From: Cytophagaceae bacterium
GTDB lineage: Bacteria; Bacteroidota; Bacteroidia; Cytophagales; Spirosomataceae
Length of the DNA: 57,330 bases
Direction of reading: 5' to 3'
Assembly: GCA_947486835.1 (NCBI GenBank)
Contig: CANKVC010000001.1
Coordinates: forward strand, 1 to 57,330
The translations under genes were made by a program, and so were the position numbers. The notes below the pieces were generated by a model. It was not told the DNA's origin and made no database searches. It was given only the letters and a program-made list of their open reading frames with translations. This document shows, piece by piece, positions 1-57,330 of the stretch. Every line of letters begins with the position of its first letter. Position 1 is the first letter of the stretch.

Positions 1-1101
1 TACCAATAATATTATATTAAAGGATAAATATAAAAGAAAACCTATAAAACCAAAATTTATGAATGATTCTAAAACCGGAATATCGATGTATCTAAATCGA
101 TATCCAAAACCAAAAAGAAAATTAATAGGATTATCATTCCATAATTCTATGAAATAATTAAAATTACTCACTCTGCCCATCGCAGAATCATCTACATCCG
201 CTGTCTTCCCCCCTTTTAAACCTGTATTTACTGCCTTATATACTAAGGTTAAAAACGAGTTAAAATAATTATTTATAAGTTCTAAAAAAGAATATCGATT
301 ATTTAAAATATTTAAATAATATAATATTGACATATAAAAAGCTATAACATACCAATGAAAAACTTTAAAAAAACTTCTATAAGGTATCACAAATATTAGA
401 ACAGCCATATTAACTATAATAAGAGAAATAAATGTAACTCTGGTTTGGGTTAATACAATGACCAATAAACTAATCCATAAATTAGCGTGAGCTGCTAATC
501 GAACTATCGCACTATTTTTTAACCATAATGATAAATCATTTTTACATATCAATAAAATAGAGATAATAAACCCGGCTAAGCCATTCCTACTATACATATG
601 AGGATTTCCAGCAAAGTCACCAGTAGCACTTTTAAACTGTACTGTTGCTCTAGAACCAATTACATATGCTGGATTAGTCGAAATCGAATAGATTAAAGCT
701 AAATTAGTAATTAATGTAAAAAGGAGGATAATAATGGGTAAATAACCCTGAATATCATTTTTAGCTTTTAAAAGGAATAATAAGTAAAAAAACAAAAAAG
801 CAAAATTGATAATTTCAGTATTAAATGAACCTTTGTCCCCATTATAAAAAATAAAATAAAAAATTGCTATTAGTAAAAAAGAGATTCCAAATTGGAACAA
901 TAATATATTGGGCTTGTATCCAATTTTAACTGGGGTATTATTCATCATTAATGCGATTCCCACAAAATAACAAATACCCGTAAATATAGATCCTGAACCT
1001 AAACTAGTATACCCTTTTAAGAAATAAATAAGAGGCGGTCCTATCCATAAAAGAATAATCCCAATTGAACTTTTGAAATTAGAATATGAAAAAATATTCA
1101 A
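1..1101 (-). CDS. O-antigen ligase/polymerase (Wzy/WaaL-like) polytopic membrane protein, 3' end outside window
   Basis: Not in ORF track. Manual translation from TTG 1101 stays open to the window edge: MNIFSYSNFKSSIGIILLWIGPPLIYFLKG...VIVLTQTRVTFISL...DDSAMGRVSNF...NFLFGFGYR...IDIPVLESFINFGFIG. Many TM segments plus TxxR, SxxxR and GxG motifs typical of this family. Confidence 0.7.
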   Translation of the reverse strand, partial: MNIFSYSNFKSSIGIILLWIGPPLIYFLKGYTSLGSGSIFTGICYFVGIALMMNNTPVKIGYKPNILLFQFGISFLLIAIFYFIFYNGDKGSFNTEIINFAFLFFYLLFLLKAKNDIQGYLPIIILLFTLITNLALIYSISTNPAYVIGSRATVQFKSATGDFAGNPHMYSRNGLAGFIISILLICKNDLSLWLKNSAIVRLAAHANLWISLLVIVLTQTRVTFISLIIVNMAVLIFVIPYRSFFKVFHWYVIAFYMSILYYLNILNNRYSFLELINNYFNSFLTLVYKAVNTGLKGGKTADVDDSAMGRVSNFNYFIELWNDNPINFLFGFGYRFRYIDIPVLESFINFGFIGFLLYLSFNIILLV

Positions 1102-1127
1102 ATTTTTTATTTTAAATAAAATGGAAG

Positions 1128-1201
<74 letters not shown>

Positions 1202-1260
1202 AATAAATAAAAAGTCAATTTATTTAAATGTGTTAAACACTCCTAAATAAATTGACTAAG

Positions 1261-1334
1261 TCGGGGTGGCAGGATTCGAACCTACGACCTCTTGGTCCCA
1301 AACCAAGCGCGATACCGGGCTACGCTACACCCCG
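1261..1334 (-). tRNA. tRNA-Pro(UGG)
   Basis: CGGGGTG...CTTGG-TTTGGGA-CCAAG...GGTTCGAATCC...CACCCCG-A; C1:G72, A73, anticodon TGG. Confidence 0.96.
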
Positions 1335-1344
1335 AAAATTAGTG

Positions 1345-1431
1345 CGGAGAGAGAGGGATTCGAACCCTCGGTACCGTTGCCAGTACGACAGTTTAGCAAA
1401 CTGTTCCTTTCGGCCTCTCAGGCATCTCTCC
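1345..1431 (-). tRNA. tRNA-Ser(GCU)
   Basis: GGAGAGA...ACAGT-TTGCTAA-ACTGT, long variable arm, GGGTTCGAATCCC, TCTCTCC-G; anticodon GCT. Confidence 0.96.
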
Positions 1432-1448
1432 TAGCCTTTAAGAGAGCA

Positions 1449-1456
1449 CAAAAATA
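1449..1456 (-). promoter_or_regulatory. Bacteroidota -7 promoter box for the Ser-Pro-Arg tRNA cluster
   Basis: Minus-strand TATTTTTG matches TAnnTTTG, 17 nt upstream of the tRNA-Ser 5' end. Confidence 0.6.
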
Positions 1457-1491
1457 AGAAATTTATTTATATTTCTATAATCAAATGTCAT

Positions 1492-2988
1492 TTATTTTAC
1501 CAAATCAAAAGTTGACACAGTTTTACCTTCCAAAATCGTATTACCCATCAAAAATAAATCTATATTTCTAGCCGCTTCCCTACCTTCAGAAATACCCCAT
1601 ACTACCAACGATTGTCCTCTTCGAGCATCGCCAGCAACAAATATTTTATCTTGACTCGTTTGATAAGTTGAATCAGTTATAATATTGCCGCGTTCATCTA
1701 AAGATATCCCAAGTGAATTAATTTCTTTTACTAAACTACCATGGTCAGTATGTAAAAATCCAGCAGCAATTAAAGCTAACTCACATGGTATTTCTCTATG
1801 ATTAATAACTTTATTGACCATTTTACCATCTTGTACTTCATTTACAATATCACCAATAAGTAAACTTGTCAATTGGCCATTTTCATCTTTAATAAATTCC
1901 TCTAAAGAGATAGACCATAAACGATCTACGCCTTCGTCATGTGAAGTTGAAGTGCGCAACATATTTGGCCAATTAGGCCAAGGCGTATTATCTGGCCTTT
2001 CAGAAGAAGGCTTAGGCATTACTTCTATTTGAGTAATTGATTTTGCCTTATGCCGATTTGAAGTACCCACACAATCAGATCCCGTATCTCCACCACCAAT
2101 GACAACGACATTTTTTCCAGTGGCTAAAATATTAGCATCAATATAAGATTCTCCTTTATGGTTATGCAAAAGTGAAATATTCGCAACACGTTTATTCTGT
2201 TGAGATAAAAATTCCATTGCAGGATAAATACCAATAGCATCATTCCCTTTTGATTGAATAATACGTGGTGTAGTAGAACCTGTTGCAATCAAAATAGCAT
2301 CAAAATCAGCCTGTAATTTGGATAATTTAATTTCTGATCCAATTTGAACGTTCGTTTCAAATTTAATACCCTCCTTCTCCATCAAGTCAACTCGTCTTTT
2401 AACAATATTTTTATCCAATTTGAAATCAGGAATACCATAGCGCAATAATCCTCCAATTTGATCAGCACGCTCATAAACGGTTACACTATGACCCGCTTTA
2501 TTTAATTGACTCGCTGCAGCTAACCCAGCTGGACCCGAACCAATAATGGCCACATTTTTATCTGTACGCTTAGAAGGAACTTGAGGTTGAACCCACCCTT
2601 CGGAAAAAGCCTTTTCAATAATTGACTTTTCAATTAATTCAATGGCAACGGCTGGCTTATTAATTCCTAATACGCATGATGATTCACAAGGCGCAGGACA
2701 AATTCTTCCGGTAAACTCAGGAAAATTATTTGTACTAACTAAAATCTCATATGCATATCTCCAATTTTCTTCATAAACAGCATCATTAAATTCAGGAATA
2801 ATATTTCCTAAAGGACAACCATTATGACAAAATGGTGTTCCGCAATCCATGCACCTACTAGCTTGTTCTTTTGTTTCTAAAGGCGTCGGAATTATTTCAA
2901 TTTCTAAATAATCATTAACTCGCTCAGCAATTGGCCTTTTGGTAGCAACTTTTCTATCAACTTCTAAAAATCCTGTTGGCTTGCCCAT
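1492..2988 (-). CDS. gltD: Glutamate synthase small (beta) subunit
   Basis: MGKPTGF start, RCMDCGTPFCHNGCP and GRICPAPCESSC Fe-S motifs, GSGPAG and GGGDTGSDC nucleotide-binding motifs, GQSLVVW; 5 nt downstream of gltB. Confidence 0.97.
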   Translation of the reverse strand: MGKPTGFLEVDRKVATKRPIAERVNDYLEIEIIPTPLETKEQASRCMDCGTPFCHNGCPLGNIIPEFNDAVYEENWRYAYEILVSTNNFPEFTGRICPAPCESSCVLGINKPAVAIELIEKSIIEKAFSEGWVQPQVPSKRTDKNVAIIGSGPAGLAAASQLNKAGHSVTVYERADQIGGLLRYGIPDFKLDKNIVKRRVDLMEKEGIKFETNVQIGSEIKLSKLQADFDAILIATGSTTPRIIQSKGNDAIGIYPAMEFLSQQNKRVANISLLHNHKGESYIDANILATGKNVVVIGGGDTGSDCVGTSNRHKAKSITQIEVMPKPSSERPDNTPWPNWPNMLRTSTSHDEGVDRLWSISLEEFIKDENGQLTSLLIGDIVNEVQDGKMVNKVINHREIPCELALIAAGFLHTDHGSLVKEINSLGISLDERGNIITDSTYQTSQDKIFVAGDARRGQSLVVWGISEGREAARNIDLFLMGNTILEGKTVSTFDLVK

Positions 2989-2993
2989 TTCCT

Positions 2994-5900
2994 CTATTTT
3001 TTTAATTCAATTTGAATATCTGTGTATACTTTATTTTTATCATTCATCACATCCGTAATACTTAATTTTCTTACAGCTAATGCATTACGATAATCCGTTG
3101 GCAAAACTTTTTTAAACTGATTCGAAACAGAATCAAAATTATCCAATACCGATTTACCTTTAACCGAATGAGTAAAATCAATATGTTTTTGTAAAAACAT
3201 TTTAATGATAACTTTATCTTCTTGGCTTAAATCTGTTATTTCAACCATTTCACGATTAACCTTAGACTCAAAATCATTTTTTTCATCTAGAACATATGCC
3301 ACACCTCCGGACATACCTGCCCCAAAATTTCGACCAGTTTTTCCCAATATTATAACAATTCCACCTGTCATATATTCGCAACCATGATCACCAATACCTT
3401 CAACCACAATTTTTGCCCCTGAATTCCTTACACAAAAACGCTCTCCTGCCATTCCAGCTAAATATGCCTCACCAGATGTAGCTCCATAAAATGAAACATT
3501 TCCTACAATAGAATTTTCTGATGCTACAAATGTTGAATTCCTGAAAGGATAGGCTATGATCGTCGATCCACACATTCCTTTTCCAATGTAATCATTTGAA
3601 TCACCTTCGATTTCTAATTTCAAACCTTTAACAGAAAATGCTCCAAAAGACTGACCAGCCGTTCCACTAAATTTGAAGTGAATTAAATCTGATTTCAATC
3701 CCTTTTCACCATATTTTTTAGTTATTTCATTAGAAATAATAGTACCGACGGTTCGATTAACATTTATAATAGGTAATTCAGCATACGTTTCTTTTTGATT
3801 AAGCAACGAATCTTTTGCTAAGTCTAACAATTTCCAATCTAATTGATCAGCCATTCCATGATCCTGCTCTTCAGATTTATAAACAGGTACAGATGAATCC
3901 TGATTACTGTAAGATAAAATAGGTGAAAGATCCAAGTTTTTATACTTCCAATGTGATGATACATCTCGCATCTCTAAAAGATCTACACGACCCACCATAT
4001 CATTAATCTTCCTGAAACCTAATTCAGCCATTATTTCCCTCAATTCCTCTGCTAAAAAGTAAAACAAATGCACAACATGATCTGGATTACCTGTATATAA
4101 TGCTCTTAAATCAGGATTTTGAGTAGCAACGCCAACAGGACAAGTATTTAAATGACATTTTCTCATCATAATTCATCCTGCTGTAACTAAAGCAGCGGTA
4201 GCCACCCCAAATTCTTCGGCACCTAATAAAGCGGCAATTGCTATATCTCGACCGGTTTTGATTTGACCATCCGTTTGTATTGTTACTCTACCTCGTAATT
4301 TATTTTTAACTAAAGTTTGATGCGTCTCTGCTAAACCTAATTCCCAAGGTAAGCCCGCATGGCGAATGGAAGATAAAGGCGATGCACCCGTTCCTCCATC
4401 ATAACCTGCAATTAATATATGATCTGCATGTGCTTTTGCCACGCCAGCTGCTATTGTGCCTACTCCTGCCTCAGAGACTAGTTTTACCGAAATACGAGCT
4501 TCTCTATTTGCATTTTTTAAATCAAAAATCAATTGAGCTAAATCTTCAATCGAATAAATATCATGATGTGGTGGCGGAGAAATTAAACCAACACCGGGAG
4601 TTGAATGCCTAGTTTTACCTATCCAATCATCCACCTTATGACCAGGTAATTGTCCACCTTCACCAGGCTTTGCACCTTGAGCCATTTTTATTTGTAACTC
4701 AGTAGCATTAGTCAAATAATTCATAGTTACACCAAACCTACCCGATGCTACTTGTTTAATACTAGAATTCATCGAATCTCCATTGGCCATTTTCTGAAAC
4801 CTTATTGGATCTTCTCCCCCCTCCCCTGTATTTGACTTGCCACCAATACGATTCATGGCAATAGCCAAGGTAGTATGAGCTTCATAAGAAATTGATCCAA
4901 AAGACATTGCACCCGTGGCGAAACGCTTTAAAATACCTTCTATGGGTTCCACTTCATCTATTGAAATTGACTTCGAACTTTTAAATTTCAATAAACCTCT
5001 TAATGTAATTGCTTTATTCGCTTGATCATCAATTAATTTAGCGTATTTTTTGTATACTGAATAGTCGTTTAATTTAGTTGCTTGTTGCAATAAATGAATC
5101 GTTTGAGGATTAAACAAATGCTCCTCTCCTCTTTGTTTCCATTGATAAATTCCGCCAACTTCCAATTTAGGATTAGTTGATTTTAATACCTCATACCCAG
5201 ATTCATGCTTAATTAAAGCTTCTTTAGCTAATGTATCTAAGTCTACTCCTTCAATACGCGAAATAGAACCGGTAAAATACATATTAACTACGGTATGGTC
5301 TAAACCTAAAATCTCGAAAATTTGCGCTCCTTGATAAGACTGTAAAGTAGATATACCCATCTTAGAAAAAATCTTGAGTAACTCACCATTGACAGCTTTT
5401 ATATAATTGTATTCTAATTTTTCATATGACAAATTAGGATCTACTAATTTGTTCTCCTTCATCAACTTTATTGTCTCAAAAGCCATGTAAGGATTTATCG
5501 CAGAAGCTCCATAACCTATTAAAGTAGCAAAATGATGCGTTTCCCATACATCACCAGCTTCCAATATAATACCTACTTTTGCCCGTTTTTTAACACGAAT
5601 CAAATGATTATGGACTGCACCCAAGGCTAATAAAGAAGGAATAGGTGCATGGGATGAATCAATGCCGCGATCAGTCAGTAAAATAATCGAATAACCATCA
5701 TCTACAGCATCTTCCGCATAATTACAGATCCTGTCTAACGCTTTTTTTAGAACACCCGATTCATCAGAAGCACGGAAAGTCATGTGAATTGACTTGGTCT
5801 GAAATTTTTCATGATCAATCCAGCGAATTTTTTCTACCTCTTTATTTCGCAAAACTGGTTGCTGTATTTCTATTTGCTTACAATGACTTGGACTTTCTTC

Positions 5901-7568
5901 CAACAAATTAGATAAACCTCCAATGTCGGTTAATAATGACATAACCATTCTTTCACGAATAGGGTCAATCGGAGGATTGGTAACTTGGGCAAAAAGTTGC
6001 TTAAAATAGCTAGAAATATGTTGCGCTTTATCTGACAAAACAGCTAAAGGTGTGTCTATTCCCATAGATCCTAATGCTTCCTTACCAGTTTCAGCCATTT
6101 GAGTTAATACAATTCGAATATCCTCCGTTGTAAAACCAAAAATCTGCTGCCTTGAAATTACTTCATTGGATTTAGGCTGCCTATATTCGCTTCCAGCTTC
6201 AGGCAGATCTTCTACCCGAATTTTATTTTCACGCAACCATTGGCCATAAGGCTGCTGTTGGCAAATAACTTCTTTAAGTTCTTCATCAGGAACAATACGT
6301 CCCTGCTCCATATCTACCACAAACATTTTACCAGGTTGCAAACGTCCCTTTGAAACTATGGTAGCTGGATCCAAATCTAATACTCCAGCTTCAGATGCCA
6401 TAATCACATGATCGTCATTGGTAACCCAAAATCTTGATGGTCGTAAACCATTCCGATCCAAAGTAGCCCCTATTAGCTTTCCATCAGTAAATGAAATACT
6501 TGCAGGACCATCCCAAGGCTCCATCATAGCGGCATGATATTCATAAAAATCTTTCTTATAAGATTCCATGGATTCATTGCCATCCCAAGCTTCAGGAATA
6601 AGCATCATCATTACATGAGGCAAAGACCTACCACTCAGATATAACATTTCTATCGCGTTATCTAAAATAGCTGAATCAGATTGCCCTAAACTACAAATAG
6701 GCAAAATCATATCTAATTCTTCCTGCGAAAAATATTGACTAGAAAACAACGCTGATTGTGCTTGCATCCAAGATGAATTACCTTTTACCGTATTAATTTC
6801 ACCATTGTGCGCAATAAAACGAAAAGGCTGAGCCAACTTCCATTCCGGAAAAGTATTTGTCGAAAACCGAGAGTGTACAATGGCTAGGGCCGAAGTGAAA
6901 TTATCTTGAAATAAGTCGATGAAATATCCAGGAACCTGCATGGTGGTCAACATACCTTTGTAGATAATTGTTCTACAAGACATGGAAGCAAAATAAAATT
7001 TGTTTTCTAAACCGCGAATAGTTTCATTCAATAAATTAGAAACATACTGCCTAAACACATAAAGCTTACGCTCAAATTCTATTTCAGTTTTACAAGAAAC
7101 GGGTTTTTCAATAAATATTTGGTATATATTGGGTTCGGAATCACCTGAATCGGCTCCTAAAATTTCTGTATTGTTTACCGGCACTAACCTATAACCCAAA
7201 ATCGACAATCCTAACTTTTTTGCTTTACGATCTATTACTTCTTTACATTCATTAATTAAAACATCATTTTTCGGAAAAAAGGCCATCCCAACACCGTAAT
7301 TTCCAATTGATGGCAATGAAAACTTTAATTTACGAGATTCTTCTAAAAAAAATTCATGAGGTATTTGAACAAGTACACCTGCACCATCTCCAGAGTTAGG
7401 GTCACATCCGCAAGCTCCACGATGATCCATTCTGATCAACATTTTGATTGCATCCTGGACAATTCTGTGAGATTTTATTCCTTTTAAACTAGCAACAAAA
7501 CCAATACCACAAGCATCATGCTCAAACTCTTTCCGATACAATCCTTCGCTAGACACCTTAATCTCCAT
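2994..7568 (-). CDS. gltB: Glutamate synthase large (alpha) subunit with one in-frame TGA at 4173-4175 (1524 codons if read through)
   Basis: ORFs 4173-7568 and 2994-4169 share a frame, separated only by TGA-ATT. Contains HDACG GATase nucleophile, [26 protein letters not shown] and the C-terminal GXGXG beta-helix. Junction reads [20 protein letters not shown]. Confidence 0.93.
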
Positions 7569-7662
7569 AATAAAATATAATTATTCCTATAAATAAAAAA
7601 AATAAACCTATATCTAAAAAATAGGTATCAATCGAAAATTAAAATATTAATTAGTAGTATTT

Positions 7663-7670
7663 CAAATTTA
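7663..7670 (-). promoter_or_regulatory. Candidate -7 promoter box of gltBD
   Basis: Minus-strand TAAATTTG with a TTG about 18 nt upstream, in the 7569-7770 intergenic region. Confidence 0.45.
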
Positions 7671-7770
7671 ATCAAAAATTAATTTGGCCAATATTAATAA
7701 AGACAAAATATTATTCGGTCAATCAAATATCAAAAATGAAGAATAAATAATCTTCTAAGAATCCAATTTA

Positions 7771-8208
7771 TTAATAATCGTCTGATTCATTTTCTGAAAA
7801 ACCGCCATCAAATTCTTGCTCTTCATCATCCGAATCTTGAAAATCATTTTCTAAATCATTTAAATAAATAGCATCCACAGCTTCTTTGACCGTATTTAAT
7901 AAGGTAAAATCTTCAATTTTAGCTAAATCTAAACGATCTTGAATTTCTTCATTTTTCGTTACGACAGCAAATATCCCCATTTCATTCGTACAAATTTTTG
8001 TACCCTTCCTAATACAACTAACTCCAAAACCGTCAATTTCAGTTACAGAGTCAATATTTAAAATCATATTAGCAAATTCCTTTTTAAACAAATTACGAAT
8101 AACTAACTCCAATTCTTCCGTATTTGTTTGGGTCAAGTTAGTTTCATTCCAAGTAATGATTGCATAACTTTCATTTTGTTCTAAACTATAAAATGGATTA
8201 CTGGGCAT
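7771..8208 (-). CDS. STAS-domain (anti-sigma-factor antagonist-like) protein with acidic tail
   Basis: MILNIDSVTEIDGFGVSCI resembles the STAS DLSxVxxIDSSG motif; TVKEAVDAI end; D/E-rich tail. Confidence 0.7.
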   Translation of the reverse strand: MPSNPFYSLEQNESYAIITWNETNLTQTNTEELELVIRNLFKKEFANMILNIDSVTEIDGFGVSCIRKGTKICTNEMGIFAVVTKNEEIQDRLDLAKIEDFTLLNTVKEAVDAIYLNDLENDFQDSDDEEQEFDGGFSENESDDY

Positions 8209-9130
8209 GGCTAAAAAATAAATTTACGTTATTAAATATTCGATTATGTATATCTTTTTGATCTTCTTTTTGAAATGCTAATCCAGTGATTTCTGTAAAT
8301 AAAAGGATATATCGTTCTGAAATTTCTTGGACAAATTCATCCGTTAATACAGGTATTTGTTGGCCTTCCTTGCCTTGAAAATTATTTTTAATCAACCATT
8401 CTCTGACAAATTCTTTAGATAATTGCTTTTGTGGTAACCCTTTAGAAAATAGATCCTCATAAGGTTCTAAATAAAAATAGCGAGACGAATCCGGAGTATG
8501 AATTTCATCCATCAGCATAATACTATTTTTATATAAGCCAAATTCATATTTAGTATCCACCAATATCAATTTTTTATCCAAAGCCATTTCTTGGCCTCTT
8601 TTAAAAAGCAAATGAGTTTTTTCAACTAATTGATCCAAGAGTTCTTGGGATACAATATTTTGCTTGACAATTTCATCTAAAGAAATATCTTGATCATGTC
8701 CTTCATGCGCTTTTGTTGTTGGCGTAATGATCGGTGAAGGTAACACCTGATTTTCAACTAGTCCATCAGGCAATTTAACACCACAAACTATTCTTTTCCC
8801 TGATGAATATTCCCGCCAAAGATGACCAACCATATAATTCCTGATGACCATTTCAATTGGGATGGGCTCACACTTAATACCATATGATGCATTAGCATCT
8901 GGAGTTGAAATCAACCAATTAGGAACGATATCTCGGGTAGCATTTAAAAAATGAAAGGCAATTTGATTTAATACTTGGCCTTTAAATGGAATTAATCTAG
9001 GTAATACCACATCAAATGCCGAAATACGATCTGATGTAATCATCAACAAATGATCACCAAAGCCATATACATCACGGACCTTACCACGATAAAAAGAAGT
9101 TTGATTAACAAATTTGTACTCTTTTGACAT
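8198..9130 (-). CDS. purC: SAICAR synthetase
   Basis: YRGKVRDVY, DRISAFD, DTKYEFG, DEIHTPDSSR. Confidence 0.97.
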   Translation of the reverse strand: MSKEYKFVNQTSFYRGKVRDVYGFGDHLLMITSDRISAFDVVLPRLIPFKGQVLNQIAFHFLNATRDIVPNWLISTPDANASYGIKCEPIPIEMVIRNYMVGHLWREYSSGKRIVCGVKLPDGLVENQVLPSPIITPTTKAHEGHDQDISLDEIVKQNIVSQELLDQLVEKTHLLFKRGQEMALDKKLILVDTKYEFGLYKNSIMLMDEIHTPDSSRYFYLEPYEDLFSKGLPQKQLSKEFVREWLIKNNFQGKEGQQIPVLTDEFVQEISERYILLFTEITGLAFQKEDQKDIHNRIFNNVNLFFSHAQ

Positions 9131-9141
9131 GTATTTATTAA

Positions 9142-9663
9142 TTAATAAGATAGAAACTTTTCATTTTTACGCAATAAATCTAACATCCACTTTGAATCTC
9201 TAGTTGTCAATATTTTATTGACAACCGCACTTTTATCATAAACAACTTCCGAATTTTTTAATTTATTTACGGATATAAAAGAAAACAATTCATATAATTT
9301 AGTTAATGTGTCTTTTTCAGGATACAATTTTAAACCTTCTCTCAGTATTAATTTAGAACTTTCTTGTTGATTTATTTGACTTAAAATAAAACTTTTCAAT
9401 ATATAATCGTCAGATGATTTCAAATTGGAATTCATAAAAGAAGTCGGTCGTTTAATTGACAAGAATACCTTCGTTTTATAAATACTTTCATTTCTAAAAA
9501 TCTGTTTTTTTTCAATCAAATTAAGTAAGTTAAAAGCTTTATTGTAATCTTTCGATAAAATAGAAAGATTGACTTTATTCACTTCACTATTAAAACTATA
9601 TCCTAGGCCAGAATATAAATTTTGGTAAAATAATATCGAAATGTAAAAAAATGTCGAAAACAA
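9142..9663 (-). CDS. Hypothetical helical/TPR-like protein (possibly eroded BatC-like)
   Basis: 173-aa ORF tightly packed in operon; hydrophobic N-terminus; TPR-like LILREGLKLYPEKD. Confidence 0.55.
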   Translation of the reverse strand: MFSTFFYISILFYQNLYSGLGYSFNSEVNKVNLSILSKDYNKAFNLLNLIEKKQIFRNESIYKTKVFLSIKRPTSFMNSNLKSSDDYILKSFILSQINQQESSKLILREGLKLYPEKDTLTKLYELFSFISVNKLKNSEVVYDKSAVVNKILTTRDSKWMLDLLRKNEKFLSY

Positions 9664-9669
9664 TATAAT

Positions 9670-10338
9670 TTATTTTAAAACTTGAAACTTAAAAGAAGTA
9701 TCTACAACGATTAAAATGAATAACAAAAATAATAAATATATGCTTAATTGATTAATTGAGAACCAATTTTCTCCTATCGACAAAAAAGTATTTTTGTTAA
9801 TTATTAAATCCAATAATTCATTTTGACTCTTAACAAAAACTGTTTCTCCTTTTAGCTTTATCGATGAAAGGTTAGTAGGTACAAATTTAACATGGTAAAT
9901 AGGTCGCACTTTTCTAAAATCAACATGATTGATAAAATTAAGAAACACTTTATTATTCGCTTGAGGAATTAATACGCCTAAAGAGTCTGAAAGAGGATTA
10001 AAAACAGCTAATGAATACAGTACATCAGGCTCACGCTTCTGCATAAAATTAATTACCGCATTGATTTGATTTTCATTAATACCATTTATTTCAAAATCAT
10101 TTGAAACCACAACGATCTCTTTTGCATTATTAGTAGGCCTAATCATAGGATCAATGCCTAAGTTATATATTAAATATAACAGGATGTTGAAGATTAATAG
10201 ACGCAATAGAAATTTAAAAAATAGTAAACCAGATAAAATAAAAAGTTTTGAGGATATTAGGTAATACTTGATTACTATAAAAGCTTGAAAACTAATAAAT
10301 AAAAAATTACCCAGAAATAAGAACTTTAAGAAAATCAT
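9670..10338 (-). CDS. Hypothetical membrane protein (possibly eroded vWA/BatB-like)
   Basis: 222 aa; two N-terminal TMs, a soluble alpha/beta segment and a C-terminal TM; no DxSxS MIDAS motif. Confidence 0.55.
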   Translation of the reverse strand: MIFLKFLFLGNFLFISFQAFIVIKYYLISSKLFILSGLLFFKFLLRLLIFNILLYLIYNLGIDPMIRPTNNAKEIVVVSNDFEINGINENQINAVINFMQKREPDVLYSLAVFNPLSDSLGVLIPQANNKVFLNFINHVDFRKVRPIYHVKFVPTNLSSIKLKGETVFVKSQNELLDLIINKNTFLSIGENWFSINQLSIYLLFLLFILIVVDTSFKFQVLK

Positions 10339-10402
10339 TCAATTAGCCTTTAAACAAATTAAAACATAATTAGTACTTTTACTTGAGTTTATAAATTTAA
10401 GC

Positions 10403-11617
10403 ATGGAAATTCATAAAAGTAAACGATTAGATAATCTAAAGTATGAAATTAGAGGACCGGTCTATGAAAAAGCTTTAATTCTTCAGAATCAAGGTTACAA
10501 AATTACATCTTTAAATATTGGAAATCCTGCCACATTCGGATTTGAGACACCGGATGAAATTGTTCATGATATCATTGTAAATATACGAAATGCACAAGGA
10601 TATGTAGATTCTAGAGGATTATTTGCCGCTAGAAAAGCAGTGATGCAATATTATCAAAATGGAGGAGTAAAAAATATATTAATTGAAGACATATATATTG
10701 GAAATGGAGTCAGTGAATTAATTTCATTAGTCATGATGGCATTATTAAATACTGATGATGAAGTGTTAATTCCATCTCCAGATTATCCTCTTTGGACAAC
10801 TGTTGTTGGATTGGCTGGAGGAAATGCAGTACATTATGAATGTAGTGAAGAAGACGAGTGGAATCCAAATTTGGCTGACATTGAATCAAAAATAACTGCA
10901 AAAACTAGAGCCATCGTTTTAATTAATCCCAATAATCCAACGGGAGCAGTCTATTCTAAACAAATTGTTGACGGCATTGTTAAAATAGCTGAAAAGCATA
11001 AACTCATTTTATTTTCAGATGAAATTTATGATAAAATAATTTATGATGATTGCGTTCATCATTCCGCTTCCGGTTTAAGTGATGACATATTAATCGTGAC
11101 TATGGGTGGTTTGTCAAAAAACTATCGTGCGGCAGGATTCAGAGGAGGATGGATGATATTAACGGGAGCTAAGCATAAAGCCAAATCATATATTGAGGGA
11201 TTAAATTTCCTATTTAGCACTCGATTATGTGCCAATGTTATTACCCAATATGGAATCCAAACGGCTCTTGGCGGTTATCAATCTATCGATGATTTAGTTA
11301 ACCAACCCAATGGAAGATTATATCGACAAATGAATTTAGCTTATGAAAAATTAAATTCAATTCCGGGAGTAAGCTGTGTTAAACCTAAAGGAGCACTCTA
11401 TTTATTTCCGAAAATAGATTTAACACAATTCACATTTGAAGATGATAATCATTTTGTCATGTCATTGCTTGAAGAACAAAAAATTCTAGTAGTAGGAGGC
11501 CGAGGATTTAATTTCATCCCTAATAATCACTTTAGAATTGTTTTTTTACCTCATGTTGAGCAATTGACCATTGCATTAAACAAAATTGCTATTCATTTTG
11601 ATAATTATAGAAGATGA
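10403..11617 (+). CDS. alaA: PLP-dependent class I aminotransferase, AlaA family
   Basis: YEIRGP, LNIGNPA, GNGVSELI, INPNNPTGAVY, DEIYDK, GLSKNYRAAGFRGGW. Confidence 0.85.
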   Translation: MEIHKSKRLDNLKYEIRGPVYEKALILQNQGYKITSLNIGNPATFGFETPDEIVHDIIVNIRNAQGYVDSRGLFAARKAVMQYYQNGGVKNILIEDIYIGNGVSELISLVMMALLNTDDEVLIPSPDYPLWTTVVGLAGGNAVHYECSEEDEWNPNLADIESKITAKTRAIVLINPNNPTGAVYSKQIVDGIVKIAEKHKLILFSDEIYDKIIYDDCVHHSASGLSDDILIVTMGGLSKNYRAAGFRGGWMILTGAKHKAKSYIEGLNFLFSTRLCANVITQYGIQTALGGYQSIDDLVNQPNGRLYRQMNLAYEKLNSIPGVSCVKPKGALYLFPKIDLTQFTFEDDNHFVMSLLEEQKILVVGGRGFNFIPNNHFRIVFLPHVEQLTIALNKIAIHFDNYRR

Positions 11618-12345
11618 CATTTAGCCAATTTTCAAGAAAGCAAAAATTATTTATATTTCTATTCGGCATTTTCCTTACCAATGCAATCATTGCTGAAATT
11701 ATTGGAGTAAAAATAGTCAGCATTGAAAAAACATTGGGGTTTGAACCCTTACAGTTAATGACATTTTGGGGAGATAAGTGGGATTTAAATCAAACTGCTG
11801 GAGCTTTAAATTGGCCTTTAGTATTTATTACCTCAGATATAATCAATGATTATTACGGCAAATCTGGAGTGAAATTCATATCCTATACTACTGCATTTTT
11901 CATAGCATTTGCGTTTTTAATAATCTATACAGCTACTTTATTGGTACCGGCTGACTTTTGGATTGAGGTCAACAAAGGAATAAACATTAATGAAGCTTTT
12001 AGTCGAATATTTAGGCAGGGCTTAGGGATCATTACAGGGTCGCTAACAGCCTTTTTATTTAGTCAAATCATCGACGCAACTGTTTTTGAAAAAATCAAAA
12101 TGTCAACTGGCAATAAACATATTTGGTTAAGAGCTACAGGTTCAACATTAATATCCCAATTAATTGATAGTTTTTTAGTTATCGGAATTGCATTTTACGC
12201 TTTTGGGGACTGGAGTATAAGTCAATGGATGAATGTATCTTTAAACAATTATTTTTATAAATTTTTCATAGCCATACTTTTTACTCCCCTGCTTTACTTA
12301 GCACATTATTTTATCGAACAATACTTAAAAAAGGAAATAGATTAA
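11614..12345 (+). CDS. Queuosine precursor transporter (YhhQ/VUT family)
   Basis: Polytopic; FITSDIINDYYG, GSLTAFLFSQIID, WLRATGSTLISQLIDS. Confidence 0.9.
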   Translation: MTFSQFSRKQKLFIFLFGIFLTNAIIAEIIGVKIVSIEKTLGFEPLQLMTFWGDKWDLNQTAGALNWPLVFITSDIINDYYGKSGVKFISYTTAFFIAFAFLIIYTATLLVPADFWIEVNKGININEAFSRIFRQGLGIITGSLTAFLFSQIIDATVFEKIKMSTGNKHIWLRATGSTLISQLIDSFLVIGIAFYAFGDWSISQWMNVSLNNYFYKFFIAILFTPLLYLAHYFIEQYLKKEID

Positions 12346-13085
12346 TATTGCCTTTTAATGTTATCAAGAATAACACCGGCTGAAATGCCTACATTTAAGG
12401 ATTCAGCCTTTCCCCAACTAGGAATTTTAACCAAGTCCGTTAAAGCACCTTTAACTTGACTTCGTATACCTTCCGATTCATTTCCAAATACGATAAAACC
12501 ATTCGAAGGAAATTCATATTCGTGTACATTTTTACCATCCAAACTAGCTCCTATCATTGGAATCCCACTAAATTGATCTAAAAATTCAGGTAAATCTACA
12601 TACAAAAACTTAATGCGATGGAAAGAACCCATAGAAGCGGAAATAACCTTAGAGTTATAGTACTCTGTAGTATCCATCGAACAAACTAGTTGGTTTATTC
12701 CATACCAATCACAAATCCTAAGAATCGTACCCAAATTACCGGGATCGCGTATTCCATCAAGAACCACAGTGTAACCAAGAGTAAAAGAAAAGTCGTTTAG
12801 TGCGAATATTTTTGAATGTACAATCGCGAATCCATATTCATTCGTGGTTAAACTCGAATATTTAATCACATTACTTTCTGATTCATAATAAATAGGAGTC
12901 TCACCAAAATTCAAGTGAGATTGAATTTCTTTGCGATTCAAAACAATAAATTCGATCTTAAATGATGAATCTAATAATTCACGTATTCCCTTCTCCCCTT
13001 CTACTAAAAATAGATTATTATCAATTCTCCCTTTTTTTGAATGTAGGGAATTGATTAACTTTATTTGATTATTAGATAATGTCAT
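12342..13085 (-). CDS. TrmH/SpoU-family RNA 2'-O-methyltransferase
   Basis: FLVEGEK, DGIRDPGNLGTILR, FGNESEGI, AESLNV; start placed at ATG 13085 (MTLSNNQIK). Confidence 0.92.
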   Translation of the reverse strand: MTLSNNQIKLINSLHSKKGRIDNNLFLVEGEKGIRELLDSSFKIEFIVLNRKEIQSHLNFGETPIYYESESNVIKYSSLTTNEYGFAIVHSKIFALNDFSFTLGYTVVLDGIRDPGNLGTILRICDWYGINQLVCSMDTTEYYNSKVISASMGSFHRIKFLYVDLPEFLDQFSGIPMIGASLDGKNVHEYEFPSNGFIVFGNESEGIRSQVKGALTDLVKIPSWGKAESLNVGISAGVILDNIKRQY

Positions 13086-15377
13086 TTGAAAATTGCTCAA
13101 TTAATATTCTTACCGATTATCATATTCCTTGTAACATCTTGTGCTGGGTACAAAAATTACCGTATTCCTTACCCAACTGTCAATGAAATAAAATTACAAG
13201 GACATAAAAAAATTAAATTAGACGAAATAAAATCAAATATAGCGGGTTTAAAAGAAAGCAACCTAAATTATTTATCAGTAAAATACAGTTCTTACTTAAG
13301 AGACAAGAGAAAAACGAATGATTCTACAAAATCAATTAAAAAGTTTTTTAAATTCTTTAATCGAAATCCAGTAGCATTTAATCCCATAAATTTCGAAAAC
13401 AACCAATTAGCCTTATTGAAATTTTACCGCAATAAAGGCTTTTTAAAGACTCAAATAGCCTACTCAATTGATACGATAAGTTTAGAAAACAAATTGGTTA
13501 ACATTACTTATAAAATAACCGAAGGTCCTGAAAGTACGTTTACTAAAGAAGATTCCATTATTGCAAATAATACCGTAATTGAGAAAGAATTAAGGAACTA
13601 TATTAATCAGTATAGCATACTTCATAAATATTCGAATTTAGACCTAGAGTTATTAAAAAAAGAAAAAGAAAGCCTCTCGAATCACTTTAAAAACTTAGGT
13701 TACTTTAATTTCTCACCTGATTATGTGGGAATAAAAATCAATGACCTTAAAGACACAAGTTTAAAAAATATTAGTTTAATTTATCAAATCCCAAATAATA
13801 AATCCCTCGTAACCAATCTCGCTTACGATCGATTATTTAGATTTGGCCCAATTGATTTCAAAGAATACAATGTCATCAGTGAACAATCTGAATCAACGAT
13901 AAACCAAACTTCAAGAATAACGCCCCAATTGAAAAAATTAATTTCCATCCACGAGGGTGATTTATTTTCAATTGACAAAACGACACATAGCTTACAAAAT
14001 ATATACGAAACAGATCAATTTAAATCAGTGTCTATTCAATATGACACAAATTCTACCCGTCTATATCCGAAAATTGAATTAACCAAAAATGACAAATACA
14101 ATATTTCATCGGAATTAGGTGGAAGCGCATTTAGAGGAATCCCGGGACCATTCTTGTATAATTCATTAAAAATAAGAAGAGTATTTACTGAATTAGATTA
14201 TGTGGATTTTTCAGCACGATTAGGATTAGAAGCACAAGCAGGATTTATAAATACAGATCTAACTAGGAAAAATTTAGAGATTAATTTAGGAGCCACTGCT
14301 AATTTTCCTTCCTTATTTCTACCAGAAAAATTCACTAAAAAACTAGGTTATTTTTATGGGGCAAAAACGCAATTAGGTTTTGGATATGATTATATAGATC
14401 GACCAGAATACATAAGGACTAATTTCAAGATACTTCAAAGGTATCTATGGAAAAAAACACCTTTTGAATTTTTTCAATTATCATTATTTGATTTAAATAT
14501 TATCAATACAAATTATCCAAATACAGAAACCTCAAAATTATTCACTAATTATTTAGACGATTTAAGAATAAAAGGAAATAACTTATTTAGAAGCTTTAAC
14601 CCAAGTTTTGTTTCCAGTATCAATTTCCTCTATACTTACCGTACATTCTACCCTTCAAATCAATTAATAGAAGGTAAATCATTTATCATTGGCTTAGAAT
14701 CAGGGGGAACGACCCTAAATCTTTTTGGAGAAAAGAAATTAAAATTTGTAGAAGACTTTTTAGGAAACAAAGAAACAATGCAATTTTTTCGTTTTTTAAG
14801 AATGAATATAGATTACAGAAAGTATCTATTTTTAGGTCAGAAAAGAACATCTCAACTTGCATATAAATTTTTAGGTGGAATTGCATACGCATATGGAGCA
14901 GAAAATGATTTTCAATTGCCTTATGAGAAAAACTTTTTTATTGGCGGTCCTAGTTCACTAAGGGCATGGAAACCTAGAAGATTAGGTCCCGGATCACGTA
15001 ATACAGACTCCAATTTAATTGAACAACCCGGCAGTGTTTTAATTGAATCTTCCTTTGAGTATCGATTCAAAATTTTAAAATTCTTAGGTGATATAAATGG
15101 AGCTTATTTTATAGATGCAGGAAATATTTGGGGCATTAATGATGTAAATTCACCATTATCTAATTTTAAGTTAAACTCGTTTTTAGAACAAATAGCTATA
15201 GGAACGGGTGTGGGCTTACGTTGGGATTTTAACTATTTTATACTGAGATTAGATATGGCAGCGAAAGTTGTCAATCCAGCCAAACCCAAAAATGAAAAAT
15301 GGGTATTAAATCAAATTTCTTTAAATACCTCAGATAACCCAATTGAATTTAATATTGGAATTGGATATCCATTTTAA
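13086..15377 (+). CDS. Omp85/TamA-family outer-membrane lipoprotein (TamL-like)
   Basis: Lipobox LVTSC, POTRA-like YRNKGF and FKNLGYF, FFIGGPSSLRAW, IDAGNIW, C-terminal NIGIGYPF. Confidence 0.85.
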   Translation: MKIAQLIFLPIIIFLVTSCAGYKNYRIPYPTVNEIKLQGHKKIKLDEIKSNIAGLKESNLNYLSVKYSSYLRDKRKTNDSTKSIKKFFKFFNRNPVAFNPINFENNQLALLKFYRNKGFLKTQIAYSIDTISLENKLVNITYKITEGPESTFTKEDSIIANNTVIEKELRNYINQYSILHKYSNLDLELLKKEKESLSNHFKNLGYFNFSPDYVGIKINDLKDTSLKNISLIYQIPNNKSLVTNLAYDRLFRFGPIDFKEYNVISEQSESTINQTSRITPQLKKLISIHEGDLFSIDKTTHSLQNIYETDQFKSVSIQYDTNSTRLYPKIELTKNDKYNISSELGGSAFRGIPGPFLYNSLKIRRVFTELDYVDFSARLGLEAQAGFINTDLTRKNLEINLGATANFPSLFLPEKFTKKLGYFYGAKTQLGFGYDYIDRPEYIRTNFKILQRYLWKKTPFEFFQLSLFDLNIINTNYPNTETSKLFTNYLDDLRIKGNNLFRSFNPSFVSSINFLYTYRTFYPSNQLIEGKSFIIGLESGGTTLNLFGEKKLKFVEDFLGNKETMQFFRFLRMNIDYRKYLFLGQKRTSQLAYKFLGGIAYAYGAENDFQLPYEKNFFIGGPSSLRAWKPRRLGPGSRNTDSNLIEQPGSVLIESSFEYRFKILKFLGDINGAYFIDAGNIWGINDVNSPLSNFKLNSFLEQIAIGTGVGLRWDFNYFILRLDMAAKVVNPAKPKNEKWVLNQISLNTSDNPIEFNIGIGYPF

Positions 15378-15384
15378 CCACAAC

Positions 15385-16338
15385 TTACTTTCTTGATATA
15401 GCTTTCAAAGATTTTTCGACTATAGAAGCAGCATTTAAACCATATTTATCCATTAAATCAGCGGGTTTCCCAGATTCTCCAAAAGAATCATAGACACCCA
15501 CAAACTCCTGCGGCAATGGCATAGTAGTAGCTAAAAATTGGGCAATGGAATCACCTAAACCGCCATTAATTTGATGCTCTTCAGCAGAAACTAAACAATT
15601 GGTCTTTTTGACTGAATCTAAAATGGCTTGCGTGTCTAAAGGCTTAATCGTATGAATATTGATCACTTCTGCATGAATACCCTTTTCTTTTAAAATATCA
15701 GCAGCAAGGATAGATTCCCATACTAAATGACCAGTTGCAAAAATACTGACATCTGAACCTTCGATTAATTTAATGGCTTTTCCAATAACAAATTCTTGAT
15801 CCTCAGGAGTAAAAACAGGAACAACAGGTCTACCAAATCTTAAATAAACAGGACCATTATAATTGGCAACCGCTATCGTAGCGGCTTTAGTTTGATTGTA
15901 ATCACAAGGGTTAATCACCACCATACCTGGCAGCATTTTCATTAAACCGATATCTTCTAAAATTTGATGAGTGGCTCCATCCTCTCCTAAAGTTAATCCT
16001 GCATGAGAACAGGCTATTTTAACATTTTTACCAGAATAGGCAACTGATTGACGTATTTGGTCATAAACCCTTCCTGTACCAAAATTTGCAAAAGTAGTTG
16101 CAAAAGGAATATAACCACCAATAGATAAACCTGCTGCTATTCCAATCATATTAGCTTCCGCAATACCTGTTTGGAAAAAGCGCTCTGGACAATTTTTAAT
16201 AAAAGGCTCTAACTTAAGGGAACCGATTAAATCAGCACATAAAGCAACTACCTTAGGATTAGTAAGACTCAAAAATTCCATACCGGCACCAAAGCCGGAA
16301 CGAGTATCTTTTTTTGTTTCGTAAGTATATATCGACAT
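15385..16338 (-). CDS. Transketolase C-terminal (pyrimidine-binding) subunit
   Basis: GIAEANM, GEDGATHQ, GPVYLRFGR, TIKPLD, EEHQINGGLG. Confidence 0.93.
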   Translation of the reverse strand: MSIYTYETKKDTRSGFGAGMEFLSLTNPKVVALCADLIGSLKLEPFIKNCPERFFQTGIAEANMIGIAAGLSIGGYIPFATTFANFGTGRVYDQIRQSVAYSGKNVKIACSHAGLTLGEDGATHQILEDIGLMKMLPGMVVINPCDYNQTKAATIAVANYNGPVYLRFGRPVVPVFTPEDQEFVIGKAIKLIEGSDVSIFATGHLVWESILAADILKEKGIHAEVINIHTIKPLDTQAILDSVKKTNCLVSAEEHQINGGLGDSIAQFLATTMPLPQEFVGVYDSFGESGKPADLMDKYGLNAASIVEKSLKAISRK

Positions 16339-16349
16339 AATAACCTCTA

Positions 16350-17210
16350 TTAATAATCTCCTAAAGTTTCAGATAATTGATTTAATGCTTCCTCTAATTG
16401 TTGGTCATTGGGTGCCACACCATGCCATTTATGTGATCCCATCATGAAATCAACCCCAGCACCCATTTCAGTCTTCATTAAAATCATCATTGGAATATCA
16501 TTCCCTAACATTTGTTTTGCGTTTGCAAGGCATAATTGCAGACCAGCCATATCATTGCCATCTACATGTAAAACCTTCCAACCAAAAGCCTCGTATTTCA
16601 ATTGTAAATCACGATTATTCATGATTTTTTCTGTAGGCCCATCGATCTGCTGGCCATTAACATCGATAAAAGCGATCAAATTATCTACTTTATGATGAGG
16701 CGCATACATCGCCGCCTCCCATACTTGACCCTCATTCTGTTCCCCGTCACCCATGAGACAATAAACAACCGAAGAATCATGGTTAAGTTTTTTTGCTTGA
16801 GCCACGCCTATAGCGACACTTAATCCTTGGCCTAAGGAACCCGAAGCTATCCTAATGCCTTCTAAATGTTCGTGAGGTGTAGGGTGTCCTTGTAATCTTG
16901 AATTAATCTTCCGAAAAGTGGATAGCTCATCAATCGGAAAGTATCCTCTTCTTGCTAATACAGAATATAAAACAGGAGAAATGTGACCATTTGAAAGAAA
17001 AAACACATCTTCACCTAAGCCTGACATATTAAAGACAACTTGATCATTTGATGCATTTAATTTAAGGTTCATGGCTTCAAAATACAAACCAACCAATAAA
17101 TCTGTACAGCCTAATGAACCGCCTGGATGTCCAGATTGACAACCATGTACCATTCGTAAAATATCTCTTCTAACTTGAGATGCGATTGAAATTAATTCCT
17201 GTGTTTGCAT
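16350..17210 (-). CDS. Transketolase N-terminal (TPP-binding) subunit
   Basis: SGHPGGSLG, LQGHP, GSLGQG, GDGEQNEGQVWEA. Confidence 0.93.
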   Translation of the reverse strand: MQTQELISIASQVRRDILRMVHGCQSGHPGGSLGCTDLLVGLYFEAMNLKLNASNDQVVFNMSGLGEDVFFLSNGHISPVLYSVLARRGYFPIDELSTFRKINSRLQGHPTPHEHLEGIRIASGSLGQGLSVAIGVAQAKKLNHDSSVVYCLMGDGEQNEGQVWEAAMYAPHHKVDNLIAFIDVNGQQIDGPTEKIMNNRDLQLKYEAFGWKVLHVDGNDMAGLQLCLANAKQMLGNDIPMMILMKTEMGAGVDFMMGSHKWHGVAPNDQQLEEALNQLSETLGDY

Positions 17211-17216
17211 AATATA

Positions 17217-17663
17217 TTAGTGGATTTGTGAGGTATGATTCTTTGTATCCACTTTTTCTATAATATTTGAAATATATCCCTTTTCATCAATGATGAAGGT
17301 AGTTCTAGCAATACCCATATATGATTTACCATACATAGACTTCTCAACCCATACTCCATATGCATTCAGTATAAGATGTTCTGGATCTGACAACAATGAA
17401 AAATTTAAATTATATTTCTGTTTAAATTTGACATGAGCTTTATTTGAATCGGCACTTACACCAATAACTATAAAACCATTCGACTGTAGTTGAGATAAAT
17501 TTTCATTTAAATTACAAGCCTGGGCAGTACATCCAGGCGTATCATCTTTAGGGTAAAAGTATAAGACCACTTTCGATCCTTTTAAGGATGATAAATCTAT
17601 TAATTGACCATCAGAATCTTCCACTTTAAACAAAGGCGCTAAATCTCCAATTTGTAATTTCAT
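17217..17663 (-). CDS. bcp: Thioredoxin-dependent thiol peroxidase BCP
   Basis: YFYPKDDTPGCTAQAC. Confidence 0.95.
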   Translation of the reverse strand: MKLQIGDLAPLFKVEDSDGQLIDLSSLKGSKVVLYFYPKDDTPGCTAQACNLNENLSQLQSNGFIVIGVSADSNKAHVKFKQKYNLNFSLLSDPEHLILNAYGVWVEKSMYGKSYMGIARTTFIIDEKGYISNIIEKVDTKNHTSQIH

Positions 17664-18268
17664 AATATCGTTAAATCAAAAAGTTTTTCATTTTCTAAAA
17701 ATCCAGCTAATAAATCTCCTCTTTGAACAGGGCCTACACCCGCTGGAGTACCCGTAAAAATATAATCTCCCGTTTTCAAGGTGAAATATTTAGAAATATC
17801 TTCAATAAGCTCGAATACATTCCAAATCATCAAAGAAGAATTTCCAGATTGTACTAAATTCTCATTCAGATTTAAGTGAAAAGCTATGTTATTTTCCATC
17901 ATCGAAGACTGAAAAGGCAGCATTTTACTAACAAACGCTGATCCGTTAAATGCCTTAGATTTTTCCCAAGGCAACCCCTTTTCCTTCAATTTAGATTGTA
18001 AATCTCGAGCAGTAAAGTCAATTCCTAAACCGTACGAATCTATATACTTATGCGCAAACTTGGCTTCAATATTTTTTCCGACCTTGCCAATTTTAAAGAC
18101 CAATTCTAATTCATAATGAACATCATTAGAAAACGATGGGTAATAAAATTTGGAGTCTTCTAATAAAGCTGTGTCAGGCTTTAAGAAAATTACAGGATCA
18201 GTAGGCTTATCATTCGATAATTCTTTAATATGATCTACATAATTTCTACCTACACAAATAATTTTCAT
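17660..18268 (-). CDS. Fumarylacetoacetate hydrolase family protein
   Basis: CVGRNY, HYELEL, DFTARDLQ, TGTPAGVG. Confidence 0.92.
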   Translation of the reverse strand: MKIICVGRNYVDHIKELSNDKPTDPVIFLKPDTALLEDSKFYYPSFSNDVHYELELVFKIGKVGKNIEAKFAHKYIDSYGLGIDFTARDLQSKLKEKGLPWEKSKAFNGSAFVSKMLPFQSSMMENNIAFHLNLNENLVQSGNSSLMIWNVFELIEDISKYFTLKTGDYIFTGTPAGVGPVQRGDLLAGFLENEKLFDLTIL

Positions 18269-18271
18269 ACC

Positions 18272-19462
18272 CTACTTTAATATTTCAGAAACTAATTTTG
18301 CAGCGTCTTTAAGTAAAACAGCAGAGAAAACTTTTAGTCCAGAATTATTTATAATGGCAGCACCTTCTTCCGCATTTGTACCTTGTAAACGTACAATTAT
18401 AGGAACTTTGATTTCACCAATATTTTTATAAGCCTCAACAACACCATTGGCTACCCTGTCACAACGGACAATTCCACCAAAAATATTAATCAAAATTGCT
18501 TTCACATTAGGATCTTGAAGTATGATTCGAAAACCAGCTTCAACAGTCTTCGCATTAGCTCCACCCCCTACATCTAAAAAGTTAGCGGGTTCACCTCCAG
18601 ATAACTTGATTATGTCCATGGTTGCCATTGCTAAACCAGCTCCATTAACCATGCAACCAACATTGCCATCTAATTTGACATAATTTAAGTCATTCTCGGA
18701 TGCTTCCACTTCCAATGGATCCTCTTCTGAAACGTCGCGCAAAATAGCTAAATCTTTATGGCGATAAAGTGCATTATCATCTAAATTAACTTTAGCATCA
18801 ACAGCTAAAATTTTATTATCAGATGTCTTTAAAACAGGATTAATTTCAAACATAGATGAATCAGTATCTACATAGGCATTGTATAAACAATGAATAAATT
18901 TAACCATTTCTTTAAAAGCCTGACCGCTAAGACCTAATAAAAAGGCTACTTTCCTAGCTTGAAAATCTTGAAGACCGACTCTAGGGTCAATCCATTCTTT
19001 AATAATTTTCTCAGGTGAATGCTCAGCCACTTCTTCAATATCCATTCCACCTTCTGTACTTGCCATAATTACATTGCAAGCACGACCTCGATCTAAAAGT
19101 ATTGATAAGTAATATTCCTTTGTTTCTGATTCACCTGGATAATAAACATCCTCACTAATCAAAACTTTATTAACCAATTTCCCTTCTGGGCCAGTTTGAT
19201 GCGTAATTAACTGCATTCCCAAAATCTGAGAAACTCGTTCTTTTAATTCATCTAAGTTTTTGGCTAATTTAACTCCTCCCCCTTTACCTCTACCGCCTGC
19301 ATGAATTTGGGCTTTTACGACAAACCAACCTGTTCCTGTTTGTGCTTTAAGCTTTTCAGCAGCTGCCACGGCGTCGGATACTTGATCAACAACAACCCCT
19401 TCTTGAATCTTTACCCCGTAACCCTTTAATATTTCTTTTGCTTGGTATTCGTGAATATTCAT
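18272..19462 (-). CDS. sucC: Succinyl-CoA ligase beta subunit
   Basis: MNIHEYQAK, KAQIHAGGRGKGGG, NGAGLAMATMD, NFLDVGGG, NIFGGIVRCD. Confidence 0.98.
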   Translation of the reverse strand: MNIHEYQAKEILKGYGVKIQEGVVVDQVSDAVAAAEKLKAQTGTGWFVVKAQIHAGGRGKGGGVKLAKNLDELKERVSQILGMQLITHQTGPEGKLVNKVLISEDVYYPGESETKEYYLSILLDRGRACNVIMASTEGGMDIEEVAEHSPEKIIKEWIDPRVGLQDFQARKVAFLLGLSGQAFKEMVKFIHCLYNAYVDTDSSMFEINPVLKTSDNKILAVDAKVNLDDNALYRHKDLAILRDVSEEDPLEVEASENDLNYVKLDGNVGCMVNGAGLAMATMDIIKLSGGEPANFLDVGGGANAKTVEAGFRIILQDPNVKAILINIFGGIVRCDRVANGVVEAYKNIGEIKVPIIVRLQGTNAEEGAAIINNSGLKVFSAVLLKDAAKLVSEILK

Positions 19463-19559
19463 TTAGTATAAAATTTTTATTTCGTGAAATTACTATTTAT
19501 TTGCCAAACTTTTAAATTGTAGAACATTCTATTCAATATTCTAAAAATAAGTCAAAAAA

Positions 19560-20213
19560 ATGTTGGAATTAAAAAATATTTCAAAATCCTACGGAGAACA
19601 ATTGATCTTAAATGATATTTCATTTCAGGTAAATGAAAAAGAATTAGTATCCATTTTAGGTCCCTCAGGATCAGGAAAAAGTACTTTATTACAAATTATC
19701 GGATTGCTAAATCCTGCAGATTCCGGTAGTATACTTTTAGATAATGTAGAGTGTACAAACCTAAATGAAAAAGAATTAATTGCATTCAGAAATAAAAAAC
19801 TTGGTTTTGTATTTCAATTTCATAACCTATTAGGAGAGTTCACCTGCGAGGAGAATATTAAAATGCCACTTTTAATTAGAGAGAAAACATTAATTGAAGC
19901 TCAATTAGAGTTGTTTGACAAAATAATTAATAAACTTTCAATAAGTGATTTAATAAAGAAATACCCGAATCAATTGTCAGGTGGAGAACAACAAAGAGTA
20001 GCTGTGGCTCGAGCATTAATCAATCAACCTAAAATATTGTTAGCCGATGAACCCACGGGCAATTTGGATAATAAAAATGCAGTGAATCTGTATGAATTAT
20101 TTTTAGAGTTAAAAGAAGATTGGAAGCAGTGCATCATTATGGTCACACACAATGAAAATCTTACGAAACAATCTGATCAAATAATTTATTTAAATTCTGA
20201 AAAGCGAATTTAG
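19560..20213 (+). CDS. lolD: LolD-like ABC transporter ATP-binding protein
   Basis: GPSGSGKST, GFVFQFHNLL, LSGGEQQRVAVARAL, ADEPTGNLD, VTH. Confidence 0.75.
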   Translation: MLELKNISKSYGEQLILNDISFQVNEKELVSILGPSGSGKSTLLQIIGLLNPADSGSILLDNVECTNLNEKELIAFRNKKLGFVFQFHNLLGEFTCEENIKMPLLIREKTLIEAQLELFDKIINKLSISDLIKKYPNQLSGGEQQRVAVARALINQPKILLADEPTGNLDNKNAVNLYELFLELKEDWKQCIIMVTHNENLTKQSDQIIYLNSEKRI

Positions 20214-20220
20214 TTTTATC

Positions 20221-20241
20221 TGCCAAAATGTCATAAATTTG
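20221..20241 (+). promoter_or_regulatory. miaB-operon promoter with abutting palindromic box
   Basis: TGCCA-AAA-TGTCA (20221-20233) directly followed by the -7 box TAAATTTG (20234-20241). Confidence 0.55.
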
Positions 20242-20262
20242 CAGAAATATGGCCCTTGATTG

Positions 20263-21696
20263 ATGCAAGAATTAAAAGTATTATCTGTTGAAGAGAAATT
20301 AAATTTAGATATTCCTAGAATTTCAAAGGAAGTTTTGGGTGCAGAATTTCAAAAAAAAGTGTACCTAGAAAGTTACGGTTGTCAGATGAATTTTGCTGAT
20401 TCCGAAGTAGTGACATCGATATTGATTAATCATGGTTACGGCACTACTTCCAATATCAACGAGGCAGATGCCATTTTATTAAACACTTGCGCCATTCGAG
20501 ATAATGCCGAATTGAAAATCAGAAATAGGTTAAAGGGTTTTACTGAACTGAAAAAGAAAAATCCATCATTAACCATTGGAATATTGGGTTGCATGGCCGA
20601 AAGATTAAAGATTAAATTAATCGAAGAAGAAAAGCTAGTAGATCTAGTCGCAGGTCCAGATTCATATCGAGATATTCCAAATTTACTGTCAAAATTAGAG
20701 TTTGAGGAAAAAGCAATCAATGTCTTCTTGTCAAAAGAAGAAACGTATGGGGATATTGAACCCGTAAGATTGCATTCAAATGGCGTAACGGCATTTGTTA
20801 GCATCATGCGTGGTTGCGATAATATGTGTTCATTTTGTGTCGTTCCTTTTACTCGTGGGAGAGAAAGATCTAGAGATACAGCTTCAATCTTGCATGAATG
20901 TAACACACTTTTTAATCAAGGTTACAGAGAAGTAACTTTATTGGGTCAAAATGTAGACTCTTATAAATATACATCAGAAGAAAATTCTGAAGTCATAAAT
21001 TTTGCAAGCCTTTTAGAACAAGTTGCTTTATTAAATCCATTATTAAGAGTTAGATTCTCCACATCACACCCAAAAGATATTACTGATGAAGTTCTATTTG
21101 TGATGTCGAGATATTCAAACATTTGCAAAAACATACATTTACCAGCACAAAGCGGAAGCAATCGGATATTAAAATTAATGAATCGAACCTATACCAGAGA
21201 ATGGTATTTGGACAGGATAAATTCAATACGTACGATACTAGGGCCTGATTGTGGCATATCACACGATATGATTGCTGGATTTTGTACAGAAAACGAAGCG
21301 GATCATCAGGATACTTTAAGTTTAATGGATGATGTTGTTTATGATTTTGGCTACATGTTTACCTATTCAGAAAGACCTGGAACACCCGCTGAAAAAAAAT
21401 TTAAGGATGACATTGAGGAATCTATTAAACAAAGAAGATTAGCTGAAATTATTGCCAAACAGCGATTACACTCAGGAATTAAAAACAACTTATTGGTTGG
21501 AACCATTCAACGTGTTTTAGTCGAAGGTGACTCCAAAAAATCAGATGCACATCATTATGGAAAATGTGATTCGGGAAAAGTAGTTGTATTTAAAAAAGTA
21601 AAAGAACAAAAAGGGGAATATGTCCATGTAAGAATTACACATTGCACAACAGGAACTTTAATTGGAGAACTAGAATCATTACAAGATGGAAAATAG
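20263..21696 (+). CDS. miaB: tRNA-i6A37 methylthiotransferase
   Basis: SYGCQMN, NTCAIR, GCMAER, radical-SAM CDNMCSFC, C-terminal TRAM domain. Confidence 0.96.
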
Positions 21697-22984
21697 TCAT
21701 TTAGCTAGCATAAAAGCCCGTTTTGGAATTATTGGAAATTCTCCATTGTTGATTCATGCCATATCCATCGCTGAACAAGTGGCTCCTACCGACATGACTG
21801 TGTTAATTACGGGTGAAAGTGGATCAGGTAAGGAGTCTTTTTCTAAAATAATACATTCTTTATCCAAAAGAAAACATGGTCAGTTTATAGCGGTCAACTG
21901 CGGAGCTATCCCAGAGGGGACCATAGATTCAGAATTATTTGGACATGAAAAAGGATCTTTTACGGGTGCAATAGAAGCAAGAAAAGGGTATTTTGAGGTT
22001 ACAGATGGTGGTACAATTTTCCTAGATGAGATAGCTGAAATGCCACTAGGCACACAAGCTAGATTGCTTCGTGTACTAGAAAATGGAGAATTTCTTAGAG
22101 TGGGATCATCGAAAGTTCAAAGAACAAATACGCGCGTTGTGGCGGCTACCAACTTAAACCTTCAAAATGCCATTGAAAAAGGAAAATTCAGAGAAGATTT
22201 ATTTTATCGATTAAGTACAGTTCCTATTTATGTTCCACCTTTAAGAGAAAGAGGCGGAGATATTGAATTATTATTCAGAAAATTTACCACTGATTTTTCC
22301 GAATCACATCGAGTTAAGCCGATTTCATTAACGAATGAAGCTAAAAATTTGCTGCAGAAGCAACGCTTTCCAGGTAATATACGCCAATTAAAAAATTTAG
22401 CTGAACAAATATCTGTTTTAGAAATTGGTGATCGAATTGTTGATGAAGAAAGACTCCAATATTATTTAGACTTTAATGAGCCAAAATTAAACTCAACCGT
22501 TGTTAAGGGAGAATATTTCCAAAATTCTGAGGGTATCAATGAAAGAGAAATTCTATATAAAATTCTTTTTGACCTCAAAAAAGATGTCACTGAATTAAAA
22601 AAGATATTGCTTAAGTTAATTGAAAGTGGAAATTCGAATGCTTATGATATCCTTTCTGAAAACATGTCCATTTTTGAAGACATAAAAGAAAACGAAGAGG
22701 ATCATATACGCAATAAAGCACTCCCAACGCATCAAAATGATGTTACAACTAATTTAAATATACACTCCGACAATTTAATTTCGGAATCAGAAGATGCGCA
22801 GTTTGAAGAAATAATTACCAATCCGGATGTAACCCTTTCTTTGGAAAAGCAAGAAAAAGAAATCATCATTAGGGCATTAAAGAAAAACAAGAATAAGCGT
22901 AAATATGCGGCAAAAGATTTAGGTATTTCTGAAAGAACATTATATCGTAAAATAAAACAATATGACCTGGAAGATAATGTATAA
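21686..22984 (+). CDS. Sigma-54-dependent enhancer-binding activator lacking an N-terminal sensor domain
   Basis: AAA+ domain starts at about residue 13 (FGIIGNS); [43 protein letters not shown]; Fis-type [18 protein letters not shown]. Confidence 0.93.
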
Positions 22985-23471
22985 TAAAATTTTGATCTGT
23001 TTGTTGGCTCCTTTGTTTCTTAGCTCATGTTATAGCTTTAAAGGAGCGAGTCTCTCACAAGATTTGAAAACGATACAAATTAATAATATTCGAATGGAGA
23101 CTGCTGGAGGTCCTACGAATTTAGGTTTAACTATAAATGAAAAAGTAAAAGAGTATTTTCAAAGAAATACAACTTTAAAAATTATCAATCAAAACCCTGA
23201 TTTATTACTTGAAGGAACGATTGTTGGATATGAAATGACTCCACAGGCTCCCACATCGGATGATAAAGCTGGATTAAACAGATTAACTTTGAAAATACAA
23301 TTTTCATTAGTGAACCGATTAGATGAAACGAAGAACTTTGACCAAGAATTTAGTTTTTATCAAGATTTTCCACAAAATCAAACATTAACACAGGTAGAAA
23401 AAAATCTAATTCCTAAATTAGTAGACCAAATTATTTTAGATCTTTTCAATAAAATTGCAGGCGATTGGTAA
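22977..23471 (+). CDS. LptE-like LPS assembly lipoprotein
   Basis: Lipobox FLSSC-YSF; located in the miaB-bEBP-secG block; start placed at ATG 22977. Confidence 0.75.
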   Translation: MYNKILICLLAPLFLSSCYSFKGASLSQDLKTIQINNIRMETAGGPTNLGLTINEKVKEYFQRNTTLKIINQNPDLLLEGTIVGYEMTPQAPTSDDKAGLNRLTLKIQFSLVNRLDETKNFDQEFSFYQDFPQNQTLTQVEKNLIPKLVDQIILDLFNKIAGDW

Positions 23472-24019
23472 TGAATTTAGAAAAAGCTCAAAAATTATGG
23501 TTTTTACTTCATCGATTTGATCGTACAAATCGAACTGATTTAGCTATTTTTAATGCTGATAAAGACAGGTATCCATTTTTTTATTTGTTGCATTGGAATG
23601 AGAAACATAATATAAGTCAACAAAGAAAAGTGGCGTTGAAATCTAATTCTAGATTAAATTACTTTAAGTCTATCCGTGATATTGAAACGATTGAGATAGA
23701 GAATCCATTTGAATTTGATGATAAATCAGAGAATTTAAATAATGTTCAGGCACAATTAATAGAAGATTTTTTATTAAAAATGCCAACAATCACTAAAATC
23801 AAAAAGGGTTCGAATGAAAGCGAATTAAACGAAGATGTAGACTTTTCGGAAGTTACCTACCATCCGCCAACAACGGAATCTTATGCCATCATATTAGAAA
23901 AACAAGGTAAATATGATTTAGCAATTAAAGTATATGAAAAATTAAGTTTGGCTAAACCTGAAAAAAGGCTTTACTTTGCATCTCGAATTTCAGAAATAGC
24001 TTTTAAAATAAATAATTAA
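23471..24019 (+). CDS. Hypothetical protein with C-terminal TPR
   Basis: TESYAIILEKQGKYDLAIKVYEKLSLAKPEKRLYFA. Confidence 0.75.
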   Translation: MNLEKAQKLWFLLHRFDRTNRTDLAIFNADKDRYPFFYLLHWNEKHNISQQRKVALKSNSRLNYFKSIRDIETIEIENPFEFDDKSENLNNVQAQLIEDFLLKMPTITKIKKGSNESELNEDVDFSEVTYHPPTTESYAIILEKQGKYDLAIKVYEKLSLAKPEKRLYFASRISEIAFKINN

Positions 24020-24025
24020 CTAAAT

Positions 24026-24346
24026 ATGTTTACTTTATTAATTTCCCTTATCGTCATATTCTCAGCATTGTTAATCATACTTATTTTGGTGCAAAATCCA
24101 AAAGGAGGAGGTATTAATGGAGAATTTAATCCCACTGGAGCTACTCAAATGTTTGGTGTACAAAAAACGGGTGATTTAGTTGAACAATTAACCTGGGGGT
24201 TTTCAATTACCATTTTAGTATTGGTTTTATTAACAAATTTTACAATTTCCTCTAATTCACCGGATGCTGTACAATCAGTTAACGTAGAAAAGGCCGCAGG
24301 AAAAACTATTCCAACGGCACCAGCACCAAAACCAATGACCAAATAA
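24026..24346 (+). CDS. secG: Preprotein translocase subunit SecG
   Basis: LILVQNPKGGG, two TM helices, LVEQLTW. Confidence 0.92.
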   Translation: MFTLLISLIVIFSALLIILILVQNPKGGGINGEFNPTGATQMFGVQKTGDLVEQLTWGFSITILVLVLLTNFTISSNSPDAVQSVNVEKAAGKTIPTAPAPKPMTK

Positions 24347-24390
24347 TAACTGACAATTTTTCAGTTATTATTCAATGGCATACATCTTGA
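24342..24390 (+). promoter_or_regulatory. 12-bp perfect inverted repeat plus sigma-54-like -24/-12 promoter upstream of groES
   Basis: AATAATAACTGA-CAATTTT-TCAGTTATTATT (24342-24372), then TGGCATACATCTTGA (24376-24390; GG-N10-GA versus consensus GG-N10-GC). Confidence 0.55.
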
Positions 24391-24456
24391 TATGTAATGT
24401 CGAAATTCTTTAATAAAAGAGTTTATTATACGTTTAAAAACCTAAATTCATAAAAC

Positions 24457-24735
24457 ATGTCAAAGTTAACTATTAAGCCCTTAGCAGACAGGGTTATTGT
24501 TGAACCGGCTGCAGCTGAAGAAAAAACTGCATATGGAATTATCATTCCAGATACCGCAAAAGAAAAACCACAAAAAGGTATCGTAGTGGCAGTTGGCAAT
24601 GGAAAAAAAGATGAGCCTATTACTGTTAAGGTAGGTGATGATGTATTGTATGGCAAATACTCTGGAACTGAAATCACAATTGAAGGAAAAGATTATTTAA
24701 TCATGCGAGAATCAGACATTTTTGCAGTTTTGTAA
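24457..24735 (+). CDS. groES: Co-chaperonin GroES
   Basis: [30 protein letters not shown]. Confidence 0.98.
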
Positions 24736-24774
24736 ATCATAAAATTTAAAAATCACAAATAAAGAATTAATCAC

Positions 24775-26406
24775 ATGGCTAAGGAATTATTTTTTGACAG
24801 CGAAGCTCGCGAAAAAATGAAAAGAGGGGTTGATACCCTTGCTAATGCTGTTAAAGTTACATTAGGACCTAAAGGTCGTAACGTTATTATTGACAAGAAA
24901 TTTGGTTCACCTCAAATCACAAAAGATGGGGTAACTGTAGCAAAAGAAATTGAATTAGAAGATGCTGTTGAGAACATGGGAGCTCAATTAGTTAAAGAAG
25001 TTGCTTCCAAAACTGCAGATCAAGCAGGAGATGGTACAACTACTGCAACTGTTTTAGCACAATCAATATATACGATCGGTTCAAAAAATGTGGCTGCTGG
25101 AGCTAATCCAATGGACCTAAAGAAAGGGATTGAGAAAGCGGTAGACGCCATTGTTAAAGATCTAAAGAAACAATCACGTCCGATTACAACATCGAACGAA
25201 ATTGCTCAGGTGGCTACTATTTCAGCTAACAATGATTCGGAAATTGGCAAAATGATTTCATCGGCTATGGATAAAGTAGGTCGTGAAGGAGTTATCACCG
25301 TTGAAGAAGCAAGAGGAACTGAAACAGAAGTAAAGACTGTAGAAGGTATGCAATTTGACAGAGGTTATTTATCTGCCTATTTTGTTACTAACACTGACAA
25401 AATGGAAGTGGAATTAGAGAAACCTTTTATCTTAATTTCAGAGAAAAAAGTATCTTCGATGAAAGAATTACTACCCGTATTAGAAGTAGTAGCTCAAACA
25501 GGTCGTCCTCTATTAATTATTTCAGAAGATGTAGACGGTGAAGCATTAGCTACTCTAGTAGTTAATAAAATCCGTGGTGCTCTGAAAGTAGCTGCTGTGA
25601 AGGCTCCAGGATTTGGAGACCGCAGAAAAGCTATGTTAGAAGATATCGCAATTTTGACTGGTGGAACTGTTATCGCAGAAGAAAGAGGATTTAAGCTTGA
25701 GAATGCTACAATAGAATATTTAGGTCAAGCTGATAAAATTATTATCGACAAAGACAATACAACTATTGTTAATGGTTCTGGTTCAAAAGATGATATAAAC
25801 AATCGTGTGAATCAAATTAAATCTCAAATTGAGAACACTACATCTGATTATGATCGTGAGAAATTACAAGAGCGTTTAGCCAAATTATCTGGCGGTGTAG
25901 CTATCTTGTATATTGGAGCGGCTACAGAAGTAGAAATGAAAGAGAAAAAAGATCGTGTTGACGATGCATTGCACGCAACTAGAGCTGCTGTTGAAGAAGG
26001 TATTATTGCTGGTGGTGGAGTTGCTTTGATTCGTGCTATTGGTTCTTTAGATAAGTTGAAAGGCGAAAATGAAGATCAAATGACAGGAATTAACATCATT
26101 CGTCAAGCAGTAGAATCTCCATTGAGAACTATAGTTGCCAACGCAGGTGGAGAAGCTTCCGTTGTTGTAAATGCAGTTCGTGCAGGTAAAGACGATTTTG
26201 GATATAATGCTCGTGAAGATAAATACGAAAATATGATCGCAGCAGGTATTATCGACCCAACAAAAGTAACCCGTTTGGCTTTAGAAAATGCAGCATCCAT
26301 TGCTGGACTTTTATTGACTACGGAATGTGTCATTGCTGATAAACCAGCCAACGAGCCAGCGCATAGTCATGCACCTGGTGGTGGTGGAATGGGCGGCATG
26401 ATGTAA
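24775..26406 (+). CDS. groEL: Chaperonin GroEL
   Basis: [38 protein letters not shown] tail. Confidence 0.99.
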
Positions 26407-26427
26407 ATTTAATTTCATTATTAGCTT

Positions 26428-26456
26428 AAAACTCCCCATATTTGGGGAGTTTTTTT
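26428..26456 (+). terminator. Rho-independent terminator after groEL
   Basis: AAAACTCCCCA-TATT-TGGGGAGTTTTTTT. Confidence 0.88.
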
Positions 26457-26465
26457 ATGTACCAT

Positions 26466-26990
26466 ATGAAGAGAATTGCAATAGATATGGATGATGTGTT
26501 GGCGGATACAACAGTCAAAATCATTCATACCATCAATAGCCTACTAGATAAAAATTATTCCTACGAAGAATTAATGTCAGATAGACTGGCACGAGAACGA
26601 TTTCTTAAAGATTACTTGGCCAATAATTCATTTCTTTGGCAACCTGGTTTTTTCTTAGATGTACCCGTTAAAAACAAAGCGGTTCAGATAGTTCAACAAC
26701 TAAGTGAAAGCTACGAAATCTTCATTGTCTCTGCAGCTACTGAATTTCCCGAATCTTTAAAAGAAAAATTGATTTGGATGAAACAACACTTTCCTTTCAT
26801 TTCATGGACTCATATTGTATTTTGTGGACATAAGTACATGATTCAAGCTGATTATCTAATTGATGATCACGAGAAGAATTTAAAAACCTTTAGTGGTACT
26901 CCTCTCCTATTTACAGCACCACATAACTTACACATACATGAATACCAACGTGTCGACACTTGGGATGCAGTAGCCAATCTTTTATTATAA
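26466..26990 (+). CDS. 5'(3')-deoxyribonucleotidase (NT5C, HAD family)
   Basis: IAIDMDDVLAD, EKLIWMKQHFPF, DYLIDD; start placed at ATG 26466 because the ORF-track start lies in the terminator. Confidence 0.9.
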   Translation: MKRIAIDMDDVLADTTVKIIHTINSLLDKNYSYEELMSDRLARERFLKDYLANNSFLWQPGFFLDVPVKNKAVQIVQQLSESYEIFIVSAATEFPESLKEKLIWMKQHFPFISWTHIVFCGHKYMIQADYLIDDHEKNLKTFSGTPLLFTAPHNLHIHEYQRVDTWDAVANLLL

Positions 26991-26998
26991 TCAATTTA

Positions 26999-28147
26999 AT
27001 GTTTAAAAATAGGGCGTCTATTAGTTTGCTATTTTTCCTTTGTGGAATAAATTTTGCAAGTTGGGCCACAAGAATTCCAGATTTTAAAGAAAAATTACAT
27101 TTAACTGATTCGGAATTAGGTACCATTTTGTTAGGCTTACCTATAGGATCACTTATATCATTACCTTTAGCCGGTTGGTTAATCACAAAATATGAGTCAA
27201 AGTGGATATGTTTAACAGCGATTGTTATGTACATATTTATCATGCCCATCTTAGGTTATTCACCTAATTCTTTCGGATTATTTATTGCCCTATTTTTATT
27301 TGGAATGGCTGGAGATATCTTAAATATCGCCATGAATACTCAAGTGGTCACTTTGGAAAAGAGTATGAATAAGACCATCATGTCAAGCTTTCATGCTCTT
27401 TTTTCTCTCGGATTGATGTTGGGAGCATTAAGCGGGGGCATAATTTTAAATTATAAGGTTTCAAGTTTCAACCATTTATTGGTCATAGGAGGTCTGAATT
27501 TTTTATCGATCCCATTCTTTTTGTCAAATTTATTACCTGATCATTTTAAAAAGAACAATGAGTCACAAGAAGGAAAAAAGAAATCGTTTTTTGATTTAGG
27601 CCCTCATCTATTTACCCTATCATTTATTGCATTCTGTGGAATGCTATGTGAGGGAGCCATGGCTGATTGGATAACGCTATATTTTAAAGAATCGACCTTC
27701 ATATCTACATTTCCTACTACCATTGGATTTACATCCTTTGCTCTATCTATGGTTATTGGAAGATCCATGGGCGATTATGTGGCCAAATTATTTTCGATAA
27801 AAAATATCTTAACCTTAAATGGTATACTAATTAGTCTAGGCCTACTCATAACATTAATGACCACGAACGAATATATCATGATAATCGGTTGTTTAATTGC
27901 AGGCATAGGCATATCTACCATTATACCCATCATATATTCTGAAGCAGGTAAATCAAAAAATATATCACCATCAGTAGCGATTGCAAGCGTGTCTACCATA
28001 GCATACGTTGGATTCCTCGTTGGCCCAGTATTTATCGGCTACTTATCTGATTATTTGGGATTAAACAAAGCCTTATACTTATTAGTCTTTTTAGGAATAA
28101 TTGCAAGCTTATTGTCTAAATTCAAATTGACAGATCAAGAAAACTAG
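26999..28147 (+). CDS. MFS transporter
   Basis: About 12 TMs; FASWATRIP, MSSFHALFSLG, CEGAMADW, GFLVGPVFIG. Confidence 0.9.
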   Translation: MFKNRASISLLFFLCGINFASWATRIPDFKEKLHLTDSELGTILLGLPIGSLISLPLAGWLITKYESKWICLTAIVMYIFIMPILGYSPNSFGLFIALFLFGMAGDILNIAMNTQVVTLEKSMNKTIMSSFHALFSLGLMLGALSGGIILNYKVSSFNHLLVIGGLNFLSIPFFLSNLLPDHFKKNNESQEGKKKSFFDLGPHLFTLSFIAFCGMLCEGAMADWITLYFKESTFISTFPTTIGFTSFALSMVIGRSMGDYVAKLFSIKNILTLNGILISLGLLITLMTTNEYIMIIGCLIAGIGISTIIPIIYSEAGKSKNISPSVAIASVSTIAYVGFLVGPVFIGYLSDYLGLNKALYLLVFLGIIASLLSKFKLTDQEN

Positions 28148-28157
28148 ATTCTATTAT

Positions 28158-28610
28158 TTATAAATCGATGTGCACATTAATCCATTCAGAGTCAAAACGA
28201 GCATCATATTTTTTATAAAATTCAATAGCGGGTGAATTCCAATCTAAGACTTGCCACATGAGTCCTTTTGAATTTGTTGCTTTCGCTTCTTCAATGGTAG
28301 CCTCCATTAAAAGTTTTCCATATCCTTTTGACCTGTATTCGCTTTTAACGAACAAATCTTCGAGATACAACCTCTTGCCTTTCCAAGTAGAAAAACGGAA
28401 ATACCAAAGAGAGAAACCGACCAATTGATCATTTTCGAATAATATAAAGGCATCAAATAACGGCTTATCTGAAAAACCATTTATTTCATAATCTTCTATT
28501 GTCGCTGTTACTTCTTCGGGAGCTCGTTCAAATAAAGCTAATTCTTTAACCAAAGAAAAGATTAATGGGATATCAAATGATTCCGCTTTACGTAAGATTA
28601 TTTTATCCAT
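28158..28610 (-). CDS. GNAT N-acetyltransferase (SSAT/diamine acetyltransferase-like)
   Basis: FSTWKGKRLYLEDLFV, YRSKGYG, VLDWNSPAIEFY. Confidence 0.88.
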   Translation of the reverse strand: MDKIILRKAESFDIPLIFSLVKELALFERAPEEVTATIEDYEINGFSDKPLFDAFILFENDQLVGFSLWYFRFSTWKGKRLYLEDLFVKSEYRSKGYGKLLMEATIEEAKATNSKGLMWQVLDWNSPAIEFYKKYDARFDSEWINVHIDL

Positions 28611-29631
28611 TAGTGACATTTCTTAATTTAGTTAATAAATCTTCCATATCAGATGGAAATTTTCTCTCAAAATAAATCCATTCTTTGGATATAGGATGTT
28701 CAAAACCTAGTGAATAAGCATGTAAAGCTTGCCTAGGACATGTTTGAAACATATTTTCGACAAATGATTTAAAATTAGCCATGTGACTCATGTATCTGAT
28801 TTTATCCCCTCCATAGGAACTATCAGATATCAATGGATGTCCCATAGACAAAGCATGGGCACGAATTTGATGTGTGCGACCTGTTTCTAACTGAAATTTA
28901 AGCAGAGAACAAAAGCCAAATGATTCCACAACTTCATAATGCGAAATAGCTAATTTGCCTTCATCATAATCTTCCGGAAATATGGCCATCACTTTCCTAT
29001 CTTTCGGATTTCGAGCAATTTTACCTCTTAACGTTCCAGTTGTATTTTTAGGCACCCCCCAACAAACCGCATAATAGGTTCTTTGAATGGTGTGATCAAA
29101 AAATTGTTTGGCAAGATAAGTCAATGCAAATTCCGATTTAGCCACGACAAGAATTCCTGAAGTGTCCTTATCGATTCGATGAACTAATCCTGGCCTAATT
29201 TCTTGTTTACCAGGAAGTTGTTGGCAATGATATAATAAGGCATTGACTAAAGTTCCAGACCAATTGCCATGAGCGGGATGAACCACCATACCAGCAGCCT
29301 TATCCACTAGCAAAACATCTTCATCTTCATATATAATAGAAATAGGAATATCTTCTGCATATAAATCTTTATCTCGAGGTGGCTGAGAAAAAGAAACAGA
29401 AATGGAATCAAGGGGCTTAACGCGATAATTAGGTTTAATAATTCCCCCATTTACTTTAACAGAGCCAGCATCTATCCCTAATTGAATTTTAGATCGACTA
29501 GAATTAGAAATTTTAAGTTGTAAATATTTATCTATTCTAAGTAATTGTTGACCTTTGTCTACAACAAAATTAAAATGCTCAAATAAGTCATCTTCGGATT
29601 CAACTGGATCTAATTCTTCGTCAATGGACAT
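28603..29631 (-). CDS. rluD: RluD/RluA-family 23S rRNA pseudouridine synthase
   Basis: S4-like RIDKYL, DKAAGMVVHP, HRIDKDTSG, ETGRTHQIR, QALHA; start placed at ATG 29631. Confidence 0.88.
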   Translation of the reverse strand: MSIDEELDPVESEDDLFEHFNFVVDKGQQLLRIDKYLQLKISNSSRSKIQLGIDAGSVKVNGGIIKPNYRVKPLDSISVSFSQPPRDKDLYAEDIPISIIYEDEDVLLVDKAAGMVVHPAHGNWSGTLVNALLYHCQQLPGKQEIRPGLVHRIDKDTSGILVVAKSEFALTYLAKQFFDHTIQRTYYAVCWGVPKNTTGTLRGKIARNPKDRKVMAIFPEDYDEGKLAISHYEVVESFGFCSLLKFQLETGRTHQIRAHALSMGHPLISDSSYGGDKIRYMSHMANFKSFVENMFQTCPRQALHAYSLGFEHPISKEWIYFERKFPSDMEDLLTKLRNVTNG

Positions 29632-30499
29632 TTCTGAATTTACATTAAAACATTTACAACTACCATCTCCCATTCAAGAAATATTTGAAGATGAATGGCA
29701 AGAAAAAAAAATACAAGTATTTGTCAAAAGAGACGACTTGATACATCCAATTATTTCAGGTAATAAATGGCGCAAATTAAAGGAATATATTGGTTTAGCC
29801 CAAATAAATGCCTCTAATTCAATAATAAGTTTTGGAGGAGCCTATTCAAATCATTTATACGCTTTGTCATATGTTGGCAATCAATTTAATATAAAAACAA
29901 TAGGAATTATAAGAGGAAATGAATTGTCCATAAACAGCAATTCATATTTAAAGCAAATGTCAGAATGGGGAATGGATTTGCATTTTCTAGATAGGGAATC
30001 TTACCGAAAAAAAATAATCCCTGAAGAAATAGAAACAGAAAATGTAATCGTTATACCAGAAGGTGGCTTTTCAAAAGTAGGCGTATTAGGACTGGAAGGG
30101 TTAAAAAATGAATTAAATAAACAAATACAGGCTGACTACATTATTACTGCGGTTGGAACAGGAACGACAGCCATAGGAATTTCCAAATTCCTCAAAATAA
30201 AAACAATTGGAATACTCACCTTAAATAATTTAACAGAAATTGAACAAAATAGTCAGGAATTTGACCTAGATAACTTTTTAGAAATTAAAACAAATTACAT
30301 TTTCGGGAAATACGCAAAAGACTCTCAAGTTTTAAATGAATTTTGCGACACTTTTAACAAAAAACATCAAATATTAATAGAACCTACCTATACGGGAAGA
30401 ATGTTTTATGGATTATATGACTTAATCAGAAACAATTACTTCCCTAAAAATTCTAAGTTAATTGCCTTACATACAGGGGGAATAAAATTACCCCACTGA
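29624..30499 (+). CDS. ACC deaminase / D-cysteine desulfhydrase family PLP enzyme
   Basis: [46 protein letters not shown]; start placed at ATG 29624. Confidence 0.88.
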
Positions 30500-31936
30500 G
30501 CCTTCTAAAGATATAGCCAATAATTTCTGAGCTTCTACTGCAAATTCCATAGGAAGTTGATTTAATACTTCTTTCGCATACCCATTAACGATTAAGGCGA
30601 TAGCTGTCTCAGTAGATAAACCCCTTTGATTGCAATAAAATATCTGATCCTCTCCTATTTTAGAGGTTGTTGCTTCGTGTTCAACAGAAGAAGTTGGATT
30701 TTTAACTTCAAGGTATGGGAACGTGTGAGCCCCACACTTATCTCCTAATAGCAAGGAATCGCATTGGCTAAAGTTTTTGGCATGATCAGCTCTTTTGGAA
30801 ACCTGAACTAATCCACGATACGAATTTTGGGAAAAACCAGCTGAAATTCCTTTCGAAACAATTCTCGATTTTGAATGCTTACCCAAATGAATCATTTTGG
30901 TGCCGGTATCAGCTTGTTGGTAATTATTAGTCACCGCAACAGAGTAAAACTCTCCAATGGAATAATCTCCTTTCAAAACAACTGAAGGATATTTCCAAGT
31001 AACGGCAGAACCTGTTTCCACTTGAGTCCAAGATAATTTGGAATGAGCACCATCACAAATACCTCTCTTAGTCACAAAATTATAAATACCCCCTTTTCCT
31101 TCTTTATCCCCTGGATACCAGTTTTGAACAGTTGAATATTTCACTTCCGCACCGGAATGAACAAAAATCTCCACGACTGCTGCGTGCAATTGATTTTCAT
31201 CACGCATCGGAGCAGTACATCCTTCCAAATAACTCACGTATGATTCATCTTCAGCGACAATTAAAGTTCTTTCGAACTGTCCTGTACCTGAAGCATTAAT
31301 TCTAAAATAAGTAGACAACTCCATTGGACAACGAACTCCTTTGGGTATGAAACAGAAAGATCCGTCAGAAAAAACAGCAGAATTTAATGCAGCAAAATAA
31401 TTGTCCTTTACAGGCACAACGCTACCAAGGTACTTTTTTATCAATTCAGGGTGTTCTTTAACAGCTTCTGAAATGGAACAAAAAATGACACCTTTTTCAG
31501 ATAAGGTTTCTTTAAAAGTAGTGGCAACAGACACTGAATCAATGACTGCATCTACGGCAACATTCGATAATCTTTTTTGTTCATCAAGGCTAATACCTAA
31601 TTTCTCAAATGTCCTTCTAAGTTCAGGATCGATCTCATCTAAGGAGTTTAATTGCTTTTTTTGAACGGGAGCTGAATAATATTTTAACGATTGATAGTCT
31701 GTCGGCTTATATTTTACGTTCGCCCAAGTTGGCTCCTCTAACGTTTTCCAATGTCTAAAAGCAGCTAAACGCCAATTTAATAGCCAATCTGGTTCGTTTT
31801 TTTTCTCAGAGATAAAATGAATAGTAGATTCATCCAAACCAATGGGAGCTTCATCCGTTTCAAAAAATGATTCGAAACCATATTTATAATCTGAGCTAGT
31901 AACTTCTTGTAATATATCGTCTACTTTATCTGCCAT
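30488..31936 (-). CDS. sufB: Fe-S cluster assembly protein SufB
   Basis: [56 protein letters not shown]. Confidence 0.98.
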
Positions 31937-31961
31937 AATAATTCAGTACATCTTAAAAGCC

Positions 31962-31969
31962 CAAAATTA
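31962..31969 (-). promoter_or_regulatory. -7 promoter box of sufB
   Basis: Minus-strand TAATTTTG 25 nt upstream of the sufB ATG. Confidence 0.5.
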
Positions 31970-32020
31970 CAAAATGAATTTTAAAGATTAAGCCAATTGT
32001 TTAGAATGGATATAAATAAA

Positions 32021-32485
32021 CTAAAATAATGGAGTATTTCTGATCAAACTTTCTTCTAACGAAATAAAAGTCTCAGTCCTTTGAATGCCATTAACTTTTT
32101 GAATTTTATCATGTAAAACTTCTCTAAGATGCTGAGTATCTCTACAAATAATTTTGGCGAATATCGAATATATGCCCGTCGTATAATGAATATTAACCAC
32201 CTCAGGTATTTCCTCAAGTTGTTTTGCTACATCTGCATATAAACTACTTTTATCTAGATATATACCCAAAAAAGCACATATATCCCACCCGATTTTTGAG
32301 TAATCAATGAGTAATTGTGAACCTTTTACGATACCTAAAGCTTGCATTTTTTTCATGCGAACATGTACCGTCCCCCCAGAAACTTCTAATCGATTCCCAA
32401 TTTCAGTAAAGGGTAAATTAGCATCTGATACTAAAATTTCTAATATTTTATAATCAAGTGGGTCAAGGTCTTGCTTACGATCCAT
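32021..32485 (-). CDS. asnC: Lrp/AsnC-family regulator, AsnC subfamily
   Basis: HTH GTVHVRMKKM and C-domain HYTTGIYSIFAKIIC...KIQKVNGIQRTETFISL resemble E. coli AsnC (GTIHVR, YTTGHYSIF, IQSTET; recalled, not aligned). Confidence 0.85.
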   Translation of the reverse strand: MDRKQDLDPLDYKILEILVSDANLPFTEIGNRLEVSGGTVHVRMKKMQALGIVKGSQLLIDYSKIGWDICAFLGIYLDKSSLYADVAKQLEEIPEVVNIHYTTGIYSIFAKIICRDTQHLREVLHDKIQKVNGIQRTETFISLEESLIRNTPLF

Positions 32486-32554
32486 GAATAAATTAAAATT
32501 AAATAGTGTATTTGTTAAAATATTTACAAAAAAAAGACAATTTTATTAAATAAT

Positions 32555-32585
32555 TTTGAATTTATACTTTACCGCATTATATTTG
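32555..32585 (+). promoter_or_regulatory. Bacteroidota -33/-7 promoter of the tRNA-like RNA
   Basis: TTTG (32555-32558), 19-nt spacer, TATATTTG (32578-32585). Confidence 0.65.
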
Positions 32586-32619
32586 TTGACTTATTAATTA
32601 CAAAGGTAGTTAAATTTAT

Positions 32620-32765
32620 TGTAGGGTGATGAAATTGGCAGACGTGCCCTCCTGTCTCGGGGGTGGTGATTCTGGGATAAACGCGGCATAACGGGTTGAC
32701 CACTAAGTTAGTTCTGTGTCGTGGCTAACCACATCTTGGAGGTTCGAATCCTTCTCCTACAGCCA
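32620..32765 (+). ncRNA. 146-nt tRNA-Asp(GUC)-like RNA with 74-nt variable domain and encoded CCA
   Basis: Acceptor TGTAGGG/TCCTACA-G-CCA; D-arm ATG-AAATTGGCAGA-CGT; anticodon arm CCCTC-CTGTCTC-GGGGG (GTC at 32654-32656); insert 32664-32737; T-arm GGAGG-TTCGAAT-CCTTC. Confidence 0.9.
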
Positions 32766-32798
32766 TAAGTTTTTAGTTTGTTGATGAAGTGTAATGTT

Positions 32799-32829
32799 AA
32801 AAGCAATCCTATTTTAGGATTGCTTTTTT
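32799..32829 (+). terminator. Rho-independent terminator after the tRNA-like RNA
   Basis: AAAAGCAATCCT-ATTTT-AGGATTGCTTTTTT. Confidence 0.88.
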
Positions 32830-32887
32830 ATTTGGTATAAAGTCTATAAATTGAGTAGAGAAATTTAACCTTTTAAATGATATCAAC

Positions 32888-33523
32888 ATGAGTTTACGTT
32901 TAGGTGACATCGCACCCGATTTCCAAGCGGAATCAACTTTAGGGCACATATCCTTCCATAATTGGATCGGAGATTCATGGGCATTGTTTTTTAGCCACCC
33001 TGCTGATTTTACTCCAGTATGTACAACTGAATTAGGTAAAACAGCACTTCTTAATGGAGAATTTACTAAAAGAGGAGTAAAAGCAATTGCCATATCCGTA
33101 GACTCCTTAGAATCTCACAATAAATGGGTACCTGATATCGAGGAGGTTAATTCAGTACAAATGAATTTTCCAATTATTGCAGATCCAGAAAAGAAAGTAG
33201 CATTACTATACGATATGATTCACCCAAATGCATCTGAAAAAGCAACGGTAAGATCTGTATTTATTATAGGACCAGACAAAAAAATAAAGTTGACATTAAC
33301 CTATCCAGCCTCTACAGGTAGAAATTTTACAGAAATTTTACGCGTTATTGATTCTCTACAACTAACGGCAAACTACCAAGTAGCCACACCAGCAGACTGG
33401 GTGAATGGAGAAGATGTTATTATTACACCAGCCGTATCTGATGCTGATGCAGTGGCGAAATTTCCTAAGGGATTTACCAGTGTTAAACCATATTTGAGAA
33501 AAACACCTCAACCGAACTTGTAA
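32888..33523 (+). CDS. 1-Cys peroxiredoxin (Prx6 family)
   Basis: FSHPADFTPVCTTELG, YPASTGRNF, ATPADW, PYLR. Confidence 0.95.
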   Translation: MSLRLGDIAPDFQAESTLGHISFHNWIGDSWALFFSHPADFTPVCTTELGKTALLNGEFTKRGVKAIAISVDSLESHNKWVPDIEEVNSVQMNFPIIADPEKKVALLYDMIHPNASEKATVRSVFIIGPDKKIKLTLTYPASTGRNFTEILRVIDSLQLTANYQVATPADWVNGEDVIITPAVSDADAVAKFPKGFTSVKPYLRKTPQPNL

Positions 33524-33544
33524 ACTTGTAAGATTCTAATTTTT

Positions 33545-33584
33545 AAAAGGAGAATTTGGCCATCATGTCATGCTCCTTTTTTTT
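33545..33584 (+). terminator. Probable terminator after peroxiredoxin
   Basis: AAAAGGAG...CTCCTTTTTTTT with an interrupted inner stem. Confidence 0.6.
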
Positions 33585-33640
33585 ATACTCAATCCATTAA
33601 AATTTCTTAATTTCGCCAAAGTAAAAACAATCATTTTATT

Positions 33641-35290
33641 ATGCTTTCCAACCAAGATTTCACAAAGACGCCAGCTTTTAATCATTTAAGAAATGACTTT
33701 AATAGACTTCATTCAACTACTATCAAAAGCTTATTTGATGCAAATGAACAAAGGCAAAACGAATTCAGTCTAGCATTTAACGATCTATTTTTCGATTTCT
33801 CTAAAAACATATTAGATAAAGAAGCGTTCACTCATTTAATTGAGCTAGCTCATCAGACAGGCTTAAAATCAGCTATTAATTCTCAGTTTTCAGGTGATGT
33901 GATCAATGTAACCGAAAACAGATCAGTTCTACATACAGCACTAAGAGCTAACACCACATCAGAAATACTGATTGACGGCAAAAATATTATGCTCGATATT
34001 CAATTGGTAAAAAATCAAATGAAAGACTTTTGTGAACAAGTTATTCATGGACTATGGAAAGGATATACAGGAAAACCGATTACCGATGTAGTAAATATTG
34101 GAATTGGAGGTTCTGATTTAGGCCCCGTAATGGTAACTGAAGCATTAAAAGCGTATAAGAATCAGTTAAATATACATTTTGTCAGCAATGTCGACGGTAC
34201 GCATATCTCCGAAACAATTAAAAAAATAAATCCAGAAACAACTTTGTTTTTAATTGCCTCAAAAACTTTTACGACGCAAGAAACAATGGCCAATGCATTT
34301 TCAGCTAGAAATTGGTTTTTAGCTGAAGCAAAAGACATGAAACATGTTGCAAAACATTTTGTAGCGATGTCGACCAATAAAACAGAAGTAGAAAAGTTCG
34401 GAATTGATGCTCAGAATATGTTTGTATTTTGGGATTGGGTGGGTGGTAGATATTCTCTATGGTCAGCTATTGGACTTTCTATTGCACTAAGTATCGGATT
34501 TGATAATTTTGAACTCTTGTTATCAGGGGCTAATGAAATGGATGTTCATTTCGCTACAGCATCTTTTGAAAATAACATTCCAGTCATATTAGCTTTATTA
34601 GGTATATGGTATACACAATTCTTTAATTCCAATACACACGCTATTTTACCTTATGATCAATACATGCATCGTTTTGCAGCTTATTTCCAACAAGGTGATA
34701 TGGAATCGAATGGTAAATCTGTGGATCGCAATGGGAATCGTGTTAATTATCCCACAGGGCCTGTAATATGGGGTGAGCCAGGAACGAATGGCCAACATGC
34801 GTTTTATCAATTAATACACCAAGGAACTCAATTGATCCCCGCAGATTTCATTGCACCAGCCATAACACACAATAAAATCGGAAACCACCACACTTTATTG
34901 ATGTCTAATTTTTTTGCTCAAACAGAGGCTTTAATGAACGGGAAAACAAAAAAGGAAGTTGACGCAGAGCTACAAAAAGCAGGTTTATCCACAGAACAAA
35001 TAAATAAACTCAGTCCATTTAAGGTTTTTGAAGGAAATAGGCCAACCAACTCCATTTTAGTCAAGCAAATTACTCCTAAAACTTTAGGCTCATTAATCGC
35101 TATGTATGAACACAAAATATTTGTACAAGGGGTTATTTGGAATATATTCAGCTATGATCAATGGGGAGTTGAATTAGGAAAACAATTAGCTAACTCCATA
35201 TTACCTGAATTAGAAAACGATCAAGAAATTAATTCTCACGATAGCTCAACAAACGGGTTGATCAACAAATTTAAAGCGTGGAGGTCTTAA
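33641..35290 (+). CDS. pgi: Glucose-6-phosphate isomerase
   Basis: [47 protein letters not shown]. Confidence 0.98.
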
Positions 35291-36636
35291 GATAATCTTT
35301 GAACTAGCTCAGACAAGTTAAGTTCTTCTTGGGTTCCACTAATCATATCCTTTAGTGAAATTAAACCAGATTTAATTTCTTCTGAACCGATTACTGCCAC
35401 AAATCGAATTCCTTTTTTGTCTGCGTATTCAAATGACTTTTTGATTTTAGTCAAGTCTGGGTAAACCTCACATGAAATTCCATTTGATCGTAATGAATTA
35501 GCTAAACCTATACATTTCAATTGGCCTTCTAAATCAAAATAAGTAAACAATACTTGGCATGCACTAGAATTTACCGAAGGCAATAAATTCAAGGTGTCCA
35601 TCACATCGATAATCCTTTCTATACCAAAAGAAATCCCAACTCCCGACATGTTAGGTAAACCAAAGGAACTTGTTAAATTATCATAGCGCCCCCCTCCTAC
35701 AATACTGCCGAAAGCAAGATCGACTGCCTTCCCTTCAAAAATAAGACCCGTATAGTAAGACAATCCGCGCGCTAATTTGACGTCAAAAATAAGGTTCGAT
35801 TGGTCTGCAGAAAAGGAAAGAACATCTTCTATCTCTTTTAATCCAGCCATACCGATCTCAGATTGAGCTAAAAATGATTTTAAATTAATTATTTTTTGAT
35901 CATTAGTTCCTTCAAACTCAATGATTACTTTAAGTTTATTCAATTTATCAGTTTCAAATCCTTGCGCTAATAATTCATTTTGAACAACATCCCATCCAAC
36001 CTTGTCTAATTTATCTAAAGCGATTGCAAAAGAAGAGAATTTATCCATCATCCCTAAAACGTCCACAATTCCTGTCAATACTTTTCTGGAATTAATTAAT
36101 AATTGGACGTTTAAGTTTAACTCCGAAAAAATAGCTTGGAATAAAGAAACTAATTCCGCTTCATTGATTAAAGAATCAGAACCCACTATATCCGCATCAC
36201 ATTGATAAAATTCCCTATATCTACCTTTTTGAGGTCTATCTGCTCTCCAAACAGGCTGTATCTGATAACGTTTAAACGGAAATGCCAATTCACTCCTATT
36301 CATGGAAACAAAACGAGCAAAAGGTACAGTTAAATCATACCTTAAACCCTTTTCAGTTATCTTTTGGGAAAAGTTTTTAAAACCCAAGTCAATATCATTT
36401 GGGGTTACGTCTTTTAAGAAATCACCTGAATTCAATATCTTAAAAAGCAATTGATCACCTTCATCACCATATTTACCCATTAAAGTGGATAAATTTTCAA
36501 TAGATGGAGTTTCAATATTTTGGAAACCAAAACGTTCAAAATGCTTTTTGATTATTGAAAAAACATAATTCCTTTTGACCATTTCTTTTGGCCCAAAATC
36601 TCTAGTTCCCCTTGCGTTGCTTGGCTTTTGCATCAT
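35287..36636 (-). CDS. hisS: Histidyl-tRNA synthetase
   Basis: [57 protein letters not shown]. Confidence 0.97.
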
Positions 36637-36673
36637 ATATAAAAAACAAAATTAATTAATTATGCTTAATATT

Positions 36674-36704
36674 TTTGATAAATAACCTAGAATAGCTATT
36701 TTTG
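36674..36704 (+). promoter_or_regulatory. -33/-7 promoter of small basic ORF
   Basis: TTTG (36674-36677), 19-nt spacer, TATTTTTG (36697-36704). Confidence 0.65.
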
Positions 36705-36723
36705 CATACCAAATTTTAAAGAC

Positions 36724-36867
36724 ATGGCTGTAACAAGATTAAAACGTAAAGACAGAAGAAATAAGGCAGTAGCTAACAACAAGGTAGCCGCTATCAAAAT
36801 TTTAAAACGTAGACCAATTATCAAATTGGTGGATGTAGAAGAAATCAAAGCTACTTTTAATAAGTAA
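36724..36867 (+). CDS. 47-aa highly basic small protein (not in ORF track)
   Basis: MAVTRLKRKDRRNKAVANNKVAAIKILKRRPIIKLVDVEEIKATFNK*; 15 K/R versus 4 D/E; own promoter and terminator. Confidence 0.8.
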   Translation: MAVTRLKRKDRRNKAVANNKVAAIKILKRRPIIKLVDVEEIKATFNK

Positions 36868-36886
36868 TTTTTATATCTTTATATTT

Positions 36887-36912
36887 AAACCGGTTTTTAC
36901 CGGTTTTTTTTT
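36887..36912 (+). terminator. Rho-independent terminator after small ORF
   Basis: AAACCGGT-TTTT-ACCGGTTT followed by a T run. Confidence 0.8.
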
Positions 36913-36933
36913 ATCTAAAACCTACTAAACAAA

Positions 36934-37695
36934 ATGAAAAAGACCCTCTTCGTACTATCTATTTCGATTTTCACATTAGCGTTTAATGTTAAAGCTCAAG
37001 ATCATCGACATGCAGTAGTAAATCCAACAAATCCAGAAATCACAGAATATTGGGATCCTGAGGTTAAAGTTATTACACCTGGTTCAATTCCATCTGATGC
37101 CATTATTTTATTTGACGGAAAAGATTTAAGCAATTGGGAATCAGCAAAAGATGGTTCACCTGCTTTATGGAAGGTAGATCCTGCAGAAAAGTCAATGACG
37201 GTTGTTGGCAAAACTGGCAATATATCAACTAAGCAAAAATTTGAGAACTATCAATTACATATTGAATGGAGATCCCCTATGGAGCCTGATACTAAAAAAA
37301 GTCAAGGCAAAGGAAATAGTGGTGTTTTCATGCAAGGAATGTATGAAGTACAAGTAATGAACTCGTATCAAAATAGAACGTATCGCAATGGACAAGCTGG
37401 AAGTATTTACAAGCAAAGTGCTCCATTGGTTAATGCTACATCTAAAATGGGCGAATGGAATACTTACGATATCATTTATACGGCTCCTAAATTCACAATT
37501 AATGGTGGAATCGACACCCCTGCTTATGTAACTGTAATTCATAATGGAGTTGTTGTACAAAATCATACTAAAATTCAAGGAACTACTGAATATATAGGCC
37601 AGCCTAAAAACCCAGTACATGGACCAGGACCTATCAGCTTACAAGATCATGGAAATCAAGTAAGTTTTCGAAATATATGGATTCGAGAAATGTAA
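36934..37695 (+). CDS. Secreted DUF1080 (3-keto-disaccharide hydrolase) family protein
   Basis: Signal peptide (VKA-Q), LFDGKDLSNW, GNSGVF, YEVQV, LQDHG, FRNIWIRE. Confidence 0.9.
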   Translation: MKKTLFVLSISIFTLAFNVKAQDHRHAVVNPTNPEITEYWDPEVKVITPGSIPSDAIILFDGKDLSNWESAKDGSPALWKVDPAEKSMTVVGKTGNISTKQKFENYQLHIEWRSPMEPDTKKSQGKGNSGVFMQGMYEVQVMNSYQNRTYRNGQAGSIYKQSAPLVNATSKMGEWNTYDIIYTAPKFTINGGIDTPAYVTVIHNGVVVQNHTKIQGTTEYIGQPKNPVHGPGPISLQDHGNQVSFRNIWIREM

Positions 37696-37714
37696 AAAGA
37701 TCTAAATTTTAATT

Positions 37715-37752
37715 AAGGAAGGTTTTTTTATCAAAAAAACCTTCCTTTTTTT
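37715..37752 (+). terminator. Terminator hairpin after DUF1080 gene
   Basis: AAGGAAGGTTTTTTT-ATC-AAAAAAACCTTCCTT followed by a T run. Confidence 0.8.
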
Positions 37753-37757
37753 GTTAT

Positions 37758-38522
37758 ATGAAATATTTAATTAGCTGGGTTTTAAGAAATATCCCACGAA
37801 AATTCATTCAATTATTTGCTCATAAATTAATCAAACTATATAGCTTGATTTTAATTGGCGATCAAGTTCATTGCCCAATTTGCAATAAATCATTCCGTAA
37901 GTTTTTGCCTTATGGGAGAATGTTTCCTCGTGAAAATGCTTTATGTCCTTCCTGTTTAAGTTTAGAAAGACATCGATTAATGCATTTATTTCTAAAAAAC
38001 GAGACTAATTATTACACCAGCAAACCTAAAGTATTGCATATAGCTCCTGAATATTGCTTTATTGATCGATTTGAAAAATATCTGGGTGATAATTATATAA
38101 CGGCTGATATTGAATCCCCTTTAGCTAAGGTAAAAATGGATCTTCACCACATACCCTTTGAGGATAACTCGTTTGATGTAGTTTTTTGCAACCATGTACT
38201 TGAACATGTGAAAGATGATGTCCAATGTATGAGAGAAATAAGGCGCGTACTTAAAAGTGACGGTTTTGCTCTTTGCCAAAGTCCTCAAAGGTATGACCTA
38301 GAAACAACCTATGAAGATGCCAGTATAACGGACCCAAAAGAACGGGAAAAGCATTTTTTGCAAGATGATCATCTACGAATTTATGGAAGAGACTATGGGG
38401 ATCAATTAAAATCTTCAGGTTTCAACGTTGAAGAAGTTAGTATGGTAGAGAAAATTGGCCTAATTGAAGCAAAAAAAATGGCTTTGCCATTAGAAGAAAT
38501 TATATATTTATGTAAAAAATAA
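37758..38522 (+). CDS. Class I SAM-dependent methyltransferase with N-terminal Zn ribbon
   Basis: CPIC...CPSC-LSLERHR, LHIAPE, FDVVFCNHVLEHV. Confidence 0.85.
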   Translation: MKYLISWVLRNIPRKFIQLFAHKLIKLYSLILIGDQVHCPICNKSFRKFLPYGRMFPRENALCPSCLSLERHRLMHLFLKNETNYYTSKPKVLHIAPEYCFIDRFEKYLGDNYITADIESPLAKVKMDLHHIPFEDNSFDVVFCNHVLEHVKDDVQCMREIRRVLKSDGFALCQSPQRYDLETTYEDASITDPKEREKHFLQDDHLRIYGRDYGDQLKSSGFNVEEVSMVEKIGLIEAKKMALPLEEIIYLCKK

Positions 38523-38523
38523 T

Positions 38524-39813
38524 ATGCGCTACGAAAAACTGTCGTCAACATTATTTATAAAAAATAGGGCAAAATTAATTGAATTACTGCCCCCTAAATC
38601 CATGGTTATCATTAGTTCTAATGATATCATGCCAACTAACGCAGATGGCACAATGGGATTTAAGCAGAATTCCGACTTGTATTATTTATCAGGATTAGAC
38701 CAAGAAGAAACCTTATTAATACTTTACCCAGATGCACCTGAAGATCAATATAAGGAAATAGCGTTTGTCAAGGAGACTTCTGAGCTAATTGAAATTTGGG
38801 AAGGACATAAATTCACAAAACAAGAAGCCATTGAAATCTCAGGAATCAAAAATATTCAATGGACCAGTAATTTTGAGCAAGTTCTTAAAACCATCATTTA
38901 TAGTGCTGAGCAAATCTATTTAATTGACAACGAGCATATTCGAAATAGCTCTTTGGTTGAAACTCAAAATGATCGCTTGAACTTAGAAATAAAGGAGAAA
39001 TATCCGTTACACAAGATCGAAAGGCTGGCTCCATTATTGAATATCATCCGCATGCAAAAGGAAACTATTGAAATAGAAGCCTTACAAAAAGCCATCGACA
39101 TTACTGAAAAAGCATTTAGAAGAATATTGAAATTCACAAAACCTGGTGTATTTGAGTATGAAGTGGAAGCTGAATTCATTCATGAGTTTATCAAAAATCG
39201 TAGTAATGGCTTTGCCTATACTCCTATTATTGCCTCCGGTTCAAATGCATGTGTTCTTCATTATATTGAAAATACATTAGCATGTAAAGATGGGGATATG
39301 CTTTTGCTAGATGTAGGAGCTTGTTATGCGAATTACAATGCTGACATGACTAGAACAATTCCGGTCAATGGTCGGTTTACCAAAAGACAAAAACAAGTTT
39401 ACGAAGCGGTGCATGATGTCTTGAATTTTGCTACCCAAATCATGACTTCAGGGACATATTGGGTAGATTATCAAAAAGAAGTAGAGAAATACATGGAAAG
39501 TAAACTGATCGATTTAGGTTTATTTACGCGAAATGATGTTGAAAAGCAAGATAAACACCAACCATTATTTAAAAAATACTTCATGCATGGAGTTGCGCAC
39601 CATTTAGGCATAGATGTGCATGATGTTTGGGATAAATATAAACCATTTGCTTCTGGCATGGTTTTAACTTGTGAACCTGGAATTTATATCAGAGAAGAAG
39701 GGCTAGGAATTAGATTAGAAAATAATTTATTGATCACTGATAAAGGAGCCGTAAATTTGATGAATAATATCCCAATTCATTGGGAAGAAATTGAAACTTT
39801 AATGAATTCTTAA
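38524..39813 (+). CDS. pepP: Xaa-Pro aminopeptidase (M24B)
   Basis: FKQNSDLYYLSG, NACVLHY, DVGA, ADMTRT, HGVAHHLGIDVHD, EPGIY, GIRLE. Confidence 0.9.
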   Translation: MRYEKLSSTLFIKNRAKLIELLPPKSMVIISSNDIMPTNADGTMGFKQNSDLYYLSGLDQEETLLILYPDAPEDQYKEIAFVKETSELIEIWEGHKFTKQEAIEISGIKNIQWTSNFEQVLKTIIYSAEQIYLIDNEHIRNSSLVETQNDRLNLEIKEKYPLHKIERLAPLLNIIRMQKETIEIEALQKAIDITEKAFRRILKFTKPGVFEYEVEAEFIHEFIKNRSNGFAYTPIIASGSNACVLHYIENTLACKDGDMLLLDVGACYANYNADMTRTIPVNGRFTKRQKQVYEAVHDVLNFATQIMTSGTYWVDYQKEVEKYMESKLIDLGLFTRNDVEKQDKHQPLFKKYFMHGVAHHLGIDVHDVWDKYKPFASGMVLTCEPGIYIREEGLGIRLENNLLITDKGAVNLMNNIPIHWEEIETLMNS

Positions 39814-39874
39814 AATGAATCATTTTCAATTTAAGATTCAATTTAAATAAACAAATTATTAGTAAATAATATTA

Positions 39875-41662
39875 ATGAAAAACCTTCGAAATTTTTGCAT
39901 CATCGCACATATTGATCATGGTAAAAGTACTCTGGCTGACCGATTAATTGAATTCACCAATACGGTTCAAAAGAGGGATATGATGCATCAATTATTGGAT
40001 GACATGGATTTAGAAAGAGAAAGAGGGATTACCATCAAGTCTCATGCGATTCAAATGCAATATCCAAAAGACGGAGAAATATACACGCTTAATTTAATTG
40101 ATACACCGGGCCACGTAGATTTCTCTTATGAAGTTTCAAGATCTATCGCGGCTTGCGAAGGTGCATTGTTAATTGTGGATGCATCGCAGGGAATTGAGGC
40201 ACAGACGATTTCAAACTTGTACTTAGCCATCAATCACGATTTAGAAATTATCCCCGTTTTGAACAAAATTGATCTTCCTGGGGCAATGCCTGATGATGTT
40301 TCAGATCAAATCATTGATTTAATAGGTTGTAAAAAAGAAGATATTATTCATGCGTCTGGAAAGGAAGGAATCGGGATACAAGATATTTTAGATGCTGTCA
40401 TCGCTAGAATTCCATCGCCAAAGGGTGATCCAGAAGCGCCATTACAAGCACTTATTTTTGATTCAACTTTTAATTCCTACAGAGGTATTGAAGTCATATT
40501 CAGAGTATATAATGGAGAAATTAGGAAAGGAGATCGGGTTAAATTCCTAAATACAGGAAAAGAATATTTTGCAGATGAAATTGGCACATTAGGTTTAGAG
40601 CAAGAACCAAAAGCACTCATTAAAACCGGTGATGTGGGATACTTAATTTCAGGTATTAAAGAAGCAAAAGAGGTAAAAGTAGGTGATACGATCACCCATG
40701 TATCAAATCCATGTAAATTAGCAATACAAGGATTTGAAGAAGTAAAACCCATGGTGTTTGCGGGAATTTATCCAGTAGAAACATCCGAATTTGAGGATTT
40801 AAGGGATGCCATGGAAAAGCTCCAATTAAATGATGCCTCTCTTGTGTGGGAGCCAGAAACTTCCATGGCCTTAGGTTTTGGTTTTAGATGCGGGTTTCTA
40901 GGGATGCTGCACATGGAAATTGTACAGGAAAGACTTGAGAGAGAGTTTGATATGACGGTTATTACGACTGTTCCATCGGTGAAATTTAAAGTACTTACTA
41001 CAGCTGGTGAAACAGAATGGGTTTCTGCGCCAAGCGAATTACCGGAACCTAATTTGATCAATATCATAGAAGAGCCTTATATCAAAGCACAAATTATTAC
41101 CAAATCTGAATATACAGGGGTAATTATGAGTTTGTGCATGGATAAGCGTGGGATATTAAAAAATCAAATTTATTTAACGACTGACCGAGTAGAATTAACA
41201 TTTGACATGCCATTGTCTGAAGTTGTTTTTGACTTTTTTGATCGTTTAAAAACGATTTCAAGGGGTTATGCGTCTTTGGACTATGAATATAAAGGATACG
41301 AACCAGGTGAAATGGTTAAATTAGATATTATGTTGAATGGCGAAAAAGTGGATGCATTATCTGCCATTGTACATCGAGATAAAGCGTATGATTGGGGTAA
41401 AAGATTGTGTGAGAAATTAAGGGAGTTATTGCCGCGCCAACAATTTGAAATAGCTATTCAGGCGGCTATAGGCCAAAAAATAATTGCCAGAGAAACTGTT
41501 AAGGCATTACGAAAAGATGTATTAGCCAAGTGTTATGGAGGTGATATTTCCAGAAAACGTAAATTACTAGAAAAACAAAAGAAAGGTAAAAAGAGAATGA
41601 GGCAGGTAGGAAATGTAGAAATTCCTCAAGAAGCCTTTATGGCTGTCTTGAAATTAGATTAA
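39875..41662 (+). CDS. lepA: Elongation factor 4
   Basis: [49 protein letters not shown]. Confidence 0.99.
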
Positions 41663-41734
41663 GACAAATAATTTTTTATAAATAATTTTAAAAGAAGCGT
41701 TTATAGCGTATTTTTGAGATTCAAAATAAATAAG

Positions 41735-43324
41735 ATGGCTCAAGTTATAAGAATGCCCAAGATGAGTGACACGATGTTAGAGGGTGTCATTGCTAAATGG
41801 TTGAAAAAAGAAGGAGATACAATTAAATCCGGCGACATCATAGCTGAAGTTGAAACAGATAAGGCTACCATGGAACTTGAGAATTATGAGGATGGGACAT
41901 TACTTTACATTGGTATAAAAGCAGGCGAAGCGGCTCCTGTAGATGGCATTATAGCTATTGTGGGAACAAAGGGGGAAGATTATTCAAGTTTATTAACAGA
42001 ACCCAAAGCAGTTGTCGTAAACGAAGTCGTTGAAAAGGCTATTGAAGTTACAGCAGATCAACCTGCGATCGATTTAAGTAATATCAAAGCTAAGGCAGTC
42101 AGAATGCCTAAAATGAGCGATACTATGTTAGAAGGTGTCATCGCTAAATGGTTGAAAAAAGAAGGAGATAAAGTTAAAAGTGGTGATATTATAGCCGAAG
42201 TCGAGACGGATAAAGCCACGATGGAATTAGAAAATTATGAGGACGGAACCATATTGTATATTGGCGCACAAGAAGGGAAAGGAATAGTAGTCGATGGCAT
42301 AATCGCAATAGTTGGTGAACCCGGAGCAGATTTCAAAAAAATATTAGAGGCAGAAAATACGGTAAAAGTGGACGCACCCGCGGTCGTACAAGCCAGTGCA
42401 CCGGCACCTATCAAGGCGGTTGAAGAAGTTAAACCCATTGAAACGGCTCAATCAACCCAACAAACTGCTTCTAATGTAGAAGTGAAATCATCTCCATTAG
42501 CACGAGCATTAGCGAAAGAAAAAGGATATAATTTATCGTGGATTCAAGGAACTGGAGAAGGCGGAAGAATTACAAAGTCCGATGTAGATAATTACAATCC
42601 GAATCAAGGCGGAACAAAATCAAGTCACTTTACAGGTGGAACTGAAAGTTTTGAAGATATTCCAAATAGTCAAATGCGAAAAACAATTGCAAGGCGACTT
42701 TCGGAATCAAAATTCAGTGCTCCAGAATTCTACCTAACCATGGAAATCAACATGGATAAGGCCATTGAAGCTAGAGTTAGCATGAATGAAATTTTTCCAG
42801 TTAAAATTTCATTTAATGATTTCGTCATTAAAGCATCTTCACTTGCATTAGTCAAACATCCAAAAGTAAATTCTTATTGGATGGAAGATCGAATTAGGGT
42901 CAACAAACATGTACATATAGGCATGGCTGTGGCTGTTGAAGATGGATTACTTGTACCTGTGATTCGTTTTGCAAATGAAAAATCAATCGCTGAAATATCA
43001 GCTGAGGCAAAAGACTTAGGTGCAAAAGCTAAATCAAAACAATTGCAACCTAAAGATTGGGAAGGAAATACATTTACGGTAAGTAACTTGGGTATGTTTG
43101 GAATAGACCAATTCACATCCATTATTAATTCACCTGAATCGTGCATTTTAGCCGTGGGTGGAATTAAAGAAACCGTTGGTGTTAAAAACGGTCAATTTTA
43201 TGCAACGAACATCATGAAATTAACCCTAACATGTGACCATCGAGTAGTTGATGGCGCCACAGGAGCCGCTTTTCTGCAAACCCTGAAGCAATATTTAGAG
43301 GACCCAATAAAAATGTTTTTATAA
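41735..43324 (+). CDS. pdhC: Pyruvate dehydrogenase E2 dihydrolipoamide acetyltransferase, two lipoyl domains
   Basis: Two ETDKATME lipoyl motifs, E3-binding SPLAR...GTGEGGRI, catalytic DHRVVDG; start placed at ATG 41735. Confidence 0.93.
   Translation: MAQVIRMPKMSDTMLEGVIAKWLKKEGDTIKSGDIIAEVETDKATMELENYEDGTLLYIGIKAGEAAPVDGIIAIVGTKGEDYSSLLTEPKAVVVNEVVEKAIEVTADQPAIDLSNIKAKAVRMPKMSDTMLEGVIAKWLKKEGDKVKSGDIIAEVETDKATMELENYEDGTILYIGAQEGKGIVVDGIIAIVGEPGADFKKILEAENTVKVDAPAVVQASAPAPIKAVEEVKPIETAQSTQQTASNVEVKSSPLARALAKEKGYNLSWIQGTGEGGRITKSDVDNYNPNQGGTKSSHFTGGTESFEDIPNSQMRKTIARRLSESKFSAPEFYLTMEINMDKAIEARVSMNEIFPVKISFNDFVIKASSLALVKHPKVNSYWMEDRIRVNKHVHIGMAVAVEDGLLVPVIRFANEKSIAEISAEAKDLGAKAKSKQLQPKDWEGNTFTVSNLGMFGIDQFTSIINSPESCILAVGGIKETVGVKNGQFYATNIMKLTLTCDHRVVDGATGAAFLQTLKQYLEDPIKMFL
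41750..42316 (+). repeat. Intragenic duplication of lipoyl domain (41750-41965 and 42101-42316)
   Basis: RMPKMSDTMLEGVIAKWLKKEGD...DGIIAIVG repeated at a 351-nt offset with synonymous divergence. Confidence 0.9.
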
Positions 43325-43337
43325 CACCTGATTAATT

Positions 43338-43371
43338 GGCAAGCCTCGAAAAAATCGGGGCTTGTCTATTT
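43338..43371 (+). terminator. Hairpin between PDH E2 and hisG (weak terminator or stabiliser)
   Basis: GGCAAGCCTCGA-AAAAA-TCGGGGCTTGTC-TATTT; poor U tract. Confidence 0.55.
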
Positions 43372-43386
43372 AAAACTAGCATGATT

Positions 43387-44250
43387 ATGAGCACAGAAAA
43401 TATTAGAATAGCTATTCAAAAATCAGGTCGATTAAGCGAAGACTCACTAAAGTTATTTAAAGAGTGTGGAATTAAATTTGAAGCCCATGGATCTAAATTA
43501 AGATCTGTGTCAAGTAATTTTCCCATCGAGTTCTTATTTCTGCGAGATGATGATATTCCTGGTTACGTGGAAGATGGTGTCGCTGATTTAGGGGTCATTG
43601 GGTTAAATGTACTTATGGAGCAAAAGCGAAAAGTTGATATTGTCAAAGAATTAGGCTTTTCAAAATGTCGTTTATCCTTAGCCATTCCAAGAAATGAAGT
43701 TTACACGGATTTAACTTATTTCAATGGAAAAAGTATTGCCACCTCCTACCCTAACCTTACTGATGCATTTTTAAAAGCAAATGGAGTAAAGGCGGAAACT
43801 CATGAGATTTCTGGCTCAGTTGAAATTGCCCCAAGTATTGGCTTGGCAGAAGGTATTTGTGATATTGTTTCAACGGGCGGAACTTTACTAAGCAATGGCT
43901 TAAAAGAAGTTGCTGAAGTATTTCAAAGCCAAGCAGTTTTGATTTCAAATAAGCAATTAAATAAGACAAAAAAAGAATTACTAGATAAAATAATATTTAG
44001 GATTGATGCGGTTCAAAAAGGACAAAATGCAAAGTATGTCGTTTTAAATGCCAAAGAAGAAAATATAGCCCAAATAATTGCTTTATTGCCTGGAATGCGA
44101 TCTCCGTCTGTTGTCCCATTAGCAGAAAAAGGATGGTTCTCACTTCATTCAGTAATTTCGGAAAATGATTTTTGGGAAATCATTGAGTCACTAAGATTAG
44201 CGGGTGCTGAAGGCATTTTGGTTTTACCTATCGAAAAAATGATTTTATAA
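43387..44250 (+). CDS. hisG: ATP phosphoribosyltransferase, long form
   Basis: IAIQKSGRL, LRDDDIP, IATSYP, GSVEIAP, DIVSTGGTL, C-terminal regulatory domain. Confidence 0.97.
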   Translation: MSTENIRIAIQKSGRLSEDSLKLFKECGIKFEAHGSKLRSVSSNFPIEFLFLRDDDIPGYVEDGVADLGVIGLNVLMEQKRKVDIVKELGFSKCRLSLAIPRNEVYTDLTYFNGKSIATSYPNLTDAFLKANGVKAETHEISGSVEIAPSIGLAEGICDIVSTGGTLLSNGLKEVAEVFQSQAVLISNKQLNKTKKELLDKIIFRIDAVQKGQNAKYVVLNAKEENIAQIIALLPGMRSPSVVPLAEKGWFSLHSVISENDFWEIIESLRLAGAEGILVLPIEKMIL

Positions 44251-45521
44251 TGATTCAGGTAATTAAATTTCCTTCTCGATCTGATTATTCGGAATTGTGC
44301 GCAAGGCCTCAAATTGAGTCGTCAAAGATTGGCAGTTTAATCGAATCGATATTTAATAAGGTTAAGACTGATAAAGATAAGGCACTTATAAGTCTGACTT
44401 ATGAATTTGAGAAAAGGGAAATAGATACCATTCTGTACACAGAAAAGGAAATAGATGATTATTCGAAAGCGACAGATGATGATTTAAAAATAGCAATAAA
44501 AATTGCGTTTGATAATATCTACAAATTTCACGAGGCTCAAAAACTTGTTGAGAAAAGAGTAGAAACAAGTCCGGGGGTGGTTTGTTGGCAAAAGTCAAGT
44601 CCCATAGAGAAAGTTGGCATTTACATCCCAGGAGGAACAGCACCTTTATTTTCAACCATTTTAATGCTAGCCATACCGGCAAAAATAGCGGGTTGCTCCG
44701 AAATTGTTTTATGCACTCCTGGCATACACCCAGCGATATTTTACACCGCAAAATTGTGTGGAATAACGAAGATGTGTAAAGTAGGCGGTGCACAAGCTAT
44801 AGCTGCATTGGCATTAGGCACTCCCTCTATTCCTAAAGTATATAAAATATTTGGTCCTGGTAATCAATATGTCACTGCGGCAAAAATGCATGCAAATTCA
44901 ATGGGGGTGGCCATTGACATGCCAGCTGGTCCTTCAGAAGTCGCCATTTTTGCAGATGAAACTTCAAATGCTCGTTATGTGGCCTCTGATTTGTTGTCCC
45001 AAGCGGAACATGGCGTAGACTCACAAGTATTTCTAGTATCTACTTCTGAAACATTAATTCATGATACTATTCATGAATTAGAAAGCCAACTAATAGAACT
45101 ACCTAGAAAAGAATTAGCTAAAGAGGCTATTTTAAATTCTAAATTCATCTTGGTTAATAGTTCGGATGATGCCATTGATTTACTAAATGAATATGCGGCT
45201 GAACACTTAATATTGGCTTGTGATGATCCAGAAAAAATATCAGATAAGATAATTAATGCTGGGTCTATATTCTTGGGACATTTTACACCAGAATCTGCCG
45301 GTGATTATTCATCAGGAACAAATCACACATTACCGACCAATGGTCATGCAAGGGCATATTCTGGAGTAAATTTGGATAGCTTTTGTAAAAAAATTACATT
45401 ACAGTCGATCAGTAAAAGTGGATTGGAAATTTTGAGTAAAAGTATCATACCTATGGCTGAAGCAGAATCGTTACAGGCACATGCAAATGCAGTAAAAGTC
45501 CGATTAAATAATGGATTATAA
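44250..45521 (+). CDS. hisD: Histidinol dehydrogenase
   Basis: YIPGGTAPL, GGAQAI, GPGNQYV, DMPAGPSE, QAEHG, EHL, GTNHTLPT. Confidence 0.98.
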   Translation: MIQVIKFPSRSDYSELCARPQIESSKIGSLIESIFNKVKTDKDKALISLTYEFEKREIDTILYTEKEIDDYSKATDDDLKIAIKIAFDNIYKFHEAQKLVEKRVETSPGVVCWQKSSPIEKVGIYIPGGTAPLFSTILMLAIPAKIAGCSEIVLCTPGIHPAIFYTAKLCGITKMCKVGGAQAIAALALGTPSIPKVYKIFGPGNQYVTAAKMHANSMGVAIDMPAGPSEVAIFADETSNARYVASDLLSQAEHGVDSQVFLVSTSETLIHDTIHELESQLIELPRKELAKEAILNSKFILVNSSDDAIDLLNEYAAEHLILACDDPEKISDKIINAGSIFLGHFTPESAGDYSSGTNHTLPTNGHARAYSGVNLDSFCKKITLQSISKSGLEILSKSIIPMAEAESLQAHANAVKVRLNNGL

Positions 45522-46572
45522 AAAATACATATTGCCGCATATTTGGAATTTAAAGCCTTATTCATCCGCTAGAGATGAATTTAAAGGTACTGAGGGTATT
45601 TTTTTAGATGCTAATGAAAATCCTATTGGGTCTGGTTTAGAAGAGAATTATAATCGGTATCCAGATCCACTTCAATGGCAAATAAAAGGTCAATTAGCTA
45701 AGATCAAAAAATGTTCCGAGGATGAAATATTTTTAGGAAATGGTTCTGATGAGGCCATTGATTTATTGATTAGAATGACTTGTACGTCAGATGATAGTTC
45801 CATTATCGTATGCCCGCCAACCTATGGAATGTATGAGGTTAGCGCGTCTATTAATAATGTGCCTTTGATTAAGGTAAATTTAACCTCAGAATATCAATTA
45901 AATACTGATTCAATTTTAAAAGCTATAGATTCTACTACTCGATTACTATTTATCTGCTCACCCAATAATCCAACGGGCAATTTAATGAATAGAGAAGATA
46001 TATATAAAATTCTTGATTCGTTTAAAACTGGTTTTGTTGTGATAGATGAAGCATATATTGATTTTTCTGAAGAGCCTAGTTTCATACAAGAGTTACATAA
46101 ATTCCCTCAACTCATCGTATTACAAACCTTATCTAAAGCTTATGGATTAGCTTCATTACGTCTCGGAATGGCATTTGCTAACCCAAACATTATAAAGCTT
46201 TTAAACAAAATAAAGCCCCCATACAATATTGGTGGAGCAACACAAAGGTTAGTTCAAAAAGCTTTAAGCGATAGTCATTTTGTCACTGGGTCTATTCAAC
46301 AATTAAAAATCAATAAACAGCAATTAATAGCTGATTTAAAACATATTAATGGCGTGTCAACGATATTTCATTCTGATGCTAATTTTATTTTAGTTAAATT
46401 TATTCGTGCTCAAGAACTATTTGATTATTTAATTTTGCAGAAAATAATTGCTCGAAATAGATCAAATGTGGAGCTTTGTAATGATTCCATAAGGATCACC
46501 ATTGGATTAGAAAGCGAGAACAAAGAATTAATACAAAAAATAAAGATTTTTTATACCGAAAACAATGTGTAA
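45511..46572 (+). CDS. hisC: Histidinol-phosphate aminotransferase
   Basis: LDANEN, NRYPDP, GNGSDE, CSPNNPTG, DEAYIDF, TLSKAYGLASLRLG. Confidence 0.96.
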   Translation: MDYKKYILPHIWNLKPYSSARDEFKGTEGIFLDANENPIGSGLEENYNRYPDPLQWQIKGQLAKIKKCSEDEIFLGNGSDEAIDLLIRMTCTSDDSSIIVCPPTYGMYEVSASINNVPLIKVNLTSEYQLNTDSILKAIDSTTRLLFICSPNNPTGNLMNREDIYKILDSFKTGFVVIDEAYIDFSEEPSFIQELHKFPQLIVLQTLSKAYGLASLRLGMAFANPNIIKLLNKIKPPYNIGGATQRLVQKALSDSHFVTGSIQQLKINKQQLIADLKHINGVSTIFHSDANFILVKFIRAQELFDYLILQKIIARNRSNVELCNDSIRITIGLESENKELIQKIKIFYTENNV

Positions 46573-47086
46573 AAAAGTATTCTTATTTCTTTTTTTGTTG
46601 ATATTGAGCCATCAAAATTTTGGTCAGTTGCAAGATTGGGCTGCAGGCTTTAGGGTCGGCGAACCTGGAGGATTTATGGCCAGAAAATATTCAGCAAATG
46701 GAGTAAATGCGATAGAAGTCAATATCGGTACCTATGGTGGTTTATGGGGAACAGATCGCAATTATAAGGATGGGGAATTCCGCAACATTGGTTATTCCAT
46801 CAACATGCTTTATTTGTGGCATTTTCCAACTTTAGTCAATGCAGATTTACATACCTATTATGGTTTTGGTCCACAAATAAATTCACGAGATTTATACGAG
46901 AAGAACTCTACGAAATCTACTCGAAACCAAGGAATAGGTGCTGCAGCCATTGGCGGCTTAGAATATTTTCCTATAGATGCCCCTAGCCTATCCTTTTTTA
47001 GTGAAATCGGCTTCTATAATGAATTATTACCCAATCCATTTTTTTGGCACTTACAAGGAGGCATTGGTGTACGAGTAAATTTCTAA
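46565..47086 (+). CDS. Small outer-membrane beta-barrel-like hypothetical protein
   Basis: Signal peptide, alternating aromatic/Gly strands (YYGFG, GGLEY, FFSEIG), C-terminal GIGVRVNF beta-signal. Confidence 0.7.
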   Translation: MCKKVFLFLFLLILSHQNFGQLQDWAAGFRVGEPGGFMARKYSANGVNAIEVNIGTYGGLWGTDRNYKDGEFRNIGYSINMLYLWHFPTLVNADLHTYYGFGPQINSRDLYEKNSTKSTRNQGIGAAAIGGLEYFPIDAPSLSFFSEIGFYNELLPNPFFWHLQGGIGVRVNF

Positions 47087-47129
47087 TGAATATAGGAAAT
47101 CAAAAAGATAAGTGGCAATTTTACATCAT

Positions 47130-47203
<74 letters not shown>

Positions 47204-47204
47204 C

Positions 47205-47234
47205 AAAAAGGACTCATATAGAGTCCTTTTTTTT
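47205..47234. terminator. Bidirectional terminator between tRNA-Ala and nspC
   Basis: AAAAAGGACTC-ATATA-GAGTCCTTTTTTTT. Confidence 0.85.
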
Positions 47235-48369
47235 ATAGTCGATCTTTAAAGGAATCGAATCCGAAATGCTTTAAAAGTTGGTATTTTTCATTAACATCAA
47301 TCATACCGATGTCCGGAAGATTAACCCCATTAAATGTCGTTGTTTTTACCATGGTATAATGAATCATATCTTCAAATATAATTTCATCACCAATTTTTAA
47401 TGGCGAATCAAATGAATAGTCACCATAAAAATCACCAGCTAAACAAGTCATTCCTCCAAACCTATAGTTGGGCTTTCCAGAAATAGGTTCCATAGACGCA
47501 TGTCGAATTCGAGGTTTATATGGCATTTCAAGCGTATCTGGCATATGTGCCGCAAATGAAACATCTAAAATAGCCACATCGATTCCAGCTGAATGAACTA
47601 TATCAAGGATCGTAGATTTTAAAAAACCAGTTTGCCAACCAACTGCTGATCCAGGCTCTAAAATAATCGTAAGATGTGGGTATCTAGATTTAAAGGACTT
47701 TAACAAGTTAATCAAATGGTCCACGTCGTAGCCCTCTTTAGTGATTAAATGACCTCCACCTAAATTTAACCATTTGATTTGGGGCAATAAATCACCAAAT
47801 TTATCTTCAATCACCTTCAATGTTCTTTCTAAAACAAATGAATCATTTTCACAAAGTGTATGAGAATGTAAACCTTCGATACCTTTTGGCAATATATTAC
47901 CTAAATCCGATCTTCTAATGCCTAATCTAGAACCAGCAATACAAGGATTATACATCTCAGTTTCCACCTCAGCATATTCTGGATTGATGCGAATACCGCA
48001 AGAGATTCCATTTTTTACTGCCTGATCTGCAAATTGATTTACCTGATTCAAAGAATTGAAAGTCATATGACTTGCATAATGCATAAACTCATTAAATTCT
48101 GATGCAAGGTATGCCGGCGTGTACGCATGACATTTAATCCCCATCTCTTCAAAAGCTAATCTTGCTTCATTTAGTGAACTCGCAGTCGCTCCAGATAAAA
48201 AATATTTAATCGTCCCAAAAACATGGTAAAAAGAAAAACCTTTCAGTGCACATATAATCTCCACTCCCGCTTCTTTTTGAACCCGTTCCATTAATCTTAA
48301 ATTATTTAACAATAATTTTTCTTCTAAAACGTATGCTGGTGAAGCAATTTGAGGATATTGAATATGCAT
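47233..48369 (-). CDS. nspC: Carboxy(nor)spermidine decarboxylase
   Basis: SPAYVLEE, ALKGF, YNPC...SRLG, GLHSHTLCE, NLGGGH, EPG, HMPDTLEMPY, CLAGD, HYTMVKTTTFNG. Confidence 0.95.
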   Translation of the reverse strand: MHIQYPQIASPAYVLEEKLLLNNLRLMERVQKEAGVEIICALKGFSFYHVFGTIKYFLSGATASSLNEARLAFEEMGIKCHAYTPAYLASEFNEFMHYASHMTFNSLNQVNQFADQAVKNGISCGIRINPEYAEVETEMYNPCIAGSRLGIRRSDLGNILPKGIEGLHSHTLCENDSFVLERTLKVIEDKFGDLLPQIKWLNLGGGHLITKEGYDVDHLINLLKSFKSRYPHLTIILEPGSAVGWQTGFLKSTILDIVHSAGIDVAILDVSFAAHMPDTLEMPYKPRIRHASMEPISGKPNYRFGGMTCLAGDFYGDYSFDSPLKIGDEIIFEDMIHYTMVKTTTFNGVNLPDIGMIDVNEKYQLLKHFGFDSFKDRL

Positions 48370-48370
48370 G

Positions 48371-49585
48371 TTAATAGGTATGTGGTAATTCACCATTTAC
48401 TTCCTCATGCCAAGGAAGCCCGTGAATATTCAATAATTCCATAAATGGATCTGGGTTAAATTCTTCCACATTGTAAACACCTGGATTAAACCAGACGCCT
48501 TCACACATCAAAGAAGCTCCAATCATGGCAGGAACTCCAGTGGTATAGGAAACACCTTGTGCTTGGACTTCCTTATAACAATCTGCATGATGACAGTTAT
48601 TATAAACATAATAAGTAACTTCTGAATTGTCTTTAGTTCCTTTAATTTGACAGCCAATAGACGTTTGTCCGGAATAATTTTCACCTAATGTACCTGGTTC
48701 AGGCAGAACAGCTTTTAAAAATTCCAAAGGGACAATATCTAATCCATTAAATTTTATGGGGTGGATGGAAGTCATCCCTACATTTTGTAAAACTTCTAGA
48801 TGAGTTAAATAAGCTTGACCAAAAGTCATCCAAAAACGAGCACGCTTGATGGTTGGGAAATTTTTAACCAACGATTCCAGTTCCTCGTGATAAAGTAAAT
48901 ATGATTCTTTAGGTCCGATATTAGGGTAACTAATTGGCTTGTGAATAGACATAGCGTCAATTTCAATCCATTCTCCATTTTCCCAATACTTACCTTTTTG
49001 AGTTATTTCTCTAATATTAATTTCAGGATTAAAATTAGTTGCAAAAGCTTTTCCGTGATCACCCGCATTACAATCAATAATGTCAAGGTAATGCATTTCG
49101 TCAAAGTAATGCTTATTGGCATAAGCAGTATATACACCAGTTACTCCAGGGTCAAACCCACAGCCCAATAAAGCCATTAAACCTGCTTTTTTGAAACGTT
49201 CTTGATACGCCCACTGCCATGAATATTCAAACTTAGCCACATCCTTAGGCTCATAATTAGCCGTATCTAAATAATGTACGCCAGTAGCTAAACAAGCATC
49301 CATAATCGTTAAATCCTGATATGGAAGGGCTACATTGATAACCATGAATGGCTTTTCCTGATTAAATAATTGGACTAAGGCCGGAACATCATCTGCATCC
49401 ACTTGCCTAGTTTGTACACTGGTAGGCAATCCTATTTTTTTACACTCCTCGGCGATAGCCTCACATTTTTTCAAAGTCCTAGAAGCTAAAACCACTTCTG
49501 AAAAATACGCTGGATTCATAGCACATTTTTTTGCTACTACATTACCCACACCACCAGCGCCAATTATAATTACTTTTTTTCCCAT
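48371..49585 (-). CDS. Carboxy(nor)spermidine dehydrogenase (saccharopine dehydrogenase family)
   Basis: IIGAGGVG, NVALPYQD, YLDTANYE, GFDPG, DCNAGDHG, FATNFNPEIN; adjacent to nspC. Confidence 0.93.
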   Translation of the reverse strand: MGKKVIIIGAGGVGNVVAKKCAMNPAYFSEVVLASRTLKKCEAIAEECKKIGLPTSVQTRQVDADDVPALVQLFNQEKPFMVINVALPYQDLTIMDACLATGVHYLDTANYEPKDVAKFEYSWQWAYQERFKKAGLMALLGCGFDPGVTGVYTAYANKHYFDEMHYLDIIDCNAGDHGKAFATNFNPEINIREITQKGKYWENGEWIEIDAMSIHKPISYPNIGPKESYLLYHEELESLVKNFPTIKRARFWMTFGQAYLTHLEVLQNVGMTSIHPIKFNGLDIVPLEFLKAVLPEPGTLGENYSGQTSIGCQIKGTKDNSEVTYYVYNNCHHADCYKEVQAQGVSYTTGVPAMIGASLMCEGVWFNPGVYNVEEFNPDPFMELLNIHGLPWHEEVNGELPHTY

Positions 49586-49604
49586 GTTAATTTAAAAAAG
49601 AATG

Positions 49605-49612
49605 CAAAAATA
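49605..49612 (-). promoter_or_regulatory. -7 promoter box of the CASDH-nspC operon
   Basis: Minus-strand TATTTTTG 19 nt upstream of ATG 49585. Confidence 0.55.
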
Positions 49613-49642
49613 CATATTGCAAGTTAGAATCCATACAGCACA

Positions 49643-50152
49643 TTAAAATTTAATCTGCTTAAATGGCCTTATCACCCTCACAAATGAATTATGCCAATAT
49701 CCTTTTAGTAATTCATCTTCTCTTACTCCCTTGCTTGTGCTCGCATGTAAAAACAAAATTGAGTCCTTGTTAATGTTTGAAACGATACCTACATGATTAA
49801 TTATTCGAGATTGATTTGAAAAAAACACCCAATCTCCACGTTGAATTTGATCGATTGATACAGGTAATCCAAATTCTAATTGCTGAGAAGTGGTTCTTGG
49901 TATCTGAAAAGAATTGCTATCATACATAGTAAACAACAATCCAGAGCAATCTAGCCCATTCTTATCCGTACCACCTAGTCGATATGGAACTCCTAAATAG
50001 GAATATCCCATTTTAAATAATTGATCTAAATCGTGTTGATTAAAGGTAGTTGACAGATTCTTTTTGTGAAATAATTTCACTGTACTATGAAAGAGTTTAC
50101 AACCTTGACTTAAGAACAAAACCAAAAGAAGTATGACAATTTTCTTACACAT
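49643..50152 (-). CDS. NlpC/P60 (C40) peptidoglycan peptidase lipoprotein
   Basis: Lipobox SQGC, YLGVPYRLGG, DCSG, HVGI, HAS. Confidence 0.9.
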   Translation of the reverse strand: MCKKIVILLLVLFLSQGCKLFHSTVKLFHKKNLSTTFNQHDLDQLFKMGYSYLGVPYRLGGTDKNGLDCSGLLFTMYDSNSFQIPRTTSQQLEFGLPVSIDQIQRGDWVFFSNQSRIINHVGIVSNINKDSILFLHASTSKGVREDELLKGYWHNSFVRVIRPFKQIKF

Positions 50153-53100
50153 AGACAACATCTCTTTCACTCAAATAAATCAATACCCCCTTAGGATTAT
50201 TGAATCCCATTTCATGAAGAATCTGACAATAATTCCCCAATTGCATTTTATGCTGATCGGATCTTTTACCAGATTTAAAATCAATAATAAACACATGCCC
50301 ATCTTTATTAATTACTCTGTCAGGCCTAAATACAGACCCATCGGGACACAGTATGTCGCTTTCTACAAACAATAATTCGTCATCAATGAAAAAATCACTA
50401 ATTTTTTCATCCTCTAAAATGTCATTAATATCATCCCGGTATTCAAAAGAATTACTTGAAATAGAACTAGCATAATTCAACCTCCAATCATTAATCCCCT
50501 TTAATTTGGCCAAACAATCATGCAGTATATTTCCTTTTTCTCTTTTTTTGTCTGCTAAAGTAAACATGTCTGAATGAGAAGAATCCACTCGAATTTGAGG
50601 AATTTCAAATAAGGAAGACTGAATATCGACCAACTTACCATCATATTCAAGGCCTAGTGATTTACTAATGCATTCAGGAATCTGATCCTCGCTAAAAACA
50701 TAATGAGAAACGCATTCCGCATATGTATTAGACAACAAATAGGATTCATGATGTATTAAACGGCCTTCTTTTTCCGCCATTTTGCATAAAAAATCCCCTA
50801 TAGATACATTAAATATGGCTTTGGTAGTACCATGAGCATCTTCAGATGGTTTAGCCACAATCAGATGAAGGTGTAATCTAGCGCGAGTTGCTCCCACATA
50901 TAACATATTGAGCGCATCCAAAAACACTGCCTCTTTCTCATGTTGGCTTTGTTCGGTTAAATCATCAAAACCAATTAAATTTTTAGCATTAACCTTACTA
51001 TAAAAATGTGCTAAATTTTTGTTTTCAGCAACCGATAGCTCATCATACGCTAAATTTTTCAAGTCATACCATATCTTTTCAGATCCTACTTGATGGGACC
51101 ATGAAGCAAATGGAATGATGACGATTGGATATTCCAAACCCTTAGACTTATGAATACTGGATATAGTAATCGCATTTAAATGATCAGGAGAAGCGATGCA
51201 GAAACTCGATTTATTATCCTCATAATAATCCAAAAACTCAGATATCGAATTAGATTTAAGCAAAGAAAATTCATTCAAAATATCCAAATATTTAAATAGA
51301 TATTCAGTTCCTTCCTTGTGAGCAAATAAATTAAATTGATCAATTAAGTAATAGACAAAGGGAACAAGTAAAGAATCATTCAATTTAGAGGAATCCAATT
51401 TGATCGAATGAGCATTAAAAAATTCGATGCAATGACGGAGGTAATCCCCTTTCACATTTGAAATATTCTCATTTATCGTTTCGGTCTGGCCTACAAGCTG
51501 ATTAAATTGAAACAATAGTTCATGTAGCGTAAATTGATCCGGGTTATTTGCCAACTTCATGAACGTATGGATAAAACCAACAATCGACGAATAATGAACC
51601 AAAAGTGAATCAGATGAGATGACAGGAAATCCTAATTCTTTTAACTGAATCGCAATGAATTTAGAATCCTTATTTTTTCGAGTTAATATGGCGATATCCT
51701 TGTAAGAAAATCCTTTTGAAATACTTTGCTTTATTTGATCTATGCAAACATCAAGCATCATCGTCGAGTCAGAAACCTTCGAAGGCGAGTCATTGGATGC
51801 AGAATTCAAAATGACTACATCAACGAATCCTTTTCCTTTGTTGGGATTTAATTTTGGATTCTGCTTCATATTAGCCCCATAAATAGGGCTTAACAAACTT
51901 GAATAAGCCTGATAGCTAGAATTATTAGCGATAAAATCAAAAAACTTATTATTGAATTCGACCACTTCGCTAGCACTTCTGAAATTATTAATCAAACTAA
52001 TATTTTCAGTATTACTTAATAAATAATCATATCTAAATTGATCCAGTTCGTTTGATCCAAGTTTATCACCTAATAAATCAGAATTATTATTTGTCATCGA
52101 AGCAATTAGACCTACCTCACCCCCTCTAAATTTATAAATAGATTGTTTGGGGTCGCCAACGAGCAAATTTCTTTTATTGATACTCACGGAGTTTTCAATC
52201 AATGGCATAAAATTTTGCCATTGAAGGATGGATGTATCTTGAAATTCATCAATCAAAATATGAAAATACCGATCCCCTAATTTTTCATAAATAAAGGGTA
52301 CTGGATCCTGAGAAATAACTTCATAAATCTTTTTCGAAAACTCAGAAATGGATACAGCGTTATTTTCAGCTTGATAAATGCTTAACTCATCCACAACAGT
52401 GCTTAGTAATGCTATTTTCTTTATGTCTTTTTTAATCAGTTGAAGCAACGAATATTTGTTAATTACCTCTTCATGAATGTCAACAAAAGATTGACTTAAT
52501 ATGGATAACTGGTCTGCAATCCCATCAATTTGAACCTTAGATAGTGGAGATGAACTAGCTGAATACCATTTACCAGAAGAATAAGCATCTTTAATATAGG
52601 TGAATTTATTAGGTTCAAGTTCAGGATTTAAACTAAATTTTCTAAAGAAATTAATAGGACCCTTGGCTCCTCGAGCAAATTCCGAATCATCCACTTGAAT
52701 AGATTCAACCAATACAATAATTTTCTCTGCTATTTCTTTTAATTCATTTTGAATAGTTGAGATAAATTGGAAAATCTGGTTTTCAATCGTTATAAAATCA
52801 GTGATCGAAAAAGACCGAATATGATCTTGAACCTTTAAAAAATCTTCCTGAAGACAAATTTTTAAATATTGATGGAAACCACTTCGTATTAAATTCCAAT
52901 TACGCCCTTCGATAACTTCATTGCGTGCATAATCTAAAATGAGTTCTGTTAAATGTGGATCACCATGAAGATTTACCTTCTCCATTAATTGGTCTATCAG
53001 ATCTTTAATCAGTTTATTTGAATCTAAAATAACTTCAAACTGACTTGGAAGATTTAGCTCCTCGACAAACGAAGTACTTAACCTCTGAACAAAACTATCA

Positions 53101-53477
53101 ATCGTCATGACCGAAAAAAGACCATAGTCCTGAAGAATTTGTTGCAAGGCAATTTGCGCCCGTCTTGAAATTTCTTCTTTACTTATCGATTCACCAGAAA
53201 TATTTAAATCTTGATGAATGGTGTCAACAATCGTTGAAAACTGACCCACTTGATCTTGAGAATAATTTATAAATAAAGGATATTCAGAAATACCCGTTAA
53301 ATATTCAATAATACGAGTACGCATCTCTTCAGCTGCTTTTATCGTAAATGTTACCGCCAAAATCCTTCGAAAGTATCCTCTTTTATCCACTTCCTGAAGA
53401 GCTAATTTAATATACTCAAGGGTCAAGGTATATGTTTTTCCAGAACCGGCAGAAGCAGAATACAATAGAATACTCAT
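50145..53477 (-). CDS. UvrD/AddA-like helicase with C-terminal PD-(D/E)XK nuclease
   Basis: ASAGSGKT, TFTIKAA, TIDSF, IDEFQDTS, VGDPKQSIYKFRG, NFRS, IHKSKGLE, LYVGATRA, RPDR...IDFKSG. Confidence 0.92.
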   Translation of the reverse strand: MSILLYSASAGSGKTYTLTLEYIKLALQEVDKRGYFRRILAVTFTIKAAEEMRTRIIEYLTGISEYPLFINYSQDQVGQFSTIVDTIHQDLNISGESISKEEISRRAQIALQQILQDYGLFSVMTIDSFVQRLSTSFVEELNLPSQFEVILDSNKLIKDLIDQLMEKVNLHGDPHLTELILDYARNEVIEGRNWNLIRSGFHQYLKICLQEDFLKVQDHIRSFSITDFITIENQIFQFISTIQNELKEIAEKIIVLVESIQVDDSEFARGAKGPINFFRKFSLNPELEPNKFTYIKDAYSSGKWYSASSSPLSKVQIDGIADQLSILSQSFVDIHEEVINKYSLLQLIKKDIKKIALLSTVVDELSIYQAENNAVSISEFSKKIYEVISQDPVPFIYEKLGDRYFHILIDEFQDTSILQWQNFMPLIENSVSINKRNLLVGDPKQSIYKFRGGEVGLIASMTNNNSDLLGDKLGSNELDQFRYDYLLSNTENISLINNFRSASEVVEFNNKFFDFIANNSSYQAYSSLLSPIYGANMKQNPKLNPNKGKGFVDVVILNSASNDSPSKVSDSTMMLDVCIDQIKQSISKGFSYKDIAILTRKNKDSKFIAIQLKELGFPVISSDSLLVHYSSIVGFIHTFMKLANNPDQFTLHELLFQFNQLVGQTETINENISNVKGDYLRHCIEFFNAHSIKLDSSKLNDSLLVPFVYYLIDQFNLFAHKEGTEYLFKYLDILNEFSLLKSNSISEFLDYYEDNKSSFCIASPDHLNAITISSIHKSKGLEYPIVIIPFASWSHQVGSEKIWYDLKNLAYDELSVAENKNLAHFYSKVNAKNLIGFDDLTEQSQHEKEAVFLDALNMLYVGATRARLHLHLIVAKPSEDAHGTTKAIFNVSIGDFLCKMAEKEGRLIHHESYLLSNTYAECVSHYVFSEDQIPECISKSLGLEYDGKLVDIQSSLFEIPQIRVDSSHSDMFTLADKKREKGNILHDCLAKLKGINDWRLNYASSISSNSFEYRDDINDILEDEKISDFFIDDELLFVESDILCPDGSVFRPDRVINKDGHVFIIDFKSGKRSDQHKMQLGNYCQILHEMGFNNPKGVLIYLSERDVVYV

Positions 53478-53512
53478 AGAAATTCAAAAAATAAATTGTT
53501 TATGCAAGATAA

Positions 53513-55237
<1,725 letters not shown>

Positions 55238-55242
55238 TATTT

Positions 55243-57066
55243 ATGGATAAGAATTCAGTTACAGGAATCGTATTAATCATGGCAATGCTATTGGGCTATC
55301 AATATTTTTTTGCGCCCAAAGAACCCATTGAAAATCCAAAAGCAAAAATTGAAGCTTCATCGCCAAAAAAGAAAGCTATTGTTCAATCAAATGCTGATTC
55401 AACAGCTAAGGCAATCAATGTAGCTACAGTAGATACTTCAATTAAGGAAGAATTAAGCATTTTAGAAAACAACGAAATAAAGATTGTTACTTCTAATTTG
55501 GGAGCTCGGATTATTTCGGTCCAACTAAAGAATTTCAAAAGTTATAAAAACTATCAGGCTAATAACCCAACGGGATTATACATTTTTGACTCTAAAAAAG
55601 ATGTATTCAATGTAGAAATACCTACTCTTTCAGCTAAAATAAATTTGAATGCCTTAGCATATACCCTAGAGAAAAAAGATGGGGAAATTTATTACACATC
55701 GGTTTTGCCAACAGGTAAAAAAATAAAAGTAAAATATAAATTAGCCGATAAAGGGTACCAACTTGGATATGGCATAGATGTTAGAGAAATATCGGATCAA
55801 ATTTCAGGCAACGAATATCAAATTCATTGGAAGGAAAACATCTTACAAAATGAAAAAGATATCAATGAAGAAAGAAAAGCAACGATCAATTACCTAATCA
55901 CCGAAGATGAAGAATTTGATAATTTATCAGAAAACCCTTCGTCTATTGAAACAGATAATATATTAAAACCTACAGATTGGATTGCATTTAAAAAGAAATA
56001 TTTTTTAACTGGATTGGTTCCTGAAGGATCAAAATTTGTAAAAGCTTCGATCACATCCACTCCGAATTTAACTGATTCAATTTACATTAAGACATTAGAT
56101 GCACAAATTACGGGATCCACACAGGATTTAAAATCAGGCAAATCAAACTTTAATTTTTACTTTGGTCCTAATGATTATTCCATCGTAAAAACCATAGCAC
56201 CTTCTTTTGGAAAAAATGTTAAGTTAAGCTATGATTTTTTATTACCGATCACTAGATACATATTTGTACCCCTATTTGAATTTCTTGAAAGCATATTTTC
56301 AAACTACGGTTTACTAATTATCATATTGGTTTTAATCATCAAAACTGCCCTATTGCCATTGACATATAAATCATATGTGTCTATGGCAAAAACCAGAATT
56401 TTAGCTCCTGAAATAGCCGCTATCAAAGAAAAGATAGGTGATGATGCAGCAAAAGTCCAACAAGAAACCATGAAACTTTATGGTGAAGTGGGAGTAAATC
56501 CATTGAGTGGCTGTGTTCCTGTATTAGCTACCATGCCCGTTTTAATGGCCGTGTTTATGCTATTCCCTAATTTGATCAATCTGAGGCAAGAATCATTTCT
56601 ATGGGCGGAAGATTTGTCAACCTTCGATTCCATTGTTTCATTGCCATTTACAATTCCATTTTACGGATCTCATGTAAGTTTATTTTGTTTATTGATGACA
56701 GTATCCCAATTGGCCTATGGGTATTACAATAATCAAATTACACCTGACCAACCAGGACAGCCAATCAACATGAAAATGATGGCCTATTTCACGCCAGTGA
56801 TTTTCATGTTTGTCATGAATTCATTTCCTGCTGGATTAAGTTTTTATTATTTCATTTCTAATTTAGTGACGATAGGCCAACAATTAGCCATTAGAAAATT
56901 TGTGAATGAAGATAAAATCAAATTGATCTTAGACGAAAACAGAAAGAAAATTGCAGCTAGTGGTGGAGCTAAAAAATCTCGTTTTTCTCAGTACTTACAA
57001 ACACAAATGAAAACGATGGAAGAGACGCAGAAGAACGCTAAAAATACGCCTAAAAAGAAAAAGTAA
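55243..57066 (+). CDS. yidC: Membrane protein insertase YidC
   Basis: MDKNSVTG N-terminal TM, periplasmic domain, YFGPN, GVNPLSGC, LRQESFLWAEDLS, PAGLSFYY, basic tail. Confidence 0.96.
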   Translation: MDKNSVTGIVLIMAMLLGYQYFFAPKEPIENPKAKIEASSPKKKAIVQSNADSTAKAINVATVDTSIKEELSILENNEIKIVTSNLGARIISVQLKNFKSYKNYQANNPTGLYIFDSKKDVFNVEIPTLSAKINLNALAYTLEKKDGEIYYTSVLPTGKKIKVKYKLADKGYQLGYGIDVREISDQISGNEYQIHWKENILQNEKDINEERKATINYLITEDEEFDNLSENPSSIETDNILKPTDWIAFKKKYFLTGLVPEGSKFVKASITSTPNLTDSIYIKTLDAQITGSTQDLKSGKSNFNFYFGPNDYSIVKTIAPSFGKNVKLSYDFLLPITRYIFVPLFEFLESIFSNYGLLIIILVLIIKTALLPLTYKSYVSMAKTRILAPEIAAIKEKIGDDAAKVQQETMKLYGEVGVNPLSGCVPVLATMPVLMAVFMLFPNLINLRQESFLWAEDLSTFDSIVSLPFTIPFYGSHVSLFCLLMTVSQLAYGYYNNQITPDQPGQPINMKMMAYFTPVIFMFVMNSFPAGLSFYYFISNLVTIGQQLAIRKFVNEDKIKLILDENRKKIAASGGAKKSRFSQYLQTQMKTMEETQKNAKNTPKKKK

Positions 57067-57330
57067 ATGACGAATTTAAGTTCTATTTATTTTGAACAAG
57101 CTAAAAAATTAATCCCAGGGGGAGTCAACTCCCCTGTTAGAGCATTTAAGTCCGTAGGTGGTAATCCAATTTTCATTAAATCAGCCAAAGGCGCTTATTT
57201 GCATGATGTAGATGGCAATTCGTATATTGATTTAATAGGTTCTTGGGGGCCTATGTTATTTGGTCAAGCTCACCCAGACATAGAAGATGCGGTAAGAAAT
57301 GCATTAGCCAACGGATTTTCATTTGGCGCT
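57067..57330 (+). CDS. hemL: Glutamate-1-semialdehyde 2,1-aminomutase, 3' end outside window
   Basis: Not in ORF track. [32 protein letters not shown]...[20 protein letters not shown]...SFGA. Confidence 0.95.

Follow-up and report, generated by a model that had tools for sequence, protein, structure and literature searches.

The window analysed here, a 57,330-nt stretch of a Cytophagaceae bacterium, contains a gene for a tRNA-like RNA of 146 nt, flanked upstream by a divergent AsnC/Lrp-family regulator gene and downstream by an intrinsic terminator. The features of the locus, in window coordinates, are as follows.

32021..32485, minus strand: AsnC/Lrp-family regulator gene (ORF, 154 aa), divergent from the tRNA-like RNA and 134 nt apart from it
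32555..32585, plus strand: candidate promoter of Bacteroidota type, with TTTG at 32555, 19 nt, and TATATTTG at 32578-32585
32620..32765, plus strand: tRNA-like RNA, whole gene, 146 nt (133 bits with covariance model R1; covariation; RNA contigs over the span)
32620-32626 (TGTAGGG) / 32755-32761 (TCCTACA), plus strand: acceptor stem, with U1-A72, G2-C71 and U3-A70
32629..32645, plus strand: tRNA-Leu-like D arm, with a 3-bp stem (32629-32631/32643-32645), G18G19, C20 and A20a
32647..32663, plus strand: anticodon-like arm, stem CCCTC (32647-32651) / GGGGG (32659-32663)
within this arm, plus strand: anticodon-like loop CUGUCUC (DNA CTGTCTC), GUC, with G34, U35, C36, U37 and C38
32664..32737, plus strand: variable domain, 74 nt (covarying helices 4-6; constrained fold)
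32665-32668/32732-32735, plus strand: 4-bp basal helix of the variable domain, followed by a bulge and then a 3-bp helix (32673-32675/32729-32731)
32676-32681/32725-32728, plus strand: conserved internal loop GAUAAA/CUAA of the variable domain, with the distal hairpin beyond
32738..32754, plus strand: T arm with a predicted weak EF-Tu-binding stem (G49-C65, G50-U64, A51-U63)
32762 and 32763-32765, plus strand: discriminator G73 and CCA, read from the sequence
32799..32829, plus strand: intrinsic terminator, 13-pair stem and T tail (0.3 expected in shuffles)

Direct parsing placed the cloverleaf arms, the 74-nt domain and U37 where the initial annotation had described them, and the acceptor branch is the normal 7/5. 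The D loop had been called Leu/type-II-like, in agreement with a D arm that is identical at 14-16 of 20 positions to the four tRNA-Leu of the host genome and at no more than 10 of 20 to any other tRNA; A15:U48 is present, and two unpaired bases precede the T stem, as in tRNA-Leu. Judged by sequence, the body of the RNA is likely derived from a tRNA-Leu-type scaffold. The genome-encoded CCA, which had been given weight as a distinguishing feature, is real at this locus but incidental, being encoded in 28 of 182 family members, and its importance was overrated. As a lone strand, the RNA folded no better than shuffled sequences (z −0.42), and the structural case is therefore comparative. The internal loop GAUAAA/CUAA resembles a UAA/GAN motif; a literature search on that motif by name returned no paper with the term. 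A sub-motif of the distal arm, GGTTGACCAC (window 32694-32703), recurs in many bacterial and phage copies with unrelated flanks.

The promoter-like boxes at 32555-32585 contain the letters originally claimed and are treated as a candidate only, on the basis of the Bacteroidota promoter consensus; a TAnnTTTG box lies at most 70 nt upstream in 61 of 119 family copies. The claimed terminator 3′ of the RNA was likewise found, against 0.3 expected by chance. Two clues to function had been missed, namely the U1-A72 pair and the divergent AsnC-type gene. The top NCBIfam match of this regulator is AsnC (NF008384) at 159.6 bits, under the cut-off of 227. The pairing of the AsnC-type gene with the tRNA-like RNA is kept in 29 of 30 congener loci, and the two are divergent in 23 of the 27 full-size carriers of a 150-genome class sample; a separate check of 90 loci, which left out 26 loci whose RNA the search motif missed, found 50 divergent pairs, 38 loci without AsnC and 2 that were too short. 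Further out, sufB (window 30488-31936, minus strand) follows the AsnC-type gene on the same strand, a neighbourhood seen again in several Cytophagales loci, and a gene for a 1-Cys-type peroxiredoxin (window 32888-33523, plus strand) follows the tRNA-like RNA.

The RNA had been expected to escape annotators, and it does: both ARAGORN and an Rfam gathering search over the window reported four ordinary tRNAs only, the latter with no RF00005 match to the tRNA-like RNA, and when Rfam was searched by E-value over 32400-32950, the five matches were at chance level and none was to a tRNA family. No covariance model of tmRNA, Y RNA, tRNA-Sec or the other Rfam 15 families matched at the RNA, and a match to an already characterised family, which had been raised as a possibility, was thus looked for and not found in Rfam. 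The tmRNA of the host genome sits elsewhere, on C4. A tRNA-His with an intron, called by ARAGORN with introns allowed and a lowered threshold, was one of 168 junk calls and is meaningless. No prior description of the family was found in the largely open-access literature searched.

Transcription, conservation and distribution of the RNA

Part of a 501-nt stretch of the locus occurs in 11 runs recorded as RNA, of which eight were examined, all as contigs. In X2, X10 and X12 the summed contig depth on the gene was ~1000-5800, against 0-11 next to it, values that are given per contig without strand, are swelled by phage and other homologues, and come from runs found using this very stretch. Cover was moderate in X3 and low or partial in X4, X5 and X14, and X7 had no cover of the gene. 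Both borders of the insert, with the anticodon arm and with the T arm, are spanned by contigs free of differences, and the eight runs gave no splice joint, in contigs that can drop rare forms. Splicing to a ~76-nt tRNA-Asp, an outcome considered at the outset, was therefore looked for and not seen; the insert is retained, and the tRNA-like RNA is transcribed unspliced. One contig in X10 and one in X12 match up to 32765 and then run on into adapter-like letters, presumably sequencing adapter, which suggests that the 3′ end of the RNA is processed at CCA.

By DNA search, 44 of 61 related genomes, counting the host genome, have a match, and a pattern scan of a species collection gave 124 loci, all Bacteroidota-titled, from Cytophagales, Saprospiraceae and other Chitinophagales, and some Flavobacteriales; ~1600 stored stretches are estimated to hold the pattern, by extrapolation from 5 of 64 parts scanned. 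The copies in congeners match those of Aquirufa genomes letter for letter, and the window probably comes from this genus. The scan required C32, R34 and UCUC, and families missing from its 124 loci are no evidence of absence; because the pattern fixed these positions, the loop positions were counted anew in 53 members recovered by other means, in which U35, C36 and C38 are invariant, G34 occurs in 48 and U33 in 43, and position 37 is never A. Among 182 distinct full-length copies, the variable domain ranges from 39 to 115 nt, U1-A72 is present in 181, and G2-C71 and G73 are present in all.

A covariance model was used to align 119 copies, comprising 116 distinct homologues, from 88 loci selected for diversity. 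Pairing is kept in 98.9% of cells, and 22 of 28 pairs show changes in both partners, among them pairs in the two basal helices of the extra domain, compared with 50-59% of cells and 5-8 pairs in slid-partner controls; the alignment was fitted to the structure, hence the figures lean towards it. The covariation is strong, in keeping with the original suggestion of a maintained RNA whose homologues carry compensatory changes, and the tRNA-shaped RNA with its oversized arm is both real and conserved. All 116 members keep U1-A72 and G2-C71, as well as U35, C36, C38 and G73, and position 37 is U in 109, G in 5 and C in 2; U33 is kept in 95 and changed in 21, and G34 is kept in 104 and changed in 12. 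Positions 32, 33 and 37 vary while the Asp marks and U1-A72 stay fixed.

The GUC anticodon and complete cloverleaf could be taken for an intron-containing, pseudo or unusual decoding tRNA-Asp, the more so as the host assembly holds no other tRNA-Asp, though it is also without Asn, Phe, Tyr, Trp, Thr and Ile tRNAs. This reading is opposed by contigs that run through the insert, with no joint in the eight RNA runs examined, by the covariation of the insert itself, by a position 37 that is never A, by the 21 changes of U33, and by the canonical tRNA-Asp that was found, when a normal gene was sought elsewhere, in the one-contig congener G015. The A37, invariant U33, short variable loop, strong EF-Tu stem and RF00005 detection of a decoding tRNA-Asp are all lacking; of the features of class II tRNA-Leu, the Leu-type D arm and long variable arm are present, and A73 and a Leu anticodon are not. 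A tRNA-Asp of this kind is already largely refuted, and we give it only a very slight chance. The initial annotation had taken the RNA to be probably non-decoding yet capable of being aminoacylated, a reading that came through those of its refuting checks that were run.

Tandem arrays of 3-5 copies were observed at L114:2420-3233, L162:290-1033 and L047:2027-2602, and the final copy in the L162 array has an insertion in the T loop. A copy in G048 (L236:1501-1579, minus strand) is 79 nt long, has no giant arm, carries the loop CUAUCUC (AUC) and is unlinked from AsnC. In other classes of the phylum, the RNA was found in 1 of 113 genomes (G180), together with its AsnC gene. This two-gene unit (L213:2105-2870), to which the congener G161 has no match, suggests horizontal transfer or a binning error.

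The RNA family is present in Bacteroidota and their phages: of 80 viral loci examined out of 120 returned, 79 have a full-length match, 42 adjoin other tRNA genes, and none lies beside AsnC. Such a distribution could be that of a decoy in phage-host conflict or stress, an abundant tRNA-Asp look-alike soaking up anticodon nucleases or tRNA-sensing factors. We consider this very improbable, given the fixed chromosomal site beside housekeeping genes and the gatB dependence and asparagine synthetase exclusion described below; phage copies, moreover, keep U1-A72 in 55 of 58 cases, as expected of a metabolic helper gene.

Co-occurrence with gatB, AsnC and asparagine synthetases

The RNA was found in 28 genomes of a class sample of 150 (at least 97% complete), for which 20 candidates per genome were scored, so that diverged copies may be missed, and two 87-nt ordinary tRNA matches were dropped; five apparent non-carriers re-searched with 150 candidates were still negative. 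All 28 carriers contained gatB, an AsnC orthologue (at least 50% identity) and AsnRS, compared with 85 of 122 non-carriers for gatB (113/150 overall) and 7 of 122 for AsnC (35 overall). Neither asnA nor asnB was found in any of the 27 full-size carriers, as against one or the other in 20 of the 122 non-carriers. The 28th carrier, G048, with its copy shrunken to 79 nt, is the only one with asnA.

GatCAB is not needed for Gln-tRNA where GlnRS is present. Among genomes without GlnRS, gatB occurs in 94 of 95, and because it is near-obligatory there, the 55 GlnRS-bearing genomes form the informative set. Nineteen of these keep gatB, and 14 of the 19 carry the RNA; of the other five, four instead encode a GatB fusion as their second AspRS, and the fifth, a 210-contig assembly, has neither. 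In GlnRS-bearing genomes without gatB, the RNA was found in 0 of 36. A held-out set of GlnRS-bearing class genomes outside the 150 draw, with the window's congeners excluded and two RNAs cut at contig ends, gave the RNA in 12 of 12 genomes with gatB versus 0 of 10 without. The losses go together within families f23, f25, f28, f65 and f96; Fisher values overstate the association because the genomes are related and kin are not independent. Two non-carriers, G279 and G337, are unpublished genomes, on which the pattern does not rest. In other classes, 12 genomes keep GlnRS and gatB without the RNA (AsnRS in 10 of 10 tested), so the link between the RNA and gatB is confined to the host class. GlnRS and GatCAB are covered for few Bacteroidetes in PMC3927822. 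Within the host's own 90%-complete assembly, gatA is present and gatB was not found; its near-complete congeners have gatB in 4 of 4, and G015 encodes canonical tRNA-Asp, tRNA-Asn, GlnRS and gatB, with no asnA or asnB over the cut-off.

The fusion of GatB with a second AspRS, ~1110 aa, was observed in G239 (C19:17848-21120, L333) and also in G271, G297 and G322 (L568-L570), that is, in all four genomes of family f91. Its make-up suggests a transamidosome in a single chain, which could be an alternative to the RNA. A His residue that is a putative mark of non-discriminating AspRS is present in 4 of 4 GatB-fused second AspRSs and in none of the 80 main AspRSs of the class or the 9 readable ones from other classes; the main enzymes carry Leu, Lys, Phe or Met at this place, and a literature search for support of the mark found no paper. 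The use of 'AsnRS-less' genomes as a reference for AspRS specificity proved void, since AsnRS was present in each of the five that were re-checked, where the E-value cut had broken it into two stretches; the other 24 apparent absences are not trusted.

In E. coli, asnC faces asnA. A positional exchange is seen at the site occupied here by the RNA: in G336 the same AsnC regulator (59% identical) faces asnB, and in G164 a more distant AsnC-type regulator does so. G076 and G300, in which asnB is present and gatB absent, have no RNA beside AsnC (L375, L384, just upstream) and instead show a short spacer and a terminator-like hairpin, whereas their family mates G274 and G325 have two RNA copies at the AsnC site.

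Identity marks and a proposed role in asparagine synthesis

According to PMC9976931, the Asp determinants are G73, G34, U35, C36 and C38, with G2-C71 as a minor one, and G1-C72 helps E. coli AspRS to place the 3′ end. By that account, the AspRS set is present in the tRNA-like RNA (G34 in 104/116 members, the others invariant), and G1-C72 of tRNA-Asp is replaced by U1-A72 in 116/116. The U1-A72 pair, according to PMC1635274, is the GatCAB determinant that drives amidation, the anticodon being irrelevant to GatCAB; the same paper reports that an extra base 20a cuts GatCAB activity ~10-fold on tRNA-Asn and ~100-fold on tRNA-Asp(U1-A72). Two bases lie between G19 and 21, which adds 20a, in the D loops of all 116 members. 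The RNA thus unites the AspRS set with the GatCAB mark, but it bears the hindering 20a base as well. The D and variable loops are placed near the GatB tail in PMC2811023. The tRNA-Asn of G015 (L401-L430 set) combines U1-A72 with a D loop as long as that of tRNA-Asp, and would therefore be a poor GatCAB substrate, or else the 20a rule is loose in this group.

In a GatB alignment, no column clearly separated carriers from non-carriers (overlap 0.39, versus 0.42 reached in 60 label shuffles). GatB positions 24, 104 and 122 (G015 numbering) differ in GlnRS-bearing carriers across many families, and the residue differences may reflect release from acting on Glu-tRNA-Gln. With the values of PMC3239215, the T stem comes to +2.1 kcal/mol (family median +0.7), compared with −1.1 for tRNA-Asp and +0.8 for tRNA-Asn of the congener; in that paper this very stem was measured as 0.4 tighter than the summed value. 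A weak EF-Tu stem occurs in 111 of 116 members.

Combined with the gene profile, these marks lead us to propose, with a probability of about 0.6, that the tRNA-like RNA is a dedicated non-decoding carrier on which AspRS and GatCAB make asparagine. AsnC would switch the RNA gene on when asparagine is short, and the transcript would be trimmed to U1 at a predicted 5′ end and provided with CCA at the 3′ end indicated by the RNA contigs. Ordinary AspRS would then load Asp via G34/U35/C36/C38, G73 and G2-C71, all of which the RNA carries, and GatCAB, whose gene co-occurs with it, would read U1-A72 and convert Asp to Asn. A position 37 that is never A, a loose U33, the weak T stem and the giant arm could together prevent misreading of Asp codons. 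In the weakest step, Asn might be released by hydrolysis or by a factor that perhaps binds the GAUAAA/CUAA loop, after which AsnRS would put the released Asn on tRNA-Asn. The RNA gene would thereby fill the place of asnA/asnB. The broader claim, that this tRNA-Leu-derived RNA is a reusable metabolic cofactor, forming with AspRS and GatCAB a third asparagine synthetase that is swappable with asnA/asnB under the same regulator and phage-borne as an RNA-only auxiliary metabolic gene, has in our estimate even odds.

On the one hand, the carrier role is favoured by the fixed AspRS and GatCAB marks, the linkage to gatB and AsnC, the exclusion of asnA/asnB and the exchange for asnB beside AsnC. On the other hand, it is opposed by the universal 20a antideterminant (116/116), the loss of G1-C72, the change of G34 in 12/116, the lack of a co-adapted GatB column, the absence of gatB from the host's own assembly, and a giant variable arm that lies near the GatB tail (PMC2811023). 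In addition, 98 of the 150 class genomes have no visible Asn route, that is, no RNA, asnA, asnB or GatB-AspRS fusion. A non-discriminating AspRS acting on tRNA-Asn is proposed for such bacteria, Bacteroidetes included, in PMC4206432; if host AspRSs charge tRNA-Asn, the RNA would be dispensable for this route, which could possibly make it a helper rather than a substrate.

A helper of this type might be a tRNA mimic under AsnC control, binding AspRS and GatCAB as a scaffold, sponge or sensor and so tuning the indirect tRNA-Asn route or signalling Asp/Asn status. It would explain the same marks and the same gatB and AsnC links, together with the high apparent abundance and the tandem copies of up to five, needs no release step and fits the 20a antideterminant. 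The exclusion of asnA/asnB in 27 of 27 carriers and the asnB swap at the AsnC site are, however, what a catalytic replacement predicts, and an AspRS sponge would lower, not raise, Asn output; we regard a mimic as rather unlikely. Staphylococci have a non-proteinogenic tRNA-Gly, on the model of which the RNA might instead be a dedicated donor from which a non-ribosomal transferase passes Asp or Asn to lipids, the cell envelope or protein N-termini. The weak EF-Tu stem estimated above for 111/116 members is compatible with a donor, and the conserved internal loop could recruit a partner, but no transferase gene recurs as a neighbour in the loci read, and both AsnC and the asnA/asnB exclusion are left unexplained, which renders a donor improbable.

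If true, asparagine synthesis on the carrier would explain why GatCAB is retained in many Bacteroidota with AsnRS and GlnRS and without asparagine synthetase, would correct asparagine auxotrophy predictions for common freshwater, marine and soil bacteria, and would give phages a compact means of raising asparagine supply. We know of no other pathway in which an amino acid is built on an RNA set aside for this purpose and not used in decoding. Under another mechanism the family is still abundant and uncatalogued, and even under the weaker readings alone it is an uncatalogued tRNA-derived RNA family.

Comparison with known systems

The closest parallels to the proposed carrier lie in the indirect Asn-tRNA pathway, as represented in PMC1635274, PMC4206432 and PMC2811023, with which it shares U1-A72, G73, a T stem of the weak type of tRNA-Asn/Gln, and the retention of GatCAB next to AsnRS and GlnRS in the absence of asnA/asnB; the last pattern is noted in PMC4206432. 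Unlike the tRNA-Asn of that pathway, the RNA has an Asp anticodon, so that a discriminating AspRS would suffice, a Leu-type D arm with 20a, an arm of 39-115 nt and no A37, and its product would not be directly usable for decoding. With bacterial tRNA-Asp, as described in PMC9976931, it has in common G34, U35, C36, C38, G73 and G2-C71, but it differs in U1-A72 instead of G1-C72, U37 instead of A37, the weak T stem and the class II body. Class II tRNA-Leu (RF00005) resembles it in the D arm, A15:U48 and the long variable arm, and R1 scores class II tRNAs at 45-63 bits; the tRNA-like RNA, in contrast, has G73 rather than A73, an Asp-type loop and a several-fold longer variable domain with an internal loop.

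As in the E. coli asnC-asnA pair, an AsnC-like regulator stands back-to-back with its likely target; here, by contrast, what the regulator faces is an RNA gene, its own score falls short of the AsnC equivalog cut-off, and AsnC control is predicted. Finally, the allo-tRNAs and selC* tRNAs are likewise long-armed tRNA variants that are missed by scanners and occur in bacteria and phages, whereas, according to PMC5389517, their acceptor branch is 8/4 or 9/3 and they can decode, unlike the 7/5 branch of the tRNA-like RNA.
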